Part shown: positions 1 to 64,000 of the stretch, piece after piece | Layout of the letters: every line of letters starts with the position of its first letter | Numbering within the stretch: the first letter of the stretch is position 1 | Source: Haliotis rufescens | Lineage: Eukaryota | Assembly: GCF_023055435.1 (NCBI RefSeq) | Contig: NW_025963779.1 | Coordinates: forward strand, 12,834,001-12,898,000 | Direction of reading: 5' to 3' | Length of the DNA stretch: 64,000 nt | Notes under the pieces: model-generated | Database searches by the model: none | What the model saw: only the letters and a program-made list of their open reading frames with translations | What the model was told of the DNA's origin: nothing | Made by a program: the position numbers and the translations under genes

Positions 1-127
1 GCACACAGCGTTAAAGGGACTAATTTCGTCACAACATCTATGATATTATGGGTTATGAAATATCAATATCAAGTAAATACAATTATTATTTTCTATTCCT
101 ACACTCAAAAAGAACACCGCGCTGCTA

Positions 128-515
128 CGGAAGCGTAGTAGGGCCACGGTGAAATTAATTTTGTAAAAGTATCTCCTACGAAGGACTTAATATGTCCTAC
201 GTAGGACTTAGTATGGCCTAGAATTACTATCTCCTACGTAGGACTTAGTATGGACTAGAATTACTATCTCCTACCTAGGACTTAGTATGGACTAGAATAA
301 CTATCTCCTACCTAGGACTTAGTATGGACTAGAATAACTATCTCCTACGTAGGACTTAGTATCTCCTACGTAGGAGATACTAAGTCCTACGTAGGAGATA
401 GGAAGTCCTACGTAGGAAACAGGAAGTCCTACGTAGGACTTATTAGGAGATGATAAGTCCAACGTAGGTGATACTTAGACGAAAAGAAATTCACCGTGGC
501 CCTACTACGCTTCCG
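128..515. mobile_element. MITE with about 27-bp TIRs, TA flanks and internal palindromic TCCTACGTAGGA repeats
   Basis: CGGAAGCGTAGTAGGGCCACGGTGAA at 128 and its reverse complement ending at 515, TA on both sides. Confidence 0.85.
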
Positions 516-695
516 TACTCTGCTCAGTCCAAGGGTATGATGGGGTTGTTACGTGCATACTTATAATGGGGTTAGAAATATTTGAACTGGTTATAAATCA
601 ATTAAGTATTAAGTTACACACAAACATATGAAGAAACACAATTATCATCTCTTATTACCACACAGTACGACACTCGGATCAGCTGATGAAATAAA

Positions 696-848
696 GTGAG
701 TGAGTGAGTATGGTGTTTACGCTACTTTTAACAATATTCCAACAATATCACGGCAGGGGACACCAGAAATGGGCTTCACACATTGTACCCATGTCGGGAA
801 TCGAACCCGAGTCTTCTTTAACCACAAGGCTACCCGACCGCACCTCAC
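696..848 (-). mobile_element. Short tRNA-derived SINE (family C); other copies near 10745-10860(+), 26900-27000, 31665-31822, 46070-46145, 46297-46452
   Basis: A/B-box head (GGTTCGATTCC), dispersed similar copies, (ACTC)n tail. Confidence 0.75.
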
Positions 849-1151
849 TTTTTAGAGGAACTTCAGTCGGTCCATACTGCCGTAAACGTGGAAGGCGACT
901 GCTTCAGCATGTTGATACTTCTTTATATACCTGATATGATTGTATAATGTATTTGTATAATGAACATCACTTAACGTTGACACAGTTTGGTGGCCATTTG
1001 CGATGATTTTACAAACGGAGATGTTCAAATTTGGAGATATAGGACATAACATACTGACCCGTGTCTTGTGGTGATTTAAAGGGTATAATTGTTAACAAAT
1101 GAACGCATGTATAAAAACAGAATCGTGTACAGGTAAACGGTGAGGCGGTAC

Positions 1152-1236
1152 CTTTGAAAAGGACTTGGATATCCCGGTGTCATGAGAAATTGTTCCTCTT
1201 GGGTTGCGTTGAGATTATCACCTCGACAAGTAGGCC
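1152..1236 (-). CDS. CUB protein exon 8 (start of CUB3)
   Basis: tatttag|GG...CAAAG|gtaccg; GPTCRGDNLNATQEEQFLMTPGYPSPFQ; phase 1-2. Confidence 0.8.
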
Positions 1237-1456
1237 CTAAATAGAAATTATAAACAAAAATCCAACAAAATCTTCAGTGCATGTACGTTTCCAGCAGGAT
1301 GTGCTTTCGAAATATATACAACTAGAACCCCATTGATTGGTAAAATAAGTCAGAAGTGAGTGAGCAACTGTTATTTAACGTTGAAGTCAGCAATATTTAG
1401 CTTTACCACAGCAGTAAGGTGAGTGAAATTGGGTTTATATAGCGACGTGCATGCAC

Positions 1457-1737
1457 GCGTGTGTGTGGCTGCTTGTACTAGACCGGACTGATGCCGATTT
1501 ATAGTGCTATCTCACTGAGATAACATGCCGCAGTTTAACTTGAATACCCCACTCAGACACAGTATACTGACTCCGAGCCGACCAGTCCTTGCTTTAACCC
1601 CTTAATGCCGAGCGCCAGACAGGGTAACAACAAGTACCATCTTTTAACGTCTTTGGGTATGACGCGGCCGGGGATCGAACCCCGGACCTTCCGCTCTCCA
1701 GGCGGACGCCCTAACCACTAGACCATGGAGGCGGTCA
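1457..1737 (-). mobile_element. tRNA-derived SINE (family D); second copy about 31020-31345, fragment about 45975-46060
   Basis: GGTCTAGTGG A box, GGTTCGATCCCC B box, then GTCATACCCAAAGAC...ATGGTACTTG...GGCGCTCGGCA, which from memory resembles the Meta/MESC SINE core (unverified); (CA)n tail. Confidence 0.75.
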
Positions 1738-2913
1738 CCACAGCGGTGAGTGGTCGATAGTAGCAGCACGGATAGAGTGTTACAATGACCCAATTTACGT
1801 TGTAGCTGCTCGATCCTCAATGCTTCAAAATCTAGAGGCTATTGTGGTCTGTTCTTCCCAAATTTCATTTAAAAAGTTAGGTTTAACAATTTATAGATTT
1901 ATTCATGGATGCCAAGTATTTGTATTTTTGTATACACCCCTCATAAAACATAACATACAGTGCCATGAACGCCAGTGCAGTTGATCTTTTGTTTCAGGGG
2001 CGCTGGAATCTTTACACAGTATTGTCAGACGCTTAAGATTAATTCATGTATCATTAATGCCGAATAAATGTTTCCTGGTCGGAATCGAAAATAGTAATCT
2101 ATTTCTAGCAAAACTCCTCAAGCTTCCTACAGTCTTCCTACATATGTGGGTTTATAAACATTATTGCTGGTTTGTGTTTTTATGTTTTTTAACGCCGCAC
2201 TAAGCAATATTCCAGTAATGAAAAGTATGAACCAGACAACCCAGTGACTGACATTATGAGCATCCATCAACGCAACTGGGATACGGCGACGAAGCGAATT
2301 CCATCCCTGATTTTCACTGGGGATATGGAGATTCTTAAATGATTTTTTCGCCAAAATACGAAACGAGTGTAAGAATCTGTGTATATATGTACATGAACTC
2401 CGACTTTAGTTTCGTTAAATCAGTATGATGCCCATACAGGTGTAATAATGTATGTATTATTCGTAGTTCGTAATAGATGTGAACAAGAAAATATGTCTTC
2501 TAGAGACAAAACTTTGAAGAAAAGCTGATTCACATCATAGGAGGATCCGGAGTGGGGGGTGGGGGGTGGGGGTGGGAGTGGGGAGTGATCCAGGGGGTCC
2601 GGATTAGGTGCTGGCGATTAGGTTCCTCACTCTGAGAGTGTAGGTTCGAATCCTGGATGTATTTTATCACATCTTTAAATTACCCCCTCCAATATCTGGA
2701 AATTATTACACAAGATTTCTGATGAAGGGACACCATGCTACAAAGATGAGTATGTGGTGAGGCTGGTTGCGGGGTCTTAAGCCGCAATCCAATCGGAGAA
2801 TGCCATCGATATCTTCATACAATATATGAGGCCCACATTGTAACGTTGTCTGACAAAATGTGTAAAAGTCGACCTTAATATGATTTTAGTTATGTATATC
2901 GTAAGTGTCGAAC

Positions 2914-3045
2914 CTTCGAGAGTTCTGTACTTAAGACGGACACTCCGCTCCGATGATATATGCAGCATCATTGACGCCGACTCACTCCAACTTTGGTAGA
3001 CATTGATTTTCCCTGGACACCACGTGACATCATCTTCCCCGTATT
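2914..3045 (-). CDS. CUB protein exon 7 (end of CUB2)
   Basis: ctgcag|AA...GAAG|gttcga; EYGEDDVTWCPGKINVYQSWSESASMMLHISSERSVRLKYRTLE; phase 1-1. Confidence 0.7.
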
Positions 3046-3315
3046 CTGCAGCATAACATGGCAAATACGTTCGTATTGTATTAGTATGTTAATTACGATA
3101 TTCCGAAAATAGTCGGCGACTCTTTATACACACAAAAGCACAGTATTAGCATTAACATTAACGATCAAGGGAAATTACCACTGCTCGAGTGAGGGTGTGC
3201 ATGCTATAGCCAGCAAGTAAGAAAACGTACAACGTTATGGATAACATGTTCTGGTTTATTGCATATAGCGGTATTTGTATAGTTGGCTTCACCCAATTAA
3301 CTGTATACGACTTAA

Positions 3316-3519
3316 AGTAAGACAAGTTCTATGGATGAACAACTTCTTTATTACAATTAGTGCGACGTTTCGGTGTAGATCCTAATTATATAACACCTTC
3401 ATCAAGCAAGTGATGGCTAGTGCTAAACAACATAGGTGTATATACTTATTAACATCAACACCGAAACGTCGCACTAATTGTAATAAAGAAGTTGTTCATC
3501 CATAGAACTTGTCTTACTT
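3316..3519. mobile_element. Penelope-type inverted repeat (about 62-bp perfect arms) with hammerhead-like motif; related pieces near 5090-5185, 15337-15480, 26565-26625
   Basis: Arms 3316-3377 and 3458-3519 are reverse complements; TGATGA...CGAAACGTCG then AATAAA. Confidence 0.65.
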
Positions 3520-3846
3520 CATCACACCAACTTCTAAAATGCCACTGAAAAAAAGTGTGTGCGACTTATTACCTATTACCTTTGCCAGTGTTAATCTCCT
3601 GCTTATCACAAAATGCCATCATGTATATATACCCCTCGTCACTTTGTTTTTGTCTTTTGTCACTCCAGAGTGTAAGAACCTACGCAATGTGCAATAGATG
3701 CTATCAATAAAGTCGTGCGTTCTCTTACTTACTCAACAACTTCTGGAATTCCAATTAAGCAGTTATATCCAGCAAACTCCACCTTTCACGGCTGCCAGTA
3801 TTATTTGTTTGTGGTTTAACGCTACAATCTGCCATGCTCCAGCTAT

Positions 3847-4075
3847 GAGTGAGTAAGTTGGGTTTAACGCCGCTTTTAACATTATTCCAGTTATATCACG
3901 GCGTGTCAGCTTAATGTGTAACCCACGAGCACGGGTATGGTGCTGACAAACCTAGAAACATAATCGGGGTGAACCGGGATTCGAACCCACAATTATAGGT
4001 TTCAGGCGTGCCCAAGGGACGCAACTCTGCACAGCGAATCGCGGCGCCTTAGACGACTGGGCCACCCGTACCCCC
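3847..4075 (-). mobile_element. tRNA-derived SINE family A (internally deleted copy)
   Basis: A box TGGCCCAGTCG, B box GGTTCGAATCC, (ACTC)n tail, TSD CTCCAGCTAT. Confidence 0.9.
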
Positions 4076-4524
4076 TACTCCAGCTATGTGGCGGCGAACT
4101 GTATATTATGGAGTCTAAAAACACAGTCATAGATTTTGTGTGCAACGTCACACGTCACCAAGGTTGACCATCAGATCATACTTTGTCGTCCCTTGAGACA
4201 AGCATGTCTGGCTGGGGACCAGTTCACAGCCGGAATCCCCACGAGTCAGCCAAGCAAATCAGTGACTGGAGACCAACGATTCTGGTCAACGGATGAAGAT
4301 GGCAAGCAATCGGCCAAGTGACCGAGTCAGATCATCGACCCTCTGTAGTTGGCTTTGGGACATGCATACGGACAACATGGGACCACCATCTCTCCTTGTG
4401 TCCCCATGGGGTTAAACACAGCCGTAGCATATTACCCTGGGAAATATCAATTCAGGTGCTTCTTTACTAACGGGTCATCATGACTGTGGAACTGTGAAGA
4501 GGCGACAATGCTGAAAATCCTCAC

Positions 4525-4643
4525 CATCAAGAAATTTGACTTGAACATGTCCACAGCTGGTGCTGACATTACCAGCTGTTTCTATAGATACACGAACCTG
4601 TTGACCTTTCGGTGCCTTCACTCTCCAACGACACGCAAGTGAT
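4525..4643 (-). CDS. CUB protein exon 6 (middle of CUB2)
   Basis: cccatag|A...GATG|gtgagg; SLACRWRVKAPKGQQVRVSIETAGNVSTSCGHVQVKFLD; phase 2-1. Confidence 0.85.
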
Positions 4644-5374
4644 CTATGGGAGAACAATATATTCCCTTAAATGACAAACTCACCAAATCACACCCTTCAT
4701 TCGTACTTGACATAACTTGCACTTACTTCTCCAATACATGCAACAATATCCATATTTCTCTCCGAGTCCCATGGATGTATATCTTAGTCATACTTTGAAC
4801 TAGTTTCCAGATTAAACAACACAAATCTAACCATAGGGCATTGTAGTTATTGGAAATATAGTCCGTTTTCAAATTAGTTTTTTTCTTACGCTGCTTTTGG
4901 GTTTGACGCCGCATCAGATATCACAAATAAAAAACATCGTTCACTTGAAATTGTTATTTAAATGTATGTCTTGGAGCAGTGACAAAAAGAATTTATCTAA
5001 GCTTGGCCCATTTACTTTTGAAGCAATATTACGCATATCACAGTTGAGCAAACACAGGAACCATTTTTGAGCATGCTCGACCTCATAACGTGAAGATATA
5101 TACAACGGTATAAGGATACATACCGAAACGTCGCCTTTACAGTAAATAAAAAGTTGTTATGCATCAATTGTGTCTACTTTGTCATCCTTCACGTTCATCT
5201 GTTAAACAGTTTTTGACACTTAACACGTTGAAGGCGACTATGCTTTTTGTAAGATGCGACTTGCGGGATCGGGATCGATGCTTATGATGTCAATCACTGG
5301 ATTGTCTGATCCAGACTCGATTATTTACAGACCAACATCATATAGCTGGACTATTGCTCCAAACATACAAAACT

Positions 5375-6660
5375 AAACACGTTCAGCTGTTAAACATGTT
5401 TTGACCCTTAATACGTTAAGCTGTTAAACACGTTTTGACCCTTAACACATTCAGCTGTTAAACACGTTTTGACCCTTAATACGTTCAGCTGTTAAACACG
5501 TTTTGACCCTTAATACGTTCAGCTGTTTAACACGGTTTGACCCTTAACACGTTCAGCTGTCAAAAATGTTTTGACCCTGAACACGTTCAGCTGTTTAACA
5601 CGGTTTGACCCTGAACACGTTCAACTGTTTAACACCGCTTGACCCTGAACACATTCAACTGTTTAACAGGTTTTGACCCTTAATACGTTCAGCTGTTTAA
5701 CACGGTTTGACCCTTAATACGTTCAGCTGTTTAACACGGTTTGACCCTTAACACGTTCAGCGGTTTAACACGGTTTGACCCTGAACACATTCAACTGTTT
5801 AACAGGTTTTGACCCTTAATACGTTCAGCTGTTTAACACGGTTTGACCCTTAATACGTTCAGCTGTTTAACACGGTTTGACCCTTAACACGTTCAGCTGT
5901 TTAACACGGTTTGACCCTTAACACGTTCAGCGGTTTAACACGGTTTGACCCTGAACACATTCAACTGTTTAACAGGTTTTGACCCTTAATACGTTCAGCT
6001 GTTTAACACGGTTTGACCCTTAATACGTTCAGCTGTTTAACACGGTTTGACCCTTAACACGTTCAGCTGTTTAACACGGTTTGACCCTTAACACGTTCAG
6101 CTGTTTAACACGGTTTGACCCTGAACACATTCAGCTGTTTAACATGTTTTGACCCTTAACACGTTCAGCTGTTTAACACGTTTTGACCCTTAATAGTGAG
6201 TGAGTGAGTTGGGTTTTTCGCCGCTTTTAACATTATTCCAGTTATATCACGGTGTTTCAGCTTAATGTGGGAGGAAAGCCCGAAGTGATGCAGGTCTCAG
6301 ACGTTTACCACTTCGGTGAAACCCACGAGCACGGTGCTGACAAACCTAGAAACATAATTGGGGCGAACCGGGATTCGAACCCATAATCATAGGTTTCTGG
6401 CGTGCCCAAGGGACGCAACTCTGCACAGCGAATCGCGGCGCCTTAGACGACTGGGCCACCCTTAATACGTTCAGCTGTTTAACACGGTTTGACCCTGAAC
6501 ACATTCAGCTGTTAAACATGTTTTGACCCTGAACACATTCATCTGTTAAGCAGTTTTTTACCCTGAACACATTCAGCGTTTAAACACGTTTTTGACCCTG
6601 AACACATTCAGCTGTTAAACACGTTTTGACCCTTAACACGTTAAGCTGTTAAACATAATC
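5375..6660. repeat. 34-bp minisatellite interrupted by a family A SINE
   Basis: Unit CAGCTGTTTAACACGGTTTGACCCTTAATACGTT, about 30 copies. Confidence 0.95.
6196..6461 (-). mobile_element. SINE family A inserted in minisatellite
   Basis: Family A sequence flanked by CCCTTAATA. Confidence 0.9.
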
Positions 6661-6767
6661 CTGAACATGTTAAGACCTAACCCGTCAAAACTATGGGACA
6701 AGGAACGGACCTATGTTTGTACAGTGTGTTTCCTTAAACGATGCAAAGGTTTCATTTGATTACGTAC

Positions 6768-6852
6768 CGAGAAGTGCCGTCAGGGTACCCATATGAAAAG
6801 ATGTTATACTCTGTCGTTGAGACAGCAAACACTGATTGTCCATAACAGAGAT
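6768..6852 (-). CDS. CUB protein exon 5 (start of CUB2)
   Basis: gcacag|AT...TCTCG|gtacgt; DLCYGQSVFAVSTTEYNIFSYGYPDGTSR; phase 1-2. Confidence 0.8.
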
Positions 6853-6913
6853 CTGTGCGGAAAAAGTTAGGAGTCAGTAAATATGTTAATGGCAGGACAT
6901 AACTAATGACCTG

Positions 6914-7020
6914 GGCCCACTTGCACAAAGCGATCTTAGTGCTAAGACTATTGTAAGCCTATGTTAAAGTATGGGAGTTACGATCATCTTAGCGCTAAGG
7001 ATTCTTTGTGTAAGCGGGCC
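6914..7020. mobile_element. About 110-bp hairpin MITE, PIF/Harbinger-like; copies near 22172-22280, 27006-27108, 40620-40730, 40797-40905, 56751-56860
   Basis: TIR GGCCCACTTGCACAAAGCGATCTTAG, flanked by CWG trinucleotides; superfamily is inference. Confidence 0.75.
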
Positions 7021-7175
7021 CTGTTACTGCGTGTGTCGGTAGGTGGGATATTATATTTTTAATGTTCAGTGAGGTTGGGTGTGGGGAGTACATTCAGAAG
7101 ATACGAAAGCAGTATTTAAGGTTCATGTCCATATTTTCAAAAGGGGAAGGGGCGTGGGCCATGTCCATGAAACGC

Positions 7176-7719
7176 CATCTTAAAGAGGTAAGGGGGTTAT
7201 CTGACCATAAAGGTCCAGTTTCCACCCCTGTCGAACTAGGCTGGAATTATGGAGCTATATTAGGCTGGACTAACCAGTCTATGCATAGTCCAATCATAAT
7301 CGTGTAGCGAAATCAACATAAGGTTCGTAAACTGCCGTGCAGATTTCGGCCGACTGCAGGATTCTCAAAGTATGTGTACCGTCACCTTAGCGTCAAAAGA
7401 TATTTTCCAGATATTTTCATTTTTGTATTCCAGGTGCTCACGTTATTTAATACACTTCGCGAAGTAAGGACAGTTTTCATGCCAATATCGATATTAATTA
7501 TCGATCAGATCATTTTCACTGGGCGCCATTTTGTTTGAAGCAAATGCAAGTGATATCAGAGGTGGAATATGATTGATCAACAGGGGGGATATAGAAGGGA
7601 CATAACTCGTAATAGCCACTGGAGGCGCTACGATCGAATTCAGAAATTCCGGCCTAGTTAAGTAAGCGTGGAAACTGGAGGTTTTCAGTCAGCTAACTTC
7701 CTTGACTCGTGAAGGTGAT
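7176..7719. mobile_element. About 540-bp non-autonomous TIR element; better copy 57756-58299, fragment about 22800-23055
   Basis: Long TIRs containing CCAGTTTCCACCC...GAACTAGGCTGGAATT; three dispersed similar copies. Confidence 0.75.
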
Positions 7720-8040
7720 GAAACACCAACTCGGCATCCCAGAAGACGCCGCTGCGGTCAGACGTGGTTTAAGGTACTGGAACTGTTATAACTGCAACTC
7801 ATTTGGGCCACTTATAGAAGTGATTTACTATGTGAGCATCACTCCACCCATATAAACACACGGGAACAAACAGGGACAATAGAGAATTTTGGTCAACCAT
7901 AATAAGCAGCCATTATGGACATGCAATCCCCAAATCTCCATTCAGCAACCACGCGGATAATACCTCGTGTGGAAATATGATGTATAATCAGTGGGTGCAT
8001 TTAAATATATTCATAATGCACACGATTTTGCTGCACAAAC

Positions 8041-8181
8041 CTGTTGTGTAATATTTTAGCTCAAAGGCGTTTGTGTCCGTCACTTCAGCCGCGGGGTAGA
8101 CCACAGTGAGGACGTTGCCGGAACTTTGGAAGGAGCTTGTGTAGTTGCCACAAACCAAACCGAGGATGGCGCCGGATGAAT
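8041..8181 (-). CDS. CUB protein exon 4 (end of CUB1)
   Basis: tttacag|AT...ACAG|gtttgt; DSSGAILGLVCGNYTSSFQSSGNVLTVVYPAAEVTDTNAFELKYYTT; phase 1-1. Confidence 0.88.
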
Positions 8182-8321
8182 CTGTAAAGACGAAGCATCG
8201 ACAAGCTTTCACCCTTACTCTGGAACCTCGCTAGATGAAGATGTTAGGGTTGGGTTACTGAAGGACATAGTGTGATTATTGAAGTATACCAACCAACTAA
8301 CAAATACAGAGTAAAATACAA

Positions 8322-8578
8322 GTCCCGTTAAGATTCGGGGTAGAATAGGTCTTCAGCAACCCATGCTTGCCGTAGAAGGCTACTATGCTTGTCGTAAGAG
8401 GTGACTAACGGGATCGGGTGGTCAGGCTAGCTGACTTGTTTGATGCATGTCATCGTATTCAAAATGCGTGTGTCGATGCTCATGATGTCAATCACTCGAT
8501 TGTCTGGTCCAGGTTAATTACAGACCGCCGTCATATAGCTGGAATATTGCTGAGTGTTGCGTTAAACAATAAAACAAC
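8322..8578 (+). mobile_element. SINE-like family B (about 270 bp, AAAC tail); other copies near 14665-14990(+), 21885-22155(+), 26170-26430(-), 28305-28557(-), 31395-31645(-), 44915-45100(-), 53300-53520(-), 53975-54214(-), 59570-59790(-), 62615-62885(-)
   Basis: Shared consensus GACCCGTGAAGAT...GTCGTAAGAGGCGACTAA...GGATTGTCTGGTCCAGAC...GGCGTTAAACAACAAAC. Confidence 0.85.
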
Positions 8579-8633
8579 AGTATAATACCAAAATACAACA
8601 AAATAACTGACTGTGTATATACATAGTATGGAA

Positions 8634-8637
8634 AATA

Positions 8638-8672
<35 letters not shown>
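8634..8672. repeat. (AAT)n microsatellite
   Basis: Direct reading. Confidence 0.95.
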
Positions 8673-8673
<1 letters not shown>

Positions 8674-9179
8674 GATTGCATGAATTAAATTGAGGACGTG
8701 ACTCAAGTGGACACGAACATCTTCCTGACATCGTCTAGGCATGTTCGGAATGCATTTTGTAGCCTTTGGGATCCGGAGCCGGTCCAAATGTCGGAGTGCT
8801 ACCGGACGATAGTGCACACGACGAAAAGGTTGAGGTCAGGTCTCAGTGTGGCGGCCGTAATCATCGTTATCGTGGATTTTTCAAACTGACGACCAAGCCT
8901 ACATGCAAAGGAACCACAAGTTGTATCAACAGTCCATCACGATGACGGACCCCTGTGAGTCGACCACAACGACGGATGAGGTCAATGTAGTAGCTGTAGA
9001 TGGTGCCAATCAAAACCGCCGCTGAGCATTACTATGATATGAAACACAAGTGACAGCGTTCATGTCCACATCTCCAATCAAGACTACGGACATCTACAAT
9101 CACTGTGATGCTAACGACGCAATGTTTCGAATCTATGACGCCGCACCCATTCTATTCGCCTGTTTCCCTGTGTACTCCC

Positions 9180-9790
9180 CGACATGCTGATCTGTTTCTT
9201 TATGCATTTGGATCGAAATTTGAAATCGGATTGGCAAAGTCAAAACAGGGTAATTTGGCCAAGAAGTTTAACTTAAACTTCAGGTATATCGATGAACTGA
9301 TATCGTTCAATCACCATCAAATAGCCATTTCCTTTCTCCTGATGTATCCACCTGAACTAGAAAAAAGGAGACCAGTGACCTGTTTCATATTTAGGTCTGT
9401 GCATAAAGAACTTTATGGCGAGAAATATTCCTGCAGCTCCAGCCTTTGGTGCTTACATTTCACAACTTTTGAGGTACAGTTTCGCATCCTCTTTCTACCA
9501 AGATTCCAAAGAGCGTCATACGCTAAGGTGTTGTTTGATCAAGGTTACAACATACAAGGCTTCGGTAAAGCTTTCAAAATGTTTTATGGTAGACACGTGG
9601 AGGACCTTTCCAAATTTGATGCTTCAGGGACAAAAAATGATGTCCAGTGCAATTCCCTAATTTGACTTGTACCATATGATTCAATATTTGTTTCAGGTGA
9701 ACAATTGACTTGCCTCTGCATGTGTTTGTTACGGGTGCCACAGGAAGGACGGGATACGCTCACCTTTTCACGAACACCTTGTATCATCAC
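9180..9790 (+). mobile_element. Decayed Penelope-like reverse transcriptase 3' fragment
   Basis: ADLFLY, FNLNFRYIDE, YPPELE, NIPAAPAFGAYISQLLRY across frameshifts. Confidence 0.75.
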
Positions 9791-10004
9791 TTTTTGATTA
9801 TACAGTTATTTGTTGTCATGATATAGTCGGAATCGAGATTTTAAAATGAATATGGAAAGGGTTTTGTCGCTTTTATTTTTATTATTATCAGTCATCGTGA
9901 TTCCTATCACTGGGAAGAACCCCTTAATTCTGCAGCTTCCAACCGATTGTGCACAGAGCGATTGTGTAATGCCTGTGAGTGAGTGAGTGAGTGTGTAATG
10001 CCTG

Positions 10005-10306
10005 TGAGTGAGTGAGTGAGTGAGTGAGTGAGTGAGTGAGTGAGTGAGTGAGTTGGGTTTAACGCCGCTTTTAACATTATTCCAGTGTCAGCTTAATGTG
10101 GGAGGAAAGCCCGAAGTGATGCAGTTCTCAGACATTTACCCCTTCAGTGAAACCCACGAGCACGGGTATGGTGCTGACAAACCTAGAAACATAATCGGGG
10201 CGAACCGGGATTCGAACCCACGATCATAGGTTTCTGGCGTGCCCAAGGAACGCAACTCTGCACAGTGAATCGCGGCGCCTTAGACGACTGGGTCACCCGT
10301 GCCCCC
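10005..10306 (-). mobile_element. SINE family A with long (ACTC)n tail
   Basis: Family A sequence; TSD TAATGCCTGTG. Confidence 0.9.
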
Positions 10307-10558
10307 TTAATGCCTGTGGATGATGACAATAAACCCAGCGTTTCTGCTATATGATGATCGGATTTAATTCTTCTGTTAGTTACACGGCAATGTAGGAGTG
10401 GCAAAATCATACTGGTGTGCTTTCTGCATGTATTTCCGCGAAAACGGAGTAGGCAAATTCATCCGGGAAGATGTCTGTATCTGGCAAAGCGCTGGAGTTA
10501 TATATCATACTCCGATCGACACGGTGTCAGCGTGTCTCTGCCGCTATATGATACGTAC

Positions 10559-10689
10559 CACCATCATGCACGACGATGCTGTTACTGACGTCACATGATG
10601 GGTGTTGCGTTAAGTTGACGTTCTGGAAATTTAAGGTCACCATCTCGGAAGATCCTGAACTGTTTATTGTCCACGTGCACATCCCGCTG
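10559..10689 (-). CDS. CUB protein exon 3 (middle of CUB1)
   Basis: atttcag|C...GGTG|gtacgt; SGMCTWTINSSGSSEMVTLNFQNVNLTQHPSCDVSNSIVVHDG; phase 2-1. Confidence 0.88.
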
Positions 10690-11068
10690 CTGAAATGTTT
10701 GTTAATGTTAATTTTGTACTAAATACACAAATATATATATATAAAGTGGCGGTTGGGTAGCCTAGTTGGTTAAGCATACGCCTGTAACGACAAAGGCACA
10801 GGTTCGATTCCCAACATGAGTACAATACGTGAAGCCCATGATGGGATTTCTTGTGCCCACTTACTTTCATGTTGAGGTGCACATAATCGCGTAAAGATAT
10901 GCACATACGTTTGGCATATATCAATTGTGTATGAACCACGCTGTATGATCATACACACCATACGTGTGTCGTTAACATTCATAAGTGTTCGTTTACTTCA
11001 TGTGAGGAATGATGCAATTCTTTAGAATAAGATTATTATTGTGTTTAGCGAGAAAGTTAGCGTCTTAC

Positions 11069-11132
11069 CCTCCGACTACAGCCTTCTGACTCCCACTGGT
11101 GTCTGCTTGGAGGGTCAGGTCGCATGACTGAG
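11069..11132 (-). CDS. CUB protein exon 2 (start of CUB1)
   Basis: tttttcag|CT...GGAGG|gtaaga; AQSCDLTLQADTSGSQKAVVG; phase 1-2 exactly bridges exons 1 and 3 and supplies the first CUB Cys. Confidence 0.75.
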
Positions 11133-12692
11133 CTGAAAAATACATGTCACATGATCATCACTGGGCTGACAAATACATGTCACATGATCATCACTGGACT
11201 GAAAAGTACGTGTCACATGATCATGACCTGGCTGAAAAGTACATATCACATGATCATCACTTGGCTGACAAATACATGTCACATGATCATCACCTGGCTG
11301 AAAAGTACATATCACATGATCATCACTTGGCTGAAAAGTATATGTCACATGATCATCACCTGGCTGAAAAGTACATGTCACATGATCATGACTGAGCTGA
11401 CAAATACATGTCACATGATCATGACTGAGCTGACAAATACATGTCACATGATCATGACTGAGCTGACAAATACATGTCACATGATCATGACCTGGCTGAC
11501 AAATACATGTCACGTGATCATGACTGGGCTGACAAATACATGTCACATGATCATCACTTTGTTGAAAAGTGCATGTCACATGATCATGAATGAGCTGAAA
11601 AGTACATGTCACATGATGCTGAAAAGTACATGTCACATGATCATGACAGCTGAAAAGTACATGTCACATGATCATGACTGGGCTGACAAATACATGTCAC
11701 ATGATCATGACTGGGCTGACAAATACATGTCACATGATCATCACTTTGTTGAAAAGTGCATGTCACATGATCATGAATGAGCTGAAAAGTACATGTCACA
11801 TGATGCTGAAAAGTACATGTCACATGATCATGACAGCTGAAAAGTACATGTCACATGATCATGACTGGGCTGACAAATACATGTCACATGATCATGACTG
11901 GGCTGACAAATACATGTCACATGATCATGACTGGGCTGACAAATACATGTCACATGATCATCACTTTGTTGAAAAGTACATGACACATGATCATGACTGA
12001 GCTGAAAAGTACATGTCACATGATCATGACCTGGCTGAAAAGTACATGTCACATGATCATCACTTGGCTGAAAAGTACGTGTCACATGATCATAAGTGAG
12101 CTGAAAAGTACATATCACATGATCATCACTTGGCTGAAAAGTACATGTCACATGATCATAAGTGAGCTGAAAAGTACATATCACATGATCATCAGTTGGC
12201 TGAAAAGTACATATCACATGATCATCACTTGGCTGAAAAGTACATATCACATGATCATCACTTGGCTGAAAAGTACATATCACATGATCATCACTTGGCT
12301 GAAAAGTACATATCACATGATCATCAACTGGCTGAAAAGTACATGTCACATGATCATCAACTGGCTGAAAAGTACATGTCACATGATCATGACTGAGATG
12401 AAAAGTACATGTCACATGATCATCACTTGGCTGAAAAGTACATGTCACATGATCATCACTTTGTTGAAAAGTACATGTCACGTGATCATGACTTGGCTGA
12501 CAAATACATGTCACATGATCATGATTGAGCTGAAAAGTACATGTCACATGATCATGACTGGGCTGACAAATACATGTCACATGATCATCACTTGGCTGAA
12601 AAGTATGTGTCACATGATCATCACTTGGCTGAAAAGTATGTGTCACATGATCATCACTGAGCTGAAAAATGTATGTCACGTGATCATGACTG
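11124..12692. repeat. 33-bp minisatellite (about 47 copies) overlapping the exon 2 acceptor
   Basis: Unit CTGAGCTGAAAAGTACATGTCACATGATCATGA; internal about 187-bp higher-order duplication near 11520-11900. Confidence 0.97.
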
Positions 12693-13696
12693 ATATCTGT
12701 TACAAGGCTGCATAGAAATGGATTTCTTGATCACACTTTCTTAAACAATTAGGAGGGAGGTAGGACCTTTTCATACTGTTTTTATTTAAATCAAATTGGT
12801 GATGAGGAAGGAACACTTTTGGGAAAATAGACACGCATTGAACTCCTTTATGCAAACAGAAAACACTGTCTGCTTCGTATGACGTGAGAATTTCTATTTT
12901 ATTTCAACATTTCCTTTTTATTGCCCTAAAAATGTATAAAGATTCTACGTCCGTTATTATTATCCCCATAAAATAATTTTCCAAGCATACCTTAAACAGT
13001 GATGGGATGTGAGAATTTGTCGAAAATAAATATTATCATTTCCATAAATTTGGTATCATCATCATCATCATCAGTACGTACATGTAGATGTGTCATTAAT
13101 ATCACAACTACTTAATCATTATTGCATTGATATAGAAATAATATTATAAATATAGGACAATAAAAGTCTTTCCATGAATAATCTCATATGTGTGTGTTTA
13201 TCAGTAACCTAAACTGTTGACTACAAGTGATACAGCCGACATGGCCCAGTTCTCTCGCAACACGTTACCAAAAATAGACACGGACGTCCCAATACAAGAA
13301 TAGAATTGAACAAACTAAACACTGAATACATTTTCATTAAACAGGATGATGATAAAGAGTAACGGCTGTATGTCAATGTTATACTACTGCACGAGAAATG
13401 TTTCAATGGCTGACGGATGGGTTGCGACAAGATCGGTCCGGACACACCAAGCCGTTCTATTATACACATGTACACATACTGTACGCGGTCAAGGTCACAT
13501 TCTCGTCTGTCTGTCGGTTACTCTTGTACTCAGAGAGTTAACAAATACATTTCACCCACGTCCACGATAATGTTCACGTTCAGCTAAAAGACGCGTGATT
13601 TACCAGTTAGACACGATCGTTCGGAATGCGGTCGTCCCTATTTTCAAGCATGCCGATCGATATCTAATCTAGAGTTTACCTGTACAAACAACTCAC

Positions 13697-13757
13697 CTGT
13701 AACTGTTGTCGTTGTGAACAGCAGAAACAAGGTGAGATGCACATATCTCGCCATCAT
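13697..13757 (-). CDS. CUB protein exon 1 (signal peptide)
   Basis: MMARYVHLTLFLLFTTTTVT then ACAG|gtgagt, phase 1. Confidence 0.75.
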
Positions 13758-14118
13758 GAAAACAGCAGATGTTGGATGTTGGCGGTACAGGTGACGAGGA
13801 GTGGCACAGGTTGGCACAGTCGGTGACGAGGAATGGTAGATATTAGTTACCCGACCAGTCTATGGGATCAGTGGTCGTGACGACCTCACAGTGCGTTCAT
13901 GTGCACCGAGAACGGTACATCGTATTTCCCTGCTTTACGACACCGCTGATTCGCTAGACCTGTTTAGTGCTTGCTCGGTTCTGCTCTGGTTGCGATGATC
14001 CCGTGTTTTATAAAAGTCGAACGGCTAACACTGTAAGCTATACTCTGAAGAGTGTAAAAGATGCGTTTCACTTTAGGTTCATAAAATACACCTGGAAAAA
14101 GCTAACCACCATATAAAA

Positions 14119-14485
14119 TACCGACGTATATACAATATACAATATTCGACGTAATAAGCGCCCAGGGCGCTCTCAAAATTAGAAATAAGGGGCTCTTATT
14201 AGAATATTATTTTGGTGGAAAAAAGAGAGTTGAAAGATAAATTTCGTTGTTTATGCTGACACACTGAAATGTTTATATGAGACAGATACATTTTCCCAGA
14301 ATTTAATTGCCCAAAATTAAGAATGCATATAACACACGAGTGCGTATTATACGCGAAGAAATAAGTCTTGTGTACATTGATCAATCCGAAGGATTGCTAA
14401 TTGGGATTGTTCACTAGCCAATATATTAGTAAATATCGCCGTGGGCGCTTATTAGAGCGGGGCGCTTATTACGTCGAATACGGTA
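14119..14485. mobile_element. Tc1/mariner-pogo type MITE upstream of CUB gene
   Basis: TATTCGACGTAATAAGCGCCC and reverse complement GGGCGCTTATTACGTCGAATACGGTA. Confidence 0.7.
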
Positions 14486-17155
14486 ACCATTTTAAAAAAT
14501 CTTATCCTGTATTAATATCCTGACGAAACACATCTTTTTGTATGCCAAATGAATTACAGAAACGAAACCTATTATCTCATGACATGATTTGCATGAGCTC
14601 AGTGGAGATACTTATCCGACTACCATTTTATTTGCTTCCTGTATTTATTTGCATCATAACCTATGCTGGTCGTAAGAGGGTCCAAATAGATGGAGTGTTT
14701 AGTCCTGGTGACTTGGTTGATGATAGCATGACAATGAACTATATCAATCACTGGATTGTCTGGTCCAGACTCGGCTATTTACAGATCGCCATCACCAATA
14801 TAACTGGGATACTGCTGAGTGTGGCAGGCTCGCTGACTTGGTTGATGCATGTCATTGTATCTCAATTGCATAGATCGATGCTCATGATATCAATCACTGG
14901 ATTGTCTGGTCCAGACTCAATAATTTACAGACCTCCGTCATATAGCTGGAATATTGATGAGTGCAGTGTTAAACAACAAACAAACAAATCAAAACCAATT
15001 TCAAATATCAAACTGACAACTTAACCATAACTTCACAACATATTTTATTAAAACTTTCCTGGACACTCTCACCAAATCATGGCCAGTTTTCATAACCATT
15101 CAGACACCTACCACTAGAGAATGTCAACACATGTAATGTAATGACTTAAGTTTAATTCCCAGCAACACATTTCTCATTAATAACAAACATAAGATCAATC
15201 TGTATGTATATATTACAAAACATATACATGTCAGCCATTTAGGTTCAGAGAAATATCACAAACAGGTAGGAATAATTCAAAGGAATTGTGTCAAACACAC
15301 TGCAATTTGTTTGATAGGCATTACTTAGAAGTTGACAGATGACAAGGTAGACACAATTTTATTGATAACAACTTCTTTAACACTGTAAAAAGCGACTGTC
15401 TTGCTTGACAATGGCATAAGGATCTATACTTTTTACAGTACTAAAGAAGTTGTTATCCATAAAATTGTGTCTACCTTAACACTGCAATTTGTGATTAAAC
15501 CTGCTGAACACTAACATTTCACCCTCAGGCGGGGATGCACCATTCATGATTTGATTACACATCAAATACATTCATACATACTCTTCATCAGGGCTGAACA
15601 ACAAAAATTACACTGAGCCCAGATTAAGCATATTTCAAAAGACTTGACAACAATTCCACTGTAAAATATGCATCAGTCCACACAATAGCACTGTCATCAG
15701 CATGATCAGCAATATGTGCATGCCATCAAGGTACTCTGAAACCTTGAAACTTTCAAAATAAATATTTTATCTAAGGGGAGTTATTTACATATATACAAAA
15801 CTGACAAATATTGTTCTAAGATACTGGTCATGTTTTAATGCTTGCATCTTTTGTTCATAAAAGTCATAAAAAGTGTCATTATTTAAAAGTGGCATTATTT
15901 TATTTTTAGCTGTCGCGTCTGGACCAGACAATACAGTGATTGACATCATGAGCATCAATCCACACAATTGGGATACGATGACATACATCAACCAAGTCAG
16001 CGAGCCTGACGGCCCAGTCCTGATAGTCCCCTCTTACGACAAGTATAGTCACCTTTTACAGCGACTAACAGGATCCGGTGGTCAGTCCCGCTGACTTGGC
16101 TCATGCACGTCATCGTATCCCAATTGCGTGGATCGACGCTTATGATGTCAATCACTGGATTGTCTGGTCCACTCGATTATTTACAGACCGCCGTCATATA
16201 GCTGAAATATTGCTGAGTGCGGCGTTAAACAACTAACAAACAAACAAAGGAGTTGTCAGAAAAATAGCTTCAATACTCATATAAGGCTGTAAGGCAAGAC
16301 CCATTTACTTAATAGTTGTACAAATCAAACATTTCCAAAAATATATTTGAAAAATTCTTTAACAGGAAATACTAACTGTGCCTAGTCACTTTTATCTCTG
16401 TTTGACTGTGCTCGTTCTCTCGCACTTGCACCAGCAATGACTTCACTTGAAGTGAAAAGACAGCACTATTTCCATAAAACATTAACCCCATAGAGGCGAG
16501 TGTTAATTGTAAGCAAGAACACATGGTAACAATAACAATGTGTTCATGTACAAGCAGTCATTAATCGGTCATTACTTTTATATTTCAAAAGTGATTTTAT
16601 GTTAATTTCTTTCTTCCTGTTTTCGGGGATTTTAGGAATAAAAATATGTTTATCTACGCCAAAAAGAATGTCATGTCCTTTCAGTTCTTCAAGGACTTAT
16701 AATGTTCTCTGGTGACACTACTTCTACACCAAACAATACTGTGAGTCATCTCCCACACTGAATGAGAAGTTGTGGGATTATTTCAAGTCCAACTTGATAA
16801 AAGTCCCCACCAAAAAAGGCATTACTTCACCACTTGGTTGAAACCTATCCAAATGATTGTGAAAAAATTTGAACTGATGTTGAATTCGGAAACAAAAAGA
16901 TGCTGATCACTGTACCAGCAGCTGTATAATACGGTGATATTGCATGAGGTGACACTTTTTTCTAATTCTATTAATGGATTTGACCAACTGGAGCCACACC
17001 CAGAAAGAACATTATATTTTCACAACTCTTTGATTTATTGGAAAAAGAACAATATACCATCACACAATTCATACAAAGTAAAGTAACAATTAACTTTTCT
17101 CATAATAATTGGTCAGATTCATTGTATGTAGTCTCTGACCACTACAAACCTCTTG

Positions 17156-17431
17156 AGTGAGTGAGTTGAGTTTGGTTTAACGCCACTTTTAACATTATTC
17201 CAGTTATATCGCGGCATGTCAGCTTAATGTGGGAGGAAAGCCAGATGTGATGCAGTTCTCAGACCCCTTCAGTGAAACCCACGAGCACGGGTATAGTGCT
17301 AACAAACCTAGAAACATAATCGGGGCGAACCGGGATTCGAACCCACAATCATAGGTTTCTGGTGTGCCCAAGGGATGTAACTCTGCACAGCGAATCGGGG
17401 CGCCTTAGATGACTGGGCCACCCGTACCCCC
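17156..17431 (-). mobile_element. SINE family A
   Basis: 15-bp TSD CTACAAACCTCTTGA. Confidence 0.92.
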
Positions 17432-20400
17432 TACAAACCTCTTGAAAAAGAGAAAAAAAGCCTTCTCAAAACGATATACTTACTTGATAGTATAAACATA
17501 AATAAAACCCTGTACGTTACACAGTATTGACACTTAACCTGTGGCCCAATGAACATACTGTTTCCTTATGACTTTCAACCTCCTACCGCAACACATAACA
17601 ACATTCTGTGCAAGGTATTCATGGGTTTGTGAAGACAAACGCATCTAATATTGACTTCTTAAACTAAATCTACAGATGTTTATGCATAATATATGACCAG
17701 TTCCTGAACATGCAAAAGAATATTGATTTAAATGTCAGCGAGGACAAATGTACTTATCTGTATTAACAACATAGAAAGGGAGGTAACTGCAATCCTGGAT
17801 GGGAGAAACAGAGAAGGTGGCGTGTGTCAGGGTGTTACTGAGCCCAGCAGTATTTCAGCTTTACTGTGGCATGAATAGCATTTACAGCGGAATTAAATGC
17901 CCCGAGTGTTACAATATATTTCCTTTGAGCATTTTATTTTTTGTTACTTGGCTTACACATCCAACACAAAAAAATCAGGGAAATGTAAACACAAATAATT
18001 CCATTTTAAAGCCTTTTTAAGTAACCCTGAGGCTGAGAATCTTGTTTATGAATATAAATGCAACTTGTTTCATGTCTTGACAGACAGGTGGTGCATACTT
18101 ATTGACCAAACATTGTTTGCTCAAATACCATTTATAGGTCCACAGCTAATAATTACACCAACAAATATTCTTGTTACATTACAAAAAAATGTCAAAAGAA
18201 AATATGTAATGTATATTAAAGGTGCAAATTCACATTTTCAAGTATTCTCAAATGTTCACAAATAACTTGACATCTTGATTTATGACATCAATCAATTTCT
18301 GAGAATGTTGAGCTTGACTTACTGTAAACATACTATAAGCATCGCTTTCAGCAAAGTTCACAGAAAGCAAATGCAATTTCAATTTTTCATCTCACACAAA
18401 CTTGGAACAAATTATATTCCTGTACAATTAGAAACAAGTCCAGTCCACACACTCCGAAAAAATTGATGCCGGATATCGTAATTAGCAATCTTCAGCTCCA
18501 GAAAATTTCCCCAAAATAGTTTTGTGAAATACTACAATCCTTGCAACACAATCATTCCATGAAACAATTAGCAAAGAATTTACCTTACATTTTCCTATTA
18601 TCAACATCATGATCATAGTGATCACAGCAGTAGTGATTCATGTTACTCATTTGGATAAATACTGCATGCTGTGTTGATAAGCAGAAGTACAGATATAATT
18701 ATGTGATAGAGTTTATAGTTTGATAATATTATTCTTATTAACCACATTTGCTTTGAAGCTATGGTAATATTTGTACTTTAACATGCTCGAGATGATAATT
18801 TCATTTGTCACGAACTTCAATACACTGTCATTATCACAACAATCCCCATCTCTACAACATTATAACAAAACAAAGATATTGTCAGAAGTTTCTCCCAATC
18901 CAACACAAGTCAATACAGCTATTAATGAGGATCCCTGCCCAAAACGGTCATAATTCTGACAAATTCTTGTACGCGTCACTTTCTAATTTCTCCCCATATG
19001 TTGAAGTTGAAAACTTTTGACTTCTGTCATTGCTGTTTTGTTTGCTGTTAAACAGCGCACTCAGCAATATTCCAGCTATATGACGGCGGACCAAACAATC
19101 TAGTGACTGATATCACATGAGCATCCATGCCTATGGGGATACGTGGACACAAATTCGACCAAGTCACTGAGGCTACCTGACCACCTGATCCACTTAATCG
19201 CCTCTTACAACCAGCATAGGTTACAGGGGATCACCCGAAATCTCACCAGAGATACCCACTAATATCATCCTGTCATTGAACAGAATAGTATGGCCAACAG
19301 TGATAGCCACAGTTCAATAATTATGATGAAACAAATACAATCATATGAAAGCTGTTTGATACAATCAGAACCAGCAGTGTGTGTTCCCTTACAAGAAGGA
19401 TCCTCTAAACTTTGCTGCAAACAACTTAAATGATATTGGTGAACTGTCAATGTGAAGGCTTGTGTGGCATAAGCCTAGGTCCGACTTCATCTACAAGGAG
19501 CTGAGAAATGGGATCAAACCTCGAGTCAAAATACCATATAAATAATCTCACTACCAGCTACAGACATATAAATATTATACTCTGGCCTTTCATACGTAAT
19601 GAGACATGTGAAGATTAAATCATATGTAATGAAACTTTAAACAAGGGCATGAAGACTAAAACAAAACGTCACCAATACTTCACGTGTTTGTATGTATACA
19701 CTACATTCCACCACACAGTTGATCTGAGGAACAAAAGGAAATTTACCAATTATGCAATTTTGAGTTTTATTTCAAGTTCTAGTCCTGCCTGACATGTTTG
19801 ATGAGTACAGAAGGGAAATCCAAACATACTTTATTATTCAGGCAACATAATTATGTCGCCAGGTTGGATGTCCATTTGAATGTGAATCCAGGTGCCCCGC
19901 CATGGGGCAAAATCAGTCTCTGCAAATTCATTGAAGTCTTCCAACTGAAATTCAAATCTGCCATCAGTACGTCTGTGGTCAATCTTATCTTTCTTGATGG
20001 TGCTCATAGCCGTTTTCAATAATACATAAATCTCATTGACCAATCAAGTGGTCAACCTAATGTTTTGTCATGTGTCAAAGTGTCCGAACATGTGTCAGTC
20101 TTTGGGTCCCGCTTGGTATTTATATCACATTTCCATGTGGTATTTATACACCAAATAGTGTCAAGACATTTGACAATACCAGTTTCCTATCAGGTGTCCA
20201 GTCTGGTATTTCTACCAGTACCCCTTGACCATGTCCAATCTGGTGTCCATACCAGTTATAAATCAGGTGTCCATCAAGGTGTCTAGTCTGGTATTTCTAC
20301 CAGTTATCCTCCAGGTGTCGGGTCATGTAACAATGCACATTTTCAATCAGGTGTCAACTGAGTTGGTATGACTGGTGGTTGGTTATACCAGGTGTTGGTC

Positions 20401-20521
20401 AAGGTGTCCAGCCCTGTGTCTGGAGTTCACACATCCGAGTCCCTGTCAGGGATATAGGTCATCTGACAGTGGTGTTAATCAAGGAATGCTGCAAGTGCTG
20501 CCGGTCAGAGTGAGAGTTGCT

Positions 20522-20586
20522 CTATCTTTTCAGTTTCTTGATCATCTTCATTGTCTTCTGCATCATCGGTGCCACTCTCCTTATCG
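20522..20586 (-). CDS. ELOA: Elongin A exon 12 (last)
   Basis: ttacag|CG; PIRRVAPMMQKTMKMIKKLKR*. Confidence 0.9.
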
Positions 20587-21182
20587 CTGTAACATCAAAC
20601 AAGAACAAGAAGATCACATGCCTGGCTGTTATTTACCTGATTCAATGTTCAGATGCCAACCCTAACAGTTTTATCAACCTCATCATTCTTAGGGACGGAC
20701 CATTTAGAATTTCGGGGTGGGGCGTGGGGGGCTGAGGGGGATTTGTGTTTGAGACAGAACATATTGTCAATGTCACGCTCCAAGACAGTTTTGTTAGGAC
20801 CCACAGGACATTACAGTATTTTTCAACAACATCCATCATGTTCAGTGAACAATTTATTTACTTTTGTCAAATTTGAGAACAAATCAATTTTGGGGGGCAA
20901 AAAAAATCCCAGTTTCCGAATAAGAATATCATATTGTTGTCGCCTTCTGAACACCACACCTAACATTTGGAATTTGGAATCTAGAGGAATGACATGGTAG
21001 TAGGGAGACAACCCAAAGTATCGTCTGAATTCATTCCAAAGGTTTGTTGTTTTGGGCTGCCCCAGTCTTATCATGGCTGCCTGTAAATAATCAAGTCCCG
21101 GCAAGACAAACTCAGTATTTCATGCAAATTTCTATGGTAATAAGCTTAAATACAAAGGTATAAAACATTTGAACAATGAAAA

Positions 21183-21457
21183 GTGAGTGACTGAGTGAGT
21201 TGGGTTTAACGCCACTTTTAACAATATTCCAGTTATATCACAGCGTGTCAGCTTAATGTGGGAGGAAAGCCTGAAGTGATCCCGGTCTCAGACGTTTACC
21301 ACTTAGGTGAAACCCACGAGCACGGGTATGGTGCTGACAAACCTATCGGCGCGAACCAGGATTCGAATCCACAATCATAGGTTTCTGGCATGCCCAAGGG
21401 AAGAAGCTCTGCACAGCAAATCACGGCGCCTTAGACGACTGGGCCACCCATGCCCCC
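21183..21457 (-). mobile_element. SINE family A
   Basis: Family A sequence with tail. Confidence 0.88.
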
Positions 21458-22339
21458 AGCAATGATGACAAAAGACAGAGAATATGTGATCACATAAACT
21501 CTATTGAGGAATACCCACTTGATATGATAACTAGCAATCCATAGTCAATCAATCAATGAAAGAATACTTTACCACACAGTTACATGTACAGTCTTTCATC
21601 AAGTCAGTTCAATCTTATAATATGGTTGTTCTGTTAAGAGAATATAACTCAAAGGCAATGACCTGAAAATATTGATGACAAAAAATCATCCTTGTACTTG
21701 TGTTAGAAAGTCTTCTATAAGCGTTTTAAAATCTTCATATTCCTGCTGAAGTAAACAACACATTCTCAAGTTCATTGAATACACTGGAGCATGTGGGGTG
21801 AGTGAGTGAATGAGTTGAACTCTGCTGTGCACAGTATTTCCATGAAGTGTATCACCTTCATGCAGACTCTTACAACTGTAATGCGACCCGTGAAGATTCG
21901 GGGTTGAATAGATCTTTAGCAACCCATGCTTGCCGTAACAGGCAACTATGCTTGTCGTAAGAGGGAACTAGTAGGATCCAGTGGTCAGACTCGCTGACTT
22001 GGTTGATGCATGTCATTGATCCCAACTGTGTGGATCGATGCTCATGATGTCAATCACTGGATTGTCTGGTCCAGACTTGATTATATACAGACCGCCGTCA
22101 TATAGCTGGAATAATGCTGAGTGCGGCGTTAAACAACAAATAAACAAACAAACAAAAACAACTGTAATGCACGGACCCCTTCCAAAACGCGATAATAGCG
22201 CTAAGGTGATTGTAAGTCTCATACTTCAACATAGACTTACAACACTTGTAGCGCTATGATCACTTTGTGTAATGGGCCCTGGATTCTAAAGTGTTCTCAT
22301 CCCACTAAGCCCTTCGAACCAAACACAGTTAGGACTTAC

Positions 22340-22519
22340 GTTTCGAAGGAGGCACAGGCCGAGTAGCAACCGGGGCTTTAGAGCGGGACCAGCACATATC
22401 AACGTTGCCCTTGTTCGGCGCCGTGGAGATGGTGGCAGTCCCGTACTTCTGCTGCATGCGCTTGACTTCTCTGGGCGGCTTCGCCACGCTGTCCACATAC
22501 GCCAGCTTCACCTTCTTGG
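22340..22519 (-). CDS. ELOA: Elongin A exon 11
   Basis: AKKVKLAYVDSVAKPPREVKRMQQKYGT...; ttccag| and |gtaagt. Confidence 0.92.
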
Positions 22520-23062
22520 CTGGAACACACAGATGGCATACTCTTGTAGTTTATCATTGATCAGTGGCCACAACCTGTTCACAAGTTATTCCCTTTTTAC
22601 CTATGCACAGTCCAATCGAAATTACAAGTTATTCCCTTGTTATCTATGTACAGTCCAATCAAAATCATGCAACAAACTAGACCTCCAGTTTGTAAACATC
22701 ATGGATTTCAACGTGCAGATTCAGTTGACTGCAGGATTTGCAAAGCATTTGTACCCTCAACTGGGCCTTGACAGCTGGTTTCCAAATCTTTACATGTTTT
22801 TAATCAAGGTGCTCAAGTGATTTAATCCACTTCGCGAGGTAAGACCTGTTTTATTGCAACATAGATCTTGATTATGGATCTGATCATCTTGACTTGGTTT
22901 GAAGTGAGAGGTGGACTCTGATTGGTCAATAAGGAGGGACATAGAAGCGATTTAAATCATAATAGCCACTGGTGACGCTACGATTGAGCCACGAAATTCC
23001 TGCCAAGTTCGGCAAGGGAAGAAACTGGACTTAAATAGATGCCTCAAGAAGATGGTGCTTAA

Positions 23063-23714
23063 AGGGCAAGTTCACACGGAAATGAACCTATTTTTCTTGT
23101 ACTTTTTCCACATTAAAAGTGTTAACCTAGAAGTGTCATAGACAAAAATATAAAAATATCACTAATAATTGACATATTTTTTGCATTAAAATGATTTATA
23201 TTTTTCACATTTACCAAGTGTTCTATTTCCATAACAAAAACACCATGGCTTATGCCCCTTACAATATGATGTCATTGGTGCCAATTGATAAACATTATGA
23301 CGTCATCATGCTTTGTTAGAGCTGCTTCACGTGGTGTAGGTACAGGTGTGTGATTCTAGCGTCTCAGATGCCAGCAAGCATAGTGTTATGCTGAGTCACC
23401 ACTGCGCCGGAGTGTGTCGTAGGCCATGTTGTTTTACCACTAAAAGGTACTTGATATCTTTTGCGTTGAGAATAGACAGGGACCCAGTTGAATTGGCACC
23501 AATTACGTCATAATCTAAGGGGGATAACTCAGGCCTGTTTAGCTCGAAAAACGAAGGCCTCATAACGGCATATCATTTTCACACTATTGTGAGCTTCCTA
23601 CTTTCACTGTGAAAAAAATGAGTGTATATTTTCAAACACAGATACTAACTAATTCTAAAATTGCGTTTTGTTTAGAAAAAGATAGAAAATGATTTTTGTG
23701 TGTACACTTCCCCT
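23063..23714. mobile_element. Non-autonomous Kolobok-like DNA transposon
   Basis: TTAA on both sides; imperfect TIRs AGGGCAAGTTCACAC / AGGGGAAGTGTACAC. Confidence 0.65.
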
Positions 23715-23765
23715 TTAACACATTTCTACACTTCATACAAGAGTTGCCTCCCTTGAACAGCCAAC

Positions 23766-23847
23766 CTGTTGTATCCAGTTTCTTGACAGTTTTAGACATG
23801 CGTCCCTTCAGTCTTTCGTACTTTGCTTCCCTTTCATCCAGCAAACG
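23766..23847 (-). CDS. ELOA: Elongin A exon 10
   Basis: RLLDEREAKYERLKGRMSKTVKKLDTT; tttcag| and |gttggc. Confidence 0.88.
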
Positions 23848-24571
23848 CTGAAAGCAAAACAACAAGGACTCAATAATAACTCAAAATTACAACAATAACA
23901 ACAACAACAACAATCACAATAGGCGTAAATGACTTGAAACCAAACCACAAGGGTGCGGACAGGTCCAGGAACAGTCTGGGCATATCAGGGACTAGGACCA
24001 ATAATCAGCTGATCCAAGCATGGCAAAATGGTCAACCATGCACACAGAGATGCAGTGTCTCAGACTACTCAGGTTTCAAACCCTGATGACAAATATTGTT
24101 TAAATAAAGCCTTACATATTTTTGGCTTGGTTTACAGATTCACGGGAAAATATACAATCAGAATGACAAGGGATATTATATACCACAGACAGTAAAGATC
24201 ACCTTGACAATAATAATCTAAGCGATTTTTATGTAAACAAAACAGAATTTTTGAAACGATAAATCATCATTACAAAACAGATTTTAGATTTATAATATCT
24301 ATAAGGGCCCAAACAAGGACAAGAATTCATTTTTCTTATAAAATACCAATTCTTATCTAACTGTAAGATCATAAAAAATTCTGAACAATGGACCATTTTT
24401 TCCACCCAATTTTTCACAATCAACATCCCTAAAAATCTGGCCTTGCACATGACAGGTATGTTGCTGATGAACCAGTGAGCATTGTCTGGGACATGTATTT
24501 GCATCCAGTATCATAGGATTATGGCACATCAACATGTAACACTTTGCCACTGCCTCTCTGACCCCACGTAC

Positions 24572-24673
24572 CAGGTACATCTCCCTCCATGTCTCCATCT
24601 CCTCCGGTCCCTCCTTCCGAAAGTCTCTCTCACAGTGCTTGTGCCACAGGTCGTCCGTATCCTCCAGAAAATG
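24572..24673 (-). CDS. ELOA: Elongin A exon 9
   Basis: [34 protein letters not shown]. Confidence 0.95.
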
Positions 24674-24677
24674 CTGA

Positions 24678-25145
24678 ATCAAACACACAAATACTTCACC
24701 ATCAAACACACAAGTCCTTCATCATCAACACAAGAGTAATTCACTATCAAACACACAAATACTTCACCATCAAACACAAAAGTACTTCACTATCAAACAC
24801 ACAAATACTTCACCTTCAAACACACAAGTCCTTCACCATCAAACACAAGAGTAATTCACTATCAAACACACAAATACTTCACCATCAAACATACAAATAC
24901 TTCACCATGAAACACACAAATCCTTCACTATGAAACACAAGAGTAATTTACTACCAAAACACACAAATACTTCACTATCAAGTGGACAAATACTTCACAT
25001 AAATCACAATGAAACACACAAATACTTCACTATTAAACACACAAGAACTACACTATTAATCACTCAAACACTTTACAATCAAACACACATATACTTTACC
25101 ATCAATATCACAACTACTTCACCATCAAACACGAAACACTTACAA
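24678..25145. repeat. 23-bp minisatellite abutting exon 9 acceptor
   Basis: Unit ATCAAACACACAAATACTTCACC, decaying with distance. Confidence 0.9.
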
Positions 25146-26703
25146 TTCCTCATTAAACTAATCTTATCCTACAAATTTGCATGGCTCTTTTTCCTTTCCA
25201 TATTTGCCTGGAAGAGTGAATGACCTTGGCTCAAAGAATTAAATGAACATCAGATGTTCACAAACTTTCAGTCATAAAATTCCACCACCCTTTAAAGGAC
25301 ATTTCAAGACATAAAATAAAATTATTAAGGCCATTTTTTGATAAACCAATAACAGACAACAAACTCATTTTCACACACACATATCGGAGCTGTTGACCAA
25401 AACATTGTACAGGATTCCATGAGCCTTAGATGATAATTGAGAGAAGGGAGGTAACTCTAAACAAAGTCTAGTACAAAGTCGTAGAGATCATCAATAAAGA
25501 CAGTTTTATGTCATCAAAACATGCAAAATGGATAGAGTATCAAGCATAATTTTCACACATTCATTTCTGTCAAATTGCTCTTAATTTCATGCTTTCGCAA
25601 AACAATCATGTACTGGGTATTCAAGATCTTCTTAAGACAAATGTCACAATAACAGTTTTTTCAAAGCTGTGTATCTATGAAAATGCAGACATTACATGCA
25701 TCTGACTGATTTTTGTTCCAAGCCAGCATTGAACACTGTTTGGTTCTGCTGTGGAGACCAAATCAATGTGTTTCAATGGAAATGAATATTGTATATCAGA
25801 ATTCTGTGACCACTACAAAGAAACCATTGTTATAAACACAAAGACGTAACTCTTAAGACCAAGAGGTTTCAGTCGAGATGTCGCAAATGTAGCAAATCTT
25901 AATGTATGTAAACAGCTACAGCAAGGTCCCTCCATTCAGTCGAGCCAAAAACTCAAGAAAGTAGTTAACGACACTATGGTTAATTTGTGTACAAAGACCC
26001 ATTTGCTTCCTTGAAATGAAATAACCAACAACATTTAAATGTCCTTAATAACAAAAGGCACCAGTTCACCAACTGACTGATACACATGTGCAAAGTGAAT
26101 GGTCTGAGGCATTATGCTCCCGAAAAAAAAGTGGCTGGACAGACAGATGGTGATAGCATTTCAATGGTTAGGTTGGTTGGTTTGTTGTTTAACGCCGCAC
26201 TCAGCAATATTCCAGCTATATGACGGTGGTCTGTAAATAATCGAGTCTGGACCAGACAATGACAGTGATTGATATCATTAGCATCAATCCATGCAATTGG
26301 GATCAATGACATGCATCAACCAAGTCAGCGAGCCTGACCACCCGATCCCGTTAGTCGCCTTTTACGACAAGCATAGTCGCCTTTTACGGCAAGCATGGGT
26401 TACTGAAGACCTATTCTACCCAGGAATCTTCATCATGATACGCAGTAAATAATAAAAATTGGATTTCAACAACGCTTTATGCTGTCAGAGCATTATGGCT
26501 CACAACTAGCAATTAAGTGTAATCTCCCAATTTACATTTTAGTCAGCATTTATGATAAGCAAGGATAAGAATTTATGGATGAACAACTCTTTATTACAAT
26601 TAAGAGGGAAGTGTCGGTGTAGGTTCTAAGGGAGCATTGGGTGATTGCACCTATTCTGCCACTGAATACCCTCAGGATCACTGGACAAAGGTGTGGAACT
26701 CAC

Positions 26704-26801
26704 AGGGTTGCAGTCCTCCATGTTGTAGAGCTGTGTGGCGGTGCATCTCTTCAGCACAGGCATCAAGATGTCAGCAGGAATACCACCCACATAGTCAATG
26801 G
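26704..26801 (-). CDS. ELOA: Elongin A exon 8
   Basis: SIDYVGGIPADILMPVLKRCTATQLYNMEDCNP. Confidence 0.95.
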
Positions 26802-27276
26802 CTGAAACAATAGAGGGTGTGAGTAGGGATGAACCTGATTGAGTAGGGAACACTGTAGTCCTACTCATCCTGTCGGACAGGACTGTTGGACATATAGATA
26901 GGGAGTTGGGTTTTACACCACTTGTAGCAATATTCCAGCAATACCATAGGGACACCAGAAATATGCTTCACAAATTGTAGCGATGTACAGAATCAAACCT
27001 GTCAAGGGTCCTGTTACACAAACCCAACTCAGGTGATCGTAACTCCCATACTTTAACATTGGCTTACGATAATCGTAGCACTAAGATTGCTGTGTGGAAC
27101 GGGGCCCAGGGGCTGTGCACACTGCCCCTAGACAAGGAGATCTTTGCTATTTACTATTCCTGTTCTGTAAAGCACAGATGACCATAACATGAATACATAC
27201 AGAGAAATCAATTCATTTATCTTAGTTTTCATCCCAATAAACCTTGTCTGAAAGGATAACGTGGATATCAGTTCAG

Positions 27277-27561
27277 AGTGAGTGAGTGAATGAGTTGGGT
27301 TTAACGCCGCTTTTAACAATATTCCAGTTATATCACGGCATGTCTGCTTAATGTGGGAGGAAAGCCCGAAGTGATTCAGGTCTCAGACGTTTACCACTTC
27401 GGTGAAACCCACGAGTACGGGTATGGTGCTGACAAACCTAGAAACATAATCGGGGCGAACCGGGATTCGAACCCACAATCATAGGTTTCTGGCGTGCCCA
27501 AGGGAAGAAGCTCTGCACAGCGAATCGCAGCGCCTTAGACAACTGGGCCACCCGTGCCCCC
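27277..27561 (-). mobile_element. SINE family A
   Basis: TSD ATATCAGTTCAGA. Confidence 0.92.
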
Positions 27562-28768
27562 AATATCAGTTCAGAACGTGCTCATAGGTTTATATTGTAA
27601 GTGACGTGTTAAGTTCTGACATCGTGTTCAGTAAATGCCAGGAAATCTGAATCGTGGGAAGGCAAAACAACTCTTAAACTACAGACGAACATCCCAGCTA
27701 ACACACTACGTTGTTGTAAGGTTGAGGATTCGTAACGTTGTGATACAACCTTGTCACAATGTTGGTATTACATCACCATGCAACGTTATTTCACAACGTA
27801 ATAACAATGTTGCACATTTATGTAGTGGAAACGTTGTGTATTGGACATCACACAATGTTTTGTAACTACGGTTCTGAAACACTGGTGAAATGTTATACAG
27901 TTTGCTTCTTGATAGTCATATAGGAACAGAACTGCTTCATCAAAATTGTCAGAAGGCAGTAATGCTATACTTACCTATATATTCAGCATTTGAATTTTCA
28001 CCCATTAATACTAAAATCTCCAGAACGTAATACCAAGCAAAAATGTTATAACAAACTCAAAGGGAGCACTAATTCTAGTTCGCTATAACCGTAGTTCGTT
28101 ATAACCGTAGTTCGTTACAAGCAGGTATACAGCACATATTCAGCAAATTGCTGGGACCAAAAAACCCCAGTTTGTTATATCCATCAGTTCATTAAAAGCG
28201 TGTTCATTACAAATGTAGTTTACTGTATTTGTTTCAGGGTCTGTATGACAGACTAGTAAAAATATTGCAATACCCGGTACTACATCAGTGATTTTGCTAA
28301 ATGTGTTTGTTGGTTAACGCCGCACTCAGCAATATTCCAGCTATATGACAGTGGTCTGTAAATAAACAAGTCTGAACCAGACAATCCAGTGACTGACATC
28401 ATGAGCATCGATCCACGAAATTGGGATACGACGACATGCAACCAAGTCAGCGAGCCTGACCACCATCCAATTAGTGGCCTCATACGACAAGTATAGTCGC
28501 CTTTTACAGCAAGCATGGGTTGCTGAAGACCTATTCTACCCCGGATCTTCACGGGTCGATTTGGCCAAAGATGGCATTGGGACATTTTCATGATCTTATT
28601 AACTTTTCATTGGTAGAAGACATTTTTCTATATCATTACCAAAGTACAGGACATTTTTTATGAAAATAAGTCCGTGTCCTAGACAATGAACTGATATTAA
28701 AAGCTGCTATGCAAATATTACATGGGGAACCATCCCTGTTTGACCAACAACCTCATGATGATACTCAC

Positions 28769-28822
28769 AATCAATGTTATCTATAAGGACTTGCATACAG
28801 ATGTCAAATAGAGGCTTCATTG
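28769..28822 (-). CDS. ELOA: Elongin A exon 7 (BC box)
   Basis: TMKPLFDICMQVLIDNID; ttccag| and |gtgagt. Confidence 0.92.
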
Positions 28823-29115
28823 CTGGAAGGAAAGGTTAAGAAATCAGACATGGAAACACAACATCTTCAACATAAGTGGATCAAAGAGTAAACGTCGGAG
28901 CCTGTGACAATGTCTGTCATAGGTTCAAAGAGTGTATGTCAGATCTTGAGACAATGTATATCATAGGTTCACATAGTGTGTGTTTAATGGTATGAAAGTC
29001 GGAGCTTCATATCAGATGATTCATATCGTGTGAACATACCCGTATATATGATTATCTGTCAAATATTTGTAACTTGCAGTATCTGTCGGATTACGATTGT
29101 CAAAGATTGTCTTAC

Positions 29116-29193
29116 TTGTCGTGGTGTGTTTTCTGCCTGAGTACACCTGTGTGCGGGTATTGGATTTGAAGCCAACCTTCGCTGGGTCATGCA
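29116..29193 (-). CDS. ELOA: Elongin A exon 6
   Basis: VHDPAKVGFKSNTRTQVYSGRKHTTT; conserved QVYSG. Confidence 0.9.
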
Positions 29194-29996
29194 CTGAAAA
29201 CACAAGACATACATATCACTAAACATGTTTGATAAGCTAAACCAATTCAATGACAGTGGTAGACACCATGTGCTATTGCATGAAATTGTAAACCATAATT
29301 AATTTCAGAATAGTTTGATGTCTATACATGTTCTTGAAAAGAAACAACCAGCCACTACAATTCTTCCATGGGATCACAGAGGGCCTGATGTACAGAAGAC
29401 AACCGTGCAGAATTGTGAACGTTATTTGGCTTCTATGGTTGTCAGCAGCACCTCCACATGTGGGTTCCCCGAAGAGGTTCTGTGAAATCCCTGTGACCTC
29501 TTCGGGCTCTCCTCCTACATTAAGCTCATACTGAAATTCTTTTCAAATTGTTAAAAAACAACTTATTCTTTCACTACAGGATTTCACTAAAGATGGCTTA
29601 GATGTTTGGGCCACTCATTCCCTAAAGCACCATAGGCAAATTGGCCATATGTGTCCCTGTTACCATGGTTACTGAAAAGGAAGGAAAAAGTGAATTTTCT
29701 TGTCTTGTTCCTGAAGTAACTGCAGCCATGGCAACTGAACAGGTCAAACCAGTGTAATATATTTTCATTCTGATATGATAAATACCCTGAACACAATTGA
29801 CACAAACGCTTAGCCTTGAGACCATTTTGAAAGACAGGGGATTAAATTTTGCTGTCCAATCTTTCAGGCTTGAAACAAGGTGTGATTTCACCAGTTCTCC
29901 ATTTGCTTTGTCACATAGTCCCAAATACAACTAGCATGAAGCATAGGCGATAGAAAATAACAGTTTTAGTCCACTAGTCCTCATAATGCTATCACA

Positions 29997-30555
29997 CGAG
30001 GGGCGTTCAATAACTTCAATATAAGACCAAGTCACTGAATATCTTTTGCACTTTTATTTTTCAGAATAATCTCCATTCAACTCAATACACTTATTCCATT
30101 TGTCCTTCAAGCTTTTAATACCACTTTTATAGAAATTCACAGATTGGCCCTCTAATCATGCCTCTGTGGCAGCCTTTATGTCCTCGTCATCCTGGAAGCG
30201 TCTTCGTGTGTGGCAGATTTCATTTGCCGGAACAGGAAATAGTCACAGGGGGCTGTAGGTGGGTGATTTAACTGTTCTAATCCACATTCACATATGGCGG
30301 CCTGTGCAATTCTCGACTTGTGAACCGGAGCATGTAAGGAACTTTATTACAGCGAGTTGTTCACGTTTGAGAGAATCCTTGATTGTGACCACCCTTAGGT
30401 GAATGAAGCCATCACAACTAACTTATTGTTGTGTCTGGAACTTGTTATGACACGTGTCAACCTGATGTTATGACCAGTGTCACACCTGCCACAAGTTGAC
30501 ATTGTTTGTGTAAACACAAATGCCCAAGTTGCAAAACTTATTGAACGCCCCTCGT
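29997..30555 (-). mobile_element. Internally deleted mariner element
   Basis: TIRs CGAGGGGCGTTCAATAA; transposase C-terminal remnant DYFLF...FY..GI..L..KW.KCIELNGDY.EK. Confidence 0.85.
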
Positions 30556-31881
30556 ATAGCAAAACCTTTACAAATGGCAACTTTCTACTCTTCCTTATGA
30601 CACCTTAACTATTGGGCTGTTTGGCAAGGGCAATAGGAATAGTGCCAATTTCTAACGTTGTTAATACTTAATTTTTTCTGATTGCAAATATACAGGGGTA
30701 CGGTAGTACAATCCAGGGTGCCGTTGTACAAAACAGCCATTGCGCTTGCCTGTCGTAAGTGTATGTTAAAGTATGGGAGTTACGATCACCTTAGAACTAA
30801 GATCGCTTTGTATAACTGCATCCAGGCCACAATGTTAAATGAAAAGCTATGAGTAAATCCTGTACCGGAGAGACACTTTAACTTGTTAATTCAAGCAAGA
30901 GAATTTCTACGGTTGTGATAAGAGAGATTTTGTGGCAAACTAGTCCATTGTATTCATCATATAGAATGGTAGTGAGGTGAGGTCGGACTCTACATTGCAT
31001 TCACGATTATTACACTTGTAGTGGTGTGCATGCATGTGTGTGTGTGACTGCTTGTACTAATCCATCTTGTACTTGTCCGTCTTATGCTAGTCTTATAGTG
31101 CTAGCCCACTGAGACACCAATTTACCATGCCACAGTTTAACATGGCTTTCCCAATCAGACACAGTATATGACTCAAGCCAGCTAGTCCATGTTTTCTCCC
31201 CTCATTGATGTTAATAATGAGCACAAGGCAAGGTAACAACAAGTTCCATCTCTTAACGTCATAAGGAATAACTCGGCCTGGAGATCAAACTACCGACCTT
31301 CCGGTCTCCAGGGACATACTATCCACTACACCACAGAGATGGCCATATAACAGAAATGAGGTATAACAAGCATAACACTGAAAAATCAAGGTTGGGTGGT
31401 TGGTTTGTTGTTTAACACCACACTCAGTAATATTCCAGCTATATGACGGCGGACTGTAAATAATCGAGTCTGGACCAGACAATCCAGTGATTGATATCAT
31501 CAGCATTGATCCACGCAATTGGGATCGATGACATGCATCGACCATGTCAGCGAGCCTGACCACTCGATCCTGTTAGTCGCCTCTTACAACAAGCATACCC
31601 GCCTGTTACGGCAAGCATGGGTTGCTGAGGAGCTATTCTACCCCGGCTGAAAAATCAAGAAAGAGTGAGTGCGTGAGTGTGGTTTTATATCGCTTTTAGC
31701 AATATTCCAGCAATATCACCGCAGGCGACACCAGATATGTGCTTCACACATTGTACCCATGTGGGGAATCAAACCGGCATGGCAGGCAAACGCTTTAACC
31801 ACTAGGCTACCCCACCGCCCCAATCAAGGAAGAAGACAGAATACACAGTTTCAGCTACAGGCATGTTGTAGAGTTGCTCAC

Positions 31882-31975
31882 CTTGCTTCTTCTCCACCTC
31901 GTTGAACCTCCACGGCCTGTAGTGAGCGTGAGTCTCTGGGAGGTAGCCCAGGATGTCCTGCTCCGTGATCCTCAC
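31882..31975 (-). CDS. ELOA: Elongin A exon 5
   Basis: VRITEQDILGYLPETHAHYRPWRFNEVEKKQ; phase 0-1. Confidence 0.88.
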
Positions 31976-33181
31976 CTGGACAACCCACACACAACTTCAC
32001 CCACATCCTCATCACGTTCATTTTATCATATTGACATACATGTTTTCCATAACAGTTGTTAGCAGTTATTGATCACATGTTAAAGGCAACATTTATTTTT
32101 ATTCTTTAACCATGTTAACATGGTTAACATGCTGGGTTAATCCATAAAAGTAATGACAAATCAGTTTGAGTTGCAAATTCATTGAACTGTCCTCACACTT
32201 ATCATGTAAGCACAAGTTTTGAAATAGATGTCATCATCTATAAGGATGTAATTTCCTGATACTAGACTTAAACAAAAATAAGAATTGGTTCTCAGGCAAT
32301 GATTTTTGAAAATATAGTGCGGGCGGGCGGTGGTTTTGGGGTTTATTTTTTGGCTTGTTCAAACTAGTATGTAACCAAATAGACAGTTGTTTACCATCTA
32401 CCTGGGAAAGGGCCTCCCTACATAAACAAGCATACAAACTCCTATTGCTAGAATTACCATAACATGAGATGCACAGTAAAGCAATGCACATGTAACGGGA
32501 AGTAACTATATTGGGTCGCATTGTTTTGAGGTATTAAGACTTTTTTGTTAAAAATTAAAAATGGAAATAAAAACGAAACATGCAGCAGACCTGATGATGC
32601 GGGCGGTGCCTGAGAACCAAGACTATTACTTTTAGCCCTATATATGAGAAAAGGAGAAGCCTCAAAGTACTGACCAAAGAATTAAAAAAATTATTGTCTT
32701 TTGTAGAGTTCAGAACATGTGCAGAAGTATTTATGTTATGTTGTTGTCATGTTTTTCAGTTTTCAAATCACATTTCTTTTACTTTGCTTTATTTATCAAC
32801 ACAAACAGCAAATTCCTTTCAAATACACTGAACATGGGTAAATGAAGCATTGATAAACATGATACACATCACATTGCTTGTTGCCGTATGTCTCAGCATC
32901 AATATTCCCCCTGTATCATGGCAGCCTGTGACTACTATTGCCAGGGCAAGTATAACAGTGGTTGACATCGTTGCCAGCAAGACTATCATACCAAGGTACC
33001 AGGGACAATGTTACACAAGCAGCCAAATCACAGAGCCTGACCACACAATCATCATGGTCAACCCTTGTGCCAAGCATGAGCTACAGGGGACCAAGGAACT
33101 GGATCCACACAAGTTCATAATCAATGCAACAGTTTGTGCCACTCACAAGACCCCGAGGAAAATCATGTAAGCAATACTCAC

Positions 33182-35121
33182 ATCTTTCGGTGCTGGGGGC
33201 ACCCCAAAGCCTGATGTTCCTGCTTCGGGTTGCAGGACAGGACTCTCGTCCCTCACCGGTTTCATCTCTGTCTTTTTCTTCACTTTAAACTTGTCATAAT
33301 TCATTTTATTCTCGACAGGTGCTGCCATCGTTTTGGGTCTCTTTGGTGCCGATGAAGTATCACACTTCAAAAAATCATCAAATGACATATTGTTGTCATC
33401 TAACTCCACATGTTTCCGTTTTTCTACCTTCTTCTTCTTGTCACTACTTTTAGAACTGTCCTTCCCACTATTCTGAACAGCTCCACTACTCCCTGAATGA
33501 CTATCCCTGCTGCTACTCTTGGAATGAGGGTCACTAGCACTGGTCTTTGAGTGCCGGTCTTTGGACCGTTGTACATCATGCTTAGACCTCTCCTTAAGTT
33601 CCTTCACCTCTCGACTCTCATCCCTATGTTTGTCCTTTTTCGGCACATTGGAAGAATGTTTGTCACTCCTGTGTTCTGACTTCATGTGACTATTCCCTGA
33701 GACTGAATACTTTTCATGTTTACTAGGCACAGCATTAGAATGAGAGTTGGCTTTAGAAGAGTGAGAAGGCTTAGGAGAATGTGTTCTCTCTGGTTTAGGC
33801 AATGTAGGTTTGGAAGAAGCACCTGTAGGATTCACTGGTTTAGGCTTTGGTTTATTCGAAACCGTTTTGACTTTCTCAGATTTGTCAACACTAAATAAAT
33901 CAAACACTGAGGCTCCATGACCTGATACAGGTTTGGCTTTCTTTTTTGACACAATCTTCTCATCTTTTTCCGGAGTAAACAAACTAGCAGAGGAATACAT
34001 ATCATCCTTGGAAGGTTTGGCGCTGCCAGATTTAGAGCCGGAATGTGAAGAACTAGGTTTGGAGTCTTTATCTCTCCGGTGCTTGTCAACATCACTTTTT
34101 TGTTCCTTTCTCTGATCTTTAATTTCCTGTTTCTTAGGATCACTATGCTTTGGCTTCCCATTACTACCCACAGATCTACTGCCACTGTCACTGTGTTTTG
34201 ATGATCGATGATCAGTGTGTTTTGATCTAACATCTTGTGGCTTAGGAGACTCCAGTCTGTTTGAACTGGAGTGACTTTTCTCCTTACTGGAATGTTTAGT
34301 CCTGTCTGATGAGGAACCTTCTCTATACTTCTCTTTCTTGGGGTCATGTTTCTCCTTCATTCTGTGCCTGTCTTCCCTAGAAAGTGACACTTCACGGCTG
34401 TCGCTATGTTTATGTTTAACATCCATCTTTGGGGAGTATTGTGGGCTGTCTCTATGTTGATGTTTAAGATCCCTCTTTGGGGAGTGTTGTGGGCTATCTC
34501 TATGCTTGTGTTTAAGATCCCTCTTTGGGGAGTGTTGTGGACTATCTCTATATTTGTGTTTTAAATCCCTCTTTGGGGAGTGTTGTGGACTTTCCCTGTA
34601 TTTCTGCTTCTTTGCCTCTTTGTATGATGCATGTCTTCCGCTGTCTGGACTGTTCTGATAACCATGTCTCTTTCTATCTGGACTGTTCTGATAACCATGT
34701 CTCTTTCTCTCTGGACTGTTCTGATAACCATGTCTCTTCCTGTCTGGACTCTCTTGATAACCATGTCTCATTCTATCTGGACTATCTTGATAACCATGAC
34801 TCTTCCTGTCTGGACTATCTTGATAACCTTCACTGCCACTATCAGGGCTCCCCTGATAATGGTGTCTCCCCCTATCAGGACTATGGCCATGCCTTTTTCT
34901 ATCAGGGCTCTCCTGATAACCACGTCTCCCTCTCTCTGGTGAACTTTCGTTTGATTGCACGTCGTCCTCCTCCTCCTCACTCTCTGAGGTATGCTCATCA
35001 CTGTCAATAAACATGTTTTTGGGTCGGCGTGGTGGTTCCTCATAGTCCTGCTCCTCTTCTCCTCCACTGTCTCCTGGAGACTGATCTCCTGCTGAGGAAT
35101 ACCTCCTGTCTGATTCATCTC
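33182..35121 (-). CDS. ELOA: Elongin A exon 4 (1940 nt, disordered Ser/Lys/His-rich region)
   Basis: Long ORF 33143-35161; cctag|GA and GAT|gtgagt; contains MSFDDFL motif. Confidence 0.92.
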
Positions 35122-35174
35122 CTAGGAATTGTAAAACTTGGTCAAACTCAAGATAAAACAAACCAAAATGACGT

Positions 35175-35610
35175 ATCTAGGTGTTCTCTGGGTGATCTTC
35201 ATTCCCAGTCTATTGGACTAAACTATAATCAGGGACTTATCTTTGGGGATATGGGCCGATCTTCAGCCACTGGGTCTGTGGGACTAAACTACAATATGGG
35301 ATTTATGTTGGTGTTCTCTGGGCGATCTTCAGCTCCAGTCAATAGGACTAAACTACAATATGGGATTTATGTTGGTGTTCTCTGGGCGATCTTCAGCTCC
35401 AGTCAATAGGATTAAACTACAATCAGGGATTTATGTTGATGCTCTCTGGGCGATCTTCAGCCACTGGTCTGTGGGACTAAACTACAATCAGGGATTTATG
35501 TTGATGCTCTCTGGGCGATCTTCAGCCACTGGTCTGTGGGACTAAACTACAATATGGGATTTATTTTGGTGTCCTCTGGGCGATCTTCAGCCCCAGTCAA
35601 TAGGAGTAAA
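35175..35610. repeat. 64-65-bp minisatellite, about 6.5 copies
   Basis: Unit GGACTAAACTACAATATGGGATTTATGTTGGTGTTCTCTGGGCGATCTTCAGC... Confidence 0.92.
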
Positions 35611-36176
35611 CAGGGCTTTATATTGTATGGTGTCTGATGTGCTTATTTTTCCTCAAGGAATATGAATGGTTTATGTGTTAGGCCCAACAATCTGAAACCC
35701 TCACCTATGTCCAACTGTTTACTGCCACAGAAACACATGAAATAAAAATTTCTAAAATTCCTGATTGCCATGAGGCATCAGTTCAGCACTTGCATGAAGT
35801 GCATAAAAGAATTTACAAAGAAACAAACAGTTGACAAGATATGTTTGGGAAACGATCCCCAACCTCATTTAAAAAGTAAGTTCAACTAATACTGGAAACA
35901 CACAAATCTAAATATAATTATTTTCTTAAAATTTCTTAATAAAGCAATTTAAGCATACCTTATGTCTGGGAGAAATATTGGAAAGTTCATGAGTTATGCC
36001 CTAGAAACAAACCCAATCCTAATCTGAACCTAAATCCAACCTGTTACCCTGGAAACTAATAAATGGAAAACATAAACTTTCCTGAACAGCAAAAGGCACA
36101 AGATCAGCACAAGGCAGACAGGCAGATAGAATGACAGTTTGGCTGGTCACTGGGAAAAGTGTATATGTTAACCTAC

Positions 36177-36477
36177 CTGAGTCATGCTCTGGTTCTCGTT
36201 CTGGTTCAGGAGAAGGGGAGCGGGATGGTTCAGGGGATGGGGAGCGTGATGGTTCAGGGGATGGGGAGCGTGAACGTTCAGGGGAGGGGGAGGGTGATCG
36301 TTCGGGGGACGGGGAGGGGGGTGGAGTGGGTGAACGCCTGGAGGAACCTTTCTTCTTCGAGGTGCTGGCCTCATCGGCAACTTGATTCTTCCATCTGGCT
36401 ACCAGTTCTCTTGCCCTGGCACCTATTTCAGTGTCTCTCTTGCGGAATCCATTTACTAGCTTGCCTAGTCCAGTTTC
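36177..36477 (-). CDS. ELOA: Elongin A exon 3
   Basis: ETGLGKLVNGFRKRDTEIGARARELVARWKNQV then SPSPEPSR repeats. Confidence 0.95.
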
Positions 36478-36669
36478 CTGTAAATATAGGTGATTTTCTA
36501 TATCACAACCACTGTTTACAAAGGTTAGTTCCAGGAAAGGGAACAATGATTGATGGAATGGGGAGTTGGAAAACAAACAACAGTAGGTAGCAAGCAGTGG
36601 GGAGTGGGGAGTGGGGAGCATTGGTGGTTGGATTCAAGGTTGGAAACATTGCCATTTGGTGGGGGTAAT

Positions 36670-38390
36670 TAGGGGTGAGGAACACTGAATGGGGAATGCT
36701 GATGGGTGGACTCAGGGCTTGGGAACGTTGATCTGTGGAATCTGGGGTGGGGAACACTAAACGGGTAGAATCAGGGGTGGGGGACAATGAAGGATGGAAT
36801 CATCAGGACTGGGGTACACTGATGGGTGGAATCAGGGGGGGTGGGGGACAATGAAGGATGGAATCAGGACTGGGGAACACAGATGGATGGAATCAGGGGT
36901 GGGGGACAATGATGGGTGGAATCTGGGGTGGGGGACACTGATGGGTGGAATCTGGGGTGGGGAACACTGATGGGTTGAACCTGGGGTGGGGAACACTGAT
37001 GGGTAGAATCTGGGGTGGGGGACACTGATGGGTGAAATCTGGGGTGTGGGACACTGATGGGTGGAATCTGGGGTGGGGGACAATGATGGGTGGAATCTGG
37101 GGTGGGGGACAATGAAGGATGGAATCAGGACTGGGAAACACTGATGGGTGGAATCAGGGGGGTGGGGGACAATGAAGGATGGAATCAGGACTGGGGAACA
37201 CTGATGGGTGGAATCAGGGGGGGTGGGGGACAATGAAGGATGGAATCAGGACTGGGGAACACTGATGGGTGGAATCAGGGGGGGTGGGGGACAATGAAGG
37301 ATGGAATCAGGACTGGGGAACACTGATGGGTGAAATCTGGGGTGGGGGACACTGATGGGTGGAATCTGGGGTGGGGGACACTGATGGGTGGAATCTGGGG
37401 TGGGGGACAATGAAGGATGGAATCAGGACTGGGGAACACTGATGGGTGGAATCAGGGGGGGTGGGGGGACAATGAAGGATGGAATCAGGACTGGGGAACA
37501 CTGATGGGTGAAATCTGGGGTGGGGGACACTGATGGGTAGAATCTGGGGTGGGGGACAATGATGGGTGGAATCTGGGGTGGGGGACAATGATGGGTGGAA
37601 TCTGGGGTGGGGGACAATGATGGGTGGAATCTGGGGGGGGGGGACACTGATGGGTGGAATCTGGGGCAGCAGACAATGAAGGATGGAATCAGGACTTGGG
37701 AACACTGATGGGTGGAATCAGGGGGGGTGGGGGACAATGAAGGATGGAATCAGGACTGGGGAACACTGATGGGTGAAATCTGGGGTGGGGGACACTGATG
37801 GGTAGAATCTGGGGTGGGGGACAATGATGGGTGGAATCTGGGGTGGGGGACAATGATGGGTGGAATCTGGGGGGGGGGACACTGATGGGTGGAATCTGGG
37901 GCAGGGGACAATGAAGGATGGAATCAGGACTTGGGAACACTGATGGGTGGAATCAGGGGGGGTGGGGGACAATGAAGGATGGAATCAGGACTGGGGAACA
38001 CTGATGGGTGAAATCTGGGGTGGGGGACACTGATGGGTAGAATCTGGGGTGTGGGACAATGAAGGATGGAATCAGGACTGGGGAACACTGATGGGTGGAA
38101 TATGGGGTGGGGGACACTGATGGGTGGAATCTGGGGTGGGGGACACTGATGGGTGGAAGCTGGGGTGGGGGACAATGATGGGTGGAATCTGGGGTGTGGG
38201 ACAATGAAGGATGGAATCAGGACTGGGGAACACTGATGGGTGGAATATGGGGTGGGGGACACTGATGGGTGGAATCTGGGGTGGGGGACACTGATGGGTG
38301 GGGGACACTGATGGGTGGAATCTGGGTTGGGGGACAATGATGGGTGAAATCAGGGATGGGGGACAATGAAGGTAGGAATCTGGACTGGGG
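36670..38390. repeat. G-rich 29-bp minisatellite with two unit types
   Basis: CTGATGGGTGGAATCTGGGGTGGGGGACA and ATGAAGGATGGAATCAGGACTGGGGAACA. Confidence 0.97.
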
Positions 38391-38733
38391 AAGTGCGTGA
38401 TAAGTGCAGGATTTAACCACTAGGCCACCCCAGCAACCTCCTTGATGTAATTGATTCCAATAATCAAACCCTCTCCACGAAACCTGACGTAAGTACATAT
38501 CTTACAGGCATACAAATGATGAATGGCTTAGATCCATAGGTTAATTACTCATTGGCAATTCATTGATGGAATCCTTACACAAGAAGGATAATATAGGATT
38601 TTCAGTTGATCTGAGTGCGAGTCTTCATACCCTTTGATTTACAGGCTACAGACCTGGCTCCAGATCACAATACATGACATATGGCAGCACACATTCAATA
38701 CTACCCATACTGGACACACTCCCTTCGACTGAC

Positions 38734-38790
38734 CTGCAACAGTGATATGGAAACTTGGAGGACGGACAGCTTATTGAGAACCAGCAGCAC
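38734..38790 (-). CDS. ELOA: Elongin A exon 2
   Basis: VLLVLNKLSVLQVSISLLQ; tttcag| and |gtcagt; phase 0-0. Confidence 0.9.
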
Positions 38791-38812
38791 CTGAAATGAA
38801 AGAAAACAGTTA

Positions 38813-39290
38813 NNNNNNNNNNNNNNNNNNNNNNNNNNNNNNNNNNNNNNNNNNNNNNNNNNNNNNNNNNNNNNNNNNNNNNNNNNNNNNNNNNNNNNNN
38901 NNNNNNNNNNNNNNNNNNNNNNNNNNNNNNNNNNNNNNNNNNNNNNNNNNNNNNNNNNNNNNNNNNNNNNNNNNNNNNNNNNNNNNNNNNNNNNNNNNNN
39001 NNNNNNNNNNNNNNNNNNNNNNNNNNNNNNNNNNNNNNNNNNNNNNNNNNNNNNNNNNNNNNNNNNNNNNNNNNNNNNNNNNNNNNNNNNNNNNNNNNNN
39101 NNNNNNNNNNNNNNNNNNNNNNNNNNNNNNNNNNNNNNNNNNNNNNNNNNNNNNNNNNNNNNNNNNNNNNNNNNNNNNNNNNNNNNNNNNNNNNNNNNNN
39201 NNNNNNNNNNNNNNNNNNNNNNNNNNNNNNNNNNNNNNNNNNNNNNNNNNNNNNNNNNNNNNNNNNNNNNNNNNNNNNNNNNNNNNNNNN
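38813..39290. other. Assembly gap (478 N)
   Basis: Run of N. Confidence 1.
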
Positions 39291-39403
39291 ATCGGGGCGA
39301 ACCGGGATTCGAACCCACAATCATAGGTTTCTGGCGTACCCAAGGGACTCAACTCTGCACAGCGAATTGCAGCGCCTTAGACGACTGGGCCACCCGTGCC
39401 CCC
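39291..39403 (-). mobile_element. SINE family A head, truncated by the gap
   Basis: A and B boxes as in other copies. Confidence 0.88.
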
Positions 39404-41652
39404 AATGGATTAAAGAAAGAAGGTTTCACTTACATGTGTCAGTAGCAGTGAGCAGCAGTGGTGTAACAGTATTGTATCCCGATACGAAGCCCACAATACA
39501 ATACATCCATTTACAACCCCTGTAGTCTGACTCACAGTCCCTGAACCATATAATTTTCCCTTCCACCCAGCTCTTTCTGTAATGCAAAATCTCTTAATGA
39601 TTCTTAATGGTTCAGGTTCTGAATCACCCTTCTCAATGGGGCTCTTTTTCAATTTAAATGGAGTTATTTCTTTCCATCAAAATTATATATTTTCAGAGAC
39701 TAAGCGTTAGTCTACAACCCCTGTACTGCAATACATGCGAAACATTACATTACATTACAGGTTATATGGGTGTAAAAACTTGTGAATAATAACAGAAACT
39801 GTTTAGCAACCAGCTTATCCAGATTCTCTATTATCTACATTATCCCATATTCAATTTTCTACAGTTAAAAACAAATATTTCAGGGTTGTGATTCACCTGC
39901 CAAAAGAAAGCATATCAGCTTATGAAATAAAGTACTGTATTGGAATATGAATCGTATTGCACCCATAGTATCAGCATAGGTATCATTTTGCCACTGAATT
40001 ATTACACCTCTAATAAATAGGATTTTACAAATAGAACTTGCTGAATGATTTGTAAACCACAAAACCAACATTTAAGCTGGTAAATTCCTATACACCCTGC
40101 AAGTGACATGTGTAATTAATTTCCCATTTCAGGTTCACAACTGACAAATCCATGTTCTGTGAAACATTTGTGCATGATATTTAGATCTGCATGTGACCTT
40201 GAGCTCTCAGTGCGGAGCCTCAAAGTGAGAATGGGGTCAGTTGTGACATGACAAGCAAGCGGCATGACATCAACACAATCACTACGTGATATCTTCAGAC
40301 CAGTCAGCCAAGGTGTATGATGGTCACTGGCCAGTCAGAGAGCTGGATTCTTTATGAGGAATGATATGGCATCTTATGACTATATCATGAGAGCCTGTTG
40401 CTGTAATCAGATAAACCAGCTTCTCTGGATGTGACCTAGGACTGTAACTATTAAAGGGAATGATCTTGTTTCATTATTTCATAAGTATTGTTATATGGTC
40501 AAAACATGATCATTACCCACTAAAGAATCTAGGTATCAGATTGGCCAGTTGGAGTTATGTAAAAACCATTACAGGTAAGTTTGCACAATACGAAGATTAT
40601 GTTCATGTGGCAGCTGGTTCTGGGCCCCGTTCCACAAAACAAACTTAGTGCTACGACTGTTGTAAGTCTATGTTAAGTAGAGAGCTAACAATCGTCTCAA
40701 CGCTATCATCGCTTTGTGGAACGGCACCCTGAACTGTTATTTGGTGATCATTGAATTTCCTAATTTTTGTTTTTAGATCATCGTTTGAACTATCCAGGGC
40801 CCACTTGCACAAAGCAATCTTAGCGCTAAGACTGTTGTAAGCCTATGCTGAAGTATGGGAGTTACGATCATCTTAGCGCTAAGATCGCTTTGTGCAAGTG
40901 GGCCCTGGTGTCTAATATTTATTGTTATCTTAGATTACTTTTACATTTACTCGCCATACTAATTTCGGTGAGACAGTGACAGCAAAATGGCACAGTAATG
41001 GCATGTGTTGGCAGGGAAACAAATGTGTGGATGGCTTGTTGGCAGGGGAAGCACAAAAGAAAATTAAACTTATGATATTTAAATTTACAGAAATCAGTTT
41101 AATATCATGCTACTGAAAAATTATATACTTTTATCTCAAACGGTTGAAAACATACTCAGTCTTTATCATAATGATCATGTATTATGGGCCTATATTTACA
41201 GTAAATCCTTGCATTATGTAAAGTGGTTTACGTTTTCATCGGTTTGACTGTAAATCAGTGTGTTTCAATGGTTCACTCTTCATTCCAAATGGCACACAAC
41301 CGACGTTTACAAAGTACCATCATTAATCATTTCTAGATGAAGGAAAACAAACTTTCATTTATCAGCTGCTTATCCCTGGCTTGTTTCTCAAACCACCATT
41401 GAAGTTTAGGAATATCTCAATTCCTTCTTCAAAAATGGAAGATTACCATAAAACCATTAAAAAAACTCATTTCAACCGTAAAGGTTGTTTTTTTTTTGCT
41501 AGCCTTGCTTTTGTTTCTTGGTTTGCTTAGCTCAGCTGATAGACGCTGATTATTTCAGTGCAGTGGCTTTTAATTGCTGTTTAGCATCGATATACTTGGT
41601 TCGTAGTTATTGCACCGTGCATGAGGGAGACGACCATACATGTTTATGCTAC

Positions 41653-41727
41653 CTTATTCCCGTATGGATGTGACTCTAGATACGCTTTATATTTCTTCAG
41701 TTTGTGAAAAGTTTCAGGATCCGCCAT
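41653..41727 (-). CDS. ELOA: Elongin A exon 1
   Basis: gcaATGG start; MADPETFHKLKKYKAYLESHPYGNK|gtagca; phase 0. Confidence 0.8.
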
Positions 41728-41989
41728 TGCATACGTCTACTAAGAGCAGATAACTCTAATTCACCGGTAACGGTCTCAGAAACTTATACAGCCGCTTCGT
41801 TTACTTTTATGACCTATGAGCCATGCCCGTGCTCGATTTTTTGCACTCAGATGAACAAGTGTTCTTGCGAACGGATTACCCGTGACTATGCTTTCGTCAT
41901 TTGTAAAAGGTTTATATTTTGTTGTTCTATAAATTTGATGTTAAAAGTCTTTTTGCGAACATTTCTTAAAACAAACCGTGAAAACAAAC

Positions 41990-42650
41990 AAGATGCGTTC
42001 ATTCCCTAGACAAATGGTTGTGTGAGCTAGCAACCTGTTGTCTCACTGTCAAGTTTGGTGACGACGCAGCTTTGGTTGGCCTAATAAGAGAACACGGGTA
42101 ACACTACACAGACAAAATATGGGACGTACCTATGTGGCGTGAGGACAATTATCTCCCGTTGAATGAAAACAAGACAAAAAGAAATTACCATTGACGTCAG
42201 ACACCAAAAGACGACCAATACCTGTCAGTATGAGAACAACAGGACTGTGGAAGTTGTAAAAGAATATAACTATGTGAGAACGTTTATAGATAATACATTA
42301 ATCTGGAATGTGAACACTGATGATTTTTTCTTAAAATGTCAACATACTTTAAGAGTACATTTTATATGCAAATTAAGACATTTTCATGTCTTTGTTTTCA
42401 GAAAGTGTTTTAACTTTTTTCCCTTTCGTGTTGGTATGGAGCTCTGCGACTTCATTATAAATCACGACGTACAATCTTATACGAAAAACGTATTGTAAAC
42501 TTATCTCATAAAGTTTTAACAGACCTGAACACTTTTAAAGTAATGAGTATCCACTTCTACTTTCAGGTCGGCTATACCTTTTGCCACGTTTTGAAACCAA
42601 CATAGCTCTTAGATCTTTTGAAAATTGTTAAACCCTAGGACTGTCTGTCT
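41990..42650 (+). mobile_element. Decayed CR1/L2-group LINE RT 3' fragment
   Basis: KFGDDAALVGLI, DNYLPLNENKTKEITID, VEVVKEYNY..IDNTLIW, with frameshifts. Confidence 0.7.
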
Positions 42651-42929
42651 TTTGATCCTTTCTGACGTTCTTAAATATCGTATATGTTGAACCCTATGTG
42701 TTTAACGTATTAGTGCTTTTACTTGTACACAGAATTCCCTTTTCGGATAATAAAGTATTGTCATAGTCATTGATGATATAGAGATATTGTGAGAAGTCAC
42801 ATTCACAGGGGAGACTGTATAGGCTTAATTTCCAGTCTAGGTCTGGACAATATTCCTGGAAGAAACCACAAGAAGAGAATGGTTTTTACAACCAGTAATC
42901 TCCCGAGATTCATTAACATATAATTATAT

Positions 42930-43350
42930 ATTGAAAGGGATTCCGTGTCATTTGATTGGCTTAGAAAAAAATATTTGTCATAGTATATATCCTTCCTTAA
43001 ACCGCATATGTGGACTCTTATTCTGATTGTTGTACACAGTCGTTGAAGCTCCAAACCACAATCACATTCGGCCCGCCTGCCTAACGGTCAGTCAGTATTC
43101 ACTGCTGAATTGGAGGCAATTCATCATGCACTAAAACTCATACCGGAACTACCGGCAGCAAAGGCAGTCGTCCTATCACTCGCCACGTGCACCACAAGTT
43201 ATATCAGCGGCCGAAACTCAACTCGAGACCAAACACAATCAATAATATTCTACCTGAATATACAAAACTATCGGGCCAAGGGCAACAGGTGGAGCTTTGT
43301 TGGATCCCGACTCGCATAGCTATTCATGGAAATGAAAAAGCAGATATACC
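42930..43350 (+). mobile_element. Decayed RNase H-bearing LINE (I/Nimb-like) fragment; continues near 44130-44300
   Basis: RLPNGQSVFTAELEAIHHAL, ELCWIP....HGNEKAD, later ISRLRLGH...CPSC. Confidence 0.75.
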
Positions 43351-43408
43351 AGTGAATGGGGGGAGGTCTCAAGGCGACGCAATTAGAATAAGTCTCGAAC
43401 ACTCTATT

Positions 43409-43683
43409 GCGGGTGGCCCAGTCGACTAAGGCGCCGCGATTCGCTGTGCAGAGTTGCGCCCCTTGGGCACACCAGAAACCTATGATTGTGGGTTCGAATC
43501 CCGGTTCGCCCCAATTATGTTTCTAGGTTTGTCAGCACCATACCCGTGCTCGTGGGTTTCACCGAAGTGGTAAACGTCTGAGACCTGCATCACTTCGGGC
43601 TTTCCTCCCACATTAAGCTGAAACGCCGCGATATAACTGGAATACTGTTAAAAGCGGCGTTAAACCAAACTCACTCACTCACT
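43409..43683 (+). mobile_element. SINE family A, intergenic, plus strand (partial head also 44405-44521)
   Basis: Family A sequence ending CTCACTCACTCAC. Confidence 0.9.
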
Positions 43684-45706
43684 ATAAGAAGTGACTAAAC
43701 CGGATGTGGTGGTCAGGCTCGGTGGCTATAGGTTGATCGGGTGTCTTCTTACATATCATTGCCGATGCGATGTAAAACTATAACTCACTCACTCTTACAT
43801 ATCAATCAATCGTCTTGGTCTTGATTCGGTTATTTACAGGCTACCGTGACATAAATAGTGTGGACTGCGACTTATACAAACCTACACATACTCTCGCATA
43901 ACAGTTGGGATTTGTTGGCACCCTTTAGAAATAGTATGCAGTCAGCCATTTCAATTTAGGACAAAATAGATGACATTAAATTATATGAATGAACTTTCGT
44001 TGAAGTTTTGATTGGCGTTAGTTTTACAGAATCGCAACTGGTGTACTCACACTTAATACACTATTGCTAGATATGGGAACGGGAATCTAGAAAGTTATGA
44101 ATGGAAGTGAATGGCAGATTTCTACACAAAATTCAATTAGCCATCTCACGCCTCAGACTCGGTCACAAAAAGCGTCATGACAAGGTATGCCCATCTTGCA
44201 ATCAACCTGATTCCAAATGCTCACTCGTTGCTGGAATTTCAAGGCCGGGCTCGTTTAAAACAAGAATTGCAGTTAGATCCGCTATCTGTCGTATATCTCC
44301 TGAAGCCAAGAGACACACACAGTAGCGAGGGCCAAACTAACTCTATTTCTGATAATATCATATGTATGTGTGTGCGTTTGTGGGTGGTTGGGGTGGGTGG
44401 GGGTTGGGGGAGGTCTCAAGGCGACGCAATTCGCCGTGCAGAACTGCGTACTTTGGGCACGCCAGAAACCAATGGTTGTTGGTTCGAATCCTATTCGCCC
44501 CGATAACGTTTCTAGGTTTGTTTGAGATGAACAGCTACTCGAACGTATATAAACAGGGCAACCGAAGATAAAAGAATGAAATTGTACCAATATCCGAACT
44601 TATTAATCTTATCAAAAAAACAGCAATTTTATCAATACTAAAACTCACAATGGATATGTGTACCCTACTCACACACAGACTTCAAAAGGAGGACAGGTCA
44701 GCCGAAATCGCTAGGGCAGAAGGCGACCTCTTAAACACTTAAAGCAACAACAACATTCGTCGATGTGTTCCTGCTGTTAAGGATACCTAGGCAGAATGGG
44801 TTCCCAATACCTCGTGCTTGTAGTTTGCTGCGATTGGAGAGGGTCACGTGGTCACAACGTGTTCTCTGCCTCAACGTGTGTCATCGTGACCCGACGGTGT
44901 GGATCATTGTCTCTGGACCAGACAATCCAGAGATTGATATCATGAGCATCTATCCACGCAATTGAGATACGATGACATGCATCAACCAAGTCAGCGAGCC
45001 TGACCTCCCGATCCCGTTAGTCGCCTCTCACGACAAGCATAGTCGCCTTTTAGGGCAAGCATAAGTTGCTGAAGACCTATTCTAAACCGGAACTTCACTG
45101 GTCAAACCTCGTTGGTACCCAGTTAGAGTAAGCCTCGAACACACTATTGGTTATTTACAGGCAACCGTGACATAAATAGTGTGGACTGCGACTTATACAA
45201 ACCTACACATACTCTCGCATAACAGTTGGGATTTGTTGGCACCCTTTAGAAATAGTATGCAGTCAGCCATTTCAATTTAGAAAAAAATAGATGACATTAT
45301 ATTATATGAATTAACTTTCGTTGAAGTTTTGATTGGCGTTAGTTTTACAGAATCGCAACTGGTGTACTCACACTTTATACACAATTGCTAGATATTGGAA
45401 CGGGAATCTAGAATGTTGTGAATGGAAGTGAAATAGTAGATACTGTGACAAATTTCTAAAAACATGCGAATTTTTCGTGATTTTATTTTGGGGGTTGAAG
45501 TCGTATTGGAGATGAGAAAGAGCATGGTCAGAGTATGACATCATTTTAGGTGTGGAATTAGCGTTTCCCGCGTAGACAGATCTAAAAAGAAGCAGGGAGA
45601 GATGAAACACACGAGTGGACAGTGAATTATCAACAAGACTGCATACCCAGTTTCGCTAAGCTATGCCCTTTTCTACGGAGTGATCGTATTGCAATATACC
45701 CCCGTA

Positions 45707-45722
45707 CGCACACACACACACA

Positions 45723-45766
<44 letters not shown>
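45707..45766. repeat. (CA)n microsatellite
   Basis: Direct reading. Confidence 0.97.
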
Positions 45767-45768
<2 letters not shown>

Positions 45769-48700
45769 GTGTAACACCAACCTCTTTAAAAAATATACAT
45801 TGTAAGTTTGAAATCGGTAATCTATTCATAAATAGTGGTGTAGTAAATAGAGCGTTTTCCCGGAGAGCGGATGGTGGGGCCATCCACGTCGCGTCACACC
45901 AAAGGAGGTTAAACTATATGTTACTTTCTGTTACCCTTCCTGGCGCTTAGTAAAAAGGGTATTCGTATAAAACAAGGTTGGTCGGCTCGGAGTCAGTATT
46001 ATATGTGTCTGAGTCTGGTATCCATATTAAACTGGTATCTCAGTGGATAGCACAATAACACAGGCATATGCCATGCCGGGAATCGAACCCGGGTTTTCAG
46101 CATGACGAGCGAACGCTTTAACCACTAGGCTACCCGACCGCCCACGAGTTGCTGGAAGGAATACTCGAATTGTGATAGGATATTTTTTCGGTCGCTGCAA
46201 CAAAAACCAAAAAGTAGCATCATAGGTCAAGCATTGGTTGCTGGGATCTGTTCTAACCCAGGAACCCCACGGGGTAAATCCTTGGAAAACAGCAAAGTGA
46301 GTGCGTATGGTTTTACACCACTTTTAGCAATATTCCAGCAATATCAGGGCGGGTGACACCAGAAATGGGCTTCACACACTGTACCCATGTGGGGAATCGA
46401 ACCGGGTCTTCAGTGTGACAAGCGAATGCTTTAATGCCTTGGCTACCCCACAACCCTTGGAAAACAGCAAAGAACAAGATGTGACTAAAGTCATGTATGA
46501 CAAGACAACGATTACAAAAGGATGAATTTATTATGACAATGTACAAACTATGAAATTATCTTGAATTATATACACATGAGTATCGAAGAAAACACATTGT
46601 AGAAATTAACACTGGTAACAATATATTTATAACGGAACCAACACTGTATAGAGCAATGATTATGAACTGATTCTAAGGCAAAATTTCCTGTCTTGCGATA
46701 CTGTTTCAGAATTTTCGTTTTTCAAGTTACGTTTTCATCAGGTCTCAATCCATTTTCAGCTTACAATATTCATATCACTGACTTTTCATCAGGTCACTAA
46801 TTTAATCGCAGATCAAATAACTTTCAAATCATTACAAAAATGAATATTGCTTTGAATAAGTGAAACTGAGCAGAAAAATGACATGTCAAAATAAGATTTC
46901 ATAAATCATATTAAAAATGGAATGTTTTCTCAGAACAAATAATAAAAATGTTAAGGTAGAGGGGTATTCATATTGTATCCAGCACACAATTAAAAAAGGA
47001 ACAATTCATAAAAAAACACAATTGGACTGGATGAGAAATACAAAGAACATATGAGATGATCTTGTGCTGCCATATATATTTACATGATCATTAACAGCTG
47101 CATTGAAAATCAAACTTTTCGTCAAATGATATCACAATCAAAATGATCAGTGTAACTGAGATTGCAACTATGTAGGTATAGATAACACAGTGAAGCTAAA
47201 GAGTCTACTTAAACTATTGCTCTTATATATTTTCAATTAATTTTCGAAGTGTAAGTAAAACAATACACTAATATGACAACGATACAGACTCAAGATTGCT
47301 GAACTGTAAAGAGTGTTCTAGAACTGAGAATGCTGAAGAGCCAGCTATAGCCCCGTAATCTGGCTCAATGATGGATGTGGTAGCAACACTTCAGAGATAA
47401 GTTTCCTGTTGTCGGTGTCTTTAACAATTAATGACAACCTCAACCGCAGCTACTCTAAAAAGACTGATCAATGTCATCAATATTTACATTATCATTTTAT
47501 ATACAAAAAGGCCATGGTGGACATGGGTATCAAATGATGTAATTTGTACATTTCATGACACAATTATCCTAACCAGTACAGGAAATAAATACTGATTTCT
47601 CTGCAGTCCATGGAGTTGACAGAGTCAATTCACATGTACACCTTACACCCTGACAGGTAAAGACACCGAGATTTCAATTTATCCCCTGACAACTTTCCTT
47701 ACTTGAAGTCGGTCAATATCATTAGAATCTGATCTTTTACTATGATAGAATACATCTCTGCATGAAGATCTGACATAACTTGCATAGGAGGTCACCTTTG
47801 ATGGACATTCCAATCAGCCAATCACCATCTAGGCTTCTAATTTATCTAGCCAGCTAAGCATTCAGAGCATGATTTCTGTATTTTGAATATAAACATAAAC
47901 AAGAAGTTCTGAATGGAAACAATAAAAGCTGTGCTGATATATTAGTGTGAATATTTAATACACTCAGTCATTCCCATGTGTCATGGGATCTTGGCTCAAA
48001 ATGGAGTACCTTCCAAAAAATATTTGTGTCATATTGGTTTGCTTTTGTTAAAATCAAAATTGCTGAATAGTGGAAAAGACATGAAGTCAAATCATTTTAG
48101 ATCAGCCCAAAGTTTTCTCAGGGTTCAACTGACACAACTTCCTATGGAGGGTTTGTCCTATCTTCATGCAGATAGGTATCATGTCAGAAATAAAGATCTA
48201 AGTATTAATGACATCGGAAGTCAATTTGATACATAGAAAATCTACTGCAACAACTATAAACTTCAGTTTCATAGAAAATTCAAATTGTCATTATGATAAA
48301 TATACAAAAATGTCATGCAAAATCTTTTTGTCTTACTTAAATAATTCTCACACTTGTCTCTCAATTTCTTATAGGACTCTCAACTGCCTTAACTACTTGG
48401 ACTGTTCAGTATAACTGAACACTTCTTTTCTGGTCCCTTACAGTCTTGCAGTAGTAATAGTTACACAATAACAAATGAGAAAGAAAACGTCAGCAGAGCA
48501 ATTATATCTACTCATTCTGTATGAACAAACTACTTTTAAGTAAAACAGATTTTGAAATAACAGCACTAGCAAATTTATGCCTATTTGTTTGTTCATTACT
48601 TCAACAATTATCATATTACACTGAATACTTAAAAACAAAATCTGCAGGTTTCATCTACATAATTTTAACATTTCATTATGTATCATACTGTAAGGCAAGG

Positions 48701-49106
48701 ACCACATTTTAGTGTGGACTAGCCATGCAGAGCAGGAGACAACCGTATAAATTCATAAAGTATTAATGTCTTCCACAGAAGGCAAAGGTGAATGAATGTT
48801 CATAAATCTCATCACATCAGATAAAGTACATACCAAAATTGAAGCATTTTGTAGAACAAAAAAATATGAAAGAGAACACACCCAAAAAGAATTCCGGTTT
48901 TCAGGATGGGCTAAAGTTCTACCAAAGAACAGGAATGTCTTATCTTACAATACATGCATGCTTTAACTTGTCTGGCTCAAAATATCAATTAATCTAAGGC
49001 AAAAACAAGTCTGCTTGCACAAAGCATATCTGTAATCAATAATATGTGTAAAAGGGGAGACGACACAGGTGCGAGGTAGGTGGGCAGGTAAGGCATCTTA
49101 GCAAGC

Positions 49107-49179
49107 TCAGCACCGAGACACATTCGTCATGCTACTAAGTTTTGAGTTTGTCGATCCTCCGTAACCACGTTTATCGTAC
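49107..49179 (-). CDS. Esterase-like gene, putative last coding exon (cytoplasmic tail)
   Basis: atttcag|G; YDKRGYGGSTNSKLSSMTNVSRC*; phase 2 matches upstream donors. Confidence 0.55.
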
Positions 49180-49853
49180 CTGAAATGATGCAAGAATTGA
49201 GGTCGTCATTCAAAAAACAGAATATTAAGTATAAATCAAGAAACAAAGCACATCTGTTTCAGATTAGTTTCCTTTATAAATCCTAACAAATGTTAAACTG
49301 GCATTCAGAGCTGCCCTCACAAGAGAATTAGGAAAGACATGTGCTTTCTATCAATGTTGAAAACATTAGATCCACCTGAAAAAAAATGACTTCCTTAAAA
49401 TATTCATATTGATATCACTTATGCTTTCATCTATGTTGTACACATTTGTAAGTTACCATACAAAACAAAGACTAGTAACAGAGGAAATGGTGACATGGTG
49501 TAAGTTATTTGAGGATAGAATTCTTATGATAATCATTTCTTTTTTAAGTAAATCATTTGTAATTTGAATTCTCTCTTGAAAATATATCACAAAAATTTAT
49601 CAAAGTAATAATCAGATTTTAGTTTAGTTTAGTTCAGCAGGATGAGACACTCATACATCATAATTACCACAATAATGTCATCTTCAATGCTTGAATGTTA
49701 TTATCTAACATCAAATGAAATTTCAGATATATGATGACAGGTTCCTCATAACACATTCATCCTTCTAAAACACGCCCCATGATGGAAGAACCAAGGGAGA
49801 CAATCCTGCCCCAGCTAGCACTGTGTTAAAGCATCAGTTGAAGTCAATCTTAC

Positions 49854-49898
49854 CTGTCTGCCTCTCTGGTTCTAGCTGGTCTATATTTCGTCTCATAA
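49854..49898 (-). CDS. Esterase-like gene, putative 45-nt symmetric cytoplasmic exon
   Basis: ctttctttag|T...ACAG|gtaaga; YETKYRPARTREAD; phase 2-2. Confidence 0.5.
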
Positions 49899-50727
49899 CT
49901 AAAGAAAGAAAGCCACAGGACCTTCTTAAGCAAGTAACAACAGAGGGGAAAATGCTTGGAGGGAAAGCACTAATCAGACAGACCTGTGAACTGCAATATT
50001 TGTTTCTACAATGTCTCATGTAAGTCACAGATACAAAGGTACATGAACATATCATTCTTGAAGATCTAAAGATCTGCATATTGATATGAATACATGTTAC
50101 CACACCAATGATTTCTTTGGACAGGATGATATGTACCAGCTACATGAAGCCAATAGTAATTATTTTTTTATCTGTAGTATTGAATCCTGATATTTGAAAG
50201 GATCCCACTATGAGAATTAGAATGATTTAATCGATAGCAACACCTTGAGATAAGAAGTAGAATAAAAATTATTAAGTAGACAATGTATTATGAACTATGT
50301 TCTGCAATAAACTCAGTTCACAGATGAGTCGACTTGCATGTGGGGTTAGGAAGCACAAACATTGGGCAGCTCTGAATTCACTGTAATAATTCATTATCTT
50401 TATTCATTATCATTGCAGAAAACAATCTAAGAGGAACTACACACAGATGGATGGAATGAACAATGAAGAAACAAAGTACGTAATTAAATGATATATTTAA
50501 ATCCAATTTATCCACAGGACTATATATATGACCCATTGAAGCCTACAAATGAAAAAGGGAATACTAAAGATTCCTCAAACTTATGGTATTAGAGGAATAT
50601 ACTTTTTCAGTCATAAGAAATAAATTAGACATGCAAAGTAGAGAATAAAAATGAAATGAAATAGTTGACAAATATCACTTCTGATGTGAACAAACTTCAC
50701 AATTATCAAGGCAGATAGATAACAATA

Positions 50728-50882
50728 TCAATACTTTTTAGTCCTTGTTTTTCTGGCCAGGACAATACAGACGGCAATGATGATGATGATCAAGAGAGCC
50801 CCTGCTGCAACCAGGGCCCAGGTTGAGATCTCATATGATGATGTCTGTACTGCTTCTGGAGATACTGTTGTCCCAAAGGCAA
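50728..50882 (-). CDS. Esterase-like gene, transmembrane exon
   Basis: FAFGTTVSPEAVQTSSYEISTWALVAAGALLIIIIAVCIVLARKTRTKKY*; possible donor AA|gtattg after 50735. Confidence 0.85.
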
Positions 50883-50906
50883 CTGTAAAACAATGAGTTA
50901 TCATCA

Positions 50907-52590
50907 TTTACCATGTTACCTTGACAAATGTCAATCTGAAGGAACCTTGCTTACCAAGACAAATGTCAGCCTGAAGGAACCTTGCTTACCATGACAAATG
51001 TTAATATGAACGAACCTTGCTTACCATGACAAATGTCAATCTGAAGGAACCTTGCTTACCATGACAAATGTCAATCTGAAGGAACCTTGCTTACCAAGAC
51101 AAATGTCAATCTGAAGGAACCTTGCTTACCATGACAAATGTCAATCTGAACGAACCTTGCTTACCATGACAAATGTCAATATGAACGAACCTTGCTTACC
51201 ATGACAAATGTCAATATGAAGGAACCTTGCTCACCATGACAAATGTCAATCTGAAGGAACCTTGCTTACCATGACAAATGTCAATCTGAAGGAACCTTGC
51301 TTACCAAGACAAATGTCAATCTGAAGGAACCTTGCTTACCAAGACAAATGTCAATCTGAAGGAACCTTGCTTACCATGAAAAATGTTAATATGAAGGAAC
51401 CTTGCTTACCAAGACAAATGTCAATCTGAAGGAACCTTGCTTACCATGACAAATGTTAATATGAACAAACCTTGCTTACCATGACAAATTGCAATCTGAA
51501 GGAACCTTGCTTACCAAGACAAATGTCAGCCTGAACGAACCTTGCTTACCATGACAAATGTCAATATGAACGAACCTTGCTTACCATGACAAATTGCAAT
51601 CTGAAGGAACCTTGCTTACCAAGACAAATGTCAATCTGAAGGAACCTTGCTTACCATGACAAATGTTAATATGAACGAACCTTGCTTACCATGACAAATG
51701 TCAATCTAAAGGAACCTTGCTTACCAAGACAAATGTCAGCCTGAATGAACCTTGCTTACCATGACAAATGTCAATATGAACGAACCTTGCTTACCATGAC
51801 AAATTGCAATCTGAAGGAACCTTGCTTACCAAGACAAATGTCAGCCTGAACGAACCTTGCTTACCAAGACAAATGGCTTTAAAAAGGAACCTTGCTTACC
51901 ATGACAAATGTCAATCTGAAGGAACCTTGCTTACCAAGACAAATGTCAATCTGAACGAACCTTGCTTACCATGACAAATGTCAATCTGAACGAACCTTGC
52001 TCACCATGACAAATGTCAATCTGAACGAACCTTGCTCACCATGACAAATGTCAATCTGAAGGAACCTTGCTTACCATGACAAATCTCAATCTGAAGGAAC
52101 CTTGCTTACCAAGACAAATGTCAATATGAACGAACCTTGCTTACCATGACAAATGTCAATCTGAAGGAACATTGCTTACCATGACAAATGTTAATATGAA
52201 CGAACCTTGCTCACCATGACAAATGTCAATCTGAAGGAACCTTGCTTACCAAGACAAATGTCAATCTGAACGAACCTTGCTTACCATGACAAATGTCAAT
52301 CTGAACGAACCTTGCTTACCAAGACAAATGTCAATCTGAAGGAACATTGCTTACCATGACAAATGTCAATCTGAAGGAACCTTGCTCACCATGACAAATG
52401 TCAATCTGAAGGAACCTTGCTTACCAAGACAAATGTCAATCTGAAGCAACCTTGCTCACCATGACAAATGTCAATCTGAAGGAACCTTGCTTACCTTGAC
52501 AAATGTCAATCTGAAGGAACCTTGCTCACCAAGACAAATGGCAATCTGAACGAACCTTGCTTACCATGACAAATGGCAATCTGAAGGAAC
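50907..52590. repeat. 35-bp minisatellite, about 48 copies
   Basis: Unit GAACCTTGCTTACCATGACAAATGTCAATCTGAAG. Confidence 0.97.
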
Positions 52591-52962
52591 TTTATTTCAT
52601 TGGGGCATTTTATTTCATATAAGTACTTTTACAGATTCATTGACTCTAAAAAGCTGGAATACAATGCAGTTAAAAGCATTTATATTACTGCCAAACCTGA
52701 TAATCATACATCTTGAAACAATATCATCTATTGTTCACTGCCTAACCCTGATCATTTCATGTACCAATCAGGGGTGCAAATTGGCACTTGGTCATTGGAC
52801 AAATCAGTTTGTCTCATGTTAAAGGTATCCTATGGGCTAGTAAAATTTCAAACTTTTTTGGCGGTGTGTCCATACATGTTATCACTATTCAGGCTTGTAA
52901 TAAGACTTTCAGGTTAACTGGCATCCATTGACCAACATACAAACGTTGTCCATTATACTCAC

Positions 52963-53144
52963 ATAAATCTCTCCCTGAGACTTTAGGGAAGTATTCTGTC
53001 CAGAAGGCATACTGTTTCTGTCTGAAGTTGGTCAGGTTCTCAGACTTGTTGGTAATACTCAAGTAACTATGGTTTTTGGGGTTGTAACTTAACCATGTGG
53101 CATTGCGGAAGTCTTTGATGGGACGGTCACGTGGGGTTGGATCA
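52963..53144 (-). CDS. Esterase-like exon
   Basis: DPTPRDRPIKDFRNATWLSYNPKNHSYLSI...YAFWTEYFPK; phase 2-1. Confidence 0.92.
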
Positions 53145-53674
53145 CTGGAAAACAACACAACTGATTAACATTCAGGACAACTTAAACATGGTAAACACTG
53201 TTATCAATGGCTGGCTGTGAAGCTAATCTGAAGTCTGAAAATTATGAATGTTGTCAAGGCTGACGATGATTGACTATGACTGGTGTGATATCCGGAAATA
53301 TTTGTTGTTTAATGTCACACTAAGCAATATTCTAGCTATAATTTGGCAGTCTACATCATCAAGTCTGAGCCAAGCAATCAAGTGATTGACATCATTGATC
53401 TAGTTTGATACGATGACATGCATCAACCAAGTGGGTGAGTCTGACCACCTGATTGTGTTACATGCTTCTGGCGACAAATATGGGCTGTTGAGGGCCAATG
53501 CTAACACAGGTCTTCATGGGGTTCTAAAATCATTGGCTATGGCTGTTATGTGGTGACTTACTATGAATGACTGTCAGAGTCATTTGATACCTGTAGATGA
53601 CTGTCATGTGACAGTTGTGATAAAATGAAGATAACTGTAGATGATTGGCTGATTGTGGTGCGATGTACACTCAC

Positions 53675-53837
53675 CCTCTGGTTGTGAAGTTAGTGAACAT
53701 GTTGATCATGTATTCGCTGATGTTGCGGTCATTCAAGTCATATTCCTGCCGAGGTCTCAGACCGGTCATATTTATGTAGGTCTCGTTGAAATATGGCAGC
53801 CCAAATACATACTGCAAGTCTTGTCCATGTGCCACAC
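53675..53837 (-). CDS. Esterase-like exon with catalytic-position His
   Basis: GVAHGQDLQYVFGLP...MINMFTNFTTRG; phase 1-2. Confidence 0.94.
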
Positions 53838-54761
53838 CTGAAGCACCAAAATGGTGAGTGAGTGAGTTGGGTTTTACTTTGTGTGCCATATCAACTTTAT
53901 TACTGTAGTCTGCAAGAAATCCAGCACAGGACAGACATTTGGGCTCCAGAATATAAAATCAGCTAGGTTTTTTGGTTTGGTTTGTTGTTTAACGCTGCAC
54001 TCAGCAATATTTCAGCTATATGACAGCGGTCTGTAAAATAATCGAGTCTGGACCAGACAATCCAGTGATTGACATCATGAGCATCGATCCACGCAATTGG
54101 GATCGATGACATGTATCAACCAAGTCAGCGAGCCTGACCACCCGATCCCATTAGTCGCCTTTACGCAAATATGGGTTGCTGAAGACCTATTCTAACACGG
54201 AATCTTCACGGGTCAAAATCAGCTAGGTCTTATGATCTGTCATCTTGGTCCTTAACTCAAATATTATATGTCAATGTGACCATTAAATCTTCAATTGTAG
54301 CTGCTGGTTATGACAAACATTGGGTGCTAAGTACCCTATTTATGCTCTGAATCCCAAACCACCAGACAACAGGCACCAACACAAATTGAGATTCAGCACA
54401 CCACAATAAATTATTAGATTTTAATAAAGTTATTTACAAAATATGAGTTGGGAGGTATCTTTTCTTACATACATATATTTTGGACGTTATTTTTGATTAA
54501 TTAAACTGCACAAGGCAAATATGTATGTGAACTGTCAACTATCTATTGACAAATCTATTCCAAACACAGACGTGTAACAGTTTTTGGAAATGCAGTTAAC
54601 ATGGCTAAGTCCTGATTATCAGGTGGAGCAGAATGGTCAATGTTTTATTGCTTGTTGATTGCTATCATACCTGACATTATTTGAATAATTTCATTAAACA
54701 TAAAGTACACATGTAGCGATTTTCTTGGTCCATAGGTACAGTTAACTACAGGCATAACGAA

Positions 54762-54978
54762 GTGAGTGAGTGAGTGAGTGAGTGAGTGAGTGAGTTGGGT
54801 TATATGCCGCTTTTACCAGTATTCTAGTTATATCACAGCATGTCAGCTTAACGTGTGAGGAAAGCCCGAAGGGATGCAGATCTCAGACAGGTATGGTGCT
54901 GACAAACCTAGAAACATCAGGGCAAACTGGGATTCATGAATCGCGGAGCCTTAGATGACTGGGCCACCTATGCCCCCC
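54762..54978 (-). mobile_element. SINE family A, deleted/diverged
   Basis: Family A tail and head with internal deletions. Confidence 0.8.
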
Positions 54979-55337
54979 ATAACAAACTAAGCATGCTAAG
55001 AGGGACCACTAATATAAGTTATAAGCATATATACCCCATATATACAGCAAATGGCTGAGACAAAAGAAACAGTTTGTCATATTGTCAGTTTGTTGTAAGC
55101 ATGTTCGTCATAAACGAAGTTTACTTACTTTGGGACAAAAAGAATTATAGGAGGCAGGGTGTTGGGGGGTGAGCCTGGCATGGATGAAAAGCTAGTAATA
55201 TTTAATTGTGGCCTAAATCAATTGGATATAATTGACTCCTTGAACCTTTACTAAGTCTTCTAATCTTATCTCACAAGTTTTGAACAAGTTAGTTACTGAA
55301 AGATGAATCTAACCAAGAAGAGCACAAACGACCTCAC

Positions 55338-55464
55338 CTCTCCATGGTGGAAGGAAGTCGTTCCAGGACTTATACTTGAACACATAGAAATAGGTTGTGT
55401 TGTAGATAACCTGGGATCGCATCATCTCATTGACACCTGTCCCGAACATGTAGTCCGACATCAG
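55338..55464 (-). CDS. Esterase-like exon
   Basis: LMSDYMFGTGVNEMMRSQVIYNTTYFYVFKYKSWNDFLPPWR; phase 0-1. Confidence 0.92.
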
Positions 55465-55779
55465 CTGAAAACCATCACACAGTTACCATGATCAATTACA
55501 AGACTGATGGAAATATTTTAACAAATACATTTCAGATCAGCATTATCGGAAATACTCTACATTTATACTACTCAAGTTTGCTTAGGACCACTGCCTTAAA
55601 AGGTAATATGTCAAATAGTGTGCATCTGTTCAAATAGCCAAAGACAATATTGTGTGAAGACATGTTTAATGAACAAAAGTCCATTGTCATGTGCCCCACA
55701 ATGTACAATAATAGTATCTGACCAAAACTGAAACATCAGAAAATCATGTAAACAAATTCATTGTCCCCCCAAACACAGT

Positions 55780-56300
55780 AAGACATTGCGAGTTCCTTTA
55801 GAGTTGCCAGAAGGACAGGGCACCGTAAGATGGCGATCTGCAGCTGGTTCCACATGTGTTCAATAGGGATGCAGTCTGGTGACCGGGCTGGCCACTCCAT
55901 ACGGACAAAAGTCTCCCATTCTAAGAAGGCATCAACCACTCTGTCACGATGAGGTTGTGCGATGTACATGAGGATAAGTCCGGGCAGATTGCACCTCCAT
56001 ATGGTCTCACGAATAGATCCAGAATGTCATCCCTATAGCGCAGACTTGTCATCATGCTCCGCTGTAGAACATGGAGATTCATTCTCCCAGCTCTACTGAT
56101 CCCACCCCAAATCATGACTGAGCCCCCACCATAGCAGTCATGTTCAGCTACGTTTGTACACCACACTTGGGCATGACAATCTGTGAGGTCAAGACAGTAT
56201 CTTGAGAAAAGTGCTGGTCTGTCCAAGTGATGTGATTTTCAGCCCAATCCAAACATGCCTGTCTGAGATATCAGGTGATACCAGCCTCTGTCCGTTCAGC
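55780..56300 (-). mobile_element. Decayed Tc1 transposase fragment
   Basis: GGGSVMIWGGIS, RYRDDIL, EWPARSPDCIPIEHMW with frameshift. Confidence 0.9.
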
Positions 56301-57031
56301 ATGAAATTGAGGTTCTATAGGGATTACCCAATCTTTATGTACCTGGATATTTCCATTGTTATTTTGTTTAGATGAGTTTTTGATATTATGAAACTTTGAG
56401 TAGTATATATTAACAAGATTCTGTCAGATAGTTTTTCAATGAATTTTGAAGACAAACATTCCCAGGTACTTTCTTGGATCACTGACTTATCCCATGAGTA
56501 AACTGAATCAAACCACCCCATAACCTGGCCCTAATTTTCTAAGGAACTGTCCATTGAAATAAAAACATGCAAAATAATTTGTTCAACTATACAAAACTTG
56601 AAGCAGTCTGATCAATCATATAAATAATACATATCTTTGGCTTGATATTATGTACCTTAAATACACAGAAGTGTTCTATTGATATCGGTAATTACAAGTG
56701 ATGGGGTGCAACCGGCGGTACAGAATACCCTCATCTTTTCATTGACACCTGGACCCACTTGCACAAAGCGATCTTAGCGCTAAGATGATCTTAACTCCCA
56801 TACTTTAACATAGGCTTACAATAGTCTTAGTGCTAAGATCGCTTTGTGCAAATGGGCCCTGGTATCATCAGTATTTGATAGTGATTTGCAAACATTTGCT
56901 TTTGATATATTCAGAATCATACAATGGACTACGCTTTTAGCAGAAGATGCTTATGATTATGGTTAAATATTGTAGCTTATATTTATTATAATGTTCACAA
57001 GACAGAAATAAGTTCAAGAGAGGAGACTTAC

Positions 57032-57210
57032 ATCTGTCAACATCTGCCTGACTTGGCTGTAGTTCTTTGGCTCAGGCCAGTACGTGTATTCATATGAAAG
57101 AGCATCAATGGCATTGGACATGTCCACGATACCTCGGTCACGAAGAAATTCCTTTAAGATATTGTCGAACTGGTCTGGAGTCACACCATCCAGGAGATTT
57201 TGTAGGTTGG
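57032..57210 (-). CDS. Esterase-like exon
   Basis: PNLQNLLDGVTPDQFDNILKEFL...ALSYEYTYWPEPKNYSQVRQMLTD; phase 1-0. Confidence 0.92.
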
Positions 57211-58643
57211 CTGCATTTGGTAACAGAAGAAAAGATGTATCAAAACAAACATAAAACTCTTCAATATCAACCCCCTCTTTATTAAATGATGTCTATAAAA
57301 ATCACAATCACAAGCATATGTATGTAATAATGTATATGTCTGATTATACCAGTCAACACTGGTTAGTCCTAAAGCTTGTAAGTAGGTACAAGTGATCGAT
57401 ATTGATGGATCCAGAATCAAGTGTCAACAGTAACGCTCCTCACTGCTTTTCATCATGTTGTATGTTCTCCATATCTTCAAATCAAGTGACCCAGAAATGG
57501 TACTTTTCAATAGACAGAACTTTTCATTCAAAAGAGATTGATAATATTATTACAAAGCATCATAGAGACTCTAGATTATGATTTTTCCACAATAAAAAAG
57601 AATTTTTGTTTAAACCTCCAGAATTGACATTTGATGTATGACATCTGATGTGAATAAAAGTTTCACCAGGAGATGTTAAATGATTTATGAATCAATACTC
57701 TGGAAATGCACCCTAACCTCATTTGAATGTCATTTGAACTTTTTGCCTTGGAAACATCTTCCTGAGACAAGGGAGTTAACTGACCATCAAAGTCCAGTTT
57801 CCACCCTTGCTGAACTAGGCTGGAATTAATGAGTTATATTTTGGCTGGACTAATGAGTCTATGCATAGTCCAATCAAACTTGCATAACGAAATCAACATC
57901 ATGTTCGTAAACTGCCGTGCAGATTTTGGTTGATTGCAAGATTTGCAAAGCATGTTTGCCGTCAACTCGGCGTCAAGATATATTTCCCAAATCTTTTCAT
58001 GTTTCCAATGAAGGTACTCACCTGATTTGATGCACTTCACTAGTAAGACCCATTTTATCACCATATAGATTTTAAAATATCGATCAGATCGTCTTGTCTC
58101 GGAGCTGCCAATTTGTTGGAATCAAATGCAAGTATTATGAGAGGTGGAATCTGATTGGTCTATAGGAGGGACATAGATTGGACATAACTTTTAATCGCTA
58201 TTGGTGGCATTACGATCGAGCCCAGAAATTCTAGCCTTGTTCGGCAAGGGTGGAAACTGGACTTTTATAGTCAGTTAACTCCCTTGCCTCAGGAAGATGC
58301 CCTGGAAACTAAAAAAAATAAATACTTCAAATTTCCTGAACATCAAAAGGCACCAGCTACGTTAGCACATGCCTGATGTTTGTGAACAAACCCTATCCAC
58401 AGTGAACCTATGTCCAAGTTGTTGCCTCGGAAACACAAAAAATATAATTGAAAGAAAAACACAGTATCAAACGGCACTGGTTAAGTGATGTGTGCATGAC
58501 GTTTCAGCAAGACATATTGAACAGGTTACAAGTTATGATCCAGAAATGAAACATGAAGTATGGATGAATGGAGTCCATTTCTATATCCCCTACCAATAAA
58601 TGTTTGAATGGGGATAACAAAGAAAATGCATTATAGTACTTAC

Positions 58644-58809
58644 GGATAAAAAATGAGCCTTCATCCAGGACAAGGCCTGCCAAAACCTGCATCTTCTTGA
58701 AACGTCCCTGGCGGCGTATGATGTTTGGGGGGTCAGGCAGGAAGGAGTAATCCACCCCGAGCACCTGCCCGTCCACCACGGGACCCCACGGGTTCCCCAC
58801 CTTGCCAGG
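58644..58809 (-). CDS. Esterase-like exon with catalytic-position Glu
   Basis: WGPVVDG...FLPDPP...AGLVLDEGSFFI; phase 0-1. Confidence 0.94.
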
Positions 58810-58844
58810 CTGAAACACAGGTCACAATCCCATTCAAATCAGAC

Positions 58845-59147
58845 CTACCGCTAAACAAAGATCTGAGGACCTCCCATTACGGGTCATGTCAGACTGACCT
58901 GAACAAAAACAAGCAAAGGCACATTCTGGAATGGCTAACAGATGGTCTAGATTGTATGAATACAGTCATAAAGCCCATAAGTATCGTTCTGGATACCCGG
59001 TGTTACATTTTTCGAGGTTGCATGATCAGAATTAACATTCCAACTGTCATTTTCATGATCTGATAAGCGACGCTCTGATTGGTCAGATGAAAGGTCATTC
59101 TGACATGACCTGCAATGGGATGTCCTCAGATCTTTGTTTAGCGGTAG
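58845..59147. mobile_element. About 300-bp MITE with about 55-bp TIRs
   Basis: CTACCGCTAAACAAAGATCTGAGGAC... and reverse complement ending 59147. Confidence 0.8.
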
Positions 59148-59921
59148 CGAGAACTAAGATTTGATTTTACCATTGCACAAGTCATGGTCAGACAGCTGGA
59201 ATGTGTAGCTACTAATATCTGATTACAACAGCAACATCTGTCGAAGCTGATACTGATAAAATGTAGTCATCTTCACCGAACATGTACAATGTCACCTAAT
59301 GTTCACAGACCCTAGTGAAGTTTATTCATAAGTTATAAGACACAAACGTTTACCCTTATGTAACACATTCACAAGTTATTGTGGACACAAGTCAACATTA
59401 CATACAGTCACCTCGGCCTTGGTAATGTCAGACAATAAATAACACCACAACAGAAAGTGTTATGTCTGTCTCATAAATATCAAAACTCCCTGAATTATTT
59501 TGCTGACAAACTCTTTATAAGTGACTAAATGTTAGTACAAAAAAGTGCTTGTGCTAGGAGAAGGTACCAATGTTTGTCTGTGTGTTGTTTAACACCACAG
59601 TCAGCAATATTCCAGCTATGCGCTGCAGCCTGTATCTAATAGAGTCTGGAGCAGACAATCCAGTGATTGACATCATAAGCATCAACCTACACAACAGGGA
59701 TACAGTAGCATACATCAACCAAATCATTAAGTTTGACCATCCGATCCAGTTAGTCACCCAAAAGTGGGTTGCTGAAGACCAATTCTAATTCTTGTGATTA
59801 GTGATGGGACTGCCAATATGGCCAAGGCTAAAATGTTCAGAATAATTTACTGTTTATAAAATCACATCCATCATAATTTATACTTATAGCTGGAGAATCA
59901 TAATTATGGTTCAATCCTAAC

Positions 59922-60127
59922 CTTCATCATGACCCGAGCAGAGGCGTTGACGATTTCATTGTAGCTACGATACATCCGCAGACATTCCATGAGACGCTGG
60001 TTGTCATTAGTGGGGCAGCCAACCTCATAGCCGAGGGCCTTGGCATAGTTCTTGGCATCGTCAGAGGGCATGATGGCCCACTCACTCAGGTCCGACCCAC
60101 TCATCATGATGGCACGGTGGAACAAGT
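59922..60127 (-). CDS. Esterase-like exon
   Basis: NLFHRAIMMSGSDLSEWA...GCPTNDNQRLMECLR; phase 1-0. Confidence 0.95.
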
Positions 60128-60231
60128 CTGCAACACACATTCACCATGAGAATGCGCTCTTACCACCTTACTTCGCATTTACCTAAAGGTCATACAGTTA
60201 CCATCTGAAGACATGCTAACAATCAGAATAA

Positions 60232-60892
60232 CGTATTTACCACCAGAACACACATTTCCTGTAGGAACACACTTTTACCACCAGAACAGACATTTCCTGT
60301 AGGAACACACTATTACCACCAGAACACACATTTCCTGTAGGAACACACTATTACCATTAGAACACACATTTCCTGTAGGAACACACTATTACCATCAGAA
60401 CACACATTTCCTGTAGGAACATACTACCAGAACACACATTTCCTGTCAGAACACACTTTTACCATCAGAACACACTTTTACCATCAGAACAAACATCTCC
60501 TGTCAGAACACACTTTTACCATCAGAACACACATTTCCTGTCGGAACACACTTTTACCACCAGAACACACATTTCCTATAGGAACACACTTTTACCACCA
60601 GAACACACATTTCCTGTTGGAACACACTATTACCATCAGAACACACATTTCCTGTAGGAACACACTATTACCACCAGAACACACATTTCCTGTAGGAACA
60701 CACTATTACCATCAGAACACACATTTCCTGTAGGAACACACTTTTACCATCAGAACACACATTTCCTGTCGGAACACACTTTTACCATTAGAACACACAT
60801 TTCCTGTCGGAACACAGTTTTACCATCAGAACACACATTTCCTGTCAGAAAACACTTTTACCATCAGAACACACATTTTCTGTCGGAACACA
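60232..60892. repeat. 38-bp minisatellite, about 17 copies
   Basis: Unit ACCAGAACACACATTTCCTGTAGGAACACACTATTACC. Confidence 0.95.
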
Positions 60893-61077
60893 AGATCTCA
60901 GGCAAAATATTTTGAAAAATAGCTCACCTGACCCTAACCAAGCTAACCTAAGTGTTTTGTATACTCACAACGACAAATCAATAGACACAACAGCCTTTAC
61001 AAACATAAAGGTTAAAAAAATGACAAAACTACAACAAAAAATTCTACAGAACAGGCATGTTGAAATGAATTTGACAC

Positions 61078-61223
61078 TCACTATATATCAAATGACAAAT
61101 TGACATATCAGTGGATGAGTGTGCTCAAAATACATTCCATGTCACTGGCATCACTATATATCAAATGACAAATTGACATATCAGTGGATGAGTGTGCTCA
61201 AAATACATTCCATGTTACTGGCA
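61078..61223. repeat. 73-bp tandem duplication
   Basis: Two near-identical copies starting TCACTATATATCAAATGAC. Confidence 0.9.
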
Positions 61224-61295
61224 ATGCTAAGGGACACAACTCTGTACATACACATGAATAAATAGTTAACGCAGCACCAAATGACAGCAACTTAC

Positions 61296-61481
61296 TCCCA
61301 CTCCTGGGGGACAGCAGATGGAGCCCCACACTGACGGCCCCCACGCTCTGCCCCATGATGGTCACCAAGTTGGGGTTGCCACGGAATGCGGTGATTGTCC
61401 GCTTCACGAACTCTAGCGCTCGAATCTGATCCCACATCCCATAGTTTCCAGGGGCATGCTGATCTCCAGTGCTGAGAAACC
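61296..61481 (-). CDS. Esterase-like exon with nucleophile elbow GQSVG
   Basis: GFLSTGDQHAPGNYGMWDQIRALEFV...VTIMGQSVGAVSVGLHLLSP; phase 1-1. Confidence 0.96.
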
Positions 61482-61761
61482 CTGTAAATGTTTCATGCTG
61501 ATTAGAAATGTTGACACACTGACACAAAAGAGAGCCAAACACCTCTGTAGGTCACCTTACTTTTCTGGAATCCTGGCAACATGAATGTCTGGGAATCCCA
61601 ATATTGCAGTCGAGGGAATTCCCTTTCTGCTCACATGTATCGTCATGCACAGGGCATTTATCGAAATTCATGCATATTCATTGTCCATTTAAGATCAAAG
61701 GTTGAGAAGGAATGAAACAGCAAATGTGCAGGCTTCTGTAAGAATCAGCTATGCGGATTCA

Positions 61762-62376
61762 TGTAGTTGAATTTGACCACTACGACTGATCTGTCTGCCA
61801 GGAACTACCACGATACCGCTGTACTAACCTAGAGCATTCAGCCTGTAGTTGAATGTGACCACTACGACTGATCTCTGCCAGGAACTACCAGGATACCGCT
61901 GTACTAACCTAGAGCATTCAGCCTGTAGTTGAATGTGACCACTATGGCTTATCTGTCTGCCAGGAACTACCAAGATACCGCTGTACTAACCTAGAGCATT
62001 CAGCCTGTAGTTGAATGTGACCACGACGACTGATCTGTCTGCCAGGAACTACCAGGATACCGCTGTACTAACCTTGAGCATTCAGCCTGTAGTTGAATGT
62101 GACCACGACGACTCATCTGTCTGCCAGGAACTACCACGATACCGCTGTACTAACCTAGAGCATTCAGCCTGTAGTTGAATGTGACCACGACGACTCATCT
62201 GTCTGCCAGGAACTACCACGATACCGCTGTACTAACCTAGAGCATTCAGCCTGTAGTTGAATGTGACCACGACGACTCATCTGTCTGCCAGGAACTACCA
62301 CGATACCGCTGTACTAACCTAGAGCATTCAGCCTGTAGTTGAATGTGACCACGACGACTGATCTGTCTGCTAGGAA
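61762..62376. repeat. 82-bp tandem array made of an exon 3' end plus its donor site
   Basis: GTACTAACCT recurs at 61821, 61901, 61983, 62065, 62147, 62229, 62311. Confidence 0.95.
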
Positions 62377-62475
62377 CATGCCAGGGTACTGCTGTCCAGA
62401 CCCCATGGTCCAGCCTCCTCCATGGATAAACACCAACACTGGGTACAAGTTAGTTCCTCCAAAATCATCAATTTT
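62319..62475 (-). CDS. Esterase-like exon with oxyanion-hole GGG (missed by ORF track)
   Basis: cttcag|KIDDFGGTNLYPVLVFIHGGGWTMGSGQQYPGMFLADRSVVVVTFNYRLNAL G|gttagt; phase 0-1. Confidence 0.95.
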
Positions 62476-63035
62476 CTGAAGAAAAATAATAAAAATTCAT
62501 GTTTGTAAATAAACAGCTTCAGTTTGTACTTTATTGACACTGACAGATATATTATTAATACAAATTACTTACAGAGTTCCAGCAATATACCAGACTACTG
62601 TAGAATGTTCAGGTTGGTTGGTTTTTGGTTTGTTGTTTAAGGTCGCACTAAGCAATATTCCAGCTATATGACGGCGGTCTGTAAATAATCAGGTCTGGAC
62701 CAGACAATCCAGTGGTTGATATCATGAGCATCGATCCACGCAATTGGGATCGATGACATGCATCAACCAAGTCAGCGAGCCTGACCCCCCGAACCCGTTA
62801 GTCGCCTTTTATGACAAGCATAGTCACCTTTTATGGCAAGCATGGGTTGCTGAAGACCTATTCTACCCCGGAATCTTCACGGGTCGCATGTTCAGGAAAT
62901 CAGGTATTATTTATTAAAGTCACTTCTCTACCACCTCACTACTGAACACTACTCACATTATTATATTGTCCATAAGCATGATAAGGACATACAGAATACA
63001 ATCACCACATGTAGTTCCTTCTTGCTTTACTCCAA

Positions 63036-63328
63036 GTGAGTGAGTGAGTGAGTGAGTGAGTTGGGTTTAACGCCGCTTTTAACAGTATTCCAGTTATATC
63101 ACGGCGTGTCAGCTTAACGTGGGAGGAAAGCCCGAAGTGATGCAGGTCTCAGACGTTTACCACTTCGGTGAAACCCACGAGCATGGGTATGGTGCTGACA
63201 AACCTAGAAACATAATCGGGGCGAACCGGGATTCGAACCCACAATCATAGGTTTCTGGCCTGCCCAAGGGACGCAACTCTGCACAGCGAATCGCGGCGCC
63301 TTAGACGACTGGGCCACCCGTGCCCCCC
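63036..63328 (-). mobile_element. SINE family A, near full length
   Basis: Complete head, body and tail; imperfect TSD CTTTACTC. Confidence 0.92.
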
Positions 63329-64000
63329 TTTACTCAAAGACTTATACAGATGTATATATGTCTTTGCTGTACTTGATTAAATACACTTTACATATAGTCC
63401 TACCAAACATTCATGTTTCATATGTATCACATCTGTGGGTAGTTAATACACTGAGATGCCCAGTTTGTTTATTAACAAATGCCTCCAGGATCACATTCTT
63501 TTTGAATGTTGATGAAAATCAAATAATCAATCTATAAATATGGCTACAACTTGACATATTTAAGACCAAATAGTTCTCTAGTCTGAAAGAAATGTTTTCA
63601 TGCGTATTAGCACAGCATTGCCTATATCAGTACTTAACGTGTCACAAACTGCCGTATCAGCATAAAGCTGAGGTGAGTTGAAATGGGGGTTCAATGTCGC
63701 GTCCAAGATTATTGCACATATACAGCAAATGTGTGTGTGGCTGCTTATACTAAAGTACTCACGGAAATAAAAAAAAACACTTTTTTTTCAATCTCAGATT
63801 TTAAATAAATGCAGTTAATATACAAAATATATAAATATTCAAACAACTCAATTAATACTAATTTGGCCTTGGCACAAATACAGCGTATCAAAGGTTTTTA
63901 TGTCTTTTTACACGTAAAGGTGTGTAAAAATATGAACAAAACAGACTATTGTGAAACTGAGCATAACCAGGTGTTAGTAGATCAAGGTAAATGTCCATGA

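Follow-up and report, generated by a model that had tools for sequence, protein, structure and literature searches.

The window analyzed here, a 64,000-nucleotide stretch of the Haliotis rufescens genome, contains exons 1 to 8 of a 20-exon, multi-CUB gene on the minus strand, while exons 9 to 20 are found to the left of the window (Table 1). The exon chain reproduces letter for letter RefSeq P0004 of H. rufescens, a 771-amino-acid protein whose name, "cubilin-like," is an automatic label. The host protein has tandem CUB domains, with PF00431 matches in Pfam on exon 3 and on homologues, as well as a signal peptide and a C-terminal hydrophobic segment, both recognized by eye. From these sequence features it is predicted to be a CUB-domain membrane protein, cubilin/DMBT1-like by automatic annotation labels. 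The protein sequence encoded by exon 2 is identical between two Haliotis species, whose whole proteins are 93% alike. Intron 1 is 2564 nt long and the other intron flanking exon 2 is 379 nt long. At exon 3, a tandem CAGCAG acceptor (10689-10686, minus strand) gives isoforms with and without one serine in the RefSeq models of both species.

Multi-CUB genes or part-genes, at least four in number, form a cluster on the minus strand of G000:C1:12704000-12848000. This neighborhood also holds a decayed exon 3-like copy about 20 kb to the left of the window, a protein-kinase-like reading frame between two CUB genes about 27.3 kb to the left (L013; recognized by eye) and, about 34.3 kb to the left, exon 1 of paralogue B (L014), whose intron 1 starts with GC, in contrast to the GT of the gene in the window.

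Table 1. Features of the host gene and of the array at the end of its intron 1 (positions in the window).
Feature	Position	Strand	Remarks
Exon 1	13697..13955	-	ATG at 13757, signal-peptide-like; donor GTGAGT at 13696; 5' end is the reach of contig X1
Unique part of intron 1	12694..13696	-	Patches homologous to paralogue B intron 1
Intronic copy of the 9-nt microhomology TCAGTCATG	12685..12693	-	Exonic copy is 11131-11123
47 spare units (21 nt acceptor side + 12 nt)	11154..12682	-	42 with AG in register
Two higher-order blocks, 187 bp each	11550..11923	-	Identical at 187/187; each with a 31-bp and a 24-bp deletion unit
Authentic acceptor (unit 48) TATTTTTCAG	11133..11153	-	Contigs and RefSeq exon chain
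Exon 2, 64 nt, AQSCDLTLQADTSGSQKAVVGG	11069..11132	-	Donor GTAAGA at 11068; contigs and RefSeq
Exon 3, CUB	10559..10689	-	Pfam PF00431, E 0.0009, slightly below the curated cut-off
Exons 4-8, same gene	1152..8181: 8181-8041, 6852-6768, 4643-4525, 3045-2914, 1236-1152	-	RefSeq chain

The end of intron 1 is occupied by a tandem array at 11123-12692 with a period of 33 and 48.2 copies (TRF score 2023, far beyond chance), which on the minus strand reads as 48 units: 44 of 33 bp, two of 31 bp and two of 24 bp. The units fall into 30 distinct types and have a mean identity of 0.91 to their consensus. A full unit comprises 21 nt of acceptor side and then 12 nt whose beginning resembles that of exon 2. 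Unit alignment together with the exon chain confirmed the proposal of an earlier, sequence-only reading that the 33-bp unit is an amplified acceptor joined to the start of exon 2. Exon 2 has its authentic acceptor in the final unit, number 48. The other 47 units are spare and carry only 9-10 nt of exon-derived sequence. The same reading had counted a 3' splice site amplified about 47 times; that number stands for the spare units but not for the splice sites, as the AG is kept in register in 42 of them (hereafter decoys) and lost in five, four of which have CAA and one CAT. A branch-point-like TGAT is found at -23/-26 in each unit. The tracts of the units vary: 27 units have TACTTTTCAG, 14 decoys have TTTGTCAG, and TTTTTCAG is restricted to units 1 and 48, so that both end units carry the working-type TTTTTCAG-CTCAG. 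Inside the array there are runs of like units and higher-order structure in the form of the two 187-bp blocks.

The acceptor used by transcripts was identified from assembled contigs and RefSeq models. The contig comparison covered four of 23 listed runs and the region 12620-14000, which includes about two of the 48 units; 14 rows of the run listing were guessed to be RNA (shares 0.07-0.11), and raw reads were available only for three small-RNA libraries. Contigs X1 (study P1, depth 14.5) and X3 (study P2, depth 17.3) run through exon 1, leave it at the donor and continue unbroken with letters that match 11132-11103 at 30/30 positions shown, which places the junction at 13697 to 11132. Neither X1 nor X3 gave cover over the intron or over the units within the region compared, and this gap carries no weight here. 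Both contigs are only guessed to be RNA, a guess favored by their clean skip of a 2564-nt GT-AG intron. The junction to 11132 is found in 2/2 contigs covering exon 1, at low depth and in assemblies of a kind that drop rare variants. RefSeq models of two Haliotis species, which were generated automatically and could be based on the runs that gave the contigs, contain exon 2 in 4/4 cluster members. The earlier reading hinged on 11132-11069 being used as an exon and on this exon belonging to the last unit of the array, and the contig junctions and RefSeq chain bear out both points. It had also called for mapping of junctions from donor 13696; in the assembled contigs these lead to 11132 as the main form, with minor forms below resolution. 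The main form of the transcripts is spliced at the authentic site in the last unit. In a further run, X13 (organism B, guessed to be RNA), only short pieces of units were found within 12620-12690, at a depth of 12-54 and with no exon 1. X13 is likely DNA at shallow depth, so that contigs formed from the multi-copy part alone; were it RNA, that organism would have RNA that contains the array.

The consequences of decoy use were predicted by conceptual splicing to exon 1. After the junction, the 42 in-register decoys run into a stop after two (18 decoys), three (20), five (2) or 11 residues (2). The earlier statement that decoy use leads to a stop within three codons is thus accurate for 38/42 decoys, the exceptions being the two that stop after five residues and the two that stop after 11. 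Between 12696 and 11127, 83 AGs were counted, of which 40 besides the decoys are out of register, and eight out-of-register AGs open a long repeat frame of 37-289 residues before a stop is reached. All 81 AGs upstream of 11132 meet a stop before exon 2 ends, so the more general claim that decoy use gives a premature stop applies to 81/81. Such early stops require no selection, because the exon codon TGC becomes TGA at the intronic A of the duplication joint, and among random 33-mers of the window 47% hold a stop in a given frame and 22% have one within four codons. The duplication joint yields the stop as a by-product, and the stop is unsurprising by itself.

The long repeat frame raises the question of whether the array may be coding, with an out-of-register acceptor (e.g., 12696) attaching a secreted chain, (HVTCTFQPSDD)n, rich in His, Cys and Asp, to the signal peptide. 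One frame is indeed open for 288 codons, and a stop in that frame is made by 0/20 variant alleles; however, only 2/99 possible changes would give a stop, and the variants, four synonymous to 16 replacement, are distributed as expected by chance (19:78 possible). The chain is also absent from the junctions seen and from the protein models, and Pfam matches on the repeat include no passing stretch. A coding repeat is therefore extremely unlikely, and a coding VNTR was rejected on the two frame-shifting deletion blocks and the 4:16 ratio of variants.

It is also highly improbable that the array is an assembly artefact or a dispersed satellite or transposon-borne repeat that landed beside the exon, although unrelated minisatellites are numerous in the window (54 TRF rows). 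In G000, the unit is found only at this locus, with 36/36 exact pattern matches and 19/19 BLAST matches inside the array, in a search that skips very common words and hence is not proof of rarity. Paralogues B and C, which lie about 46 kb and 123 kb away in tandem, lack an array: their homologous exon 2 is preceded by one acceptor only, TTTGTCAG (true of 2/2 paralogues in which exon 2 could be identified; for paralogue C, exon 1 is outside the stretch compared), and the array unit aligns with both single acceptors. For a fourth paralogue, whose exon 1 is at G000:C1:12769391, no exon 2 was found in the 20 kb examined, and it was left out of the count. The 30 distinct unit types likewise argue against this reading, as does run X15 of another organism (organism C), a contig of which bridges the unique intron into the units, with depth piling up over the units and both main unit types present. 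The dispersed-repeat and artefact reading is largely refuted by these observations.

Because two paralogues have one acceptor each, the array arose by local duplication. The 9-nt TCAGTCATG is present at 12693 and at 11131, one copy at each end of the array; in the single-copy state its two copies would have been 33 nt apart and are the likely seed of the first duplication. The array may have been born by slippage or unequal crossing-over at this 9-nt microhomology and may have grown by unequal exchange, while later homogenization could also have extended the length of the match. Given that the two 187-bp blocks are identical at every position, turnover is likely to be recent. At the same time, the X15 contig covers the intron with about 50 differences in 1348 letters, or about 4% intron divergence, and carries the array, which indicates that the array predates the split from this relative. 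Persistence of the array across such divergence is allowed, though not required, by neutrality.

Four of the seven common array alleles (-5G, +2C, +3A and +7G) match paralogue B or C and not the working unit. As 14/93 possible changes would match a paralogue, p is about 0.012, a post hoc value that is uncorrected for mutation bias and allele linkage. These paralogue-like inner alleles may reflect an older boundary preserved inside the array with the ends replaced later, conversion from paralogues into the array, or chance. They and the presence of both main unit types in the relative hint at a further reading, in which the array is an old, still-recombining store of earlier exon 2 boundaries that exchanges sequence with the working unit or with the tandem paralogues; it could then alter the acceptor and the codons with which the mature receptor begins, and its length would set a small, NMD-bound leak. 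We regard this reading as unlikely.

Our preferred explanation, which we consider probable, is that the locus carries a locus-specific boundary minisatellite whose observed transcripts join exon 1 to the last unit, probably through exon definition with donor 11068, and whose 47 spare units are near-neutral intron. Exon definition would pair this donor with the nearest acceptor, that of unit 48, so that the choice would depend on position and not on the strength of the sites or the folding of the RNA. Exon-internal enhancers, which are absent from the copies, would perhaps help exon definition, and the choice is likely to be made earlier, when one branch point/AG cassette is recognized. The rule that the first AG after a branch point is used need not be broken, because each unit has its own branch-point-like TGAT. 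Any rare transcript spliced to a decoy would contain a premature stop and fall to NMD; the array would then be cheap to carry, but would not thereby be a regulator. Human exons with flanking introns above about 250 nt are reported to be recognized by exon definition, with the sites closest across the exon preferred (PMC9225289). The two introns around exon 2 both exceed this length, a threshold that is a statistical tendency in human applied here to an abalone gene. Exon definition by the downstream donor, which the earlier reading had offered as a fallback, is thus kept as the best explanation, with a mechanism carried over from human data. Among the points against it, the nearest decoys would give exons of ordinary sizes (97, 130 and 163 nt).

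Site strength alone does not single out the last unit. With a crude matrix built from 18 acceptors of the host gene, the 42 decoys score 5.4-11.3 and the real site 11.3, and four decoys tie with the real site. RNA structure was rejected as the main mechanism for hiding the decoys, as three 231-nt pieces of the array fold no more stably than their shuffles (z +0.7, +1.3 and +0.7; 60 shuffles each). In terms of accessibility (8-nt unpaired probability), the real site ranks third of 43 (0.24) and the nearest decoy, in unit 47, is the lowest (0.00), a ranking which suggests that local features may help the choice of the real site. That such features (an unbroken T5 tract, accessibility, an enhancer deeper in exon 2) rather than donor distance mainly determine the choice would agree with the restriction of TTTTTCAG to the end units and with the short exon-derived part of the spare units. 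Nevertheless, 27 units have TACTTTTCAG, the tie on the matrix includes four decoys, and the tract with which both paralogues splice, TTTGTCAG, also occurs in 14 decoys. Such a dominant role of local features is very unlikely, although local features and exon definition are hard to separate and both may act.

Tandem duplications of exon-intron boundaries, called "mirages," have been described in amphioxus Adh3, BflGb6, BflGb9, TnC and PGBD5 (PMC3087553; PMC3902484). The array described here is such a mirage, i.e., an exon-intron boundary minisatellite of a kind already known from amphioxus and humans, and is a molluscan, acceptor-side example: its units span a real boundary, its origin is local, a good many AGs, though not every one, are kept and the main mRNA is spliced at the authentic site. 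In BflGb6, the repeated segment joins an intron's 3' end to the beginning of exon 2, and regular splicing reportedly goes on unimpaired (PMC3087553; PMC3902484). The abalone array differs in having 48 units of 33 bp, whereas in these accounts BflGb6 has three to six units of 150-160 bp and Adh3 has units of 10-72 bp. Length instability between haplotypes has been shown for amphioxus mirages, while the abalone array was sized in one assembly. Our search of the open-access literature found no report on this locus or on boundary minisatellites of abalone.

Human genes provide related cases. In CBS 844ins68 (c.844_845ins68), the last 52 intron bases and the first 16 exon bases are duplicated, the 3' splice site included (PMC7490669; PMC13282417). 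As in abalone, the duplication is on the acceptor side, and the upstream copy is reported to be spliced out with a normal mRNA (PMC7490669; PMC13282417). It has, however, two copies and is polymorphic in people, whereas the abalone array has 48 and also occurs in a relative. Donor-side boundary VNTRs have been described in F7 IVS7 (37 bp, 5-9 copies), 6-16, CBS IVS13, LMNB2 and PDGF (PMC1557585). In these, too, a minisatellite repeats a splice site and the exon-adjacent site is reported to be used alone or mostly, and the F7 paper argues for oriented scanning (PMC1557585). The repeated sites are donors rather than acceptors, and in 6-16 and CBS IVS13 the two nearest pseudo-sites are used as well (PMC1557585), which counts against the near-neutral explanation preferred here.

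These precedents also bear on the proposal of the sequence-only reading that the array is a copy-number rheostat for splicing, in which a share of transcripts would be spliced to spare acceptors or skip exon 2 and be removed by NMD, so that array length would set output. The ABCA7 intron 18 VNTR has a 25-bp unit that begins with the exon donor, and retention of one unit is reported to cause a frameshift and NMD (PMC5954066). Use of this one-unit pseudo-donor is unchanged with VNTR length, but length tracks skipping of exon 19 and expression (PMC5954066). Because a boundary VNTR can affect splicing with its length in this way, the rheostat stays alive at low odds. Decoys up to the strength of the real site, the premature stops from all 81 upstream AGs, the retention of the array in a relative and the signs of recent turnover are consistent with it as well. 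In contrast to ABCA7, however, the abalone junctions seen lead only to 11132 (two low-depth contigs), as in the 4/4 RefSeq models, the stops are expected from the duplication joint and from chance, the paralogues manage without an array, and amphioxus mirages are reported without aberrant mRNA (PMC3087553; PMC3902484). Consequently, we do not adopt the proposal and consider a rheostat quite unlikely.

The window holds another array at a splice site. At 61762-62377 on the minus strand, a repeat of 82 bp x 7.5 copies the 3' end of a carboxylesterase-family exon together with its donor GTTAGT; the source exon (62475-62319) matches Pfam COesterase with an E of 1e-14, and seven donor-like copies are present. 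Such arrays were not found to be enriched: 2/11 arrays in 124 kb span a splice site, and excluding the focal array one was seen against 0.27-0.46 expected (P 0.24-0.37), an expectation that assumes 76-130 splice sites. A second boundary array in the window is within chance given 11 arrays in 124 kb. Two intronic arrays on the minus strand come near a boundary. The array at 50916-52590 (35 bp x 48) has in its unit an acceptor-like TTCCTTCAG and, 16 nt from it, a donor-like GTAAGC. It stops some 35 nt short of an apparent acceptor, and that boundary is not copied. The 38-bp array at 60237-60892, in the carboxylesterase-family gene, has AG- and GTAA-like motifs and ends about 100 nt before the next acceptor.

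Thus, the abalone locus extends a known oddity by a large example that is molluscan and on the acceptor side. With 42 near-equal acceptors, two array-free paralogues and at least two species, it is a natural substrate that suits asking how an invertebrate spliceosome picks among identical 3' splice sites. The paralogue-like inner alleles are the only part that could raise the array above the ordinary, and the finding would matter more if expression were tuned by array length or if sequence from the array entered the coding exon.
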